Below, piece after piece: positions 1-64,000 of a stretch of DNA of 64,000 nucleotides. Position 1 is the first letter of the stretch, and every line of letters begins with the position of its first letter. The stretch is taken from assembly GCA_963847705.1 (NCBI GenBank), contig CAWKBC010000032.1, forward strand, positions 384,001-448,000, written 5' to 3'. Under the pieces are notes generated by a model that saw nothing but the letters and a program-made list of their open reading frames with translations, did not search any database and had not been told where the DNA came from. The translations under genes were made by a program, and so were the position numbers. Source of the stretch: an uncultured Pseudomonadota bacterium (GTDB lineage Bacteria; Myxococcota_A; Polyangia; Fen-1088).

Positions 1-1185
1 CGCCAGTCCCCCCAGCGTCATGATGTTGATCGTCTCGCCGAGCGCGCTGAGCGCGATCAGCGACGATAGGATCGCCAGCGGGATCGAGACGGCGATGATG
101 ACGGTGCTCCGCCAGCTTCCCAGGAAGATCAGGATCATGACCGCCGTCAGGCAGGCGGCGATGATCGCCTCGCGCACGACCCCGTCGATCGACCCGCGCA
201 CGAACACCGATTGATCGGCCAGCGGGGTGATCTTGAGCGCCTGCGGCAGCTGCGGTCTGATCACCTCCAGCTTGTCGCGAATCCCCTGAACGATGTCGAG
301 CGTCGAGGCGTCGCCGGTCTTGATGACCGAGAGCAGCGAGGCCCGCTGCCCGTCGACGCGCACGATGTTGGTCTGAGGCGGGAAGCCATCGCGCACGTGG
401 GCCACGTCGCGGATGAAGACCATGGCGCCGCTGCTGCCCGAGGCCCGGATGGGGAGGCCGTTCAGCTCCTCGAGCTTGAGCGGCGCGCTGTTGGTCTCCA
501 CCTGGTATTCGAAGGGCCCGATCTTGGCGGTGCCCGAGGGGAGGATCAGGTTCTGCGCCGCGATGGTGTTGACCACGTCGGCCGGCGAGAGCCCCTTCGA
601 CTGCAGCGCCGGCAGATCGAGATCGACCTGCACCTGCCGCTGCTTGCCACCGTAGGGATAGGGGATGCCGGCGCCGTCGACGGTGACCAGCTGGGTCCGG
701 ATGTTGTTGAGACCGTAATCGTTGAGCTGCTGCTCCGACAGCCCCTGCCCGGAAAGGCCGAGCTGGATGATGGGGACGCTGGAGGCGCTGTACTGCAGGA
801 TGAGCGGCGGCGTGGTGCCGAGGGGAAGCTGCCGCAGCTGGGTCTGGGCGATGGCGGTGACCTGCGCGACGGCGGCGGCGATGTTGACCTTGGGCTGGAA
901 GAAGATCTTGACGACCGCGATGCCGTTCAGCGACTGCGACTCGATGTGCTCGATGTTGTTGACGGTGGTGGTCAGCGACCGCTCGGAGAGCACGACGATC
1001 CGGTTGGCCATCTGCTCGGGCGAGAGGCCGGTGTACTGCCAGACCATCGCCACCACCGGGATGTTGATGTTCGGGAAGATGTCGGTCGGCGTGGTGAGCG
1101 CGACCAGCGGTCCCAGGATCAGCAGAACCAGCGCGAGGACTGCGAAGGTGTATGGGCGACGGAGCGCGAGGCGGACTATCCACAT
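1..1185 (-). CDS. RND efflux transporter permease subunit (AcrB/NolG-like), N-terminal part; runs off window
   Basis: Manual minus-strand translation from ATG at 1185: MWIVRLALRRPYTFAVLALVLLILGPLVALTTPTDIFPNINIPVV..., a typical RND permease N-terminus; not in the ORF track because the stop lies outside the window. Confidence 0.93.
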   Translation of the reverse strand, partial: MWIVRLALRRPYTFAVLALVLLILGPLVALTTPTDIFPNINIPVVAMVWQYTGLSPEQMANRIVVLSERSLTTTVNNIEHIESQSLNGIAVVKIFFQPKVNIAAAVAQVTAIAQTQLRQLPLGTTPPLILQYSASSVPIIQLGLSGQGLSEQQLNDYGLNNIRTQLVTVDGAGIPYPYGGKQRQVQVDLDLPALQSKGLSPADVVNTIAAQNLILPSGTAKIGPFEYQVETNSAPLKLEELNGLPIRASGSSGAMVFIRDVAHVRDGFPPQTNIVRVDGQRASLLSVIKTGDASTLDIVQGIRDKLEVIRPQLPQALKITPLADQSVFVRGSIDGVVREAIIAACLTAVMILIFLGSWRSTVIIAVSIPLAILSSLIALSALGETINIMTLGGLA

Positions 1186-1382
1186 TGTCTAGAATTCAAA
1201 CAGCTGATGGTTTTTGTGACAGGTCGAGAAAGCACGGGCGGGACCGGCCTTGAAGAGATGCCGCAGCTCACTCGACGATTCGTGATTTTCGGGGTAGTCC
1301 GTAGGCCCTGTGCAACAACGGCGCCGGCCTGGCCGCAGCTCGGAGGCTGGGGCTCAGGGTCCTGGCGGCCATCCGATTGCCT

Positions 1383-2177
1383 TCAGGCGATGGACCGAAC
1401 GACACCACCGTCCACCCGAAGCGACGCGCCGGTGGTCGCGCTGGCGGCCACGCTCGACACATAGACGATCATGCTGGCGACTTCGTCGGGATCGGCGAAC
1501 CGACCGAGCAACGAGGTCGGCCGAGCGCTGGCGAAGAAGCCCCGCTCGACCTCCGCCTCGGTCACCGACTGTTGCGCGGCGAGCGAGCGCACGAAGGTCG
1601 CCACCCCCTCGGAGCGCGTCGGGCCGGGAAGGACGCTGTTGACGGTCACCCCCGTGCCGCGCGTCCGCTCCGCCAGACCCCGGGCGACCGCCAGCTGAGC
1701 CGTCTTGGTCATGCCGTAGTGGATCATCTCGACCGGGATCTGCAGGGCCGACTCGCTGGAGACGAACAGGATGCGGCCCCAGTTCCGGGCCAGCATGCCG
1801 GCCAGATAGTGCCGAGAGAGACGAACGCCGCTCATCACGTTGGTCTCGAAGAAGCGCATCCACTCCTCGTCCTCGATCGCCTCGAACGGCTTGGGGTCGA
1901 AGATGCCGGCATTGTTGACCAGCACGTCGACCGAGGCGACGGCCTCGGTCAGCTGGCGGACGCCGCTCGCGGACGAGACGTCGGCCACCACGCCGCGAAC
2001 GGAGGTGCCGTCGACTTCCCGGCGTATCGCCTCCACGGCGGCGTCGACTCTCCGCTGGCTTCGCCCGTTGATGATGAGGGAGGCCCCCTCCATCGCGAAG
2101 CGGCGGGCCGAAGCGAAGCCGATTCCTGCCGTCGAGCCAGTGACGAGAACGGTCTTTCCACGCAGGCCGAGATCCAT
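1383..2177 (-). CDS. SDR family NAD(P)-dependent oxidoreductase
   Basis: TGSTAGIG, NNAG and YGMTK (YxxxK) motifs. Confidence 0.95.
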   Translation of the reverse strand: MDLGLRGKTVLVTGSTAGIGFASARRFAMEGASLIINGRSQRRVDAAVEAIRREVDGTSVRGVVADVSSASGVRQLTEAVASVDVLVNNAGIFDPKPFEAIEDEEWMRFFETNVMSGVRLSRHYLAGMLARNWGRILFVSSESALQIPVEMIHYGMTKTAQLAVARGLAERTRGTGVTVNSVLPGPTRSEGVATFVRSLAAQQSVTEAEVERGFFASARPTSLLGRFADPDEVASMIVYVSSVAASATTGASLRVDGGVVRSIA

Positions 2178-2284
2178 CCCCCTACCCTAGCAGGCGGGGC
2201 GGCGGGCGGAACCGAAGCTGGCGGCTCGGCGCCCCACCCACTTCCAGGAGAATCGACCGGGCCGGCCTCGTCGGCCCGCCAGGG

Positions 2285-4111
2285 TTAGCCGGTGCCGCCG
2301 GCGGCACCAGCGGTCTGCCGGCGCAGCTCGTCGCCGAACATCTGCTGGATCATGCGCGCGGTGGCGCCCTTGCCCCCGCTGGCGTGGGCGGCCAGCGCGT
2401 CGGCGAACTCGGCGGCCGACTGGAACCGCTCGGCCGGCTCGAAGGCCAGCGCCTTTTCCAGCACCGAGGCCGCGGGATCGGGCAGCTTGCGAATGCGCGT
2501 CAGATCGTCAGACGTGATCCCGTTGGCGGCGCGGTAGAGCACGTCGAGATCGTTCTCGCCGGTGTAGAGCAGCTCGCCGGCGAGACAGTAGTAAAGCACG
2601 TGCCCCAGCGAGAAGAGATCGCTGCGGTGGTCGACCATCTGTCCGCGCGCCTGCTCGGGGGACATGAAATTCGCGTTGCCCTTCACCATCCCGACCTGCG
2701 TCTTGCTGACCCGGCGGTTCGACTTCACGATCCCGAAGTCGGAGAGCTTCACCTCGCCCAGCAGCGACACCATGACGTTGCTGGCCGAGATGTCCCGGTG
2801 GACGATCCCCATCGGGGAGCCGACCTTGTCGCGTTGCTCGTGCGCGTAGGACAGCGCCTGAAGCGTCTCGTGCGCGATGTAGTAGGCCATCGCCTCCGGG
2901 AGGCCCGCGTCATGCTGCTCGATGTAACGGCCCACGAAGCGGGCCAGGTCGCGGCCGACGATGTACTCCTGGGTCATGAAGTACTCGCCCGCCACCACGC
3001 CGAAGTCGAACACCGGAACGATGTTCGAATGGACCAGCCCCGCCTGCATCCGCGCCTCGTCGATGAACTGCGAGACGGCCTCTTTCTCGCGGGCCAGCTC
3101 GGGGCGCAGGCGCTTGAGGACGAAGTTCCGCGTGAACCCCTCGGCGCCCGCGACCTCGGCGACGAACAGCTCCGACATCCCCCCCTCGCCCAGGCGATCG
3201 ACCAGCCTGTAACGCCCGAAGATCGCGCCCACGCCGACCGGTCCGGTCTGCCGGGCGACCGCCAGATTCGCCGCCGCTCCCTGCGGGCTGCGGATGCTGA
3301 CCGCCTTGCCGTCGGTGATGCGGCCCGGGCGGAGCTCGGGCGCGGTGACCAGCTCGGAAGCTGCCGGGAGCGCGCGCGGCCTGGCCGGCGTCCCGAACTT
3401 CGACGTCGGCTCATGCGGAATCTCCCCGACAACCACAGCGCCGGGGGCGCCCACGACGTCCGGGCTCCGTCGCCCCGAGACGACCAGCGCCGCGCCCCCC
3501 AGCGCGACGCCGAGCGCGAGCAGCCACCACCCGGGGTGCTCGGCGAAGCGCGCTCCGCCGGCGCCCGGGACGACCGCCGGCGCGACGGCAGCGGCGAGGG
3601 TCACCGGGCGGCCGAGCAACACCACCGCATCGAGCTCGGGGCTGCCGGGGAGGTGCGCCGCCGCCATCACGTAGCTCTGACCGCCGACGTCGACGATCGC
3701 CGAGGCGATCTGGCGCTTGCGGGCCTCCGCCACGACCTCCTCGTCGCTGCGCCCCACGTCGGGGCCGCGGCTGACGGTGGTCTTGTCGCCGACGCGCACG
3801 CGCACCACCGGAAACTCGCTCCGGTAGGGGCGCCACCAGTCCTCGTTCTCGAACAGATCGACCAGCGTCGGTCCATCGACGCGCGCCCGCAGCGCCGCCT
3901 CCAGCGGCTCGAGGCGGGCCGCCTCCCAGACGTCCTTCTCGGCGGACTTCTTCTCCGTCGCGCCGCGAGTGTCGGCCTCGCCGGTGGCGCTCCGGAGCAG
4001 CGCCGCCTGCACGCGCGCCTGATCGCCGAGAACAGAACGCACGCCGAGCACGCCCACGGCCGTCCCGGCGACGATGAGCGCGATCCCCAACAGCAGGCGT
4101 GTCTTCCGCAT
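2285..4111 (-). CDS. Membrane-anchored Hanks-type Ser/Thr protein kinase with extracytoplasmic N-terminal domain
   Basis: Two hydrophobic segments flank ~170 aa; kinase motifs LGEGGM, VLKR, HRDISASN, DFG, MSPE, DLFSLG. Confidence 0.93.
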   Translation of the reverse strand: MRKTRLLLGIALIVAGTAVGVLGVRSVLGDQARVQAALLRSATGEADTRGATEKKSAEKDVWEAARLEPLEAALRARVDGPTLVDLFENEDWWRPYRSEFPVVRVRVGDKTTVSRGPDVGRSDEEVVAEARKRQIASAIVDVGGQSYVMAAAHLPGSPELDAVVLLGRPVTLAAAVAPAVVPGAGGARFAEHPGWWLLALGVALGGAALVVSGRRSPDVVGAPGAVVVGEIPHEPTSKFGTPARPRALPAASELVTAPELRPGRITDGKAVSIRSPQGAAANLAVARQTGPVGVGAIFGRYRLVDRLGEGGMSELFVAEVAGAEGFTRNFVLKRLRPELAREKEAVSQFIDEARMQAGLVHSNIVPVFDFGVVAGEYFMTQEYIVGRDLARFVGRYIEQHDAGLPEAMAYYIAHETLQALSYAHEQRDKVGSPMGIVHRDISASNVMVSLLGEVKLSDFGIVKSNRRVSKTQVGMVKGNANFMSPEQARGQMVDHRSDLFSLGHVLYYCLAGELLYTGENDLDVLYRAANGITSDDLTRIRKLPDPAASVLEKALAFEPAERFQSAAEFADALAAHASGGKGATARMIQQMFGDELRRQTAGAAGGTG

Positions 4112-4138
4112 GGTTCTCCTCGACGTCAGCGACCCCGA

Positions 4139-5122
4139 CTAGTCACGGTACGAGCCATAGGCCTGGCCGAACTTGTTGGCGTGGGCCGAGGGGTCCTCGT
4201 GCTCCAGCGTGAACGAGACCTCGGTGGTGGGGCCGTTGACGGCGACCCTCTGCGACTCCACCTTCGTCTCGGGGCTCCAGGCCACCAGGCGCCGGACACC
4301 CGGGGGGACGTTCTCGATCCGGAACGTCCCGTCGGGGCGCACCTTGGCGTAGAGCACGCTCGGCACGACCAGGACCTTGGCCGACATCTTTTGATGAATG
4401 TTGCAGAAGATGTCGACCACGCCCGGACCGGTCACGGTGACCGAGCGCGCCTTGTCGCCGGCCTGGTAGGTGCCGAGATCGAAGCTGTTGCGCGGGGAGT
4501 TCGAAAAGACGTTGTGATAGACGGCGTCCATGTTGGGGAACATCAGGTTGGTCCCGGTCTGGACCACCGCCACGCGCGGGCTGAACTGCCGGCCCTCCTG
4601 CTTGATCTCCACCACCTTGTGGTGGGTGAGCGGCATCTTGACGTTTTCGACGTAGACGTACACGTCCTCCAGCGACCCGCCGGTCACGGTGACCCTGCCT
4701 TCGATCGATCCCGGCCGCCGATCGGCCGCCGCGGTGGCGGCCGGCGACTTCTTCGCCTGCTTCTCGGACGCCGCTTCGGCAGCGGGCTCGCTGGGCGCCG
4801 AAGCGGGCGCGGCCGCCACACCGGGCAGCGGCGTGCCGCCCCCCTGCCCTTGCAGCAACCGCAAGAGCATGTCGTAGCGCTGCTGCTCGGTCTGCATCAT
4901 CTGGATGATGAGCTGCCGCTGCTCGCGCACGTCGTTCTGCAGCTTGGCGAGCTCGGCGCGCGTCGGCGGTCCCTCCGGAGCCTTGGCGTCTTGCCCGTTC
5001 TGGGCCCAGGCCGGCGCCGCCAGCCGGGCGATCAGCAGCCCGCTCAGGATGCCGGTCCAGATTGGTCTCGACGTCTTCTCCATGGTGCGCCTCGCGATGG
5101 CTTCGTTTGTTTGGTCAGTCAA
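4139..5122 (-). CDS. Exported protein: coiled coil plus cupredoxin-like/carboxypeptidase-regulatory-like domains
   Basis: Signal peptide (APAWA), coiled coil, HNVFS and FCNIHQKM (His, Cys, His, Met); start may be the second Met (MEKTS). Confidence 0.8.
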   Translation of the reverse strand: MTDQTNEAIARRTMEKTSRPIWTGILSGLLIARLAAPAWAQNGQDAKAPEGPPTRAELAKLQNDVREQRQLIIQMMQTEQQRYDMLLRLLQGQGGGTPLPGVAAAPASAPSEPAAEAASEKQAKKSPAATAAADRRPGSIEGRVTVTGGSLEDVYVYVENVKMPLTHHKVVEIKQEGRQFSPRVAVVQTGTNLMFPNMDAVYHNVFSNSPRNSFDLGTYQAGDKARSVTVTGPGVVDIFCNIHQKMSAKVLVVPSVLYAKVRPDGTFRIENVPPGVRRLVAWSPETKVESQRVAVNGPTTEVSFTLEHEDPSAHANKFGQAYGSYRD

Positions 5123-6566
5123 TCAACACCAGCGACGATGTGAAGACGTCGTCCTTGATCTGCGGGACGCCCCCGTATTCACCGTTGTGGAGGTACTCGA
5201 GCTTGAGAATGATCCGATCGGTGAAGTTCACGTGGACGCCGCCCGTGGCCCGCCACCCCTTGGTCAGGTAAGCGCGGTCGGCGCCGCCGGGCGCGTTGGG
5301 GTCGCCCAGCCAGATGAAGGCGTCGCGATATTCGATTCGCCCGATGACGCCCAGGTGCGCCTGCAGATAGGCCGCCAGCTCGACATAGCCGCCACCGTGG
5401 AGCTGCAGGCCGTACACCTGGTTGACCGCGTCGCCCGGCGACGCCCCGCGCAGGTACTCGGCGCGAAGATCGGCGCGGCGCAGATGGAGCTGGTAGTCGA
5501 CGCCCCAGAACCACATCTTGCCGACGTCGTTGGGCGAGCGGTCCTGCGGCCCGTACGATCCCGAGGTCCCCAGCTCCATGTCGAGCGGGAATGGCGGGTG
5601 GAGCGAGAGCCGTCCGCTGACCGTCTTCCCCAGGTTGACGTCGGTCTCGTTGTAAAAGAAGAACTGCTCGGTGGTGAACGATCCGTTGGTGACCGCTCCC
5701 GCCAGCACCAGGAGATCGTCCGGACCGAACTTAGAGCGGACCTTGACGCCGATCGCGGTCCCGGTGGTGTAGCGCGCGATCAGCGAGGGGGTGATGCCAT
5801 ACCGCTGGTCCGACTTCCGCTCGCGGTACTCGATGCCCAGCACAGAGTCGAACTTGCCGACGAAGATCGACGTCCTCTGGGAGCGGGTGGGCATCCATTC
5901 CAGCTGCGCGAGGTCGACGTCAAAGACGTCTCCCAGGTTGAAGTTCGACCCGGTGCGCGGCGTGAAGTTGAGGCTGGCGGTGGCGATCGCGCTCTGCCCC
6001 AGACCGGAGGTCAGCTTCATGTTGATCTCGTTGACGATGAAACTGGGCGCTCCGCCGGAGTGGATGGCGTCGTTGCGCGGCACCGCGCCGGTGGCATCGC
6101 CCAGGTCGGCCGGCTCCCCGCGCGTGTTGATGGGGGTGGCCAGGATGTCGCCCAGGAACACCCAGCCGTACTTCCCCGCGTATTGCGGAAAGTAAACGTT
6201 CCCTTGATCGCGGACGATGCCGGACCCGTTCCCTTGCGTCGCGAAGAACCCGAGATCGATGTAGCCACCCAGAATGACCCGCGGCTGGCGGTTGGCGACC
6301 AGCGACTGCATCTGGTCGAGACGCGCTTCCAGCTCGGAGATCTTGGCGATGGGATCTTCGTGACCCTCGTCGTGCGTGTCGTCGGGCAGCACCAGGCTGG
6401 GCGCTTCATCCGCGGTGGCGGGCGCGGGCTCGGGCGCGGCCGTCGCCGGCTCGACCGACTCGACCGGCGCCGGCGCCTGGTCGTCGGGCGCCGCCTTCGC
6501 GCGACCAACGACCAGCAGAAGAACGCCCGCAACCAAAGGCGTGATCCGTCGCGATCGGGGCATCAT
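5115..6566 (-). CDS. Putative outer-membrane beta-barrel (porin-like) protein
   Basis: Signal peptide, short coiled coil, then amphipathic beta-strands rich in aromatic residues; overlaps the next gene by 8 bp. Confidence 0.65.
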   Translation of the reverse strand: MMPRSRRITPLVAGVLLLVVGRAKAAPDDQAPAPVESVEPATAAPEPAPATADEAPSLVLPDDTHDEGHEDPIAKISELEARLDQMQSLVANRQPRVILGGYIDLGFFATQGNGSGIVRDQGNVYFPQYAGKYGWVFLGDILATPINTRGEPADLGDATGAVPRNDAIHSGGAPSFIVNEINMKLTSGLGQSAIATASLNFTPRTGSNFNLGDVFDVDLAQLEWMPTRSQRTSIFVGKFDSVLGIEYRERKSDQRYGITPSLIARYTTGTAIGVKVRSKFGPDDLLVLAGAVTNGSFTTEQFFFYNETDVNLGKTVSGRLSLHPPFPLDMELGTSGSYGPQDRSPNDVGKMWFWGVDYQLHLRRADLRAEYLRGASPGDAVNQVYGLQLHGGGYVELAAYLQAHLGVIGRIEYRDAFIWLGDPNAPGGADRAYLTKGWRATGGVHVNFTDRIILKLEYLHNGEYGGVPQIKDDVFTSSLVLID

Positions 6567-6796
6567 TGAGAACCCATGACATCGGCTCGATCCACGAAGA
6601 CTGAAGGTTCCGTAACTGGCATTAACGCCTTGATTGGCAAAGACAAAACAGCGATCTCAGGACCCGTAATGCGGCGAACGCTTCGTAGCGTCGCCGCTGC
6701 GAACGTTTCATTCAGCGGGCAGCTCAATCGCAACAAACGACGACGCCGACCGCCAGCGCCATTGATCGCGGGCGGGCGTCGGCGTGCCCCCGAACT

Positions 6797-9235
6797 TCAG
6801 ATGCAGCCGAGGAAGGCCAGCAGCGCTTGCTGCGAGGCCGGATCGAGCGCGGCGTAGGCGGCGGCGGCGGCGGCAGCTTGACCGCCGTGCGCCGCGATGG
6901 CGTCGGCGATGCTGGTCGCGCGGCCGTCGTGCAGGAAGTGGACGCGCTCGGAGGCGCGCCACAGCGGTGCCGTTCGCCATTCGCTGCCGCTGGCGGAGCC
7001 GGCCACGAACCCATCGGCCAGCGCCGGCCCCATGTCGTGGACCAACAGATCCGAGTAGAGGTTGATCGTCCGTCCCGGGCCCGGCAATGAGGGCGTATGG
7101 CAGCCGGCGCAGCCGGTTGCCGCGAAGGTGGTCGCCCCCGCCGCGGAGGTGCAGCTGGCGTCGGGCACCGCGGGATCCAGCGAGGCAATGAAGGTGTCGA
7201 CGGTCTGCAGCGGCAGCGCGTCGATCTCCGGCTTCAAGAAGTTGGCGCCGCAGCCCGTGACCTCGTCGTCGGGGACCAATGGATTGGTCATCCCCATCTC
7301 GTGCGTGAAGGCGTCGCCCATGAACTCGATCAGGGTCGCGAACTGAGCCTTCCAGCCGAACTTGCCCGGCCGCCCGTCGGGCAGGACGTTCAGCGTGCCG
7401 CGCACCTCGGCCGGCTCGGCCGCCTGCGCCGTCAGGATGTCAGGCGTCTGCACGAAGTCGATGAGCGCCGTCCCGCGCAGGGTCATGGCGCTCCGCTTCG
7501 AGGTCAGGTTGGCCAGCGGGGGGACGCCGGTCGGCAAGCCGCAGAAGAACCCCAGGCCAGCGATCGAGTGGGTACGTGCCACCGGGCCGCCGTGACCGCT
7601 CAGATCGTCGAACACGCCGCCGTCGATCCGGCCGACGCGGGTGACGAAGGTGTCGGCCGTCGCGCCCATGCCGCCCTCGAGCGGGGCGTTGTGGCAGTCA
7701 CCGCAGGAGCGCCCGTTGAACAAGGGTCCGAGGCCCTGCAAGGGAAAGAGCTCGGTGGCGAACATGTCGGCGCCCATCGCCGAGGGGGTGGTGGCGCCCC
7801 CCTGGAGCGCGTGAATCACCATCGTCGGCGTCACGAACCCCGCGCCGAACGCCGGCATCTGCAGCACGACGCCGTTCCCGCCCGCCATCACGGCCGTCAC
7901 CCAGATCGTCTGCGCGTTCTCCGAGACGGCGATGCCGTTCACGCGAAAGGACGGCAGGGCGGCCTGGATGCGGCGCGCGGCCAGCACCTGGCCGGCCTGG
8001 TTGATGCGCACGATGCTGTTGTCGCCGCGGTTGAGGACGTAAATGTCCGAACCGCCGCCCAGCGTGGTGTTGCTGGCGAAGTTGTCGCTCGAGACCTCTC
8101 GCACCGCCGGGGCCATGTCGATCGGTCGATTGAACCAGGGGGAGCGGATGAACCGGGGCGCGCCCGCGATGAACAGCGTGCCGTCATCGCTGATGTCGAG
8201 CGCCACGATCTGGTTGGCCAGCGGATCGCTCACGTAGGCGATGCGGGTCGGCACCCAGTTGAAGACCATCCCGATACGGGTGACGACGTCGGGCGAGGTC
8301 GATTGCGTGGCGGCCACCGTCAGATTGGTGAGCGGATGAAACGTCCCGGCCGGCGCCAGCCCATCGACCCCCTTGAGGACATGGACCTGGACGATGCTGC
8401 CGTCAGCCTCGGCGGCCAGAAACACCGCCTTGCCGGTCCCGTCGGGCGACTTGCTGAGGATGGCGGTGCCGACGGCCCCGTGGTCGAGTCCCTCGGTCGA
8501 GGCGCTGCTGCGGTTGGTCGCGTCGCCCGAAAAGACGCCGCCCGCGACCGGATTGGGGGGACCTGCCAGCGGAGCGCCGCTGGGATCGTCGACGCTGATC
8601 GTCCCCGCTCCGTTCGCGCCGGTCGGGGCGTTGGCGATCCAGGGGCGGCCGTTGCCGCTGTTGATCGAGAGCCCGAGCGGCAGGCTCGACGACGGCAACG
8701 CGGCGGTCGCGGCGGTCGGATTGTTGACGCTGTTGAGGAAGGCGGCGTCCTGGTTGGCGTAGATCTGCGCCAGACCATCGGCGCTGGCCGCCTGTCCCCC
8801 GGCGGTCGCCAGATCGGGGGCCACCGTGACCAGACCGTGGTTGACGTCGAGCGAAAGGACGCCGCCCGGCGCCTCGGCCGGTCGCGAGAGCGTGGCGCCG
8901 AAGCTCGACGAGCTGGCGACGAGCAGGCGCGCGGGATCGAGGACCATCCCCGGCGCGATCGCGGGATTCAGCGTGGCCTTGTCATGAATCGGGCTTCCGC
9001 GGTGGAAGGTGCCGACCTGCGTGATGGCGCCCGCCCCGGGGATTCCCTGCGCCACCACCTGCGCGCGGATGGGCGTCATGAAGAAAGGATCGCGCAGCGC
9101 CAGGTCGCCGCTGTTGCTCTCCGTTTCGACGTTCGCTGCCGAATCGGGACCGGTGCTGCAGCCTGCCAACGCGATCGCCAAGACCAGGGCCTCGAGCCCG
9201 GAACGGGTTCTGACCGACCTTCGCGTGACGCGCAT
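6797..9235 (-). CDS. Lipoprotein with N-terminal beta-propeller-like region and C-terminal di-heme oxidoreductase (DHOR-like) domain
   Basis: AAGGAGG RBS before ATG 9235; lipobox LAGC; GLGPLFNGRSCGDCH, GKFGWKA, GCAGCH, YSDLLVHDMG, WRTAPLW, LHDGRA. Confidence 0.85.
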   Translation of the reverse strand: MRVTRRSVRTRSGLEALVLAIALAGCSTGPDSAANVETESNSGDLALRDPFFMTPIRAQVVAQGIPGAGAITQVGTFHRGSPIHDKATLNPAIAPGMVLDPARLLVASSSSFGATLSRPAEAPGGVLSLDVNHGLVTVAPDLATAGGQAASADGLAQIYANQDAAFLNSVNNPTAATAALPSSSLPLGLSINSGNGRPWIANAPTGANGAGTISVDDPSGAPLAGPPNPVAGGVFSGDATNRSSASTEGLDHGAVGTAILSKSPDGTGKAVFLAAEADGSIVQVHVLKGVDGLAPAGTFHPLTNLTVAATQSTSPDVVTRIGMVFNWVPTRIAYVSDPLANQIVALDISDDGTLFIAGAPRFIRSPWFNRPIDMAPAVREVSSDNFASNTTLGGGSDIYVLNRGDNSIVRINQAGQVLAARRIQAALPSFRVNGIAVSENAQTIWVTAVMAGGNGVVLQMPAFGAGFVTPTMVIHALQGGATTPSAMGADMFATELFPLQGLGPLFNGRSCGDCHNAPLEGGMGATADTFVTRVGRIDGGVFDDLSGHGGPVARTHSIAGLGFFCGLPTGVPPLANLTSKRSAMTLRGTALIDFVQTPDILTAQAAEPAEVRGTLNVLPDGRPGKFGWKAQFATLIEFMGDAFTHEMGMTNPLVPDDEVTGCGANFLKPEIDALPLQTVDTFIASLDPAVPDASCTSAAGATTFAATGCAGCHTPSLPGPGRTINLYSDLLVHDMGPALADGFVAGSASGSEWRTAPLWRASERVHFLHDGRATSIADAIAAHGGQAAAAAAAYAALDPASQQALLAFLGCI

Positions 9236-9285
9236 TGTGTCCTCCTTGATGGCAATGATTGAGTGTCGACGAACGAACGACGAGG

Positions 9286-10614
9286 TCATGGCCGCCGGTG
9301 CTCCCCGGTGGCCGAGGCGTGCCGGTGTGCGCCGCTGGCGGTCAGCGCCGAGGCGGTCGCCGGGACGAGAATCGGACCGCTGGCGGTCATCGCGCGATGT
9401 CGGCGCGACACCTCGGCGGAGATCACCATGAACGAGCGCGTCCGGCGCAGGAGCTGCCAGACGGCGAACGAACCACCCACGGACGCCACCGAGATCAAGG
9501 CCAGCTCGCCACGCGCCCCGCGGCTCGCCACGACCATCAACGCCAGGGTCAGACCGCTCATCGTCGCGCAAGCCGCCGCCCCCAGGACCACCGCCCGCAC
9601 GCCGGCGGAGAGCAGTCCCTTGAGCTCGAGATGAAGGCCGATGCCCGCCGAGACGGTCACCGTCGCGAAGGCGACCACCTGCCGATCGACCGCCAGCGTG
9701 GCGCGCCAGCCGACCGCCTGTCCGAACAGCCGATCGCCCGCGGCGCGCACCAGCGCCAGGATCAGGAACCCCACGACGAAGCCCGGAATGTGGCCCACCA
9801 CCGTGCGCCCGAGCCCGACGGAACGCTCCCCGCCCCTCGCCCGATCGGCGCGCCAGAGCGAAAACAGGATCAGCACCGGCGCCAGCATCAGGACCCGCGC
9901 CGACTTGCTGACGGCCGCCATCTCGGCGCCGCCAGTCCCCATCTGGGCGCCGACCGCGACGGCGCTGGCGAGATCATTCACCGCCAGTCCGCTCCAGATC
10001 CCCCCCTGGTGGGCGTCGAGACCGGCCGCCGCGGCGATGGCCCGGAACAGCACCAGGGCCACCGCGCTGTAGAGGAAGATCGTCGCCAGCGCGACCCCCT
10101 GCTCCTGCCGCCGCGCACCGATGACCGGCGCCACCGCGTTGATGGCCGAGGCTCCGCAGATCATCGTCCCCGACGCGATCAGGTTGGCCAGCCGCCGGGG
10201 GACGCGCAGGGGGATCGCCAGCGCGCGCGTGACGAAGAAGGTCGTCGGCAAGGCCGTCACCAGCCCCAGCGCGATCGCCATGAGCTGCCGCGACTCGAAG
10301 AGGCGCGCCTCGATCCGCAGCCCCATCAGCACCACCGACGCGCGCAGCACCACCTTGCCGACGAACGTCAGCCCCGCCCCGTAACGATTGCGGCCCCGAT
10401 CGTGCGCCGCCAACCCCAACCATTTCGAGAGGGGCGAATTGACGACGAGCGAGCCGACGATCAGCGCCACCAATACGTCGGGGAGCGCCCAGCGGGCCGG
10501 ACACAAGCGCTGCAACTCGAGCGCGGCTCCCCCCACGATGAGAGCCAACGCGGCGCCCGGTGCCACCGCACGGATGTGGGTGGACCACGCATGTTGCGCT
10601 GCGGGGCCGGTCAT
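9286..10614 (-). CDS. YeiH / putative sulfate exporter family membrane protein
   Basis: Polytopic; IASGTMICGASAINAV, GIWSGLAVND, KSARVLML motifs of the YeiH family. Confidence 0.85.
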   Translation of the reverse strand: MTGPAAQHAWSTHIRAVAPGAALALIVGGAALELQRLCPARWALPDVLVALIVGSLVVNSPLSKWLGLAAHDRGRNRYGAGLTFVGKVVLRASVVLMGLRIEARLFESRQLMAIALGLVTALPTTFFVTRALAIPLRVPRRLANLIASGTMICGASAINAVAPVIGARRQEQGVALATIFLYSAVALVLFRAIAAAAGLDAHQGGIWSGLAVNDLASAVAVGAQMGTGGAEMAAVSKSARVLMLAPVLILFSLWRADRARGGERSVGLGRTVVGHIPGFVVGFLILALVRAAGDRLFGQAVGWRATLAVDRQVVAFATVTVSAGIGLHLELKGLLSAGVRAVVLGAAACATMSGLTLALMVVASRGARGELALISVASVGGSFAVWQLLRRTRSFMVISAEVSRRHRAMTASGPILVPATASALTASGAHRHASATGEHRRP

Positions 10615-10964
10615 TTGCACGGCTCTCCGCTGCCATCGAACGCGATCGCGAGCGGAAACTCCAGCGACGAAACCGACAATCGCCCTCGGAGATCACGAAG
10701 CGTCAGGTCGACCACAGTTCCTCGCGCGGCAGTCTCTGACATGTCCGCGAGCGCGGTTTGTCGTCGGTTGCACACCGACAGCGACGCCATTCGCGAGCTG
10801 TCGTCCACGGCGACTTGCGAAGCGATGTGCGGAGCCGCGTGCGCGTGGATCGACATCGGATCGAAACTCATCGACTCCGAAAATTGGAACTTAACTGAAC
10901 CGCCAGCGACGGTATTCACCGGTACAACCCACGCGCAACGAGTCTCCGACATGCACATGCGCGT

Positions 10965-10988
10965 CGGTGCAATGTCGACATTGCGCCG
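10965..10988. promoter_or_regulatory. Palindromic operator candidate GCAATGTCGACATTGC
   Basis: Perfect 16-bp palindrome (10969-10984), extendable to 24 bp with one mismatch, in the divergent intergenic region. Confidence 0.45.
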
Positions 10989-11043
10989 GCCTCAAGCGAC
11001 GCATTCACACGACCGAAGGGACGCTGCGAGAGCGAGGAGATCG

Positions 11044-12678
11044 ATGCGACGGAGAGAGGCAACAACGCGATCGGACTTGGCGGGCGGCGCGGTCGCGCTG
11101 GCGATCGTCGCCGTCGCGGGGTGCGACGCCAGCAGCTTCTTCTGCGGCAGCAACGCGACCTGCGGCTGGTCCGACACCGATCTCGCGCGCGTGGCCGCGC
11201 TGGCCAATTTGCCGTCGACGCCGCCGGCCGACAACAGCAACGCCTACGCGACGAACCCCGACGCCATCGCGCTCGGAAAGATGTTCTATTTCGACACCCG
11301 TTTCTCTGGCCCTTCGACCTGGCTCGACGGCCTCAATCGCACGATGCCGTTCGGACGCACCGCGATCGGTCAGAGCGCGGGCGTGGCCTGCGTCAGCTGC
11401 CACGATCACGCCCATGGCAGCGTCGATCCAGCCAGCACGCCGGGCGACGTGTCGGTGGGCGCCGGCTGGACCTACGCCAACTCGCTCCCGACGTTCGATT
11501 CCGCGTTCTACTCCTTGCATCTTTGGAACGGCCGCGTCGATTCGTTATGGGCCCAGGTCGTCGCCGACAACGAGAACCCTCTGACCACCAATGGCAACCG
11601 CCTGCACACGGCCTGGTTGATCAACGATCACTACGTCCCGGCCCCGACGCCCCCGGCCAATTACCAGCCTTACCCGAACGTTTTCGCCGATCCGCTCCCA
11701 CCGTTCGGGGGATCGTCGTCCAGTGTCCAGGCGATGGTCGACGCCACCGGGCAGTGCCCGCCGCCGGTGAACGGAGTGTGCCCCACCGCCAGCTGTCGGG
11801 GCGCCACCACCACGGCGACGGGCACGGTCGACAGCTGCTGGCCGGTGGTTCCGCTGCAAGGGAAGCCCGGAAAGACGGCTGGCTGTCAGCCGGGCCTGGC
11901 CAGCGAGCCGTTCGGCGACGCCTGGGATTGCATGGACCCGGACGTTCAAACGGCGGTCACGCGCATGCTGGTCAACTTCGGCAAGGCGATCGCCGCCTAC
12001 GAGGGGACGCTGATCCTCGGTCCGTCTCCGTTCGACGAGTGGGTGGCCGATCTGCAGGCAGGTTACGGCGATTCATCGACCAAGATTTCGGGCCCGGCGA
12101 AGATCGGCGCGCAGCTCTTCGTCGGCAAGGCCGGTTGCAGCGACTGCCACAACACCCCGCTCTTCTCCGACAGCCTGTTTCACAACGTGGGCGTCGGCCA
12201 GATCGGGGCCGGGGTCCCGACGGTCGAGGACTGTCCGTCGGGCGGCGTCTGCGACTGCACGATCGACGCCGATCACCCGACCGGAACGAAGAATTGCCTC
12301 CCCTTCGGGGCCACCGACGGCCTGCAAAAGCTGACGGCCAACGGGTTCCTCCGCAGCTCGGTCTGGAGCGACGACCTGAGCTACGTCCCACCCGCAGCGC
12401 CGCCGGCGAGACCGATCGGCGGCTACCGGACCCCCAGCCTGCGCAACGTCTCGCTGACGGCCCCCTACATGCACGACGGCTCGATCGCCACTCTGGCCGA
12501 CGTCGTGTGGCATTACAACCAGGGGATCAGCGACGAGAACACGCCCGGCGACCCGGCCGCTTCGTTCAAGCCGCTCTATCTCTCCAACGACGAGCAGGCC
12601 GCGTTGGTGGCGTTCCTCGAGTCGCTGGGATCGGCGCTCCCGACCGCCGACGTGCTCGCGCCGCCGACGCTTCCTTAG
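11044..12678 (+). CDS. Di-heme cytochrome c peroxidase/MauG-family lipoprotein
   Basis: GAGGAG RBS; lipobox VAGC; LGKMFYFDTRFS, CVSCH, WNGRVDSLWAQ, CSDCH, TPSLRNVSLTAPYMHDGS. Confidence 0.9.
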   Translation: MRRREATTRSDLAGGAVALAIVAVAGCDASSFFCGSNATCGWSDTDLARVAALANLPSTPPADNSNAYATNPDAIALGKMFYFDTRFSGPSTWLDGLNRTMPFGRTAIGQSAGVACVSCHDHAHGSVDPASTPGDVSVGAGWTYANSLPTFDSAFYSLHLWNGRVDSLWAQVVADNENPLTTNGNRLHTAWLINDHYVPAPTPPANYQPYPNVFADPLPPFGGSSSSVQAMVDATGQCPPPVNGVCPTASCRGATTTATGTVDSCWPVVPLQGKPGKTAGCQPGLASEPFGDAWDCMDPDVQTAVTRMLVNFGKAIAAYEGTLILGPSPFDEWVADLQAGYGDSSTKISGPAKIGAQLFVGKAGCSDCHNTPLFSDSLFHNVGVGQIGAGVPTVEDCPSGGVCDCTIDADHPTGTKNCLPFGATDGLQKLTANGFLRSSVWSDDLSYVPPAAPPARPIGGYRTPSLRNVSLTAPYMHDGSIATLADVVWHYNQGISDENTPGDPAASFKPLYLSNDEQAALVAFLESLGSALPTADVLAPPTLP

Positions 12679-12732
12679 GGCCGGCGTCGGCCAGGAAACA
12701 GCGAAGGAATCGCACACGCCGATCGGGAATCG

Positions 12733-13104
12733 GTGGCACACTGGGGCGTGGCCTCGAAGCAGCGTAGCCCACGGCCGGTTGAGAAGACGCTCGGAGACGT
12801 GGCGATCGTCTGCGGCAAGGACGAGCAGGGGCTCCACATCCTGCGGCGACGTTCCGAGGACGCTCCGATCGAGGCCGCCGTGGTCCAACCCCTCGCCGAG
12901 GGACGCCCGATCACCGGAGAGGTGATCTCGATGCGGCCACGCAAGGACTTCCCGTTTCTCTTCGATGCCAAGACCGAGCTCGAGGCCCCGGTTGGCGCGA
13001 CCGCGCGGGCGAGCCACGGGCCCGCCCAGGTGGCCAGCAACTCGTACCGCGCGGGGTGGGACGCGATCTGGGGACCGCGCCACCGGCGCGAACGCCTCAA
13101 CTGA
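12733..13104 (+). CDS. Hypothetical protein (myxobacterial type)
   Basis: Coding-like codon usage; C-terminal GPAQVASNSYRAGWDAIWG. Confidence 0.7.
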   Translation: MAHWGVASKQRSPRPVEKTLGDVAIVCGKDEQGLHILRRRSEDAPIEAAVVQPLAEGRPITGEVISMRPRKDFPFLFDAKTELEAPVGATARASHGPAQVASNSYRAGWDAIWGPRHRRERLN

Positions 13105-13155
13105 CGTCCTGACGTTCCGACGCTCGGCGCCTCGCGCGAGACCGAACCGGCCGGG

Positions 13156-13533
13156 CTAAGACGTGGGCGGCTGCACGGCGATCGAGAAGCGGATGCCGTG
13201 ACTCTGGGTCGCGTGGGTCATCGCCTCGACGAATCGCACCGCCTCTCCGTGCGGTGCCTCGGCGCAGTCGAGGCGAATCTGCACCGCCTTGCCCCTGTAT
13301 TGCGGGTACTGCTCGGCGAGAAAGCCGTCCAGCACGTAGCCCATGTACCGGTTGAGCTTCTCTTCGATCTGCTTGAACTGTTCGCGGGCGGCGTTCCAGG
13401 GGCGACGCTCCACCATGACCAGCACGACGGTGTCGGTGGTCTTGTCGAGGGTGATGAGATCGACGACCGCGGGGTTCTGCACCCCGGTCTCCCCGAACTC
13501 CGCGATCATCTGTTCCCGCGTCAGCTTGTCCAA
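13156..13533 (-). CDS. DUF6572-like protein
   Basis: VQNPAVVDLI...QIEEKLNRYMGYVLDG...YP pattern; start uncertain (TTG 13533 or the downstream ATG of MIAEFG); the longer track ORF runs into the IS. Confidence 0.7.
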   Translation of the reverse strand: MDKLTREQMIAEFGETGVQNPAVVDLITLDKTTDTVVLVMVERRPWNAAREQFKQIEEKLNRYMGYVLDGFLAEQYPQYRGKAVQIRLDCAEAPHGEAVRFVEAMTHATQSHGIRFSIAVQPPTS

Positions 13534-13587
13534 GTCGGCCTCGCCGCCCGATCTAACACGCGATCGGGGGTTCAGGACCTGGTCATC

Positions 13588-14597
13588 TAGACCGCTTTTG
13601 AATTGACCCGATCGATCAGGCGTGATCAAACGTCGGGATGGCGGAAACATCGATCGATCTTCGGAGGCGCCTGGTAGCGGCGTATCGCTCGAAGAAGAGC
13701 GGTTCCTACGCGGCGACGGCGGCACTGTTCGGAGTGGGCGAGGCGACGGTGAGTCGTCTTTTGCGACGACAGAGAGAGACAGGCGACGTTCAGCACAAGC
13801 CGAGAGGCGGAAACCGGAAGCGAGAGATCGACCTGGACTGGCTGCGGGAACACCTGGCAGCAAATCCGGATGGGCGACTGATTGACCGCATCGCGGCGTG
13901 GCAGGAGCACGCAGGGAAGCGGGTGAGTCTAGGAACGATGTGGCTGGCGGTCCGCGCCTGCGGGTGGACTCATAAAAAAAAGCAGTGGTCGCCCGCGAAC
14001 AAGAACGCTGGGACGTCCAAGCGAAGCGGGCGACCTTCGTCGCTCAGCAGCACCAGCTCGACCCCACGAAGCTGATCTTTCTCGACGAGTCCGGCTTCCG
14101 ATTGGGGACGCCCCCGAACTACGGCTGGGCGCCGATCGGTGAGAAAGCGCCGGGAAAAGCGACACACGGGGACTGGTGCACGATGACGATGATCGGAGCT
14201 CTTGCTCTCGATGGCTGGCGCGGCTTCGTGACGATTGACGCACCCACCGACGGCGACGTCTTTCTGGCCTACGTCCAGCAGCAGCTCGTCCCGAACCTGC
14301 GGCCCGGCGACATCGTCGTGATGGACAACCTGGGCGTCCACAAGGCCCCAGCGGCCCTCGCGGCGATACGCGCCGCTGGCGCGGAGGCCCTCTTCCTTCC
14401 GCCGTACTCCCCCGAGTACAACCCCATCGAGAAGGCGTGGGCCAAGCTCAAGGACCTCCTCCGACGCTTGCCCACGCTCTCCCGAGAGGCCTTCGACGAC
14501 GCCGTCGCCTTCGCCATGACCACCATCTCCAACGCCGACGTCAGAGCCTGGCTCACCTTCGCAGGCTATTCCCTCGGGTCAATTTGAAAGCGGTCTA
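13588..14597 (+). mobile_element. IS630-family insertion sequence, complete
   Basis: 24-bp terminal IRs TAGACCGCTTTTGAATTGACCCGA / TCGGGTCAATTTGAAAGCGGTCTA (2 mismatches); CTAG at both ends, consistent with TA duplication. Confidence 0.95.
13638..14587 (+). CDS. IS630 transposase (OrfA HTH 13638-14075 plus OrfB DDE 13985-14587, -1 frameshift)
   Basis: IFLDESG, VVMDN, LPPYSPEYNPIE; A8G slippery run at 13974-13982. Confidence 0.93.
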
Positions 14598-15566
14598 GGG
14601 AAACATGGCACCGTCGGGGCCTCCGGGCGGACCACCGTCGGGCCGACCACCGGGACCGCCGTCGGGGCCTCCGGGCGGGCCACCGTCGGGCCGACCACCG
14701 GGACCGCCGTCGGGGCCTCCGGGCGGGGGTCCCCCGTCGGTGGAGGTGCCGGTGGCCGAGCTGGTGATCGGCAGGACGACGGTGACCGCCGCGGTGTAGC
14801 CCGTCGTGTTGTCGCCGGACAACGCCAGAACGTTGGCGCCCTTGGTTTGCTCGGCGTAAACGCGATCGCCCGCGTTGGTCGTCGGATTGGTCCCCTCGGC
14901 GCTGTACGGGGCGACGCCGGTCGCCAGCGCGTCGATGAAGGTCTGGGCGAAAAACAGCTGCGTGGTGTTCGTGCCGTCGCTCGTCGAGGAGGCCTGGCTG
15001 TACGACGATCGCACGCGCAGGTGGATGTGCGTGGTGCGGCCGGAGTACCAACCGGGGATGATCGTCGCGAACGAGACCCGGCCGTTGGCGTCGGTCACCT
15101 GATATCCGCGCAGCCACGTCTCGGTCGACGTGCTCTCGACGGCCTGGTCGGAGTAGACGCCAGCCGCGTTGCAGTGCCAGATGTCGACCTGCGCGTTGGC
15201 GTACGGCACGCATCCGTTCTTGCCGTCGACGACGATGATCGTCAGCGCCAGCGCGATTCCGGTCTGCGTCGCGCTGCCGTCCAGGTTCGACAGGATGTTG
15301 CTGCGGTTGAACCGGGGATCGCTGTCGTCGGCGAAGTACGGGCCGATCTCCCCCTCGGGCGTGACGTTGCAGGCGCCCGCGTCGGTGCCGGAACCGGCAT
15401 GGGCGCCGGCGTCGCCACCCGCGCCGGCACTGGCGTCGGCGCCACCGTCGCGCCCGCCCGACGAGTCGCCGCAGCCAAAAGCCAGAATCGACCCGGTGCC
15501 GACCAACAGCCCGATCACCCTGCGTCGCGCCCGGTCCTCGACCTCTTCCTGCTTCGTCTTCTCCAT
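14595..15566 (-). CDS. Secreted intradiol ring-cleavage dioxygenase-like lipoprotein with PDGGPPGG tail
   Basis: RRR..GLL signal plus LAFGC lipobox; EIGPY, VDIWHCNAAGVYS, LRGYQVTD, PGWYSGRTTHIH. Confidence 0.88.
   Translation of the reverse strand: MEKTKQEEVEDRARRRVIGLLVGTGSILAFGCGDSSGGRDGGADASAGAGGDAGAHAGSGTDAGACNVTPEGEIGPYFADDSDPRFNRSNILSNLDGSATQTGIALALTIIVVDGKNGCVPYANAQVDIWHCNAAGVYSDQAVESTSTETWLRGYQVTDANGRVSFATIIPGWYSGRTTHIHLRVRSSYSQASSTSDGTNTTQLFFAQTFIDALATGVAPYSAEGTNPTTNAGDRVYAEQTKGANVLALSGDNTTGYTAAVTVVLPITSSATGTSTDGGPPPGGPDGGPGGRPDGGPPGGPDGGPGGRPDGGPPGGPDGAMFP
14611..14730. repeat. 48-bp coding tandem repeat (~2.5 copies)
   Basis: Units start at 14611, 14659 and 14707; encodes GGPPGGPDGGPGGRPD. 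Confidence 0.85.
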
Positions 15567-15595
15567 GTCGTCAGCTCCTCTCGACGACAGCTGGT

Positions 15596-15612
15596 CTTCA
15601 CACTTCGTGCCG
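15596..15612 (-). promoter_or_regulatory. Possible variant sigma54 promoter for the dioxygenase gene
   Basis: CGGCACGAAGTGTGAA (GG-N10-GA instead of GC) ~30 bp upstream of the start. Confidence 0.35.
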
Positions 15613-15739
15613 CGCGCGACAGACCGGCGATCGGCCCACACGCGGTGTCGCGCGCCGACGGGCGCTGCTGGATCCGCACCGCGCGTGCGGATTCCGCACG
15701 ACCACCAGGCTGAGGCGCCGTGGAGAGACCGGCACGGCC

Positions 15740-15755
15740 CGGCACGCCGGTTGCT
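15740..15755 (+). promoter_or_regulatory. Sigma54 (-24/-12) promoter for the HK-RR operon
   Basis: CGGCACGCCGGTTGCT, GG-N10-GC, near consensus. Confidence 0.75.
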
Positions 15756-15788
15756 CGCCACCATGCGAGACTCGTGGAGCATCCCCAG

Positions 15789-17155
<1,367 letters not shown>

Positions 17156-17159
<4 letters not shown>

Positions 17160-18514
17160 GCAAACCAGATCCTCAGAGCCCTCTGCCCGGCGCACGCATT
17201 CTGGTCGTCGACGACGAAGAGGGGGTTCGAACCTTCCTGGCTGACGCGCTGTCGGCCGTGGGCCACGACGTCACGCAAGCGGGCGACGGCCAGACCGCGC
17301 TGGCCGCGCTGGCCCAGCGTGCCTTCCATCTGGCGATCACCGATCTGCGCATGCCGATCGTCGACGGGATGGAGCTGCTCCGCGCCATCCGGCGCGATCA
17401 CCCGGAGACGGAGGTGATCGTGCTGACCGCGCACGGATCGATCGAGAGCGCGGTGGAGGCCATGAAAGAAGGCGCGTTCGACTATCTTCAGAAGCCGGTG
17501 GGCAGCCCGGCCGAGCTGCGCCTGACGGTGGCCCGCGCGCTGGAGCGCCGGCGGCTGCGCGCGCGGGTGGAGATCTCCGACGTGGGGTCCGAACCACCGC
17601 TCGGGTACGGCGCGCCGGCCATGCGGCCGATCGAGCAGGCCCTGCGGAAGGTGGCCCCCACCAACGCCACCGTGTTGCTCCTCGGTGAGAGCGGCTCCGG
17701 CAAGGAGATCGCTGCCCGGGCGGTCCACCGCTGGAGCGCCCGCGCCGCCGGCCCCTTCGTGGCGGTGAACTGCGCCGCGCTCTCGGCCGAGCTCCTGGAG
17801 AGCGAGCTCTTCGGCCACGAGCGGGGGGCCTTCACCGGCGCGCACGCGCGGCAGCGCGGCCGCATCGAGCTGGCCGAGGGGGGGACGTTCCTTCTCGACG
17901 AGATCGGCGAGCTTGCCGCTGGCCTGCAGGCCAAGCTGCTGCGCGTGCTGCAAGAGCGCCGCTTCGAGCGCGTGGGAGGTCATCAGACGGTCGAGGCCGA
18001 CGTTCGTTGGATCGCCGCCACCAACCGCGATCTGACCGGAATGATCGCGCGCGGAGGCTTTCGCGAGGATCTCTATCACCGGCTCTCGGTGTTCCCGGTG
18101 CAGCTGCCGCCGCTGCGCGAGCGGCGTGAGGACATCGGCCCGCTGGCGGATCGCCTGCTGGCCCAGATCGCGGCCACGCTGGGGAGACCGGACTTGCGAC
18201 TCACCGACGACGGACGAGGCGCCCTCGCCGCGGCGGCCTGGCCCGGCAACGTGCGCGAGCTGGCCAACGTCCTCGAGCGCAGCGCCATCCTGGCGGACAG
18301 GGCCGACATCGGCGCGGACGATCTGGCCCTCCTGCCCGACACCGACGGCACCGGCGGGGGCGCAGCGGCTCCGACCACCATGTCGGAGCTGGAGCGCGAG
18401 GCCATCGAGCGGGCCCTGACGGCGACGGGCGGCAACCGCCGCCTCGCCGCCGCCAGGTTGGGGATCGGCCTCCGCACGCTCTACGAAAAGCTGAAGCGCT
18501 ACGGGTTGGCCTGA
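17156..18514 (+). CDS. Sigma54-dependent (NtrC-family) response regulator
   Basis: REC domain, [29 protein letters not shown], Fis-type HTH. Confidence 0.96.
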
Positions 18515-18777
18515 TCGGGCGGCGGGCCCGGCGGGTGGTCCGGCCGGCAGGCCAGCCGCTTGTCGGGCGCCTCCGCGCAGAGGCCGGAGATTGTCCGGTC
18601 GTGGAGCGTGACCTGACAGGTGTCGCCGGACTTCTTTTGGCTGCAGGCCTCGTAGGCCTCGGGGGGCGGACCGTGGTGGGGCTCGGGGCAGTCCGCGGCG
18701 CGCGCGGTGACGCCCCCGCTGCCGGGCGAGATGGCGATGAACGACGACAGACAGAACGCGAGGTGGGTGAACTTCAT
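18499..18777 (-). CDS. Small secreted Cys/Pro-rich protein ([10 protein letters not shown]...)
   Basis: AAGGAAA RBS, signal peptide, five Cys in the mature part, sigma54 promoter upstream. Confidence 0.8.
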
Positions 18778-18826
18778 GAATCGTTTCCTTTCAGCGCCCG
18801 ACGAACCGGACGCGGAGCGATCCCTC

Positions 18827-18842
18827 TGCAGCGGTCGCGCCA
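18827..18842 (-). promoter_or_regulatory. Sigma54 promoter for the small secreted protein
   Basis: TGGCGCGACCGCTGCA, GG-N10-GC, 50 bp upstream of ATG. Confidence 0.65.
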
Positions 18843-19032
18843 GTTCGCGCAGATCGTGAAACGCGCGCGTTCTCGCGGGCGAGCGCCGCCGACGAGACGC
18901 CGGGAGACGTCACCGACTGCAGGAATGGCAGCCACCTGCTGCGGCAACCGCAGCTCGGCGCCACACCACCGTGCCGCATGCCATCCGCCACCCCCATGAA
19001 AGTCTCGGAAGTTCACCTAAATCCAATGGGGG

Positions 19033-19066
19033 TTGACATCCTATCGCGTATGAATACGATATATCG
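19033..19066 (+). promoter_or_regulatory. Sigma70 promoter with overlapping palindrome (PadR operator candidate)
   Basis: TTGACA-N16-TACGAT; CGATATATCG palindrome at 19057-19066. Confidence 0.65.
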
Positions 19067-19073
19067 CAATAGC

Positions 19074-19631
19074 ATGCGATCTCGCACTCCACCGGAACTC
19101 TCCTCACCCCTTCCCGATCAACGCCGCCGCGTACGCGGCGCTCGACACGGCCATGTCCACGACCACGGCGAGCACCACGGCCGCGAACGCGGCCGCCTCC
19201 GCCACGGCGACGTGCGGATCGCCCTCTTGATGGCCCTCGCCGAGGGGCCCGCCCACGGCTACGAGCTGGGGCAGCGGCTGGAGAAGGCCAGCCAGGGGGC
19301 CTGGCGCCCCAGCCCAGGGTCGATCTACCCGACGCTGCAGCTGCTGGCCGACGAGGAGATGGTCTCGTCGGAGGAGCGCGACGGGAAGCGAATCTACACG
19401 CTCACCCGGCGCGGGCAGGCCGAACAGAAGGAGCGGGCCGGCCGCGGCGAGGGCTCGCCCTGGCAGGGCGCCTACGACGAGCGCGCCGGCGACCTGCGCG
19501 AGGCGGTGGTGGCGCTCAAGATGGCGGCCAAGCAGGTGGCGGCGGTCGGGACCACCGATCAGCAGAGCCGCGCCACCGCGGTCGTCGTCGAGGCGCGCCG
19601 CAAGCTCTATGACCTGCTGGCCACGACATGA
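19074..19631 (+). CDS. PadR-family transcriptional regulator with His-rich N-terminus
   Basis: GDVRIALL..LAEGPAHGYEL, WRPSPGSIYPTL; HGHVHDHGEHHG. Confidence 0.93.
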   Translation: MRSRTPPELSSPLPDQRRRVRGARHGHVHDHGEHHGRERGRLRHGDVRIALLMALAEGPAHGYELGQRLEKASQGAWRPSPGSIYPTLQLLADEEMVSSEERDGKRIYTLTRRGQAEQKERAGRGEGSPWQGAYDERAGDLREAVVALKMAAKQVAAVGTTDQQSRATAVVVEARRKLYDLLATT

Positions 19632-20890
19632 GCGCCAGCGCTGTCAGCCCCACCCCCGTCGCCAAGCCACCGGCCTTCGCGGCCCTGCGCCTGCCCGGCT
19701 ACCGGGCCCACTTCATCACCTATGTGCTGGCGATGATGGCCGACAACATCGAGCACGTCATCAGCTACTGGGTGGCGTTCCAGAAGTTCCACTCCCCGGC
19801 CCTGGGCGGCTTCGCCGTGCTCTCCCACTGGATCCCCTACCTGGCCTTCTCCGTCGGCGTCGGCGCCCTCAACGACCGCTTCGACAGCCGCCGGATCATC
19901 CAGACCGGGATGGTCCTCTTCATCACCGTCTCGCTCGGGTGGGGCTACTTCTTCGTGACCGACACGCTCCGCGTGGGCGACGCGATGGTGCTGCTGGTCC
20001 TGCACGGCTGCGCGGGCGTCTTGTGGCAGACCTCCAGCCAGATGCTCCTCCACGACATCGTCGGCCCCGAGCTCTTGCCGAGCGCCGTGCGCCTCAACGC
20101 CACCGGGCGCTACCTGGGCGTGCTGGTCGGCCCGGCGGTGGGCGGCCTCATCATGTTGAAGCTGGGGCCAACGCGCGGGATCTTCCTCAACACCGCCTTC
20201 TACCTGCCGCTCATCATCTGGTTGTGGCGCGCGCCCTACGGCCGCCACTTTCGGGGCGACAAGGCGCCGCCCAGGCGGGCGGTGCGCGGTCTCCAGGACA
20301 TCCTGGCGACCCTTCGCGAGGTGCGCGGGCTGCCGGTGATCGCCGGGATGTTGACCCTGGCCGGCGGCGCGTCGTTCTTCATCGGCAACAGCTACCAGGC
20401 GCAGATGCCCGGGTTCGCGCACGATCTCGGGCATGGCGATCCGGGGACCGCCTACAGCGCCCTCCTGGCGGCCGACGCGGCCGGGGCGCTCCTGGCGGGA
20501 TTTCTCCTGGAGAGCGGCGGCGGCCTCCTGCCGACCAGCCTGGCGTCGGCGTTCCGGTTGGCGACCTTCTGGGCCGCGGCCCTGATCGGCTTCGCGATGA
20601 CGCGAACGTACCCGCTGGCCCTGGCGCTGCTCTTCACCGCCGGGTTCTTCGAGCTGTCGTTCAGCAGCATGGCGATGACGCTGGTGCAGGTGAACGCGCC
20701 CAACGCCACCCGCGGCCGGGTCCTCGGCCTCTTCAACATGGCGGCCCTCGGCCTGCGGGCCTTCAGCGGCATCACCGTGGGGCTGGTCGGCAGCCTGACC
20801 GGGATCCACTGGTCCCTGGCGGCCGCCGCGCTGGGGTTCGCGACGTTCCTCTTCGTGCGACGGCCGCGTCAGCTTTCCCCCGCCGGGTAG
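19628..20890 (+). CDS. MFS transporter
   Basis: About 12 TMs; GALNDRFDSRR motif A; ATGA overlap with padR. Confidence 0.92.
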   Translation: MSASAVSPTPVAKPPAFAALRLPGYRAHFITYVLAMMADNIEHVISYWVAFQKFHSPALGGFAVLSHWIPYLAFSVGVGALNDRFDSRRIIQTGMVLFITVSLGWGYFFVTDTLRVGDAMVLLVLHGCAGVLWQTSSQMLLHDIVGPELLPSAVRLNATGRYLGVLVGPAVGGLIMLKLGPTRGIFLNTAFYLPLIIWLWRAPYGRHFRGDKAPPRRAVRGLQDILATLREVRGLPVIAGMLTLAGGASFFIGNSYQAQMPGFAHDLGHGDPGTAYSALLAADAAGALLAGFLLESGGGLLPTSLASAFRLATFWAAALIGFAMTRTYPLALALLFTAGFFELSFSSMAMTLVQVNAPNATRGRVLGLFNMAALGLRAFSGITVGLVGSLTGIHWSLAAAALGFATFLFVRRPRQLSPAG

Positions 20891-20925
20891 CCAGCCACCG
20901 CCCGTTCACTCGGGCGCCGACCTGG

Positions 20926-21123
20926 TCATCCGACGCGGCCGACGTCGTCCCCGCGGAATGCCTGGGCGTTGTCGCGCGTCCAGGCGTCGAAGCTGCTCGG
21001 CTTGCCGCCGGTGACGCGCGCGACGACGTCGGTGACCAGGTCGACGCATCCTTCCCGGACCTCTCTCCACAAGGTCACGAGCGCAGCGGCCACCTCGCCG
21101 GGCATCCCCGTGCGAAGCAGGTC
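20926..21123 (-). pseudogene. C-terminal remnant of an NmrA/SDR_a5-like NAD(P)H-binding protein
   Basis: Manual translation DLLRTGMPGEVAAALVTLWREVREGCVDLVTDVVARVTGGKPSSFDAWTRDNAQAFR; no N-terminal Rossmann fold. Confidence 0.6.
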
Positions 21124-21763
21124 ACTCGATGGGGATTGGTTCGGCGGGGTATCGGGCGAGCCGCGGCTCTCCCCGGAGCACGATGCCCAGCCTTTCGAAG
21201 GTGATTCGGCGGCCTCGGTCGAGATCGTAGTCGTGCCAGCGCTGCAGGAACTGGTCGCGCGTGAGGTACCCGTATCCGGTGCGAACCGAGGGATCCATGA
21301 GGTAGACGCGATCGCGAGAGAGGCCGACGACGACGACGTAATGACCGTCCTCCCAGTTCGTTCGCCAGTCGGTGACCGGTTTGGTCGCCCAGGCCTGCAG
21401 GGCCACGATCACCACGTCGCCGCGCGACAACCCGCGATCGAGATCGTCGAAGGAGAGGCCGACCCGCGCGTCGGCCTGCAATCCGTACCGGCGTGCCTCC
21501 GCGACGATGCTGTCGACGCGGGTCCCCTCTTCGGCCGTGACGCCGAGCTCCGCGTCCAGGGTCGACTCGGGATCGTCGTAGACGCCGAAGTAGAGGAGCG
21601 CGGACATGAGCGCCGCGGCTCCGCAGCTCCATGGACGAGCTTGCGAGACCAGCGGAATGGGAAGCAGAGAGGGAGGTGGGAGTGAAAGCGAGGCCCTGAT
21701 GGCGTGCCCCGCGAGCAGCGTGGCGCAAAGAGCGACCGCCGCCGCGCTCCGACCGACCCTCAT
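21122..21763 (-). CDS. Secreted C39-like cysteine peptidase (stand-alone)
   Basis: Signal peptide; Q-x5-CGAA, GHYVVV, MDPS catalytic motifs. Confidence 0.88.
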   Translation of the reverse strand: MRVGRSAAAVALCATLLAGHAIRASLSLPPPSLLPIPLVSQARPWSCGAAALMSALLYFGVYDDPESTLDAELGVTAEEGTRVDSIVAEARRYGLQADARVGLSFDDLDRGLSRGDVVIVALQAWATKPVTDWRTNWEDGHYVVVVGLSRDRVYLMDPSVRTGYGYLTRDQFLQRWHDYDLDRGRRITFERLGIVLRGEPRLARYPAEPIPIE

Positions 21764-21926
21764 TCCTTCCCCGCCGTCCTCGCCATCTCGGTTCTCTCCA
21801 GCTGAACCTGAGGATCGCCCGCGCAGAGCGCCAGTCCCTCGACGCACGTAAGGAGCCGCCCTGCATCGACAGCGGGCGGCCGGGCACCGATGTTGACAGC
21901 GGTCTGCCCGGCCCCACCTACCTTAT

Positions 21927-22952
21927 GTGGCGTCTCCGCCGCCGCGAAAGCTTCCGCCTCCTTTGCGCTTGCTGGTGTTTGGCAGCGTGCCGGCGGTGCT
22001 GATCGGCATCGGCACGGTGGGCTACCGTTTTCTCGAGGGGTGGTCGTGGTTCAACTCGTTCTACGTGGCTGTCATTACGCTGACCTCGATCGGTCACAAC
22101 GAGACGGCCACCCTGTCGACCTCGGGCCACCTGTTCACGATGGCGCTGGCGCTGGGGGGGATCTTCACCGTGGCGGTCGCCGTGACCGAGCTCCTCAGCA
22201 CCCTCATCACCGGCGAGCTGCGTAACTTCTGGTGGAGCTGGCGCATGGGCAAGCGGATCGAGGCGCTCGAGCAGCACGTCATCGTCTGCGGCTACGGCCA
22301 CATCGGCCAGCACGTCTGCGCGGATCTCCTGGGCAGCGGGGTCCCCGTGGTGCTCATCGATCGCCGGGAGACGGCGCTCGAACCTGCCCGCGACGCGGGC
22401 GCTCTTCTCCTGATCGGTGACGCGACCGCCGACGCCAGCTTGAGTCGCGCCGGCATCGCGCGCGCCCGCGCGCTGGTGGCGGTTTCGGGCACCGATTCCG
22501 ACAACGTCCTCATCGCCATGACCGCGCGCCTCCTGTGTCCCCACCTGCCGATCGTGTCGTGCGCCGAAGAGGAGAGCATGGTGCACAAGCTGGAGCGCGC
22601 GGGAGCCACCCGGGTCGTTTCGCGCCACGCCATCGCGGGCGGGCTCATGGCCCAGGCGGTGTTGCGCCCGGCGCTGCTCGATTTCATCGAGGAGGCGACC
22701 GGAAAAAGACACCCGGATCTGCGGATGGAGGAGCAGCTGGTGGGTCCGGGGAGCCCGCTCGACGGCAAGACGGTGGGGACCAGCGGCCTTCGTTCCCGGG
22801 TGGGGCTCGTCCTGGTGGCCATCAAGCGCCCGGATGGAAGCCTGGCCTTCAACCCCGATGACGGCGCCCCGGTCGCCGCCGGTGACACCCTCATCACGCT
22901 CGGCAATCGCGAGCAGCTGGGTCGTGCCGATGCGCCCGCGCTCCCACGATAG
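21927..22952 (+). CDS. Potassium channel protein with TrkA-N/TrkA-C (RCK) domains
   Basis: Two TMs plus pore TLTSIGH; VCGYGHIG; GDAT; RCK-C. Confidence 0.9.
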   Translation: MASPPPRKLPPPLRLLVFGSVPAVLIGIGTVGYRFLEGWSWFNSFYVAVITLTSIGHNETATLSTSGHLFTMALALGGIFTVAVAVTELLSTLITGELRNFWWSWRMGKRIEALEQHVIVCGYGHIGQHVCADLLGSGVPVVLIDRRETALEPARDAGALLLIGDATADASLSRAGIARARALVAVSGTDSDNVLIAMTARLLCPHLPIVSCAEEESMVHKLERAGATRVVSRHAIAGGLMAQAVLRPALLDFIEEATGKRHPDLRMEEQLVGPGSPLDGKTVGTSGLRSRVGLVLVAIKRPDGSLAFNPDDGAPVAAGDTLITLGNREQLGRADAPALPR

Positions 22953-24291
22953 TCAGGTCGGCGGCGCTCCGCTCGCAGCGGGGCGCTCGGCGGCGGGCGC
23001 CGGCGCGCGCCTGTCGCGCCTCGGCACCGCCGCCTTCGGGGCGCTCCTGGGCGGGGTGGTCGGTGGGTTCTTCGTGGTGGGCGTGACCCTGGTGCTCAAG
23101 GCGGGGATGGATTTCGTCGCCCGCCAGGAGACCTGGTTCATCATCGTGGCGCCCCTCGTCGGGCTGTCGGTCGCCGTGCTGGTGCTCCACGGGATCGGCA
23201 CGAGCGGCACGACGACCGCCGAACGGAAGGCGCACGCCTGGCTGACGTTTTCTCCCGAGGCGGCCCGGGCGGACATCAGCGCCGACGTGGTGAACTGCGC
23301 CGGCGAAGAGGAGCGATTCCCCTGGCGGCTGGCCCCGCTTCGCCTGATCGCCATCCTGGCCACCGTCGGCTCGGGCGTGGCGATGGGGACCGAGGCGCCC
23401 GCCGCGTACCTGGGCGTGGCCGCCGGCGACTGCCTGGGAGATCGCGGCCGCGGCTGGCGCCGGATTCTGCGGCCGGCCGCCCTCGCCGGCGGCGCGGCAG
23501 GCGTGGCTGCGCTCATGGCGATCCCTTTGGTGGGGACGGCCTTCATGCTGGAGATCGGCCGGCGCCGGCGTGCGCCGGTGAGCGGCGAACGCCTGACCGC
23601 GGCGCTGCTCGGGGGATTCATCGGCTGGGCGATCAACCTGACCTTCCACCTCAACCTGATCCGCCTCATCGTGCCGAAGGAGCCCCCGGTCAGCTTGCTG
23701 CAGGCGGTGCTCACCGCGCTCTTCATCGGGCTCGCCTCGGGCGCCATCAGCTCGACGGCCGGGGTCGCGGTTTATCGCGCCAAAAAATGGAAGGCCTCTC
23801 CGATCGTCCGGCTGGCGCTGGGCGGGGTGGCGACGGCCGTGACCGCGCTGGTGCTCGTGCGGCTCGCGGCCCCCCCGGCCGCCTCTGGCCCGGGCGGCGG
23901 CGCCATCCTGTGGGCCGAGAGCGTCAATGCGCTTCCGCTGACCCTGCTGGCTGTCTGCCTCCTGCGAGCGGTGGCGACCACAGCGGCGGTCGCGGCGGGC
24001 GGCTGCGGCGGCGTCTTCGTCCCCTTCCTCGCCGTCGGTGACCTGGCCGGCCGGGTGTTCGCCCCGGGCCTCGGGGTGGGGAACGATCTCGCCGGCGCGG
24101 CGGGCGCAGCGGGTGGCATCGCGGGCGGCTACCGTTTGCCGCTCACCGCGGTGGCGATGGAGCTCGGGCTCGGCGGCCCGCCCAGAGCGACGCTGACCTG
24201 CCTGGCCACCATCGGCATCGCCTATCTCGCGGGCCTGGCCGCAGAGGCGGGGCTCGGCAGGTTGAAAGCGCTCGCCGTTTCTCGCCGGTAG
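22930..24291 (+). CDS. ClC-family chloride channel/antiporter-like protein (divergent)
   Basis: GSGVAMGTEAP, GGCGGVFVP, LPLTAVAMELG; start uncertain. Confidence 0.8.
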   Translation: MRPRSHDSQVGGAPLAAGRSAAGAGARLSRLGTAAFGALLGGVVGGFFVVGVTLVLKAGMDFVARQETWFIIVAPLVGLSVAVLVLHGIGTSGTTTAERKAHAWLTFSPEAARADISADVVNCAGEEERFPWRLAPLRLIAILATVGSGVAMGTEAPAAYLGVAAGDCLGDRGRGWRRILRPAALAGGAAGVAALMAIPLVGTAFMLEIGRRRRAPVSGERLTAALLGGFIGWAINLTFHLNLIRLIVPKEPPVSLLQAVLTALFIGLASGAISSTAGVAVYRAKKWKASPIVRLALGGVATAVTALVLVRLAAPPAASGPGGGAILWAESVNALPLTLLAVCLLRAVATTAAVAAGGCGGVFVPFLAVGDLAGRVFAPGLGVGNDLAGAAGAAGGIAGGYRLPLTAVAMELGLGGPPRATLTCLATIGIAYLAGLAAEAGLGRLKALAVSRR

Positions 24292-24417
24292 GCCCGGTCG
24301 CCGGTGCCGGCGCGAGGGCAACCGCGGAGGAGAATGTCTAGCTGTTGATGTGCGGCCAGGACGTTCAGACTGCCGTGCGTCAGGGGCTCTCCGTTCGCCT
24401 CCTGCCGGCCTTCGAAC

Positions 24418-26214
24418 TTGTCTCTCTTCCACACCACCGACCCCACCGACGGCGGAGATCCCCTCGCTGAGGGCATCTCCGCCGGGGAATACGCGGCGCG
24501 CGGCGCCGACCGCGGTGGCGTGCCGCTGCGCCCCTGGCAGGAGGACGCGCTGGCCCAGTTCGAGGCCAGCGGCGCGCCGAATTTTCTGGCGGTAGCGACA
24601 CCCGGCGCCGGCAAGACCACCTTCGCGCTGACCGCCGGCCGGCGCGCGCTGGTGTCGAAGGCGATCCGCCGGATCGTGGTGGTGGTCCCCACGCAGCACC
24701 TCAAGTATCAGTGGGCCCAGGCGGCCGAGCGTCTGGACATCCACCTCGACCCGGAGTGGAGCGTCGGCTATGGCGGGTTGCCCTCGGACGCGCACGGCGT
24801 GGTGGTCACCTATCAGCAGGTCGCCGCGGGGCCGGCGGCGTTCCGGCCCATGGTCCGACAGGCGCTGGTGGTGCTGGACGAGATCCACCACGCGGGGGAC
24901 AGCCGGTCGTGGGGCGACGCGATCCGCCAGGCGTTCGATCCGGCCTGGCGGCGGCTGAGCCTCTCGGGCACGCCGTTTCGCTCCGACCAGCGGACGATCC
25001 CCTTCATCAACTACGTCGGCGAGCTGGCCCAGCCCGACTTCGAGTACGGATACGGCGACGCGCTCAAGGATCGCCAGGTCGTGCGGCCGGTCTATTTTCC
25101 GCGCATCAACGGGCGGATGGAGTGGACCGCGCCCGACGGCGTCTCCTACGAGGCGACCTTCGACGATCGTCTGGCCCGCGAGCTGGCCAGCCAGCGGCTG
25201 CGCACCGCCCTCGACGTGGCCGGCGACTGGATGCCCACCGTGCTGGCGCAGGCGCACGCGCAGCTGATGCACCTGCGGGAGAAGGACGCCAGGGCGGCCG
25301 GCCTGGCCATCACCATCGATCAAGAGCACGCCAAGGCGATCGCCACCATCATGGAAGAGCGGCTGGGCGTCTCGCCGACCGTCACCACCTCGGACGATCC
25401 CGCCGCCTCCGAGAAGATCAGCCGGTTCGCCGACGGCATTGCGCCCTGGATCGTGGCGGTGCGGATGGTCTCGGAGGGGGTCGACATCCCGCGGCTCCGG
25501 GTCGGCGTCTACGCCACCAACACGGTGACCGAGCTGTTCTTTCGGCAGGCGGTGGGGCGTCTGGTCCGCTGGAACGCCCGGCTGGCCAAGCAGGCGGCTT
25601 ACATGTTCATCCCCGACGACGTTCGGCTGCGAAAGTTCGGCGCCGGCATCGCCGAGCAGCGCCGCCACTCGCTGCGCAAGGAATCGCGAACCGATGACAG
25701 GTTCGAAGGGGAGCGCGACGGCGAGGCTCCCGGCAAGAAGACCGAGACCGAGCGGGACCTGGCGGAGCAACTTTCGCTGTTCGCGCCGATCTCGGCCACG
25801 CCGCTCGACGAGCACGGCCGCCCCCTCGAGGCGCCCCGCATCTACCAGGCGGACGGCGACGCCGACCTCGACCCCAACGGCGAGATCCCCGACTTCGTCG
25901 GCGCCGCCGAGCTCACCGGTCCGCCGCGGGCCACGCTGTTGCGCCCCTCCCCTGCGCTCGGGCGCGTCCCCCCGCCGGTCGCCGATCCCATCCCCGTCGC
26001 CCCCGCCAAGAGCGGTGCCCTGGCCCGCCGCCGACAGCTGCGCGAGCAGAACAGCGAGGCGGTGATCGACCTCGTCCACCTGACCGGCCGCACCCACGCC
26101 GACATCAACGCGGTGCTGAACAGAAAAGTGGGGATCAAACGGATCGGCATGGCCACCGTGCGGCAGCTCGAACAGCGCCTGGCCGCCGCCAAGGCCATGG
26201 TCAAGCGCCGCTAG
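24418..26214 (+). CDS. Superfamily II DEAD/DEAH-box helicase
   Basis: ATPGAGKT, DEIHH, SGTPFRSD, MVSEGVDIPRL, QAVGR. Confidence 0.93.
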   Translation: MSLFHTTDPTDGGDPLAEGISAGEYAARGADRGGVPLRPWQEDALAQFEASGAPNFLAVATPGAGKTTFALTAGRRALVSKAIRRIVVVVPTQHLKYQWAQAAERLDIHLDPEWSVGYGGLPSDAHGVVVTYQQVAAGPAAFRPMVRQALVVLDEIHHAGDSRSWGDAIRQAFDPAWRRLSLSGTPFRSDQRTIPFINYVGELAQPDFEYGYGDALKDRQVVRPVYFPRINGRMEWTAPDGVSYEATFDDRLARELASQRLRTALDVAGDWMPTVLAQAHAQLMHLREKDARAAGLAITIDQEHAKAIATIMEERLGVSPTVTTSDDPAASEKISRFADGIAPWIVAVRMVSEGVDIPRLRVGVYATNTVTELFFRQAVGRLVRWNARLAKQAAYMFIPDDVRLRKFGAGIAEQRRHSLRKESRTDDRFEGERDGEAPGKKTETERDLAEQLSLFAPISATPLDEHGRPLEAPRIYQADGDADLDPNGEIPDFVGAAELTGPPRATLLRPSPALGRVPPPVADPIPVAPAKSGALARRRQLREQNSEAVIDLVHLTGRTHADINAVLNRKVGIKRIGMATVRQLEQRLAAAKAMVKRR

Positions 26215-26271
26215 GTCGATCCCGGTCGCCCACCGGCGACTGCGCTCGCCGTCGAGCCAGTGCGGAGAGAG

Positions 26272-28647
<2,376 letters not shown>

Positions 28648-28742
28648 GCCCGGCAGAGGCTATCCATCTGCCGCGCCGTGAGAAGCTTGAATATTTCCAA
28701 ACTGCGACGTCTCATGTTCGACCTCACCGACCAAGTCGTTCC

Positions 28743-29861
28743 TTGACCGATTCCCCCGACATCCTGCCCGCCGGCACCGTCCTGGACGGCACGTACCGCC
28801 TCACCCGCCTGCTCGGCCAGGGGGCCATGGGGACCGTCTACGAGGGGCACCACACCGGCGCCGGCAAGCGCGTGGCGGTCAAGGTCATGCATCGCGAGCT
28901 CCTGGCCTACCCGGAGCTGGCGATGCGGTTCCGGCGCGAGGCGAAGGTCACCAGCGAGCTGGCGCACCCGAACATCGTCAGCGTCTTCGGGTTTGGCACC
29001 ACGCCCGCGGGCCAGCCGTATCTGGTGATGGAGCTGCTCGACGGTGAGGATCTGCAGACGCGCCTGGAGCGCGTGGGGGCGCTGCCGCTGGAGACCGTCG
29101 TGCAGATCGTCAACCAGGTGGCGTCGGCCCTGGCCGAGACCCACTCCGCGGGCATCGTCCACCGCGATCTCAAGACGGACAACGTGTTCCTGGTGCGCGC
29201 CCCCGACGGCGGCGTGCTGGCGAAGGTCGTGGACTTCGGCCTTTCGAAGGTGTTGAAGACGTCGGCGACCAAGCTCACCGTCGCCCGGGCCGTGTTCGGC
29301 ACGCCCGAGTTCATGGCGCCCGAGCAGGCCGAGGGGCGCCAGGACGCCATCGATCACCGCAGCGATCAGTGGTCGCTGGCCTGCCTGGCCTGGTTCGCGG
29401 CCACGGCCTGCCTCCCCTTCACCGGCCCGGACGTCAACGCCATCTTGAACCAGGTGATCTCGGCTGTGCCCACGCCCGTCGGGCCCGGCGCCCCGCGCCT
29501 CCCGGCGGAGGTCGACAAGGTGCTGCGGCGGGCGCTGTCCAAGCACCGCGCCGACCGTTTTCCGACGATCAGGGCTTTCGCCCGCGCCTTCGAGGCCGCG
29601 GCCTCGCCGGGACGCGACGCGGTCGCACCCACGGGCGGCAACCCAACGCCGCTTCGGTCGGCGGCTCTCGGGGCGCCCGGGCGTCCCGCTCCCGACGCCG
29701 CCGGAGCGAACCTCGAGGAACCGGAGCGCCAGGGCGGTCTCCGGATCTGGCTGGTGCTCGCCGCGCTGGCGTTGTTGTGCGGCATCGGGTGGCTGCTTCG
29801 GGACACACCGCCCATCTCGACTTGGCTCGAGAGCGCGCGCGGCCTCCTTCACCGCGGCTAG
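28743..29861 (+). CDS. Ser/Thr protein kinase with C-terminal TM
   Basis: LGQGAMG, VAVK, HRDLKTDN, DFG, GTPEFMAPE. Confidence 0.93.
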   Translation: MTDSPDILPAGTVLDGTYRLTRLLGQGAMGTVYEGHHTGAGKRVAVKVMHRELLAYPELAMRFRREAKVTSELAHPNIVSVFGFGTTPAGQPYLVMELLDGEDLQTRLERVGALPLETVVQIVNQVASALAETHSAGIVHRDLKTDNVFLVRAPDGGVLAKVVDFGLSKVLKTSATKLTVARAVFGTPEFMAPEQAEGRQDAIDHRSDQWSLACLAWFAATACLPFTGPDVNAILNQVISAVPTPVGPGAPRLPAEVDKVLRRALSKHRADRFPTIRAFARAFEAAASPGRDAVAPTGGNPTPLRSAALGAPGRPAPDAAGANLEEPERQGGLRIWLVLAALALLCGIGWLLRDTPPISTWLESARGLLHRG

Positions 29862-30083
29862 ATGGGCCACCAGCGGCTGCCGTTGATCCGCACCGGCAGG
29901 CCGAGCTCGCCGGCGAGGTCGACGAGGAATTCGGGGTCGATCGCCCGCCAGCTCCAGCATCGTGAAGGCGCGGACGCAGTCGCCGTCGGTGTGCTTGTGC
30001 CAGTGCACCAGCACCCAGCGGTCGCGATGCCAGCGCGCCTCGACGCGCGGCAGTTCCGGGCACGCCCTGCATGAAGCGCGCAT
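29858..30083 (-). pseudogene. Small hypothetical gene with apparent frameshift near 29945
   Basis: MRASCRACPELPRVEARWHRDRWVLVHWHKHTDGDCVRAFTMLELA joins AIDPEFLVDLAGELGLPVRINGSRWWPI* if one G is removed. Confidence 0.45.
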
Positions 30084-30291
30084 CGATCCCGGAGCTGGGT
30101 ATCGGCCGCAGCCAGACGCCGGACGTCAACGAGGCTGCGCGCCGAAAGGACACTGGGCCGGCACCCGTTGCTGCGGATGAATCGGCACGGCATCCGTGTC
30201 GGTGGGCGTCGAAAATCTGATGCCTGGACGACCCCGGCGGATCGTGATCTAAGGTAGTTGGGCGTGGCATGAGCGATGCTCCAAGGAGCCA

Positions 30292-31009
30292 GATGGAAAA
30301 GACTTCCAGCTCAAACTGGGTGAGGGGCCTGATTCTGATCGCCGCGACGCTTTGGTCGCTCCCCAGCCGGGCCGACGTCGCGCCGACCTGCGCCGCGTTC
30401 GACGCCCTCATCACCTGCGACGCCAGGGACGTCGGGAAGGCCTGCCAGGGCGGAGGCCAGTGTTACGCGGTGTCGTGCGGCACCGGCATGACCGTTTACA
30501 AGTGCGACGCCTGCCCGGCCATTCTGTCGGCGCCCGACGCCGGCTGCGAACCGAGCAAGTTCGGGACGGCCTGTGGCGACGGCGGCATGTGCTCGTCGAC
30601 GCAGGCCTACTGCAACACTTCATCGACCAAGTTCGTCTGCGCCGGGCCCACGCCGGCCAAGCCGACCGGACCACCGGCGGGTGAAAGCGGCGGCGCCGGA
30701 GGCAGCGGCCTGGGTGGCGGAGGCGCCTCGGGCGGCAGCGGCGTCGGAGGCGCCGGAGCAGGAGGCGGCAACGCCTCGGGCGGCAGCGGCGTCGGAGGCG
30801 CCGGAGCCGGAGGCGGCAACGCCTCGGGGGGAAGCGGCGTCGTGGGCGGCCAGAGCGGCACGGGGGCCGCCGCCTGTCCGTCTTGCAAGAGCAGCGGCGG
30901 TTGCGATGTCGCGCCGCGCGCGACCGGTCCGGGCGCCATCGCGCTGGCCCTGCTGGCGGTCGGGATGCTCGCGCTCCTTTACGACCGCCGCCGCAAGCGC
31001 CGGCGCTAG
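30292..31009 (+). CDS. Cys-rich, Gly-linker surface protein with MYXO-CTERM-type sorting signal
   Basis: Signal peptide, ~12-Cys domain, Gly-rich linker, SSGGCDVA-TM-RRRKRRR. Confidence 0.85.
30724..30830. repeat. 48-bp coding tandem repeat
   Basis: Encodes ASGGSGVGGAGAGGGN x~2.2. Confidence 0.8.
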
Positions 31010-31013
31010 CCCG

Positions 31014-32096
31014 ATGCCCACCCGCGCGCTCTCATCCGCGGTGGCGAGCTCGCCGCTGCTCGACCGCGCGCTCGACCCGCTCGATCGGCTGCGACGCGCG
31101 CTCCTGGTCGGGCTCTCCCGCTCGCCGATCGCCGGTCCGCTGGTGACCCAGCGCGATCTTCGGGTCCGTGCGCAGGCGTTGCTCGGCGTCGGCCTCGCCT
31201 TCGCGCTCACGCTGCTGGCCCCCGGCGTGCTGTTCGTGGTGGGACCGGCGCTGTTCGGCGTCGCGCACGTGGCCAGCGACGTGCGTTACCTGGTGCTCCG
31301 CAGAGAGCTGCCGCGCTGGTGGGTCACCGCCCTCGGCGCCGGCTGCCTGGCGCTCTTCGCCTTGCGTGGGCTCGAGGCGGCGCTCCCCGGCCACTGGCCC
31401 TTCTTTGCCGCGACGGAGGTCGGCCTCGGCTGGGCCTGGGCGCTCGGCGGCGTGGGCGCTGCCGTCGCCGCGTCACCCTCGTCCCGGTCGATCCGTCGCG
31501 CGCTGCTGGTGACGCCGGCGATTCTCATCGCGCTCGGCGCGGCGCTGGCGCGGCCCACCTTGGCGCGACTCCTCTTCGCCCACCTCCACAACCTGATCGG
31601 GATTGGCCTCTGGCTGCTGCTGTTTCGCCGGAGCCGGCGCTTCGCGCTCCCGGCGGTGGCGCTGCTCGCGCTGGCCGTCGCGCTCTGCGTCTCGGGCTGC
31701 GTCCTCCCGGCGGTCCACCTTGGTGGCCCGGGTGCGGCCCGCTTCGTCGACGAGATGCTGTTCGCCTGGCCGAGCTGGATGCCGCCGCGAACCGCGCTCG
31801 GGTTGGGGTTGGCCTTCGTGATGCTTCAGGCCGTCCACTACAGTGTCTGGCTGGCCTGGATTCCGCAGGAGGACCTGCGCGGGCAGGGAACCCTCTCGTT
31901 TCGGATGTCGCTGCGCTCGCTGCTGCGCGACGTCGGCCCCGTCTGGCTGGGCCTCACCGCGCTCATCGCCTGCGTCGTGCTGGCGGCGTCGTTCGTCGAC
32001 GCCGCCCGGACGCGCCAGCTCTATCTGTCCCTCTCCGGCTTCCACGGCTACCTCGAGCTGGCGGCCGGCGCCTTTCTGTTCGTCCGGGGCCGCTAG
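31014..32096 (+). CDS. Polytopic membrane protein with four His motifs
   Basis: HVASDVRYL, AHLHN, QAVHY, FHGYLE in or near TM helices. Confidence 0.8.
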   Translation: MPTRALSSAVASSPLLDRALDPLDRLRRALLVGLSRSPIAGPLVTQRDLRVRAQALLGVGLAFALTLLAPGVLFVVGPALFGVAHVASDVRYLVLRRELPRWWVTALGAGCLALFALRGLEAALPGHWPFFAATEVGLGWAWALGGVGAAVAASPSSRSIRRALLVTPAILIALGAALARPTLARLLFAHLHNLIGIGLWLLLFRRSRRFALPAVALLALAVALCVSGCVLPAVHLGGPGAARFVDEMLFAWPSWMPPRTALGLGLAFVMLQAVHYSVWLAWIPQEDLRGQGTLSFRMSLRSLLRDVGPVWLGLTALIACVVLAASFVDAARTRQLYLSLSGFHGYLELAAGAFLFVRGR

Positions 32097-32103
32097 CGCC
32101 GCG

Positions 32104-32445
32104 ATGCCGACGCCCCATGCCTGGCTGATGGCCTTTCTGGCGACGGTGGCCGTCGAAGTCCCCATCGTCGTGGCGCTGACCCGCGGCCATCCGACGCCGG
32201 CCTGGCGCCGCGCGCTGATCGCGATCTTCGCCCAGCTCGTCACGCATCCGTTGGTCTGGTTCGTCTTCCCGCGCCTGGTCGGCCTCACCGGCCGATCGTC
32301 CCTGGCCCTCTCGGAGCTGTGGGCCTGGCTGGCCGAAGCGGCGTTCTACGCAGTGGTGCTGCCCGGCCTCTCCTCGGCCCGCGCGCTGGGAATCTCCGCC
32401 GTCGCCAACGCCGCCTCCATCCTGGTCGGGCTGGCGATCTTCTGA
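32104..32445 (+). CDS. Small 4-TM membrane protein
   Basis: TVAVEVPIV, THPLVW, ELWAWLAEA, ANAAS. Confidence 0.78.
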   Translation: MPTPHAWLMAFLATVAVEVPIVVALTRGHPTPAWRRALIAIFAQLVTHPLVWFVFPRLVGLTGRSSLALSELWAWLAEAAFYAVVLPGLSSARALGISAVANAASILVGLAIF

Positions 32446-32505
32446 TTGCGCTCAGGTGGTCGCGAGGCAGCGTGACCGCCGGTGGGTGCGGCCCCTCGCG
32501 CAACG

Positions 32506-32541
32506 CAAAAACCGCGGACTCCCTGCTGGAAGTCCGCGGTT
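32506..32541 (-). terminator. Intrinsic terminator downstream of the tRNA
   Basis: AACCGCGGACT/AGTCCGCGGTT stem followed by a T-run on the minus strand. Confidence 0.75.
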
Positions 32542-32547
32542 CTGTTG

Positions 32548-32621
<74 letters not shown>

Positions 32622-32926
32622 CCAAGTTCCGAAAGCCGGGGAACCTTGCCTGATCGTACAGGACGCGTCAAGGGGCGATCTGCGTCGCCGCACCTCTGCC
32701 GACGCCGGCGCCGAGGGGCCCACCGCCACGGCGTTCGTCCCGGCGGGAGCCCTCTCGCTGGCCACCGCGCAACGCAGGCGGTGGCCCGAATTCTCCGGTC
32801 GATCGCCACCACGCACCGCTCGGCCCCAACTATTTGACCACCCCGCGCAGAACGCGGCCTCAGGGCCCCGCCGCTCGGCTAAAATCGATGTTTTGCTGGC
32901 TCACGCTTAGACTGGACAGACACTTT

Positions 32927-34105
32927 ATGCACGCAGGTCGCAGCAACCGACGATTCGGTTCGAGCTCTCTTATCTGGCTGACGGTGACCGTCTGCGCGCT
33001 CGGCACGGGGTGCTCGATGGGCTCCAGCGACGGGGGATCGTCGGCCGAAGGTGGCGCGATCGGCACGACCGGAACAGGCGCGACGAACGGAACGGGCGGC
33101 ACGAGCGGGCCGCTGGACGGGGGGAGCGTTCCGCGAGATGCCTCCTCGGCGACGGGCGGGTTGACCGGCATCGGGTCGGGCGGGTTCAACGGCGTCGGCG
33201 GCTCGACCGCGACCGGCGCGGCAGGCGCGATCGGCGCTGGCTCCGGGGGTGCCAAGGGAGCCGGCGGACTCATCGGCACCGGCGTCGGCGGCTCGACCGG
33301 CGCCGGCGGTGCAGTCGGCTCGGCAGGCAGGACGGGCGGCGCGGGCGGAGCGACGGGCGGTGCGGCTGGAGCGCGGGGAACCGGCGGGGCCACCGGGACC
33401 GGCGCGGGCGGCGTCACCGGCGCAGGCGGCACGACCAGCGGATTCTGCCCGTCGGGCGCGATCTTCTGTGCCGACTTCGAAGAGGCGAGCGGCCCTCCCG
33501 CGAGCGATCCCGTGGGGACCGCGACCTTCGAGGACCCGAACGAACCGGGGGCGACCTTCGGCGGCGCGAACGCCGTCATGGATCTCGACGCGGGCGACGG
33601 CCCGTTCGACGGACAGCAATCGTTGAGGATCGATCCCGCGAGCGCGGTCAGCGTCCGCACGCTGGTCGTCGCGGTCCCGGCGACCTTCTGGGTCCGCCTC
33701 TACGTCAAGAGCGACATGGCCATCGGACAGCCCAACCACAACTCGTTCTTCGGGGCGGGAACCGATCCGGTCTACGGCACGGGCAACTACGTCGAGTTCT
33801 CCGAACAGAACGGCTGCGTCCTGCTGAACAAGAGCGGCATGCTCTATCCGACGGGGACGACCTGCGGGGTCGACAGCGCCTTGTCGGCGAACAGCTGGCA
33901 CTGCCTGACCGCCGAGTTCGACGGCACGACCGGCAACGTCCGTGTGTTCTCTGGCGCGACCCAGATCATCAACGCCGCAGCCTGGGCGCCGGCGACGGAG
34001 GCCTTCAATTCGTTTTCGTTCGGATACTTCGCCTTCAATCCCAACGGCGCCACCGTCTGGTACGACGACGTCGTGATCTCGGCCAGCCCCCTCTCCTGCC
34101 CGTAG
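32927..34105 (+). CDS. Gly/Thr-rich lipoprotein with Cip1-like/ConA beta-sandwich domain
   Basis: Lipobox GTGC, GT-rich stalk, CPSGAIFCADFE...FWVRLY...WHC...WYDDVVIS..PLSC. Confidence 0.75.
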   Translation: MHAGRSNRRFGSSSLIWLTVTVCALGTGCSMGSSDGGSSAEGGAIGTTGTGATNGTGGTSGPLDGGSVPRDASSATGGLTGIGSGGFNGVGGSTATGAAGAIGAGSGGAKGAGGLIGTGVGGSTGAGGAVGSAGRTGGAGGATGGAAGARGTGGATGTGAGGVTGAGGTTSGFCPSGAIFCADFEEASGPPASDPVGTATFEDPNEPGATFGGANAVMDLDAGDGPFDGQQSLRIDPASAVSVRTLVVAVPATFWVRLYVKSDMAIGQPNHNSFFGAGTDPVYGTGNYVEFSEQNGCVLLNKSGMLYPTGTTCGVDSALSANSWHCLTAEFDGTTGNVRVFSGATQIINAAAWAPATEAFNSFSFGYFAFNPNGATVWYDDVVISASPLSCP

Positions 34106-34220
34106 CGCGGCGCGTCCGCGCGGAGGCCGTACTCGAGCGACGTACTCAACAAATGGCGGCTCGGGTAAGATGGCGGTCCCCTTTCCCTCTGCCCCTCCCC
34201 TCTAGACTGGAGACGCTTAG

Positions 34221-35336
34221 ATGGACGTACGCCCCCGCGACGGAAGACCCGGTTCACGTTCCCTCGTCCTGTTGGCCCTGGCGATCTCGGCGGCCGCTGC
34301 CTGTGCCGGAGGCTCGGGTGGCACCGGCACCGGCGGATCGACTGGCACCGGCACCGGCGGCACGAGCAGCACCGGTGGGGCGACGGGCACGGGCGGCACC
34401 AACACCGGCTCCGGCGGCACCGCCAACGGCACCGGCGGGACCAATGTCGGGACCGGCGGCGTGACCGGCTCGGGCGGCGTTACGGGCACCGGCGGCACGA
34501 CCAGCACCGGCGGTACGACGGGCACCGGCGGCAGCAACCCGGGCACCGGCGGCGCGGCGGGCTCGAAGGGCACGGGCGGCGCCGGCACGGGCGGATCGAG
34601 CACCGGTGGCGCGACCGGCTCCGGTGGAACGACCGGCACCGCCGGGACCAGCGGCTGCCCATCGAACGCCACCTTCTGCTCGGGCTTCGAAACCGCGGGC
34701 CAGCCGGCCGGTTCGGTCTACATGGTCAACGCGGCCCCCGGCGACTGGAGCCGCGACTTCGCCATCGACACCACCCAGCACCACGCTGGAGCTTCGTCGC
34801 TGTTGGTGAAGAACAGCACGTCCAGCGGCACCTCCGGCAGCGCGTACCAGATGTTGGCGGTTCCAGCCACGGCGGGCGCGTTCTGGGTGCGCTTTTGGAT
34901 CCAGAGCGACATGCCGATCGGGGGCATGAACCACAACGCCTTCGCGGGCGGTTCGATCGGCGACGGCCCGAACGATCTCATGATCGAGTTCGCCGAAGAC
35001 GTGGGGGTCGCCTTCAACACCTCGGACTCGGATCAGTGGCCCACGGGCTATGGAAGACTCTCGGGCGGCGGCACCAACCTCTACACGTTGCCGGCGATGA
35101 CCTGGGAGTGCGTCGAGATCTCGTACAACGGCACCGGACGCGAGCAGCAGCTCTTCATCAACAACGTCCAGCTGATCGACGCCACCGGCTACCCGGGCTC
35201 GACCGAGGCGCTCACCTATTTCAAGTTCGGGTTCGACGCCTACCACGGCCCGGCGCGCCAGGTCTGGTACGACGACGTGGCGGTGGCGCCGACGCGAATC
35301 GGCGGCTGCCCGACCGTCACCAAGAGCAACAACTAG
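34221..35336 (+). CDS. Paralogous Gly/Thr-rich lipoprotein with Cip1-like domain
   Basis: AAAC lipobox, CPSNATFCSGFE...FWVRFW...WEC...WYDDVAVAPTRIGGC. Confidence 0.75.
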   Translation: MDVRPRDGRPGSRSLVLLALAISAAAACAGGSGGTGTGGSTGTGTGGTSSTGGATGTGGTNTGSGGTANGTGGTNVGTGGVTGSGGVTGTGGTTSTGGTTGTGGSNPGTGGAAGSKGTGGAGTGGSSTGGATGSGGTTGTAGTSGCPSNATFCSGFETAGQPAGSVYMVNAAPGDWSRDFAIDTTQHHAGASSLLVKNSTSSGTSGSAYQMLAVPATAGAFWVRFWIQSDMPIGGMNHNAFAGGSIGDGPNDLMIEFAEDVGVAFNTSDSDQWPTGYGRLSGGGTNLYTLPAMTWECVEISYNGTGREQQLFINNVQLIDATGYPGSTEALTYFKFGFDAYHGPARQVWYDDVAVAPTRIGGCPTVTKSNN

Positions 35337-35361
35337 ACGGCAGGCCGGCAGGCCGGAACCA

Positions 35362-35392
35362 GGGGTCGCGCGAGCCGAGCAGGCGCGACCCC
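35362..35392. terminator. Hairpin between convergent genes
   Basis: GGGGTCGCGC...GCGCGACCCC. Confidence 0.5.
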
Positions 35393-35399
35393 GTGGCGG

Positions 35400-35849
35400 C
35401 TAGGTGGCGGCGCTGGTGTACTTGGCGATGAGACGCCCCACCCGCGGTACGGCCGCCTCGACGTGCTTCTTGCCGGTCGGGCGCAGCTTCTCATAGGTCT
35501 TCTTGAGGGTGCCGTTGGACGAGCGCGCGGCCCGCTCGTCGCTGATGGTGAGGAGCGCGTCCGCCACCTGACCTGCGCGCGCGCTCATGAGCGCCCCGAT
35601 CGGTTCGTTCTTCGCCTGGGCGTCGGCCCAGAACGGCTCGAGCCGGTTCACGAAGTCGTCCAGCATGTGGTCGACCGCCTCGCCGATGAAGCCCGGCTTG
35701 ACGGCCTTGACCACGGCGAAGGCGGCCTTCACCGCAAACCCCGAGAGTCCGCCCTTCGAATCGACCTCCTCCTCGATCAGCTTCCCGGCGTCCGCGACCA
35801 CCTTGGGGCGGTTCCCCGGCACCAACAAAATGTCCTTTAGGTTCGGCAT
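35400..35849 (-). CDS. DUF6918-like protein
   Basis: LIEEEVDSKGGLSGFAVKAAFAVVKAVKPG; LLTISDERA; YEKLRP. Confidence 0.75.
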   Translation of the reverse strand: MPNLKDILLVPGNRPKVVADAGKLIEEEVDSKGGLSGFAVKAAFAVVKAVKPGFIGEAVDHMLDDFVNRLEPFWADAQAKNEPIGALMSARAGQVADALLTISDERAARSSNGTLKKTYEKLRPTGKKHVEAAVPRVGRLIAKYTSAAT

Positions 35850-35894
35850 GGCGGGGAATCTACACCACGTCCGGGCGACGTGGTACGCAGAGGA

Positions 35895-37189
35895 ATGCCT
35901 CGGCGGATCCTCCCCTCGCCCAGCGCCGCGCTGGCGATCCTCACGGGCCTGAATTTTCTCAACTATCTCGACCGCTTCATCCCGGCGGCGGTGATGCCCT
36001 CGATCATCGCGGCGCTGCACCTCAAGGACTCGCAGGCCGGATCGCTCTCGACGCTCTTCATCCTCTCCTACTCGCTGATCTCACCGCTGGCCGGCTGGCT
36101 GGCCGATCGCAAACCGCGGTTCCAGCTGGCCGCCGTCGGCGTCCTCGTCTGGAGCCTGGCGACGTTCGGGTCCGGGTTGGCGCCGACCTTCCTGGCGCTG
36201 GTGGTGGCCCGCGCGCTCACCGGCGTCGGGGAGGCGAGCTACGTGGTCATCACGCCGTCCCTCGTCTCCGACTACTATCCGCCGGCCCGACGAGGACGGG
36301 CGCTGGCGATCTTCTACGCCGCCATCCCGGTCGGCTCGGCGCTGGGCTACGTCCTGGGCGGCGCGATCAACGCGCGCTTCGGCTGGCGGTGGGCCTTCTT
36401 CCTGGCGGGAGCGCCCGGCGCGGCGCTGGCGTTCGCCCTGCTCTTCTTGCGCGATCCGCCGCGCGGCGCGCTGGACGTCCACGAAGCATCGGGAGACGCA
36501 TCGGGAGACGCATCGGGGGACGCGTCCGGCAAGGGTTCGGGCGGCCCGGCGCCGGCGCTCCCCTCCCCGCCGTCTCTCGGGGCGCTGCTCCGCATCCCCA
36601 GCTTTCTTTTCAACACAGCGGCGCAGATCATCTACACCTTCGTGGTCGGGGGGCTGGCGACCTGGATGCCGACCTACTTCGTGCGCGTGCGCCACCTGCC
36701 GCTCGCCTCGGCCGATCTGATGTTCGGCGGAGTGCTGGCGGCGGCGGGCCTGGTGGGAACCTTGATCGGCGGGCGGCTCGGCGATCGGCTGGCGGCCCGC
36801 CATCCGTCGGGTCACTTCCTGCTGGCCGGCGCCTCGCTGCTTCTGTCGGTTCCCTTCGCGGTCGCGGGGATTGTCGCCCCTTCGCCTGCTATCTTCTGGC
36901 CCGCGATGTTCGTGGCGCTCACCTTCCTCTTCCTCAACACCGGACCGCTCAACGCAGCGATGGCCAACGTCCTGCCGGCGCAGCTGCGCGGGTGGGGCTT
37001 CGCCATGAACACGATGGCGATTCACCTGCTGGGTGACGCGGCATCACCGACGGTCATCGGCTTCGCCTCCGACCGGATCGGCCTCAAGCTGCCGGTGCTG
37101 ATCACGGTGACGCTGCCATTCCTGGCGGGCCTGGTGCTGCTGGCCGGGCGCTCGGCGCTGACGCGCGATCTGGCCAAGAGCGGCGTCCG

Positions 37190-37193
<4 letters not shown>
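35895..37193 (+). CDS. Spinster-family MFS transporter
   Basis: LNFLNYLDR, GWLADRKPR, GVGEASY, HLLGDAASP. Confidence 0.92.
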
Positions 37194-38014
<821 letters not shown>

Positions 38015-38191
38015 AGCTGGGCCACGGCGCGGGATCGGAATCACGGTCCCGATCCGACTCATCGCGCCACGCGGGGCGCGTCGGCTCCGCCGACGGAGCC
38101 GACCCATGCTCCGGCATCCAGAAAAAAATGCGCGCGGGCGCCCATTTTTCGGCTTCGCCCCCCATTAAGAAGACGAAAGGAAACCAATCCT

Positions 38192-38758
38192 ATGCAGTCA
38201 TCCATTCGCAGCAAAGTCTCGGGATGGGTTGGGGTGGTCGGCGCCGCGGGGGCGTTCATATCCGTGTTGATGTTGGGGGCCTGTGCCGGCAACTCCGATC
38301 CGGCGGTGGTCAAGGACGGGACCGGCGGCAGCACCGGGACCGGCGGCAGCTCGACCGGAGGAGCGACAGGCAGCGGCGGAACGCCTCTCAACTGCACCGG
38401 CGACAACGACGGCGCCTCGATCGTCACGGTCAACTGCGCGACCACCTTCTGCCACATCCCGGGCACGGACAACGACGGCACGGCCGGTGGACTCGACCTG
38501 ACCGTCGACGCCAACATCGGGTCGCGCCTGGTCGGGGTCCAGTCAGTGGGGACCGCGGACAACGGATCGATGTGCGTGGGCAACCCCACGCCGTACCTGA
38601 ACGCGGGCTCGAACCCGGCCACCGGCCTCCTCATCGACAAGGTCTCGATGACCAACCCGCCGTGCGGGGCCCAGATGCCCTTCGACACTCCGTTTCCGCT
38701 GACGACCATGCAGAGGAACTGCCTGGTCCAGTGGGCCACCACCCTGACGTCACCCTAG
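38192..38758 (+). CDS. Lipoprotein with atypical CxxxxCH motif and distal MP (cytochrome c-like)
   Basis: LGAC lipobox; CATTFCH; CGAQMP; C-terminal CLVQWA. Confidence 0.7.
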   Translation: MQSSIRSKVSGWVGVVGAAGAFISVLMLGACAGNSDPAVVKDGTGGSTGTGGSSTGGATGSGGTPLNCTGDNDGASIVTVNCATTFCHIPGTDNDGTAGGLDLTVDANIGSRLVGVQSVGTADNGSMCVGNPTPYLNAGSNPATGLLIDKVSMTNPPCGAQMPFDTPFPLTTMQRNCLVQWATTLTSP

Positions 38759-38780
38759 TCCTTGGCAGGAGCTGGGTCTG

Positions 38781-38808
38781 GGCTCAAGCCTGGGCCCAGG
38801 CTTGAGCC
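38781..38808. terminator. Perfect 28-bp palindrome between convergent genes
   Basis: GGCTCAAGCCTGGGCCCAGGCTTGAGCC. Confidence 0.55.
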
Positions 38809-40199
38809 TAGCTTCCGGCGATCATCATCTCGGAGACGCGGAAGGTCGGGCACTGCACCGACGAGCGGGTGTCGAGATCGTCGCCGACGGCGTCGACCCG
38901 TTTCCACAGGTCGTCGAAGCTGGCCGAGACGGTGATCTCGGTGACCGGGAAGGCGCGCTCGCCGCGCTCGATCCAGAAGCCGCCCGCCCCCTGGGAGTAG
39001 TCGCCGGTGGCGGCGTTGAAGCCGAAGCCCATCAGATCGGTCACGTAGAGGCCGCGCTCGAGGCGTTCGAGCTCGGCGGCGGGGGTGCGGCCGGCGCGCA
39101 GGATCAGGTTCGACACCCCGACGTGCGGGCTGCCGCCGATGGCGCGCGTCGCCGAGCCAGTCGAGCGGCGCCCGAGCTTGCGCGCCGCGTAGACGTCACA
39201 AAGGAAGGTCCGCAGGATCCCTTCGGAGATGAGCACGTTGGTGCGGCTGGGGAGCCCCTCGCCGTCGTAGGCGCGCGAGCCGGGCCCGCGCCGGATCAGC
39301 GGATCGTCGACCAGCTCGCAGAGCGGCGAAGCGACCGCCGTCCCGTCACGGCCGGCGAGGTAGGTGCTGCGGCGCCAGAGCGCGCCGCCGGAGAGCACGC
39401 CGGCCAGCTGGCCGACGAGGCCGCGGCCCGCCTCGGGAGAGAAGACCACCGGCGCGGCACCGGTCGGGATCTTGCGCGCGCCCAGCTTGGCCAGCGTGCG
39501 GCGGGCGGCCTCCAGGCCAATCGCCTCCGGATCGCCGAGGCCGGCGGCGAAGCGCGAGGCGCTCCAGTAGACGCCGTTGCGCTTCTTGCCGTCGGCGTCG
39601 TCGCAGATTGGCTCCACGGCGAACGAGACGTGCGTCCCGCGCGCCGAGCCCGAGAACCCCGCCGAGGTGGCGAACGCCGAGGCGCCCACGCTGCGCCCGA
39701 AGACGGCGCCGTCGGAGTTGGTGATCCGCTTGTCGAGCTTGAGCGCGGCCGCCTCACCGGCGCGGGCGCGCCGCAGCCCCTCGGCCACGTCGAGCGACAG
39801 CACCGACTCGTCCCACAGATCGAGGTCGGGGAGCTCGCGTGCCATCTCCTCGCGCGCCGGCAGCTCGCCGGACGGATCGGCCTCCGACAGCTCCGCCAGC
39901 TCGACGCTCTCGCGCGCGAACCGCTCCATCGCCGCCGGCGTGAAGTCGGAGGTGTAGGTGACGGCCGAGCGCGCGTCCTTGAGCACCCGCAGCCCCAGCG
40001 CGCGGCTGCCCGCCTCCTTGATCAGCTCCGTCTCGCCCAGCCGGACCTTGGCCTCGAGCTCGGTGCCGTCTCGCACCAGCACCTCCGCGCCGTCGGCGCC
40101 GGCCTTGAGCGTGAGTGCCAGCATCTGCTCGGCGAGCCGCTGGCAGGTCTTGGGGTCGGGCAGACGCCGCCCCGCTGGGTCGACGCGCGCGGCGCTCAT
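38808..40199 (-). CDS. pmbA: TldD/PmbA family protein, PmbA (TldE) subunit
   Basis: GSRAYDGEG, TGDYSQGAGGFWIERGE, PVTEITV; lacks HExxGH. Confidence 0.9.
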   Translation of the reverse strand: MSAARVDPAGRRLPDPKTCQRLAEQMLALTLKAGADGAEVLVRDGTELEAKVRLGETELIKEAGSRALGLRVLKDARSAVTYTSDFTPAAMERFARESVELAELSEADPSGELPAREEMARELPDLDLWDESVLSLDVAEGLRRARAGEAAALKLDKRITNSDGAVFGRSVGASAFATSAGFSGSARGTHVSFAVEPICDDADGKKRNGVYWSASRFAAGLGDPEAIGLEAARRTLAKLGARKIPTGAAPVVFSPEAGRGLVGQLAGVLSGGALWRRSTYLAGRDGTAVASPLCELVDDPLIRRGPGSRAYDGEGLPSRTNVLISEGILRTFLCDVYAARKLGRRSTGSATRAIGGSPHVGVSNLILRAGRTPAAELERLERGLYVTDLMGFGFNAATGDYSQGAGGFWIERGERAFPVTEITVSASFDDLWKRVDAVGDDLDTRSSVQCPTFRVSEMMIAGS

Positions 40200-40226
40200 C
40201 GGGACCTCATTGGCAAGCTCATCGGG

Positions 40227-41655
40227 TCATTCATCGAGTCTTGGTCCCACCGACGGTGATCTCTTGATCTTCATGGTCGGCGTGCCGATGCCGACCGGCA
40301 CCGACTGCCCGTCCTTGCCACAGGTCCAGGTCCCCTGCGACAGCTCGAAGTCGGCGCCCAGCATCGTCACGTTGCGCAGCACCTCCGGCCCGTTGCCGAT
40401 CAGGTTCGTCCCCTTGAGCGGCGCCGTCAGCTTGCCGTCCTCGATGAGATAGCTCTCGGTCAAGGCGAAGACGAAGTCGCCGTTCGAGATGTTGACCTGC
40501 CCCCCGGCGAACCGCTTGGCGTAGACGCCGCGCTTGACCGACTTGATGATCTCCTCCGGATCGTCCTGCCCCGGCGCCAGGAAGGTGTTGGTCATGCGGG
40601 GCAGCGGCTCGTGCCGAAAGCTCTGGCGGCGGCCGTTCCCCGAGGGCGCCAGGCCGAAGTGCTTCGACGAGAGGCGATCCTGCATGTAGCCGACGAGAAC
40701 GCCATTCTCGATGAGGACGTTGCGACGTCCCGGGTTCCCCTCGTCGTCGACGTTGATCGAGCCCCGCGCGTTGTCGAGGGTGCCGTCGTCGACCACCGTG
40801 CAGAGTGAGGAGGCGACCGGCTGTCCGATCCGATCGGCATAGTTCGAGGTCCGCTTGCGGGCGAAGTCGGCCTCCAGGCCGTGGCCCACCGCCTCGTGCA
40901 AGAGGATCCCCGACTCGCCCGCTCCCAGCACCACCTCCATCGGCCCGGCCGGCGCCTCCACCGCGTGCAGCATCCCGATCGCCAGGCGCGCCGCCTCGCG
41001 CCCCTGCTCCTCCGGGCTCTGCCCGGGACGGGCGAAGAACTCCAGGCCGAAGCGCCCGGCACCGCCGGACCGCCCGACCTGCCGCTGCCGGCCGGCCCCT
41101 TCGCCCTCCTCGGCCACGGCGCTGACGCCGAAGCGGATCATCGGCTGGCTGTCGCGCGCCAGGTGACCGTCGGAGGTCACCACCAACATGTCGCGCTGCT
41201 CCTCGGCGAGCGACGCCTCCACCCGCACGATGCGCGGATCGAAGGCGCGCGCCGCGGCGTCGGCCCGGCGCAAGAGCGCGATCTTGTCGACGCCGGGACG
41301 CGCCTCCGTCGGCTCCGAGACCGGATAGCGATCGGCGAGCGCCACCGGCTGGATCGAGAGGGGACCGGGGGCGTCGCCGCTGGAAGCGATCTGCGCCGCC
41401 GTGCGGGCAGCCTCCAGCATGCGATCTTCGGCCAGTTCCTCGGTGTAGGCGTAACCGGTGGCGTCGCCGCGCAGAACGCGCACGCCGAGCCCCAGCGTCA
41501 CGCCGCGCCCGACGGTCCGCACCCGCCCATCCTCGAGCACGAAGTCGGCGCCCGAGCGGTGCTCGAAGTAGAGATCGGCGTAGTCGCCACCCGAGCTGAG
41601 CGCCGCCGCCAACAGGCGCTCCGCCAGCACGGCATCGATCGCGTCCAGGATCATG
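40227..41655 (-). CDS. tldD: Metalloprotease TldD
   Basis: DYADLYFE, LLHEAVGHGLEAD, PRMTNT, TCGKDGQSVPVG; final codons appear frameshifted. Confidence 0.93.
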
Positions 41656-42042
41656 AGTGTCTCTCCGAGGCGCGCCACATCGCTGCGCGTCGCATCTGGC
41701 TGATCATCCGAAGGATCATGGCCGACGGGTGGCCGTCGGTGCCAGTGATGATTTCGCGCCAGCCGATCCCCGGCGGCGCCAGGTCATTTTCGGCCGAAGC
41801 GGGCTGGCCAGGGGGGGCGGCGGCCCGGCAGCTCGAGCAGACGGCGGGCGCGCTCCCCGCGCTCGCCCTGGCTCCCGGTCGACAGCACCGCGCCGGGTCG
41901 ACAGCCGCGGCTGAAGGAGATCGGGGAAGTTCAAGTTGAGCGCGCGAAGCTCCACCTCGATGAGTCTCGGGAATTCGCGCGCCGGGCGGCCAGCGCCCCG
42001 CGGCGCTGCCCTGCCTTGCTGTCGCGTTGGCGCCTGGGGGCC

Positions 42043-42597
42043 TCAGTAGCGCTCGGGCGGAACGCCGAGCTCGCCGCCGGTGTCGTCGTTCTTGATCTTG
42101 CAGAGACCGCGCACTTCGACCTGACGGATCCGCTCGCGGGTGAGGTTCAGGATCGCCCCCACCTCTTCCAGCGTGATGCCACCGCGATCGGCGACGTCCA
42201 GCGAGCAGGTCTCCGCCATCTCCCAGACCTCCAGATGCGGGAAGTTCAGCTTGATGGCGCCCGTCTCCGGGTTCACGTCGAGATAGAGGTGGTGCGAGCA
42301 CGACACGAACGGGCAGGGACGCGCCATCTGGCTGCAGTGTTCGCGCATCTTCGGCCGGTCGACGTCGTCGGGATAGACCAGCAGCTCCGACAGCCGGCGC
42401 TCGTCGCGCGTCAGCCTTTTGGGGGCGATGGTCTTCGAGCGCACCCGCCCGTCGCGACCGGCGGAGTGCACCTTGCGGCGAATCCGCGCCACCTCCGGTT
42501 GCGGCGCGTCCTCGTCTTCGACGGCGCCAGCGTGCTTCAGGTTCAGATCGTCGCTGTTGTCCGCTTCCAGTTCCAATTCCAATTCCAATTCATCCAT
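42043..42597 (-). CDS. Sigma70 region-4-like HTH protein with Cys/His-rich (Zn-binding) domain
   Basis: [17 protein letters not shown]...ETCSLDVA; [20 protein letters not shown]. Confidence 0.85.
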
Positions 42598-42631
42598 GGG
42601 CTCCTCCTCGGTCGGTCGGCTTGGCCACGGG

Positions 42632-43210
42632 TCAATAAAGGTCGCTCCCGGCGGCCGACGCTCCGCCCGTGGGCGACTCGGCGGCTTGTGCCGAAATTCT
42701 TCGTTCCAGACTGCTAATCCGGCGCACCAGATCTCCGGCGGCGCGCTTGGCCTCGGTGATCTCTCGCTCGAGCTCGCGGCGGCCGTCGGGGTTGACGGCG
42801 GGCGCCTTGGCCTCGCGCTCGAACCCGGCGATGAGATCGCGCAAGTCGTTCTCCACCGTCTCGATCTCGTCCTTGAAGCGGATGAACGAGCGCTGGATCT
42901 CCTCGATGGTGCGGTCTGCGGCCATCATCCCCTTGACCACGTTCACCCGTCGGACGACGTGCGCCGGATAGAGCCCGCACGAGCCGCGGTGCTTCCCTTT
43001 GCGCCCCACCCGAACCGAGCGGGGCAGCAGGCCCAGCTGCACATACTTGCGCAGCGTCGCTTCGGAGAAGCGGATCCCACGCGTCTCGAAGACGTCGACG
43101 ATCTGGCGCGAGGTGAGGCCGTTGGGCCAGGTGCGCTCGATCTCTTCGATCTCCCGCTCATCGAGCAGTCCGCGCAGCGCGGGAGAGGTCGATGGGAGTG
43201 GGCGCTTCAT
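42632..43210 (-). CDS. MerR-like HTH regulator with C-terminal coiled coil
   Basis: FSEATLRKYVQLGLLPRS; TIEEIQ; coiled coil. Confidence 0.8.
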   Translation of the reverse strand: MKRPLPSTSPALRGLLDEREIEEIERTWPNGLTSRQIVDVFETRGIRFSEATLRKYVQLGLLPRSVRVGRKGKHRGSCGLYPAHVVRRVNVVKGMMAADRTIEEIQRSFIRFKDEIETVENDLRDLIAGFEREAKAPAVNPDGRRELEREITEAKRAAGDLVRRISSLERRISAQAAESPTGGASAAGSDLY

Positions 43211-43229
43211 TGTACGGTCTTCAAGCTAA

Positions 43230-43256
43230 TCTATTGAATAGAATCTCCTCAATAGA
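43230..43256. promoter_or_regulatory. Inverted-repeat operator TCTATTGA-N11-TCAATAGA
   Basis: AT-rich IR 20 bp upstream of the MerR-like start, overlapping a TTGAGG-N18-TAGCTT promoter on the minus strand. Confidence 0.6.
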
Positions 43257-43393
43257 AAAACGACTGTGAATCTGTTCAGCTCATGCATCCGACGGCCGAC
43301 AGCGACTGTTCCCTCACCGACGGGAGGACCGCTTAAGACCCTTCCTCCGACTGTTTTTCTCCGCCCTGTGGCTCCGCCTATACTGCGCGGGAG

Positions 43394-43975
43394 ATGAAGG
43401 CCGCCCGGACCGTCGCCGCTTTCACGGTCGCCGTTTTCGTCGCCCTGGCGCTCTCGCTCGCCGCGCGCAGCGACGGCGCGACCAGCAACCGCGAGCGGCG
43501 TTTCTACAGCGCGCGCGCCGGCGTCGGGCTGGAGGCGCCGCCCGGCTGGAGCGTGTCGGCGCACACCGGCTACCTCAACATCCTCTGCCTGCTCGTCCAT
43601 CCGGGCGGGAGCCGGATCTCGCTGGCCGTCGACGCGGCGGTCACAGCCCAGGATGCCGCCGCGCTGGCCGACCAGAGCCGCCCCGGCCTCGCCGCGCAGG
43701 GGATCGAGATCACCGGCGTGGCCCCCGGGCCGCGGGGCGGGGTCCTCGTCGAGGCGCGCCTTGCCCGGCGGAACCAGGCGCTGCGCCAGCTCTACCTGGT
43801 CCGCACCGTCGAGGGGAACCCCACCCGGCGCCAGGCCATCGTGCTCACCTTGACCAGCGCGCCGGCCGATCTCGCCGCGGCCAGCGCCGCCCTCGACTGG
43901 GTGATCGCCCGGCTCGAGCTGCAAGCGCCCGCCCGCCCCGACGAGAAACCGGACCACCCCGACGGTGGCGTGTGA
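43394..43975 (+). CDS. Exported hypothetical protein
   Basis: Signal peptide, GC3-rich frame. Confidence 0.7.
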   Translation: MKAARTVAAFTVAVFVALALSLAARSDGATSNRERRFYSARAGVGLEAPPGWSVSAHTGYLNILCLLVHPGGSRISLAVDAAVTAQDAAALADQSRPGLAAQGIEITGVAPGPRGGVLVEARLARRNQALRQLYLVRTVEGNPTRRQAIVLTLTSAPADLAAASAALDWVIARLELQAPARPDEKPDHPDGGV

Positions 43976-43985
43976 CAGAGAGCCT

Positions 43986-44957
43986 CTAGCTGGTGAGCTT
44001 GGCGCCGGCGAAGAGCGGGGGAAGCTCGTCGCGGATGAGGCGGCCGAGCGCCGTGACCCCCTCGGCCCCGACCGCATCGGCGGGGGAACGGCCGTAAGGG
44101 GCCTGCATGTACTTCCACATCTTCTTCCACCACCGGACGGGGCCGCGATCCGCGCAGCCGAGCCGCCGGTCCCCCGGATCGCAGTAGAACCGCACGTGCA
44201 TGTGGTCGTCGTGCGGCTCCGAATCGGTCGGCTCGTGGATGATGTAGGCCGCCCGCGCCAGCAGCGCCGGATCGTCGCCGGCGGCCGCCGCCTCCCGCAA
44301 CAGCGAGGCCCCCAGGCTTCGCTGCATGAAGATCCACTGGACCTCGGCGTCGGGATCAGTCAACAGCGCGCGCACGAAGCCCCAGTTCCGGCGCGCATCG
44401 AAGCGGTAGCCCGGCAGCGGGCGGGCCGGCGCGCGCGTCCCCTGCGGCGGCGACCAGCGAGCGGCGCGCCCGTCGGGCCCGAAGTGCAGCATCGCGTCGG
44501 TCAGCGGGGCCGGGCGCCCTGCACCGTCGAGGGCGTAGTAGAAAATATCGACGTCGCGGCCGTCTTGATGCGATCGATGCTGGACCGACCCGCCGCCCGA
44601 ACGATGCGAGAGATCCCCGACGGCCGCGCTGCCCCCGGGCGCCTCGCGTTCGACGGTGCGCGCCGCGCGCGACACCGCCCCGACCAGTGACACGGTCCCG
44701 TAGTTCGCGTGCCGCGCCCGCCAGGGCGCTGGAACGGCGTACCCGTCACCTTCGAAGGGGAGCAGGGCCGGGTGGCGGAGCGTGCCGTCGCCGCTGGTCC
44801 CGAGCGATGCGCTCGAAAAATCCATCGCCAGCGGTCCGGCACAGCCGGCCCCCAAAAACAGCGAGAAGACCAGGCAGAACGACAGGGAGAACAGCAGGCA
44901 GGCCGAACCGCGGAGCCCAGTCGTACGCAGAGCCCGCGGCGGGTCCCGCCCAGGCAC
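43986..44957 (-). CDS. Penicillin-insensitive murein endopeptidase (MepA family), probable lipoprotein
   Basis: GDLS..GGG..HRSHQDGRDVD, HDDHMHVR (LAS motifs); start uncertain. Confidence 0.85.
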   Translation of the reverse strand: MPGRDPPRALRTTGLRGSACLLFSLSFCLVFSLFLGAGCAGPLAMDFSSASLGTSGDGTLRHPALLPFEGDGYAVPAPWRARHANYGTVSLVGAVSRAARTVEREAPGGSAAVGDLSHRSGGGSVQHRSHQDGRDVDIFYYALDGAGRPAPLTDAMLHFGPDGRAARWSPPQGTRAPARPLPGYRFDARRNWGFVRALLTDPDAEVQWIFMQRSLGASLLREAAAAGDDPALLARAAYIIHEPTDSEPHDDHMHVRFYCDPGDRRLGCADRGPVRWWKKMWKYMQAPYGRSPADAVGAEGVTALGRLIRDELPPLFAGAKLTS

Positions 44958-45004
44958 CGAGGAGACAGACGGTCGGGCCGGCCAGTGGTGCGCCAGCGTG
45001 CCCC

Positions 45005-45382
45005 CTAGCCGTACGCCTTCTCGATCCGTTCCTGATCCTCCTTGCAACGGATACAGAGCGTGGTCTCGAGCCGCGCTTCCAGACGTTTGATGGAGATCGG
45101 CTCGTCGCACTGCTCGCAGACGCCGAAGCTCCCATCCTTGATCTTCTCGAGCGCGTGATCGATTTTCTGCAGGAACACCTTCTCCCGGCCGCGAAGCCGG
45201 AAGGTGAAGGAGTGCAGGTACTCGGACGATGCCAGGTCCATCTCGTCCGGGAGGTCGTCCGAGTCGAGCGTCATGTCCTCGTTCAACGTCCGTTGCGCGT
45301 TCCGCAGGATCTCCTTCTTTTTCGCGAGCAGGATGTCGCGAAAGCGCTTGAGGTCCTTCTTCTTGAGCCCGGTCCCTTCCAT
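45005..45382 (-). CDS. dksA: TraR/DksA family transcriptional regulator
   Basis: DEMDLA coiled-coil tip; CEQC...RLEAR....LCIRCKE zinc finger. Confidence 0.92.
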   Translation of the reverse strand: MEGTGLKKKDLKRFRDILLAKKKEILRNAQRTLNEDMTLDSDDLPDEMDLASSEYLHSFTFRLRGREKVFLQKIDHALEKIKDGSFGVCEQCDEPISIKRLEARLETTLCIRCKEDQERIEKAYG

Positions 45383-45442
45383 GAACTCCGTCCCCGCGCC
45401 CGTGGTGCAGAAGTGCAACTGAAGGCGGCGAAATGGCCCGGT

Positions 45443-45515
45443 AGATTAGTCCGGCGGCCTACAGTCGTCAAGGTAGTCCCTGCCCTTGACACCTGACGGT
45501 ACGCCAACTTACACT
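45443..45515. promoter_or_regulatory. Back-to-back sigma70 promoters for dksA (-) and cdbA (+)
   Basis: Minus: TTGACG-N17-TAATCT (45471-45443); plus: TTGACA-N18-TACACT (45486-45515). Confidence 0.7.
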
Positions 45516-45602
45516 CACCCACTCGTCACCCCACCATGCTCCTGTAGCTGCACTGCTCAGCTCCATCAGCCACGTTCCCACATTGGAGGCTTCGTCACCA
45601 CC

Positions 45603-45806
45603 ATGGGCGGTTCCGACAAGCGCAAGCAAAGCCTGTACTTTCCTGAAGAGATGTTGAAAGAGATCCAGGACGAAGCCACCCGGCAAGACCGGTCGCTGTC
45701 GTGGATCGTTCAGAAGGCCTGGAAGATCTCGCGCAAGGAGATCATGAAGTACCCGTCCGTGAACGAGTTTCCGGGCGAAGAGGACGAGCGGGGCGCGACC
45801 GAGTAG
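45603..45806 (+). CDS. cdbA: CdbA-type c-di-GMP-binding ribbon-helix-helix nucleoid protein (TIGR04563, MXAN_4361 family)
   Basis: DKRKQSLYFPEEMLKEIQDEATRQDRSLSWIVQKAWKI closely matches my recollection of M. xanthus CdbA; GGAGG RBS. Confidence 0.88.
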   Translation: MGGSDKRKQSLYFPEEMLKEIQDEATRQDRSLSWIVQKAWKISRKEIMKYPSVNEFPGEEDERGATE

Positions 45807-47173
45807 TTTTGGCCGGACGAGATTTTCTGTTGATAGCCGATGCGGTGGCTCCGCTCGGTGATGGTGTATCGGCTGTCGGGGCAAGTGGCCTCAGTCGAGC
45901 TCTTGCGGCCCTGGGCAACCGGGCCACGGTCCTCACGCTGGCCACCGTCGAGGCGGCGAGCCGCGTGCCCGGGCTGGCCCGACGTCTGCGTACGGTGAGC
46001 GCCACGGTCGGCACCGAGACGCGCGAGCTCGCCCTTTACGAGGGGCGCGCCCCGCTGAGCGACGCGCGGCTCCTGGTGCTGGCGGCGTCAAGCCTCCCGG
46101 CGCGCGCGGAGGCGGCGGCGATCCTGGCCGGCGCGACGCGCTCCCTGGCCGCCGACAAGCTCATCGCGCCCGAGGTGGCCATCGGCTGGGGCGAGTCTTC
46201 TGCGGCGGCCCTCTCGGCGACCTCGGCCGCGGCACGCCTCTTCGTCTTGCCAACCGGCCGCACGGGCGCGCCGCTCAGTCCCGACGAGGCGGCCATCTTG
46301 GGCCCACTCCTGCTGGGCGACGACTCTGCCTCGCATTCGCTGGTCGCGCTCGGCTGCCTGGGCGCCCACGCCATCATCGCCCCCAGCCCCAGCGCCGCGC
46401 GGGCGACGGAGTCCGATCCGGGCCTGGCTTCACGCCCCTCTGACGAACCGTTCATCAGTGTGCGGTTCGGCTGCGACGATCCCCCCAACGATCCGGCGAC
46501 CGATCAGGCGCTGCCCGCGCAGTTCAACGCCAGCAAGCTTTCCCAGAAGGCAGACTGCCGCCGCGCGCTCGCCCGGCGCTGCTCCCTGGCGATCGGGCCG
46601 CGCACGCTCCTGCTCACGACCGGTCCGCTCGGCCGCGACGCCGGCACAGAGGCGATCCTGGCGGCCATCGAGCGACTGGCGCCGTTTGATCTGGTCACGG
46701 TCATCGTGCCGCGCGGTGAGCCGGAGGCCATCGAACGCGCGCGTCTGCTGGCGCTGCGGCAGCCGGGCCGAGTCGCGCTCCTGTCGGGAAGCGAGCCTGC
46801 GGACGAGCGCTTTGCGCGCGGCGCCGCCGACGCGATTCTTCTCGGCGACGATCACGATCGGATCGGGCGCTCGGCCGGTCTGGCCCTGCTCTATGGGACG
46901 CTTCCGATCGTCCCCGACGTCGGCGCCAACCACGACTATCTGGTCGACTACGACCCGGCCTCCCGCACCGGCCAGGCGATCCTCTACAGCGCCGATACGC
47001 CCTTCGAGATCGAAAGCGGCGTCCGGCGTGCCTTGACCCTGCGCGCCGACGGTGACGTCTGGGGGCCGCTGGTGAAGTCACTGATGGACGCCGCGCCCCG
47101 CTGGTCGACCACCGCCGCCACGCTGGCCGAGATCGTCGAAGAGACAATCTCCTCCGTGCCCGCCGCCCTCTAG
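45803..47173 (+). CDS. Glycogen/starch synthase-like (GT5) protein, degenerate
   Basis: Overall GlgA layout (LSRALAALGN, IAPSP, KADCRRAL, YGTLPIV, W..L....M) but without KxGG or the E-x7-E/Q motif; start approximate. Confidence 0.65.
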   Translation, partial: VVLAGRDFLLIADAVAPLGDGVSAVGASGLSRALAALGNRATVLTLATVEAASRVPGLARRLRTVSATVGTETRELALYEGRAPLSDARLLVLAASSLPARAEAAAILAGATRSLAADKLIAPEVAIGWGESSAAALSATSAAARLFVLPTGRTGAPLSPDEAAILGPLLLGDDSASHSLVALGCLGAHAIIAPSPSAARATESDPGLASRPSDEPFISVRFGCDDPPNDPATDQALPAQFNASKLSQKADCRRALARRCSLAIGPRTLLLTTGPLGRDAGTEAILAAIERLAPFDLVTVIVPRGEPEAIERARLLALRQPGRVALLSGSEPADERFARGAADAILLGDDHDRIGRSAGLALLYGTLPIVPDVGANHDYLVDYDPASRTGQAILYSADTPFEIESGVRRALTLRADGDVWGPLVKSLMDAAPRWSTTAATLAEIVEETISSVPAAL

Positions 47174-47192
47174 GCCTCTCCTCAGGCCTCTC

Positions 47193-48269
47193 CTAGGGGC
47201 GAAGGAGCCGGGTGACCCGAACGCCCAGCTCCCCGTCGACGTTGACGAGCTCTCCCTCTGCCCAAACCTCGCCGCCGGCGCGCAGCAAGACCGCGCGACT
47301 TCAATCGGCGCTCACCGTCAGCACGACACCCGGCGCGAGCCCCAGCACTTCTTCACCCCGAAGCGTGAGGCGCGCCAGCTCGGCGACGATCTCGATCGGT
47401 GCGGCGGCGAGGGCCGCGGTCGCCAGCTGCGTTGGTCCCGTCGTGTCCATCGATTTCTCCTGGCCTTCTTTGACGACGCCGACCTTCGGCCGGTCGGCCG
47501 CTTCGGTCAATTGAAAATCTCCCGTGATGACCAGAACGCCGTTCGGAGCGATCCGCAGCGGCGCCCGGTGCGCGCCCATGGTCAGATGCGCGGACCAGTC
47601 GGCCTGGGGCCCAAACGCCCCGAAGCCGACTCCGTCGAACACCAGCGCGTCTCCCAGGGCGAGCCGGGTCAGCTCCGACGCCCGCAGATGGGTCACCGCG
47701 ATCTCCAGGCGCGCTTCGACGGGCAGGCCCGAAGCGCGCTCCCCCCAACCGCCCGAGACCGAGCCGGCAGCCGGTGCGACCGCGCTGTCGGTCGCCGGCA
47801 GGTCGAGCCAGAGAACCCCGGCGCCAAAAGGACCTTCCACGTTGACGGCGATCGCATGGCCCACACCCGATTCGGGCGCCGGTGCGAGGTCGATCGACCA
47901 CCCGGGCGCGTCCAGCAGCGGAGCGATCAACGCCACCAGCACCCCGCGCTCAGCCGGTCCGAGCGCACGCGCCGCCGAGAAGACGCCGCGGCCACCGAGC
48001 GCAGCGTCGATCAGCCGCGCTGCGAACGGCAGCCCCAGCGACAGGCGCCCCCGCGCGTTTCCCTGGACAATCGCCAGGGCGATCGCCTCCGATGAGGTGG
48101 GCGCGCGATCAATCCCCGCCACGACCAGCGTGGCGGCGCCGAACGGAGGGATCTCCGCCCGCCAGGATCGGGGAAGCGCAGCCAGCTTCCGGGCGACCGC
48201 GCGCGTGGCCCGCGCCTCGGCCGCCGCAACCGGCGGGCAGTCCTGGAGCTCGAACGGTGAGGTCCTCAA
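47193..48269 (-). pseudogene. SctQ/FliM-FliN family C-ring protein with in-frame TGA at 47301-47303
   Basis: Two SpoA-like domains; frame continues past TGA as SRAVLLRAGGEVWAEGELVNVDGELGVRVTRLLRP*. Confidence 0.8.
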
Positions 48270-48859
48270 CGACCGGCCTGCCAGCTGTCGCCTGGGGCGT
48301 CCCGATCGGCCGACTCACCGTCGCGCCGGGCGTTGCGGTCGCCCGACCCGTCGCTCTCCGGCCGGCTGTGGCCGACCGGCGACGCCAGCGCGATCCCTTT
48401 GTCGCGCAACCGAAGCCTGATCTCCTCCATCGCCACCTGGAGCGTCTGCCGCGAACCCACCGTCGGTGTCAAGAGCTGAGCGGTGACCGCCTGCGATCCG
48501 GCCGTGGTCGACAACCGAATCTCGGCGCCAGCCAGGGCGCCGGCACCGATGCGAATGCGCGCTTCGGCATCGCCCCCCGTGCCGCCAATCAGGACGCGAT
48601 CGATCCTTGGCGCGGCCGCGGGCGCGAGCTTGGCCGCCGGAGGCCCCACGCGGATCGGCTCGGGCTTGAACCAACCTGGACCCCCGGGCACGGCCGCGGA
48701 TTCGGCGGCAGCTTCGCTCCCACCCGCGCGCTTCAAGCTGTCGCGAAAGGGCTTGCTCGGCCGGGCGCGCCGAGGTGCCGCGTCCCTGCCCGCGCCGCCC
48801 AACTCGTCCGTTCGAGCCGACTGCGCCCCGCCGGTGGTGGTCAAATCACTTACCTGCAC
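48266..48859 (-). CDS. FliK/SctP-like length-control protein (C-terminal domain-like)
   Basis: Disordered N-terminus then EARIRIGAGALAGAEIRL...V.AQL...LRLRLRDKGI; overlaps sctQ-like start. Confidence 0.55.
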   Translation of the reverse strand: MQVSDLTTTGGAQSARTDELGGAGRDAAPRRARPSKPFRDSLKRAGGSEAAAESAAVPGGPGWFKPEPIRVGPPAAKLAPAAAPRIDRVLIGGTGGDAEARIRIGAGALAGAEIRLSTTAGSQAVTAQLLTPTVGSRQTLQVAMEEIRLRLRDKGIALASPVGHSRPESDGSGDRNARRDGESADRDAPGDSWQAGR

Positions 48860-49003
48860 GGCTCGGTTATCGCCCCGAGGCTGCAGCTGGTTGCGCGCGA
48901 ATCGACGTTGTTGGGGTATGATTCCCCGAAACCGCGGCTCAAAGAGACCATCGAATAGGTAGATGAGAGGCGCCGTGCGCTGGATGACGAGATCAGGGCC
49001 GCG

Positions 49004-49234
49004 ATGAACTGTCAGGAGCTGATCGAGTTCTGCTTTGACTACATCGAGGGCATGTTGCCCGACGATGAGCAGATCGGTTTTCGTCAACATCTGTCGCGCT
49101 GCCCGGATTGCGTGACGTTCTTCGAGACCTATCGAAAGACGCCGGAGCTGACGCGCGAAGCGCTGGCGACGAAGATTCCGTCGTCGGTGCGCGAGTCGAT
49201 CCGCAGCTTCTTGCAGTCGCGCCGCGAGCGATAG
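49004..49234 (+). CDS. zf-HC2 anti-sigma-factor-like small protein
   Basis: C..LIEFCFDYIEG.L...HLSRCPDC (HxxxCxxC). Confidence 0.85.
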   Translation: MNCQELIEFCFDYIEGMLPDDEQIGFRQHLSRCPDCVTFFETYRKTPELTREALATKIPSSVRESIRSFLQSRRER

Positions 49235-49297
49235 CGCGCCCGGCGCCGAGCGCGCCTGCTCCCCGGAGGCGGCTCGGCGTGGCGGTGATCCGCTTTT

Positions 49298-49327
49298 TTG
49301 ACAGATGTAGTTTTACGACTACTCTGT
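49298..49327 (+). promoter_or_regulatory. Sigma70 promoter with embedded imperfect palindrome; likely leaderless pilZ transcript
   Basis: TTGACA-N16-TACTCT; ACAGAtGTAGT-N6-ACTACTCTGT; ATG 7 nt after the -10 box. Confidence 0.55.
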
Positions 49328-49332
49328 CTTAC

Positions 49333-49734
49333 ATGTACGACACGCTCTCACTCGGCTCCGACAATCGCCGCCTCGCCCAGCGTCTGCGGATGCGCGTCTT
49401 CCTGAACGAGTATGTCGGCGACGATCCCTGCCAGGCGATCGTCCGGGACGTGAGCGAGACCGGGCTGTCGCTGGTGAAGCTGCCCGGCAAGAGCCCCCGC
49501 CCCGTCGAGGTCGTCACGCTCGAGGTCGAGCTACCGGGAACGAATGAAACGATCTGGGCCAGCGCCCAGCCCCGATTCGATGCGCTGAACCCCGACTACC
49601 AGATCTCCGGCCTGCGCTTCGTCTCGATGGCCCGCAAGCACGAGCGCCTGATTCGCGACTATCTCCGCGAACGGCGCGAACGCCTGGCCCGCCTGTTCGC
49701 TCCACGCCCCCTGACCGTCAGCCGCTTCGCTTAG
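49333..49734 (+). CDS. Stand-alone PilZ-domain protein
   Basis: RRLAQR (RxxxR) and DVSETG (DxSxxG). Confidence 0.85.
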   Translation: MYDTLSLGSDNRRLAQRLRMRVFLNEYVGDDPCQAIVRDVSETGLSLVKLPGKSPRPVEVVTLEVELPGTNETIWASAQPRFDALNPDYQISGLRFVSMARKHERLIRDYLRERRERLARLFAPRPLTVSRFA

Positions 49735-49753
49735 CTTCTTCTTTCTCCTCGGT

Positions 49754-49798
49754 CGGCCTCCGGTGCAGCAATGGTGCGGCGCCGGAGGCCGTTTTTTT
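49754..49798 (+). terminator. Intrinsic terminator
   Basis: CGGCCTCCGG/CCGGAGGCCG stem followed by T7. Confidence 0.8.
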
Positions 49799-49823
49799 AG
49801 GGATTCTTGCTACCTTTGAGGGG

Positions 49824-52800
49824 GTGAGACGTCGGCTGGCATTTGCGGGCGTCCTCGTCGCAGCGGTGGCCGGCGCTGGCCCGGCACACGCCGACTGGCA
49901 GGTTCACAGGGACGGCTCACGTGCGCTCCTCGCGCGCGCCGAACAGGCGCTGCGCGATCGGCCGGACGACGACGCGCTGGCGCGGCGGCTGGTCCAGGTC
50001 GCCGGCCCCGGGCAGACGGCGGGGTTGCGCGAGCGTTTTCGGGCCCGCGCCGCGGCGTCGAACAGCTATGCGCCAATTGCGGCCTACGCGCAGCTCCTTC
50101 TCGCGCTTCGGGACGCGCCGGCTGCGGCGACGGCCTTCGGCGAGGCATTGCGTCTGTCGCCCGACGCGGCGGCGGCGCTGGCCGGCCGGGCGCGGGCGCT
50201 GGCGCTGGCGGGCTCCGCCGAGGCGGCCGCTGCCTATGAAGCGGCCATCGCGGACGAGACGCGGCCCCTGGCGCGGCGGCGGCTGATCGAAGCGGAGCTG
50301 GCGCTCCTTCCTTCCGAAGTTCCCGGCGACCCGGCCGGCGACGTCCCGCGCGCCGATCCCGCGCAGGTCGTCCGTCTCCGCCGCGAGCTCGCGCGCCTCG
50401 CGCCCGACAGCGATCGCACCGCCGAGCAGCTGGCCGATGCGCTCGCGCAGGCGGGGCGACCGGGCGAGGCGGCCGCGATCCTCGAGCAGCGAATTCCCGC
50501 CCACCACCTGCTCGCCAAGCTCTCGCTGGTTCTCCGGGCGGCGCGGCTGCGTCTCGCGGACCACGACGCCGCGGAAGCGGCGCGGGCAGCCGAAATGCTG
50601 AGCGCCCTCCTGCGGGAGATCCCGCCTGGCGCAACCGAAAGTCGTCGCGCCGCCTGGACCTGCGCCCGTGAGATTGCCCGGGCGCGCGGGACGCTGGGAG
50701 CGCTGGCCGAGGCGATGGCCCAGGCGCCGGGCCCGGTCGAATGGGATCTGCTCGGCCAGATCCGCGAGGAGCTCGGCGATCTGGAGGGCGCGCTGGCAGC
50801 GACGCAGAAGGCGCAGTCGCTCGCACCGCGCGACGTTGCGCTCGGTGACCGCCTCTTGCGACTCCTCGATCGGCTCGGCCGCAACGAGGACGCAATCATC
50901 GCCGCTCAGGATCTGACGCGCCGGTTCCCCTCCGAGATCCGATTTCCGCTCGCCCTTGGGGAGCGACAGTGGCGTCACGGGGACCGGGCGGCGGCGGACG
51001 CTGGCTTCGACCGCGCGCTGGGACAGTTTTCGCGCGCGCCCGCCGCGCTCCAGACCCTGGCCGAGACCGCTGCACGTCGGGGCGACGACAGGCGGGCGCT
51101 GGCGGCCTGGACGCGGCTCGTGCGCGTGGATCCGACCAGCGAGGTCGCCATCGTGGGGCTCGGCGAGGCTCAGTTCCAGGCAGGCAAGCGCGACGACGCC
51201 TGCCGCACCTGGGCGGCGGTGCGAAAGCGGGCTGCCTCACCGGCGAAGGGGCATCTGCGCCTCGGCGAGCTGCTGTTCGATCACGAGCTGCTGAACGAGG
51301 CGATCGAGGAGGCGCGGCGCGCGGAGGCCGCCGACGTCGCGGACGCCGGTCCCCACCGTCTGCTCGCGCAGATCGACGAGCACCAGCGCAAGCTCGACGA
51401 CGCGGTCGCCGAGTGGCGTCAGGTCATCGCGCTGGCGCATGACCCGCACCCCGCGGCGCCGGGCCTGAGACGGGAAGCGCGGACCCGTCTGCTGGCACTG
51501 CTCGGGCGGCAGGGCCGCGGCAAGATCGAGACCGAGGTCCAGCGCCTCCGCGGCGAGACGGGCGCCCACCCCGACGACATCGAGACGGCGATGTTCCTGG
51601 CGGAAGCAGAGCAGCGTCTGGGCGACGTTCCGGCGGCGACGGCAACGTTGCGGGCGATCTCCGCGCGCGGCGCCGTCGCGAACGACAGGCGGGCGCGCGA
51701 AGCAGGCGTCGAGGCCGGGTTCGCGCTGGTGCGTCTGCTGAAGCAGAGCGGGCAGCTCGCTGAAGCGGAGGCACATCTTGCCGGCCTGGCCGAGCTCTCG
51801 CCCGCCCGGGCCAGCGAGGCCGAGCTGCAGATCGCCGATCTGGCGCTCGGGCGTTACGACGTCCCGCGCGCGCTCGCGCACGCCGCCGCCGCCGAAGACG
51901 GCGCCGACGCCCCCCAGCTGATCCGCATCGCGGAGATCCGCGAGCGTGCCGGCGCCGACACGCTCGCCGCGGCGACCTACCGCAGGGCGATCGCGCGCGA
52001 TGCGGCGCCGACGGCGGCGTTGGCGCTGGCCCGCGTCCTCGAGCGACAGGGGGACGCGTCAGGGGCCGCCGGCGCGGTGGAGGCGCTGCTGCGCGGCTCT
52101 CAGGACGACGCCTCGGTCGCGGACGCCGGGCGGCGCGCGCTGGAGCTCGACGAGGCGCTCGACCGGCTGCCCGATCTGGCGGAGGCGCTCGCCGACGGCG
52201 ACGGCGAGAAGGAGACGCCGGCCCACCGCCGAGCGTTGGTCGACGTGCTCGAACGGCTGGTTCCGGCGCTCTACCGCGACCCTCTCGCGCTGGAGGCGCG
52301 CGCCCGCCTCGGCCGGATGGCGCTCCGGCCGCTTCTCGATCTGGTGCTCGCCTCCGACGTGCCGCCGCCGAAGGCGGTCGAGCTTCTGGGGATGCTGGGG
52401 AACACGGACGCCGTGCCAGCGCTGGTCCGCCTGGCGCGGGCCGGCACCGATCGCGCAGCGGCCAGCGGGCGAGGGACCGCGGAGGCGCCGCTCGCCCAGC
52501 CCTCCCCAACCGCGATCGACGCCCGCACGGCGGCCCTCGTCGCCCTCGGACGGCTCGGCGATCCGCGCGGGCTCGCGCCGCTCGAGGAGGCCGCGGCAGC
52601 CGGAGCGGTGACGATGCGCGCGGCGGCGGTCTGGGCCATCGGACGGATCCCCGACCAGCGCGTCTCCTCGATTTTGGAACGGGCGCTCGGCGATCCCCAC
52701 CCAGAGGTCCAGGCGCTGGCCTGCCTCGGACTCGGTCGCCACGCCGATGCGCGGGCCGTTGCCCTGCTGGCGCGCCTCGGCTCCGATGCGGCACGACCGA

Positions 52801-53768
52801 GCGAGCTCCGGATCGCCGCCACGCTGGCGCTCGGGCGCGCGGGGGGCCCGCAGGCCGCCGCCGCGCTGGTTTCGATCCTCGATCGCGGCGACGACGAGCT
52901 GTCACGGGCAGCCGCGCTGGCGCTCGCCTGGACGCGCGATCCGCGCGCGCTGTCGGCGCTCCTGGCCCGCGCCCTGCTTCCGGCAGAGTTCGCGCTCGCC
53001 GGCGCCGACAGCCCGCTTGCGGCGCTCGGCGTTTGGCAGGCCGGAGGCCCTCCGCCTGATGAGGCCCTCTCGATCGTCGGGAACGATCTCTCGATCTCCC
53101 TGGCGTTGGCCGCGCTGCTGGAGACGGCGCCGGCAGGCGATCTCACGCCTCTTTGGCAGGCCCACACCGGCGAGATCGACGCGATCCTCTCCGACGCCCT
53201 CACCCGGGGCGGGAGCGCGCGGCGGGCCGCCCTGGAGGCGCTCGACGCCCGCGCCGACGGCCTGGCCCTTGGAACCCTCACGGCTGCCGGCGACGTCCCT
53301 TCGGCGCCAGAGACGGGGGTCGTCGCGCGTGAGATTGCCTGGCCTCTCGTCGACGGAATCGCGCCCGCGCTCGACGACCCGGACCGCCGGACCCGCGCCC
53401 TGGCGCTGCGTCTGCTGGCCACGCTCGACGACGAACGGCTGACGCCCGCGCGAATCGCCGACGCCATCGCCGACGGGACGCCGGTGCTGACCGGCGCCGC
53501 CCTGTCGGCCGCCCAGATTCTCGTCCGGGCCCATCCAGCCCTGGCCGCGCCGATCGCCGGTGCGGTGGCCCCGCTCGTCACCGACGACGGCCCGGCAGGC
53601 TGCTGGACCTGCCGGCTCGCGGCGGTGGAGCTCCTGGCGTCGTTGGGCCCCCCCGGCTTGCCGCCGCTCGATCGCGCGCTCAACGACCGCAACGCGCTGG
53701 TGCGGGCGGCGGCGCTGGAGGCCGTCGACCGCGCCCGCCCGAGCGGCTCCAGACCACCCCACAGTTGA
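49824..53768 (+). CDS. Large exported TPR plus HEAT-repeat protein
   Basis: Signal peptide (AHA), multiple TPR-like helices, then HEAT/PBS repeats (ALGRLGD, AAVWAIG, RLAAVELL). Confidence 0.82.
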   Translation: MRRRLAFAGVLVAAVAGAGPAHADWQVHRDGSRALLARAEQALRDRPDDDALARRLVQVAGPGQTAGLRERFRARAAASNSYAPIAAYAQLLLALRDAPAAATAFGEALRLSPDAAAALAGRARALALAGSAEAAAAYEAAIADETRPLARRRLIEAELALLPSEVPGDPAGDVPRADPAQVVRLRRELARLAPDSDRTAEQLADALAQAGRPGEAAAILEQRIPAHHLLAKLSLVLRAARLRLADHDAAEAARAAEMLSALLREIPPGATESRRAAWTCAREIARARGTLGALAEAMAQAPGPVEWDLLGQIREELGDLEGALAATQKAQSLAPRDVALGDRLLRLLDRLGRNEDAIIAAQDLTRRFPSEIRFPLALGERQWRHGDRAAADAGFDRALGQFSRAPAALQTLAETAARRGDDRRALAAWTRLVRVDPTSEVAIVGLGEAQFQAGKRDDACRTWAAVRKRAASPAKGHLRLGELLFDHELLNEAIEEARRAEAADVADAGPHRLLAQIDEHQRKLDDAVAEWRQVIALAHDPHPAAPGLRREARTRLLALLGRQGRGKIETEVQRLRGETGAHPDDIETAMFLAEAEQRLGDVPAATATLRAISARGAVANDRRAREAGVEAGFALVRLLKQSGQLAEAEAHLAGLAELSPARASEAELQIADLALGRYDVPRALAHAAAAEDGADAPQLIRIAEIRERAGADTLAAATYRRAIARDAAPTAALALARVLERQGDASGAAGAVEALLRGSQDDASVADAGRRALELDEALDRLPDLAEALADGDGEKETPAHRRALVDVLERLVPALYRDPLALEARARLGRMALRPLLDLVLASDVPPPKAVELLGMLGNTDAVPALVRLARAGTDRAAASGRGTAEAPLAQPSPTAIDARTAALVALGRLGDPRGLAPLEEAAAAGAVTMRAAAVWAIGRIPDQRVSSILERALGDPHPEVQALACLGLGRHADARAVALLARLGSDAARPSELRIAATLALGRAGGPQAAAALVSILDRGDDELSRAAALALAWTRDPRALSALLARALLPAEFALAGADSPLAALGVWQAGGPPPDEALSIVGNDLSISLALAALLETAPAGDLTPLWQAHTGEIDAILSDALTRGGSARRAALEALDARADGLALGTLTAAGDVPSAPETGVVAREIAWPLVDGIAPALDDPDRRTRALALRLLATLDDERLTPARIADAIADGTPVLTGAALSAAQILVRAHPALAAPIAGAVAPLVTDDGPAGCWTCRLAAVELLASLGPPGLPPLDRALNDRNALVRAAALEAVDRARPSGSRPPHS

Positions 53769-53842
53769 ACCGGCCCGCTCCGGTCCAGGCCCTCGGGCCC
53801 GGCCCCGCTTGACTTGTGGGCGGCGCGGCCGAAAATGCTGGG

Positions 53843-54613
53843 ATGCTCTGTCCGAACTGCGGCGCGGAAGTCCCCACCGGCAATCGATTTTGCGGAAGCT
53901 GTGGCAACAAGATCGACGTCGCGCCCGCGCCCGCCAAGACCATGTTCTTCGGCGCCACCCAGCAGGCCCCCGGACGGGCCAAGCTGACCGTCATCAAGGG
54001 CGAGGGGACCGACGGGGTCACTTACCTCTTGAACGCGAACGAGCACATGGCCGGCCGCCTCGAGGGCGCCATCATGTTCCCCGATGACTCGCTGCTGTCG
54101 CCCCGGCATTGCAGCTTCATCTATCGTGACGGCAAGCTGCACGTCGTCGACGAAGGGTCCGTCAACGGCGTGTTCATCCGCATCAAGGCGCCGGTCGACC
54201 TCGTCCCCGGAGCGCTGTTCCTCATCGGCGAGCAGCTCCTGCAGATCGAGCCGTCGCCACCCGATCTCGGCCCGCAGCCGGACGCCGAGGGCACTTACTT
54301 TTACGCCAGCCCCAAGCGCCCATCGAAGATGAAGCTGATCCAGCGCCTGCGGGGCGGCGAGATCGGCATGATCTATCGTTCGCGCAACGACACCATCTCG
54401 ATCGGCCGCGAAGGGAACGACGTGAACTTCCTCGACGATCCGTTCATCTCGGGCAAGCACGCCCAGATCACGATGAACGCCGAAGGTCAGATCACCCTCA
54501 CCGATCTCGGATCGAAGAACGGCACCTTCGTCCGGATCACGGACGAGCTGACGCTCGACCACGGCGATCACGTCTTTCTGGGCCAGCAGCTCCTGCGCGT
54601 CGAAATCAGCTGA
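53843..54613 (+). CDS. Zinc-ribbon plus double FHA domain protein
   Basis: CPNCG...FCGSCG; two GR..S..H..NG FHA motifs. Confidence 0.9.
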   Translation: MLCPNCGAEVPTGNRFCGSCGNKIDVAPAPAKTMFFGATQQAPGRAKLTVIKGEGTDGVTYLLNANEHMAGRLEGAIMFPDDSLLSPRHCSFIYRDGKLHVVDEGSVNGVFIRIKAPVDLVPGALFLIGEQLLQIEPSPPDLGPQPDAEGTYFYASPKRPSKMKLIQRLRGGEIGMIYRSRNDTISIGREGNDVNFLDDPFISGKHAQITMNAEGQITLTDLGSKNGTFVRITDELTLDHGDHVFLGQQLLRVEIS

Positions 54614-54737
54614 GGTCGCCTGCGCGCCCCTTCTCCGGGGGCAGGATTTCCGGCTAAAAAGCTCGAGCGGCGCCCGCGGGACGAATTGACGATGGACGCC
54701 CGCCATGTTAGTTGCGATAGGTTTACGGGGGTCTCTG

Positions 54738-56002
54738 TGATTACCTGCAACCGCTGCGGCAAAGAAAACCAGGACCACTACAAGTTTTGCCTCGGCTGCG
54801 GTAGCGAGCTGGCCAGGCCGGTTGCCGCTCCGACGCCCCCCAGCATCGCGCCTTCGCAGGCCCCCTCCCAGGCTCAAGCCCCCCAGGTGTCAGACAGCCG
54901 CGATCCGGCCCTCGACCGGACCGTGCTCCCCCCCGCGACGATGGGCGCGTCCGTCGCGGGCGAGCTCCGCACGTCATCGCCAGCCGTTCCCAAGGCGCGC
55001 GGCGGCATTCCCTGGGGCGACTCGCCCAAGATGCCGGCGCCGATCCCGTTTCACCTGCCCCCCAACCCGCTCGCCTCTGCGACGCCGCCCCCGCGCGTGA
55101 CGTCGGGAGCGAACGGCGGCGCCATGGGTATTCCTGCCGACGCAACCCCCGCCCCGATGCGGGTGACGGGCGGTCCGGCACCCGCCGCCGCTGCTCCCGC
55201 CGCCGCGGGCAATGAAATCCCCTGCCCCACCTGCGGCAAGATGGTTCAGGCCGGCTTCGCCTTCTGCGGCGCTTGTGGCGGGCGCATCGGGCGACAACCC
55301 TCGAGCGCCGGCGCTGCGACGGGGCCCCGGACCATGTTCATGGCCGGCGCGACCGCCGCCGCCCCCGCCGCGGTTCCTCGGGGCCGGCTGATCTTGATTC
55401 GCCCGGACGGCTCCGAAGGGGGCGCCCATCCGCTGCATGAGGGCGAGAACATCATCGGTCGCGGGCAGGCTCCGCTGTTCGACGCCGACGCTTACCTCTC
55501 TCCGCGGCATGCCGAGCTCTCGGTGGGCCCCGAGGGGGTCACCATCCGCGACCTGCAGAGCCTCAACGGCGTCTTCCTGAAGATTTCCGGCGAGGAGGCG
55601 CTCGAGTCGGGCGACATCTTCCGGATCGGCCAGGAGCTCCTCCGTTTCGAGGTGATCTCGCCGCCCCAACCGCTCGAGGACGGGACCGAGATCATGGGGA
55701 CGCCGAACCCGGGATTCTGGGGCCGGCTCTCGGTCATCGTCGGGCGCGATGTCGACGGCTCCGCCTTTCCCCTGTTTGGCGAATCGATCGTGCTCGGCCG
55801 CGAGAGAGGCGACATTCTGTTTCCCGAGGACGGCTACGTGTCCGGGACCCACTCTCGCATCGCGCTCCACGACGAGCACGTCTATCTCTCGGACCTCGGC
55901 TCATCAAACGGGACGTTCCTGCGGCTGCGCCATGAGCGCACCGTCCCCACCGGCGCGTTCATGCTGATGGGTCAGCAGCTCTTTCGGCTCGAGTTTCGCT
56001 AG
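54738..56002 (+). CDS. Double zinc-ribbon, Pro-rich linker, double FHA domain protein
   Basis: CNRCG..FCLGCG, CPTCG..FCGACG; two FHA motifs; start approximate. Confidence 0.9.
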
Positions 56003-56024
56003 GCTTAGGGAGCGGGGTTCGCTC

Positions 56025-56070
56025 CGGTCGCTCTGGTCGAGCGCCTTCGGTCGCTCTGGTCGAGTGCCTT
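56025..56070. repeat. 23-bp intergenic direct repeat x2
   Basis: CGGTCGCTCTGGTCGAGYGCCTT twice, 1 mismatch. Confidence 0.8.
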
Positions 56071-56105
56071 GGTGAGCGGAGGCGGTTCGCCCCGCGCTCC
56101 GGCCC

Positions 56106-56534
56106 TTACTGCTTCTTCTCGACTTCGATCTTGCCGCCGGCCGGGCTCTTCTGGCCGCCGAAGAACGCCTGGCGGGTGTTGTCGCCGGAAGCGGGCTCGA
56201 CGTAGCGGAAGGCATCGGGAATCTTGAAGGTGCTCCCGTCGTCGAACATCACGGTGACGTCGACAGGACCCTTCTCGTTCGGCGGCGTCACCACGCGGAT
56301 CTTGCCGGTCGAGGCGATGGTGACGGTCTCGGACTTCTTGTGTCCGAACTTCACCTCGGCCTGAGTCTTCCCCGGCTGAAAGCCTCCGCCGTTGATGGAG
56401 ACCTCCTCGCCACCGGCGGTGGTCCCCTGCGGCGGTTCGATCGAATCAACTTTGAGCGGCCCGCCACCTTGCGTGCACGCCGCAATCGTAACGAACGCAG
56501 CCATGGAAAGGGCAAGACCGAGGACACGCTTCAT
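56106..56534 (-). CDS. IPT/TIG-domain lipoprotein
   Basis: IAAC lipobox; IEPPQGTTAGGEEVSINGGGF...VKFG...VVTPP...GPVDVTV. Confidence 0.85.
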   Translation of the reverse strand: MKRVLGLALSMAAFVTIAACTQGGGPLKVDSIEPPQGTTAGGEEVSINGGGFQPGKTQAEVKFGHKKSETVTIASTGKIRVVTPPNEKGPVDVTVMFDDGSTFKIPDAFRYVEPASGDNTRQAFFGGQKSPAGGKIEVEKKQ

Positions 56535-56701
56535 CGTGTGTTCGCCTCCGAGAGAGAAGGAAGCGACCATAGCCCCCGACGCCAGGTCGGTCAACAGATC
56601 ATCAACCGATCGTCAAGCGGCAGACTGCCCTTTCGGCCGAGCTTCGACCGCCAAAACCCAGGCGCAGCTGCGGGACCTTTTCGGGTCCCGCAGCCAAGAG
56701 C

Positions 56702-58288
56702 TCAGACTGACTCTCGCTTGGCCATCGCGCGCCGCATCTTGACCAGCGCCTGTTCCTGGAGCTGCCGTACCCGCTCGCGGGAGAGGCGGTACTCGTCGCC
56801 AATCTCCTTGAGCGTGCGCTCGCGGTCGTTCACCAGACCGAAGCGCTTGCGCAGGATGTCCGCCTCGATCGGCTTGAGCGAGGAGAGAAACTTGAGCATC
56901 TCGCTCTGTGTCTCCGTCGACGCCATCTGGTCGGGCACCGCCGGTCCCTCGTTGGGATCGACGAGCACGTCGATGAGGCGCCGTCCGTCCTCGTCCGAGA
57001 TTGGCCGATCGAGCGAGACCGGCGTCTCCGACAAGAAGGTCTTCATCTTCTCGAGCTTCTCGGCTTCGATTCCGGTGGCCGCCGCGATCTCCTGCGTGCT
57101 CGGCACCCGTTCGAGCTTGGATTGCAGCTCCCGCTGCGATTTCGCGATCCGGTGGTAGGCGTCGATCATGTGGACCGGCAGCCGAACCGCGCGCCCCTTG
57201 TCGGCCAGGGCGCGGCTGATCGCGTGGCGGATCCACCAGCTCGCGTAGGTCGAGAACCGGAAGCCGCGGCGATAGTCGTACCGCTCCACCGCCTTCATGA
57301 GGCCGATGTTCCCCTCCTGAATGAGGTCGGCGAGCGGCAGCCGGCCGTGGTTGAACCGCCGGGCGATCGACACCACCAACCGGAGGTTCGCCTTGACGAA
57401 CTCGTTCTTGGCCGCCTTGAGGCGAAATGCCTTGCCCCCGACCGCTTTCACGAAGTCGGAGAACGCCTTCGTCGAGGTCGAGAACGGAACCGTCCCTTCG
57501 AAGGGCAGCCCCTGGACCCCGCGACCGACCCGCTGAATCTCGGTCAGCGCCGCGTCCAGGAAGATCCGATCGATGTCCAGCACCCGCAGCTTGGTGGCGA
57601 GCGCGGTCGCCGTCTTCTCGAACCGACCCCGCTCAGGGATCGACGATTTGTGCCGTGCGCGCGCTGCCGCGGCCCGGTGAAGCTTCGCCTCGGGAAGCGG
57701 CTTGCCAACCTCTCGCTCCACCACGTCGAGGATCCAGTCGGTTCCAGGCGCGAATCCCAGGATCGTTTTCCAGAGCTGGAGCTCCATCTCCTCGATGTTC
57801 CGCGCCGTCTCGAACTCCTGCTCGGGACGCAGCACGTCCAGCTCCGCCATGTCGCGGAAGTACATCGCCAGGAAGCTGGCCGGCTCTTCGTCGCCACGAA
57901 CCTTTTTCTTGGCGCTGACGCTGACCTCGGGGGCCGCCTCCTCTTCCTCTTCTTCGTCTTCGTCCTCTTCGGCGTCCTCATCGACGGCGTCTGCGGCACG
58001 AACGTCGCCCGCCACCTCGTCGGTCTCGTCGGTCTCGATTTCGACGCCCGGGGTCGCGCCGAGCGTCCCCTCGACCTCGAGCTCGTCCGGTGACGGGTCC
58101 CCCACGGGCAGGCCCATCGCCTCGGCCGACAACGGCAACGTATCGTTGGCTGGGACGGGTCGCGCTGCGGGAACCTTGGCCTTGGCGTCCCGCGCTGGGC
58201 GGCGCCCCAATGTCGACGCGGGTTTGCGACCCGCCTCGGCCGGACGACCCTTGCGGGCCAGTTTCACTTTGATTCCTCGTGCGCTCAT
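56702..58288 (-). CDS. RpoD-like (group 2-type) sigma-70 factor
   Basis: Region 1.2 (YFRDM), NLRLVVSIA, DLIQEGNIGLMKAV, FSTYASWWIR, region 4 TLKEIG..YRLSRERVRQ; start may be 58303. Confidence 0.93.
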   Translation of the reverse strand: MSARGIKVKLARKGRPAEAGRKPASTLGRRPARDAKAKVPAARPVPANDTLPLSAEAMGLPVGDPSPDELEVEGTLGATPGVEIETDETDEVAGDVRAADAVDEDAEEDEDEEEEEEAAPEVSVSAKKKVRGDEEPASFLAMYFRDMAELDVLRPEQEFETARNIEEMELQLWKTILGFAPGTDWILDVVEREVGKPLPEAKLHRAAAARARHKSSIPERGRFEKTATALATKLRVLDIDRIFLDAALTEIQRVGRGVQGLPFEGTVPFSTSTKAFSDFVKAVGGKAFRLKAAKNEFVKANLRLVVSIARRFNHGRLPLADLIQEGNIGLMKAVERYDYRRGFRFSTYASWWIRHAISRALADKGRAVRLPVHMIDAYHRIAKSQRELQSKLERVPSTQEIAAATGIEAEKLEKMKTFLSETPVSLDRPISDEDGRRLIDVLVDPNEGPAVPDQMASTETQSEMLKFLSSLKPIEADILRKRFGLVNDRERTLKEIGDEYRLSRERVRQLQEQALVKMRRAMAKRESV

Positions 58289-58532
58289 TGTGCTCATCTC
58301 CATCGAGCCGCTTCGCGATCCAGACACCTTCGAACCCGTAAGGGGTATACGGACCTCGGCTGAAAAATATTCCGGGTCTGACCGCGCCACGCCTCGTAGA
58401 CTCTGATGCTTGCGCCGGGGCTTTGGTTGCAAGTTGCGCACGCCCGGGAAGATGGGGAGCGCTGACACAAGCACAATGGCCGCGCAACGGGATTTTCGAT
58501 GTGCCAGCGCGGCGCGTCAGAGAGGCGAAAAA

Positions 58533-60489
58533 TCAGCCTTCGTCTTCGCGCTTTTCCGCAACGATCAGCAGATTCCGGGAAGCGCTGCCAAAAAAGTCGC
58601 CGCGGGTCGCCAGCCCGCCTGAGACGTCAATCACCCGGAACCCGGCCTGACGCAAGAGCCGCCCGATCTCGTGCAGGCTGTAGGCGCGGACGGAGAGCTC
58701 CTGCTCCAGTTGCCGACCATCCTCGAAGACGATCGAGCGGTGGGTGTTGATCCGGCTGGTGTGGAAGTTGAAATCGACCTCCTCGAGAACCACGCACCCC
58801 GTCCCCTCCCACCAGACGCGGACCGGCAGATCGGCGACGACATAATCGCGATTCAGGATGTCGAGAAGGAGACGGCCCCCCGGCTTGAGGGCCCGCCCGA
58901 TCCGCTCGGCGACGCGCAGGTTGGTCTCTTCGTCGAAGTACCCGAAGGACGTCATCATCGAGTAGGCGCCGTCGAACTGCTTCTCGAACGCCATCTCGCG
59001 CATGTCGGCGTGGACGAAGTTCACTGACAACGCGCGCCGCTGGGCCTCGTCGGCGGCGCGGATCAGGAGCGGCAGGGAGAGATCGAGGCCGGTGACACTG
59101 AAGCCGCGCTGCACCAGCTCGATCGCGTGACGGCCATAGCCGCACCCCACGTCGAGGATCTCCGAGCCCGGCGCGGCCGTCAGCGCGTTCGAGATGAACT
59201 CGACCTCACGCAGCGTCTGATCGGCCCGCATGAAGGGGAGCGTGCGCAGGTAATCCTCGTCGAAGACCTCCTCGAACCAGGGCTTCGAGCGTTTCGGTCG
59301 GCGCGGCCGCTGCGAGAGAGCCTCGGGAAGGATCGGAAGCGCCGGGAGAAGGGGCCCATGGGCCCCCTCCTCCAAGGGAGGTGGCAGGGCCGGCTTCAGC
59401 TCGGGGCCCGGCGTCTTCTCGGGGCCCGGCTTCAGCTCGAGGCCCGGCGTCTTCTCGGGGCCCGGCGTCTTCTCGAGGCCCGGCGGCTTGAGGAAGCTGC
59501 CTGGAATCGGCGGAGGCGTCGGCGCTGGCGTCACGGCCGAACGTGGGGTTGGCGGGGGCGTCGGCGCGGAATCGGCCTCCAGGCTTGCCTCGGCGCCCTC
59601 CTCGACCTCCAGCTCATCGGTGCCCTGCAGATCGATATCGTTGTCGCCGGCAGGCACCGGAAGGGGCGCTCCGATTCTGGTTCGCCAGGTCTGAGGAGGC
59701 GGCGCTGCCGTCGCTCCCCATGGCCCGCACCGGCAACGCGCCTTCGACATCGGCGTTGGGCGTCACCACCGGGCCGGGGGTCGGAAGCGGAGGTGGCGTG
59801 GGGGCCACGGTGACCACCGGAGGGGGGGTCAGTTGCATCTCCTCGAGCGACGCCGGCGACGGCGTCTGCCTGGGCTGGGGCGGTGGCGCAGCCTTCGGCT
59901 CGGGCGGTGGCGTCGGGCCGATGAAAGCGACCTCGGGCGGTGGGGTCAGGGGCCCCGAATCGAGCGCACGGACCGCCGCTGCCTCGGCCGCCAGCGCAGA
60001 CGCCTCGCCGTCCACCGGCGCCGCGCCGAATGGGCTGTCGATTGGCGGCGGCGCCCCTGACGCCTGACCGGAAATGCCGCCGTCGACGAGATCGACGGGC
60101 GTGGCGCCCACCGGGGGAGGCTCCACCGGCAGTGGCGGCGGGGTCGGAGGGAGCGGCGGGGCAGCCTCGCGCTCGACCGCCGCCGGCTCGGCCAGTTCCG
60201 GCTCGGCCACCATCGGCAGGGAGAGAGAGACTCCAACCGCCGGTGTACCGCGCGGCTGGGTGATGGTCCGCCGCCGGACCGAGGGCGTCGAAAAGTCTCC
60301 GCTGGCGATTCCGATTGGTCCGCTGCGCTCGCGCGCGACCGCGGATCCCACGCGCGGGCGCCGCGCGCTGGCGGCGGCGGCGGCCAGCTTGGCGCTCTGG
60401 ATATCCTCTGACGTCGGCGCAGGCGTCGCCTCGTCATCACGGGAGGCGGTCGAGCGAAACGTCTCGTCGTGGGCTTTGGACACGACCAT
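58533..60489 (-). CDS. Class I SAM-dependent methyltransferase with long Pro-rich N-terminus, split by an apparent frameshift near 59660-59720
   Basis: ILDVGCGYGRH, GLDLS, ADMRE, TSFGYF, LKPGG; upstream ORF 59614-60489 is TGATG-coupled to psd. Confidence 0.8.
59389..59484. repeat. 18-bp coding tandem repeat (~5 copies)
   Basis: Encodes PGLEKT/PGPEKT/PGLELK/PGPELK. Confidence 0.8.
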
Positions 60490-61406
60490 CAGCCTCGCGG
60501 GATCGCGCGGATATCGTTGAAAGTCTCGTTCGACGCCCGGGAGCGCCCGATGCCGATGCCCATCTTCATCGCCTCGCCGGGGGCAAAGCTCTTGAGCTCC
60601 ACCCGCCCAGGCTCGAACACCACGATCGTCGTCGACCCGAGATGAAAGATCCCCAGCTCCTCGCCGCGGCGAATGGGCTTCGGCTCGTCATAGCGACGAT
60701 GGCGGACGGCCGCGCGCGAGAACCGGGGCCGGTGCGTGGCCACGTCTTCATCATACGCCACCGTCACGTGGCCGACACCGATTGCCGCTACCATGACGAC
60801 CGCGCAGAGGCCGCCGTCGTTCATCTCGATGAGGGTCACGAAGCGCTCGTTGCGGACGAAAAGGCCAGGCTCCGAGGCGACGCTCTTGGCGCCCACGGAG
60901 AACAGGCTGCCGGGGATGTGCCGCCACCCGATGACACGCCCTGCCACGGGCGAATGCACACGGTGATAGTCCTTGGGCGATAGATACGTGATGAGATAGG
61001 CGCCCCCCACCAGGCGCGCCGCGATCTCCTCGTCGCTCAGCAACTCGGTCAAATCAAACAGGCTCCCCTTCGCCTGGATCAACTTTCCGGCGGTGGCCAG
61101 ACCACACTCGACCACGATTCCGTCGGCCGGCGAGACGACCCCTCCCGGCTCGTCGGCGATGGGGCGCGCGCCGGCCCGCAGCCGGCGGGTGAAAAGCTCA
61201 TCGAAGTCGGCATAGTCCCCGAGCGGCTTCTCCGCTTCGTCGAGATCGATGCCGTAGGCGCGCGCGAACCGCGACAGCATCATGCCGCGGAGACCCCGGG
61301 GGAGACCGCGGCTTGCCCCCCAGCCAATAGCTCTCGACACGGCGCGTTTGGGGACGATCCGCCACATCGAGCGCCTGGCCCGGTCGCTGAAAGAGAGCCC
61401 ACCCAT
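60489..61406 (-). CDS. psd: Phosphatidylserine decarboxylase proenzyme
   Basis: FTRRLRAGARP, SPADG, YLSPKDYHRVHSP, RNER, FHLGST cleavage motif. Confidence 0.95.
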   Translation of the reverse strand: MGGLSFSDRARRSMWRIVPKRAVSRAIGWGASRGLPRGLRGMMLSRFARAYGIDLDEAEKPLGDYADFDELFTRRLRAGARPIADEPGGVVSPADGIVVECGLATAGKLIQAKGSLFDLTELLSDEEIAARLVGGAYLITYLSPKDYHRVHSPVAGRVIGWRHIPGSLFSVGAKSVASEPGLFVRNERFVTLIEMNDGGLCAVVMVAAIGVGHVTVAYDEDVATHRPRFSRAAVRHRRYDEPKPIRRGEELGIFHLGSTTIVVFEPGRVELKSFAPGEAMKMGIGIGRSRASNETFNDIRAIPRG

Positions 61407-61687
61407 GGGAGTTGCGGAGCGTTGGGGGCTTCCGCGGACCTCGAATCTTAGGGCAGCGTCAGTTCCCCGTCAAAGGCTAAGGGGCCCGTCCCCTCATTGG
61501 AAGCCCCCGGCAGCCCTCACATTTTCGGACCCTCGGCCCGTATCCCGATCCGACGGTCGATCGGAGGGCGGCTCTGCCGCCCGGAGACTTACATGCCGAG
61601 CGGGATCCGGACCCGGCTCTGGTCGCGTCGGGGTGGGCCCGTGGGAGGGGTGAGACCCCTCCCGCGAAGCGGAGCGCGAAGCGATTC

Positions 61688-63100
61688 TCAGTTGTCGAAG
61701 TAGAGGGCGAACTCGTAGGGGTGCGGGCGGAGGCGGATGGCGTCCACCTCGTTCTCGCGCTTGTAGTCGAGCCAGGTCGAGATGACGTCGGGCGTGAACA
61801 CGTCGCCCTTGAGCAGGAAGGCGTGGTCCTTTTCGAGCGCGTTCAACGCGGCGTCGAGCGAGCCGGGCGCCTTGGGAACGTCCTTCGACTCCTCGGGCGA
61901 CAGCGCGTAGATGTCCTTGTCGAGCGGCTTGCCCGGATCGATCTTGTTCTGGATGCCGTCGAGACCGGCCATCAGCATCGCGGCGAACGCGATGTAGGGG
62001 TTGGCGGTCGGGTCGGGGCAGCGGAACTCGAGCCGCTTCGCCTTCGGCGAGCTGCCACCGATGGGGATCCGGACCGACGCCGACCGGTTGCGCGACGAGT
62101 AAGCCAGGTTGACCGGCGCCTCGTAGCCCGGCACCAGACGTTTGTAGCTGTTGGTCCCCGGGTTGGTGATCGCACAGAGCGCCGGCGCGTGCTTGAGGAT
62201 GCCGCCGATGTAGTAGAGCGCCATGTCCGACAGGCCGGCGTACTTGTCGCCGGCGAACAGGTTCTTGTCGTCCTTCCAGATCGACTGGTGGCAGTGCATG
62301 CCCGAGCCGTTGTCTCCGAAGATCGGCTTCGGCATGAAGGTCGCGGTCCGCCCGTTGGCGCGCGCGACGTTCTTGACCACGTACTTGTACCACATGGTCC
62401 AGTCGGCCATCTTCTTGAGGCTGTTGAACCTCATCGACAGCTCGCACTGGCCGCCGGTGGCGACCTCGTGGTGGAACACCTCGACGGGGATCCCGACTGC
62501 CTCCAGCGTCATCGCCATGTCGGCGCGCAGATCGTGCAGCGTGTCCGTCGGCGGGACCGGGAAGTAGCCCCCCTTGTGCGGCGGCTTGTAGCCGAGGTTG
62601 GGCCCCTCTTCGCGATCGGTGTTCCAGCGTCCCTCGATCGAATCGACCATGTAGCTGGAACGGTTCGGACCCTCGGAGTAGCGAACCTCGTCGAACACGA
62701 AGAACTCGGGCTCGGGGCCGAAGTACGAGGTGTCGCCGATGCCGGTCGACTTCAGGTACGCCTCGGCCTTGGCCGCGATGGTGCGGGGATCGCGCGAGTA
62801 GGGCTGCTTGGTGATCGCGTCGACGATGTCGCAGGTGAGCGACAGCGTCGGCAGCTTGAAGAAGGGATCCATCACCGCCGAGCCCGCGTCGGGGATGAAG
62901 ATCATGTCGGAGGCGTGAATGGGCTGCCAGCCGCGGATCGAGCTGCCGTCGAAGAAGTAGCCGTCCTTGAAAACCTCCGCGCCGAGCTTTGAGATCGGCA
63001 TCGTCGTGTGCTGCCAGATCCCCAGAAGATCGACGAACTTGAAGTCGACCATCTTGGCGCCGCTCTGCTCGGCGAGTTTCAGTGCGTCAGCTGGAGTCAT
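61688..63100 (-). CDS. glnA: Glutamine synthetase type I
   Basis: [44 protein letters not shown]; adenylylation-site Tyr (KDIY). Confidence 0.98.
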
Positions 63101-63208
63101 TTCAGTTCCCCTGTTCCGTTGTGTGGTTGGTGGTTCCCGAAAATTCTCTGCTTCGTCCTGAAGCGCGCCGGCAGCGCCTTTTTTTTTGCGGCTTTTACAG
63201 GGCGCCTT

Positions 63209-63556
<348 letters not shown>

Positions 63557-63639
63557 CTAGCGCGGCAATGTTTCGAACCAGTTTCGCAACAGTTAAATCG
63601 TCGTAACCCTGGGCAGTCAAGCCGAAACGCCGCGCTCGA

Positions 63640-64000
63640 TCAGGCGGTTCGCAGGGCACCGACGAGCTCGCGCACGTCGCTGATTCCGTCGGCGCGGAGG
63701 CGCTCGGCGAGATCGCGGACGATGTGTCCCGAGGCGTCAGGATCGACGAAGCTTTGCGTCCCGATCTGCACGGTGCTGGCCCCGGCGAGGAAGAACTCGA
63801 TGGCGTCGGTGGCGTCCTGAATGCCGCCGATGCCGGAGATCGGCAGCGGCACGCCGGCCCGCTTCACCTGGTAGACCATCCGCAGCGCGATCGGCTTGAT
63901 GGCCGGGCCGGACAGGCCGCCGAAGATCGTGGCGATCTTCGGTTTTCGCGTGCGGGCGTCGATCGCCATCCCGGTGATCGTATTGATGATGGAGAGCCCG
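63640..64000 (-). CDS. pyrD: Dihydroorotate dehydrogenase family 1, C-terminal part
   Basis: INTITGMAID, GGLSGPAIKPIALRMV, GIGGI, AGASTVQIGT; starts outside the window. Confidence 0.93.
   Translation of the reverse strand, partial: GLSIINTITGMAIDARTRKPKIATIFGGLSGPAIKPIALRMVYQVKRAGVPLPISGIGGIQDATDAIEFFLAGASTVQIGTQSFVDPDASGHIVRDLAERLRADGISDVRELVGALRTA

Follow-up and report, generated by a model that had tools for sequence, protein, structure and literature searches.

Layout of the locus

Within the window (the whole stretch of DNA analysed, 64,000 nucleotides), three minus-strand open reading frames encode a predicted outer-membrane barrel, a secreted blue-copper-type protein and a receptor Ser/Thr kinase (Table 1), at the coordinates assigned in an earlier, sequence-only reading of this DNA. 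The 27-bp gap noted there between the copper and kinase genes (4139 to 4111) is correct, whereas the 8-bp overlap placed between the barrel and copper genes is a start-site artefact that arises only if TTG 5122 is taken as the start. Specifically, 11 of the 26 closest copper-protein homologues begin with MEKT, similar starts occur in most of the others, and homologues are mostly 305-320 aa long; therefore, we place the start at ATG 5083, which has a GAGG upstream and leaves a 31-bp gap to the barrel gene.

Table 1. Coordinates of the features at the locus, in window positions
Feature	Position	Strand	Description or basis
Receptor Hanks-type Ser/Thr kinase gene	2285..4111	-	608 aa, two-TM
Periplasmic single Cache (PDC) domain of the kinase	3602..4042	-	AF2 pLDDT 82
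Blue-copper-type protein gene	4139..5083	-	314 aa from ATG; earlier ORF 4139-5122, 327 aa from TTG
Secreted copper protein	4139..5083	-	Signal peptide, helix, low-complexity linker, cupredoxin in beta-sandwich, C-terminal tail
Four predicted type-1 copper ligands, His ... Cys-x2-His-x2-Met	4385..4516	-	Homologues and alignment to amicyanin 1id2
Predicted porin gene	5115..6566	-	483-aa ORF
Predicted 16-stranded outer-membrane porin	5115..6566	-	Signal peptide, N-terminal periplasmic helix, conserved 65-residue first loop
Terminator-like hairpin between DHOR and barrel genes	6740..6762	-	Consensus match only
Predicted lipoprotein, NHL-like propeller (lead only) and di-haem DHOR domain	6797..9235	-	Pfam DHOR, two CxxCH
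YeiH-type membrane protein (PF03601)	9286..10620	-	Pfam and synteny
Predicted di-haem CCP_MauG lipoprotein, divergently oriented	11044..12678	+	Start approximate

The three genes of the trio are genuine, evolve under purifying selection and stay linked within the genus. Measured against two relatives, dN/dS is about 0.1-0.3 for the barrel, copper and kinase genes and 0.3-0.5 for the sensor. Across 24 genus genomes, the barrel gene lies upstream of the copper gene in 23, and in 22 the copper gene is followed by the kinase or by its sensor; with further loci beyond the genus, the co-occurrence on which the earlier reading had staked its proposal holds. Genes past the kinase vary among relatives, and the block up to the kinase is kept. 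Because genus and metagenome loci are mutually related and partly redundant, locus counts here and below are not counts of independent events. Further, the conserved unit is larger than the trio and takes in two di-haem genes beside it.

The three envelope proteins

The proposed beta-barrel was borne out by modelling: the AF2 model (pLDDT 93) shows 16 long strands, preceded by a helix at the N-terminus (residues 3-24 of the modelled part), and its Foldseek matches (OmpM1, OprP, DcaP and OmpF, E 1e-13 to 1e-9) point to a 16-stranded porin of the OmpF/OprP/DcaP fold, with a signal peptide read from the sequence. Many Arg/Lys residues are conserved, as is one Trp (W135, kept in 89% of barrels); the conservation map held no conserved His, Met or Cys, and the window barrel has no Cys at all. 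The latter rules out the N-terminal CxxCH, fused to the barrel, that marks Cyc2-like cytochrome-porins. Membership of Pfam BBP2 (PF07642) was rejected at 21.3 bits against a gathering threshold of 26.2, as was a DUF3034 identity, given no PF11231 match and a separate BLAST cluster. The barrel ends SLVLID, lacking the C-terminal aromatic beta-signal residue, as do two close relatives; more remote relatives have F or Y as the last residue.

In the copper protein, an amicyanin-like cupredoxin sits inside a CarboxypepD_reg-type beta-sandwich, followed by a tail with the motif HxNKxGxxYGxY. The HNVFS and CNIHQKM motifs seen earlier are present, with ligands H203, C240, H243 and M246 in TTG numbering (H190, C227, H230 and M233 from the ATG), and the set is kept in 120/120 homologues, the conservation on which the earlier proposal depended. 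Both motifs line up with the loops that carry the copper ligands in amicyanin (1id2), and the order His ... Cys-xn-His-xn-Met within a cupredoxin sequence is that of type-1 proteins; hence, the protein likely has a type-1 (blue) copper site that would be loaded with copper. It shares with amicyanin, plastocyanin and pseudoazurin the His-Asn ... Cys-x2-His-x2-Met pattern, with the amicyanin loop length (profile matches E 1e-4 to 1e-2), but differs from all three in its insertion in a beta-sandwich, N-terminal helix and C-terminal tail, and from amicyanin in that its gene adjoins receptor genes instead of a dehydrogenase. A PDB search found no solved structure of this two-domain family. Its database label, "methylamine utilization protein", derives from the mau cluster name; no methylamine dehydrogenase genes were found among the annotated neighbours, and the name MauL is a database label only. 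Heptad-like helices do occur in both the barrel and the copper protein (in the latter kept in 116/120 homologues), but the suggestion that the two proteins assemble through paired coiled coils is unsupported; N-terminal helices of porins, as in DcaP, more likely serve homo-trimerisation.

The kinase has hydrophobic segments at residues 6-24 and 194-212, an Ala/Val-rich linker stretch at 163-181 and a Pfam Pkinase domain at 301-564. Its sensor lies between two TM helices, in agreement with the earlier description, and the protein is a Hanks-type receptor Ser/Thr kinase. The catalytic motifs had been called intact, which is true of the G-loop, Lys333, Glu352, HRD438, DFG458, SPE, Asp498 and Arg562 but not of the catalytic loop (HRDISASN), where Ser replaces the usual Lys. 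PknB/PASTA kinases have an N-terminal kinase and C-terminal PASTA repeats; we rejected this assignment on an NF033483 score of 211 bits against 450, the absence of PASTA and the reverse topology.

As modelled, the sensor combines a long helix with a PAS-like (PDC) fold between the two TMs, as in the Cache superfamily, whose domains usually bind small molecules. It carries an invariant motif, D..T..DL...E.WW (WW in 24/24 sensors), of which the WW is confined to the kinase family. With a single subdomain and no Pfam match, it is not a dCache_3 (PF14827) member; relative to its paralogues, it has lost the membrane-proximal subdomain, and on sequence comparison the domain appears to have been cut down from a dCache_3-like ancestor. 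The periplasmic domains of the receptors described below, including the kinase family's, are homologous (hhalign P 96%, E 3e-9), which indicates that the sensor type stayed the same as outputs were exchanged; the window's shortened sensor itself gives only a weak alignment to the other dCache sets (E 0.004), and the link runs through longer paralogues. Its best fold match (Foldseek, VIA) is the CHASE4 domain of IsmP (PA2072; 8wct, Z 12.1, rmsd 4.8 over 150 residues), but at 12% identity and tied within about 1 Z with CitA (Z 11.2) and Mlp24; a shared fold shows no shared ligand. LuxQ is also among the matches.

Haem neighbours and the spread of the copper-receptor pair

The DHOR lipoprotein gene (Atlas score 0.87) lies directly upstream of the barrel gene in 8/8 orthologous loci, and a gene of similar size occupies the YeiH-type position in 7/7 relatives with enough DNA. 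The divergently oriented CCP_MauG gene encodes a predicted lipoprotein of which no second family member turned up in this genome; the gene is 39-44% identical to the di-haem genes placed immediately before the barrel in paralogous cassettes. In MauG, Tyr294 acts as a haem ligand, and a MauG-type enzyme is marked by Tyr in place of Met at its six-coordinate haem; the window enzyme and 22 of 26 homologous rows examined have a Tyr aligned with it. The best PDB match of this Tyr region is 6e1c, which we take to be MbnH. The CCP_MauG enzyme of the window shares with MauG, MbnH and BthA two CxxCH motifs, the family and this Tyr. The window di-haem proteins differ in being longer, Cys-rich predicted lipoproteins, and no methylamine dehydrogenase or MbnP gene was recognised near them. 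Given the hairpin between the DHOR and barrel genes and the divergent CCP gene, the haem genes need not be co-transcribed with the trio here.

A di-haem gene adjoins the barrel in 20/20 genus loci, 6/6 loci from other families and 17/26 long metagenome loci. Further, genes with at least two CxxCH occur in 17/20 genus and 56/80 metagenome loci, compared with 10 of 200 10-kb tiles drawn at random from this genome. Two cassettes of the genome have no di-haem neighbour (C10:30126-34843 and C29:269670-273318, the second also without a kinase). Elsewhere, a 4-5-haem cytochrome stands between the copper gene and the receptor in most PP2C loci, and a secreted group I truncated haemoglobin is found in 55/80 and 18/36 proteobacterial loci; such a globin is also fused to a copper-protein paralogue in this genome. 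The additional cluster members are redox proteins of three unrelated kinds: globin, di-haem enzyme and 4-5-haem cytochrome.

The copper family occurs in 84/301 sampled Myxococcota and 34/301 sampled Pseudomonadota genomes, not every copy being signalling-linked, and in both phyla it precedes Cache-type receptors. The idea of a conserved input with a swappable output, put forward in the earlier reading with GGDEF/EAL and histidine kinase neighbours in other phyla, was upheld by the gene-neighbourhood tally and widened to six outputs: Hanks kinase, PP2C phosphatase, adenylate cyclase, histidine kinase, chemoreceptor (MCP) and GGDEF-EAL. In the copper-protein tree, a single clade (support 94) contains histidine kinase, MCP and EAL outputs, and kinase and PP2C versions occur behind the same porin family. 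A dCache_3-like gene lies at the copper gene in 79/80 betaproteobacterial loci and in 28/36 loci of the 301-genome Pseudomonadota draw (the other eight having no recognised membrane receptor nearby); in Myxococcota, a membrane receptor stands beside 28 of 60 copper genes and none was recognised near the remaining 32. Barrel families swap among lineages, with at least five unrelated clusters plus DUF3034, and a barrel is missing from many loci. Hence, the tightest link is between the copper protein and the Cache receptor, with a barrel family that changes between lineages. Several barrel-copper loci have no receptor (L270, L271, L273 and L109), and in this genome no copper gene adjoins those for a dCache_3-like protein (C27:765480) and for a kinase that has a window-type sensor (C27:629835). 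A separate copper-family clade lies among respiratory genes (Rieske/cytochrome b, azurin-like and cytochrome-porin), as expected of an electron carrier.

Among the closest known arrangements is a Pseudomonadota operon known from annotation only, DUF3034 - group I truncated haemoglobin - "methylamine utilization protein" - dCache_3/HAMP/GGDEF/EAL. It has a homologous copper protein (33-37% identity), the same receptor-domain type and an outer-membrane gene nearby, but the window has another barrel family, a kinase in place of the c-di-GMP output and di-haem neighbours in place of a free globin. Our literature search found no paper on this operon and none describing a barrel-copper-receptor module. 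YfiBNR, LuxPQ and PruR-DcpA are accessory-protein envelope signalling systems in which, as here, an outer-membrane or periplasmic partner is encoded with an inner-membrane Cache/PDC receptor. In the window, however, the partner is a predicted redox-active copper protein and the output a Hanks kinase, and no homology to the partner proteins of those systems was seen in Pfam or PDB searches.

Candidate signals for the kinase

A blue-copper-type protein, a predicted porin and a kinase beside two haem enzymes, with six outputs elsewhere, likely represent an unstudied route by which the oxidation state of the cell envelope is reported to the cytoplasm. On this view, a conserved envelope cluster would signal through the trio: electron exchange with the adjacent haem proteins likely alters the oxidation state of the blue-copper-type protein, which likely docks on the Cache domain of the kinase. 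Docking would then switch Ser/Thr phosphorylation according to the periplasmic level of an oxidant, such as peroxide, O2 or NO, and the porin may serve as an entry channel or as a surface platform for the di-haem lipoproteins. We put the probability of this reading, that the secreted copper protein reports oxidant level to the kinase through the haem proteins and Cache docking, at about 0.5.

Redox sensing is favoured over copper sensing as the input because the other neighbours are redox proteins (MauG-type di-haem proteins, pentahaem cytochromes and secreted globins) and not copper pumps. A sensor of copper availability, in which copper entering by the porin loads the periplasmic protein and the apo or holo form switches the kinase, is unlikely, if the strongest of the competing accounts. 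It would suit the complete, invariant ligand set and the match to the IsmP CHASE4 domain, which the available text of PMC13492106 reports as iron-binding. In Myxococcus xanthus, CorSR senses periplasmic copper through a membrane kinase beside a cupredoxin-domain gene, and the curA operon, like the window, is an envelope cluster that also includes a cytochrome c; in the available text of its description (PMC3707914), however, it has a multicopper oxidase, a P1B-ATPase, a His kinase and a sigma-54 regulator, all absent from the flanks of the window trio, and its Table 1 lists no porin. Pfam-annotated neighbours likewise include no P1B-ATPase, multicopper oxidase or Cus genes, and a screen of 276 loci gave 0 P1B-ATPase and 1 multicopper-oxidase motifs, in a search without positive control that gave none in 200 random tiles either. 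A copper sensor would further sit poorly with a barrel devoid of conserved His, Met or Cys and with outputs that are mostly second messengers rather than a local transcription factor, and it leaves the globin and multi-haem neighbours unexplained.

Improbable to a similar but slightly greater degree is a MauG/MbnH-like cofactor maturation unit, in which the di-haem enzyme oxidises a partner Trp (W135 in an outer loop of the barrel, or the sensor's invariant WW), the copper protein exchanges electrons with that enzyme and the kinase controls or reports the resulting state. The MauG-type Tyr, the 6e1c match, the retention of both candidate sites and the mau-derived annotation agree with it, as does the modification of partner proteins by MauG-type enzymes; the same source, in its available text, also shows through BthA that the MauG type implies no known substrate (PMC11892367). 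Moreover, a conserved Trp can be structural, the WW does not extend beyond the kinase family, and proteobacterial versions mostly lack a di-haem gene (multi-haem genes in 4/80 and 3/36 loci) and still keep the copper-receptor pair. That an anionic solute passes the Arg-lined porin to bind the Cache pocket, the copper protein acting as adaptor or as modifying enzyme without its redox state being the signal, has a smaller chance still: the conserved Arg/Lys resemble those of anion-selective porins, and the Cache folds of CitA, DctB and LuxQ bind or relay small molecules, but barrels are freely exchanged and often absent, whereas the copper protein is always retained, its ligands included. Least probable is an electron-transfer or peroxide-removal unit of di-haem enzyme, porin and cupredoxin merely co-transcribed with a kinase for an unrelated signal. 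Receptor-free loci, the orphan kinase with a window-type sensor and the possibility of inherited within-genus synteny would allow this, but in two phyla, and with six different outputs, one and the same type of receptor domain comes after the copper gene, and conservation runs up to the kinase and not beyond.

To our knowledge, blue copper proteins are electron shuttles, not co-receptors. More tentatively than for the window itself, the redox reading may extend to the type-1 copper protein as a general bacterial redox co-receptor, which would equilibrate with periplasmic haem partners reactive with peroxide, O2 or NO and, when in one of its oxidation states, dock on a dedicated dCache_3-type domain. 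Evolution would have coupled this domain to six output chemistries, among them an opposing kinase and phosphatase behind one porin family. If so, trans-envelope redox signalling would gain a new class, and a large set of orphan Cache receptors would have a ligand. A copper protein signalling its oxidation state in this way would provide a testable input for many c-di-GMP enzymes, cyclases, phosphatases and kinases that are so far unstudied, as well as a signal for some of the numerous orphan Ser/Thr kinases in myxobacteria. The proteobacterial operon is present in cultured strains, and a test is therefore within reach.

Linkage of the three genes and their haem neighbours

The barrel, copper-protein and receptor-kinase genes had been proposed to form one trans-envelope unit, and their co-occurrence across genomes agrees with this. 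Labels of homologues put the host within Polyangia (Myxococcota). Of 24 genomes of the genus, each represented by its best locus, 23 place the barrel upstream of the copper gene and 22 place the kinase or its sensor downstream of it; among the misses are one contig end and one different paralogue. Metagenome loci found via the barrel alone (80 of 534 examined, some of them duplicates) carry the copper gene next in 51/51 cases with at least 900 bp of downstream sequence and in 68/80 overall; they were drawn with a narrower barrel alignment, are biased to distant barrel subfamilies, and include none with a kinase-type sensor. Further, dN is far below dS in all three genes when compared with two relatives. 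The 27-bp gap between the copper and kinase genes was read correctly; the 8-bp overlap described between the barrel and copper genes would need a TTG start, and we prefer the ATG at 5083 because the starts and lengths of homologues point there. No sigma-70-like promoter was detected.

Trio genes of the window and further related loci in the source genome (G000; C10 and C29 are its contigs)
Feature	Coordinates	Strand	Basis or remark
Barrel ORF	5115-6566	minus	ORF reading of window
Copper-protein ORF	4139-5122 counted from TTG; likely start ATG 5083	minus	ORF reading, homologues
Kinase ORF	2285-4111	minus	ORF reading of window
Barrel-copper-kinase locus	G000 C10:30126-34843		further related locus
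Lipoprotein-barrel-copper cassette without kinase	G000 C29:269670-273318		further related locus
Truncated-haemoglobin-copper fusion, then receptor kinase	G000 C10:160902-164388		further related locus

In the wider genus regions compared (n = 20; 8 orthologous and 12 paralogous loci), the barrel's immediate upstream neighbour in 8/8 orthologous loci is a DHOR di-haem gene; further out stand a ~420-aa gene and a divergent CCP_MauG gene in all 7 that reach that far, and the genes past the kinase vary. At the paralogous loci, a CCP_MauG gene stands directly before the barrel (12/12), with a kinase in 9, a contig edge in 2 and no kinase in 1. CCP_MauG also occurs at 6/6 barrel loci from other families and in 17/26 long metagenome loci, under a strict test that excluded antisense frames. 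The window's CCP_MauG enzyme, the sole family member found in the source genome, carries a Tyr where MauG has residue 294, a feature that most homologues share. According to PMC11892367, the oxidant of MauG-type enzymes is H2O2, and certain members modify partner proteins. A terminator-like hairpin lies between the DHOR and barrel genes and, as predicted from sequence, argues against a single transcript for the two. The DHOR gene is fragmented in the closest relative, G001 (L251:7055-9421), by either real decay or assembly error.

Downstream of the kinase lie an SDR oxidoreductase gene (1383-2177), missing at that position in 8/8 relatives, and, by eye, the start of an RND-type efflux gene (1-1185). 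Two overlapping ORFs at 13638-14587 resemble an IS630-type transposase (HTH + DDE). The haemoglobin-copper fusion in the source genome is a predicted lipoprotein in which the copper protein is joined to a group I truncated haemoglobin; similar fusions occur at L076, L086, L101 and L102.

Copper protein, barrel and sensor

The copper protein comprises a signal peptide, a helix, a linker and a core at 4142-4711, in which a CarboxypepD_reg-type sandwich is interrupted by a cupredoxin; its predicted ligand loops align with amicyanin at identical Cys-x2-His-x2-Met spacing. The type-1 copper ligand set noticed earlier is conserved, with all four predicted ligands in 120/120 homologues among the matches listed; among distant locus proteins, 143/146 keep the Cys-His-Met loop pattern and 137/146 the full strict pattern. 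Atlas look-alike clusters, which serve as a lead only, come foremost from Myxococcota, Pseudomonadota, Acidobacteriota and Planctomycetota. A C-terminal tail is present in 117/120 close homologues and missing from proteobacterial and His-kinase-linked copies, and we therefore rejected it as a universal receptor ligand.

Against Pfam, the barrel protein gave a single, sub-threshold BBP2 match, and a search of 1.84 billion representatives returned 356 relatives with E-values no higher than 0.001. Folded with 49 of the best 150 relatives and 14 locus sequences, it is modelled as an N-terminal helix plus 16 long strands (pLDDT 93), in line with the beta-barrel first suggested, and the Foldseek matches of this model are the porins OmpM1, OprP, DcaP and OmpF. 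Conservation falls on Gly, on many Arg/Lys and on a cluster of Asp/Asn/Trp within the long first loop; the family alignment holds no conserved His, Met or Cys, on which ground a His/Met copper channel was rejected. Assignments to DUF3034 and to Cyc2-like proteins were likewise rejected. The family is rare (6/401 sampled Myxococcota genomes, source genome included). The window's copy ends in SLVLID (5115-5135) in place of the terminal aromatic (F/Y) kept by relatives, a trait common to two close relatives.

For the kinase, the sensor had been placed between two transmembrane helices, and these are predicted to bound ~170 residues modelled as one Cache/PDC domain (pLDDT 82), which spans 3602-4042. 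The catalytic motifs, described as intact, are present, but Ser replaces Lys in the catalytic loop. Sensors of kinase paralogues span ~250 residues, and the window's kinase clade has lost the membrane-proximal half. This sensor subtype occurs in 92 longer proteins, every one of which with a recorded Pfam domain has a protein kinase. A first profile comparison with dCache sets was weak (E 0.002-0.009); deeper profiles showed the long form to be homologous to dCache_3-like sensors of other outputs (P 96%, E 3e-9), to which the short form of the window is tied only via the long form. An orphan kinase with a trio-type sensor (C27:629835-631940, on another contig of the source genome) and the kinase-less cassette on C29 could be partners in trans.

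Range of outputs

The notion of a swappable output, with GGDEF-EAL and His kinase among the variants, is borne out by our neighbourhood tally, which gives Hanks kinase, PP2C, HAMP-cyclase, His kinase, MCP and GGDEF-EAL. Specifically, Caballeronia plasmids hold together DUF3034, a group 1 truncated haemoglobin, a copper homologue and a dCache_3-HAMP-GGDEF-EAL gene; plasmid homologues (33-39% identity) carry the label 'methylamine utilization protein'. Among 80 of 112 mostly betaproteobacterial loci examined, which came from a Caballeronia protein query and are biased accordingly, a dCache_3-like gene is found in 79, EAL in 76, globin in 55 and DUF3034 in 45. An even draw placed the copper protein in 34/301 Pseudomonadota genomes, and their 36 regions (37 of 38 matches) hold a dCache-type gene in 28, EAL in 23, a Hanks kinase in 2, a His kinase in 2 and a cyclase in 1. 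Matches occur in 84/301 Myxococcota genomes, where we compared 60 regions (56 from 130 matches listed, best first and with some matches on short contigs skipped, plus 4 from another search). These contain 13 HAMP-cyclases, 5 His kinases, 4 Hanks kinases (one truncated at a contig edge), 2 convergent GGDEF-EAL genes, 1 MCP, 1 PP2C and 2 stand-alone Cache membrane proteins, with none of the counted receptor or output types in 32/60. Behind the window's barrel family, the 20 metagenome receptors analysed were 19 PP2C phosphatases and 1 His kinase with Hpt.

In a quick-method tree of 113 copper domains, respiratory copies form a separate clade (support 99) and another clade (support 94) holds His kinase, MCP and EAL outputs together; the deep forks are unresolved, and we therefore make no claim about the order of events.

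Several individual loci extend this range. L278-L343 (metagenome) and L075/L275 repeat the order barrel, copper protein, 4-5-haem cytochrome c and dCache_3/HAMP/PP2C phosphatase, often with an adjoining Ser/Thr kinase gene. Stand-alone TM-dCache-TM proteins without a cytoplasmic domain lie directly upstream of the copper gene at L131:5465-6337 and L133:3207-4148. In Pseudomonadota, L217 and L218 combine the copper protein, a dCache-HAMP-Ser/Thr kinase and a Porin_5-like gene, and L218 also has DUF3034 and globin.

A proposed redox-reporting role and its rivals

The module is real and conserved: the copper protein and a Cache receptor are its constant pair, and its variable companions are haem proteins reactive with peroxide, O2 or NO. 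A weak screen saw no copper-export genes beside copper-protein loci. For these three reasons, we favor over all rivals, at a probability of roughly one half, the reading that the module reports redox state. The copper protein would be loaded with copper, would exchange electrons and would dock on the receptor, and the signal itself is likewise putative. That the module instead senses copper is unlikely; that it serves maturation of a Trp cofactor is less likely still, that it senses a solute ranks below this, and mere co-transcription of the genes is the least probable of the four.

The module's way of working is, we presume, like that of the accessory-protein systems YfiBNR, LuxPQ and PruR-DcpA; however, the trio has no partner family in common with them. 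We read it as kin to accessory-protein envelope signalling, and there is a fair chance that it forms a new class. Identity with curA/CorSR was rejected on comparison with the description in PMC3707914. The module is apparently undescribed in print, no description having been found by word searches of open-access papers without their supplements.

Other copper-protein relatives occupy different settings. At 14 loci (L095, L114, L116-L120, L123-L128, L130), members of a separate copper-protein clade are encoded after a predicted porin of 410-520 aa, which has a CxxCH near its N-terminus in the four sequences inspected and which we take to resemble Cyc2. Rieske/cytochrome b or azurin-like genes often come after the copper gene there, and these loci are a possible extracellular electron-uptake cluster of myxobacteria. 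On Sinorhizobium pSymA (L044), a more distant relative is flanked by an SCO gene and a metallophosphoesterase close to soxYZ, and a similar pair is found at L249.
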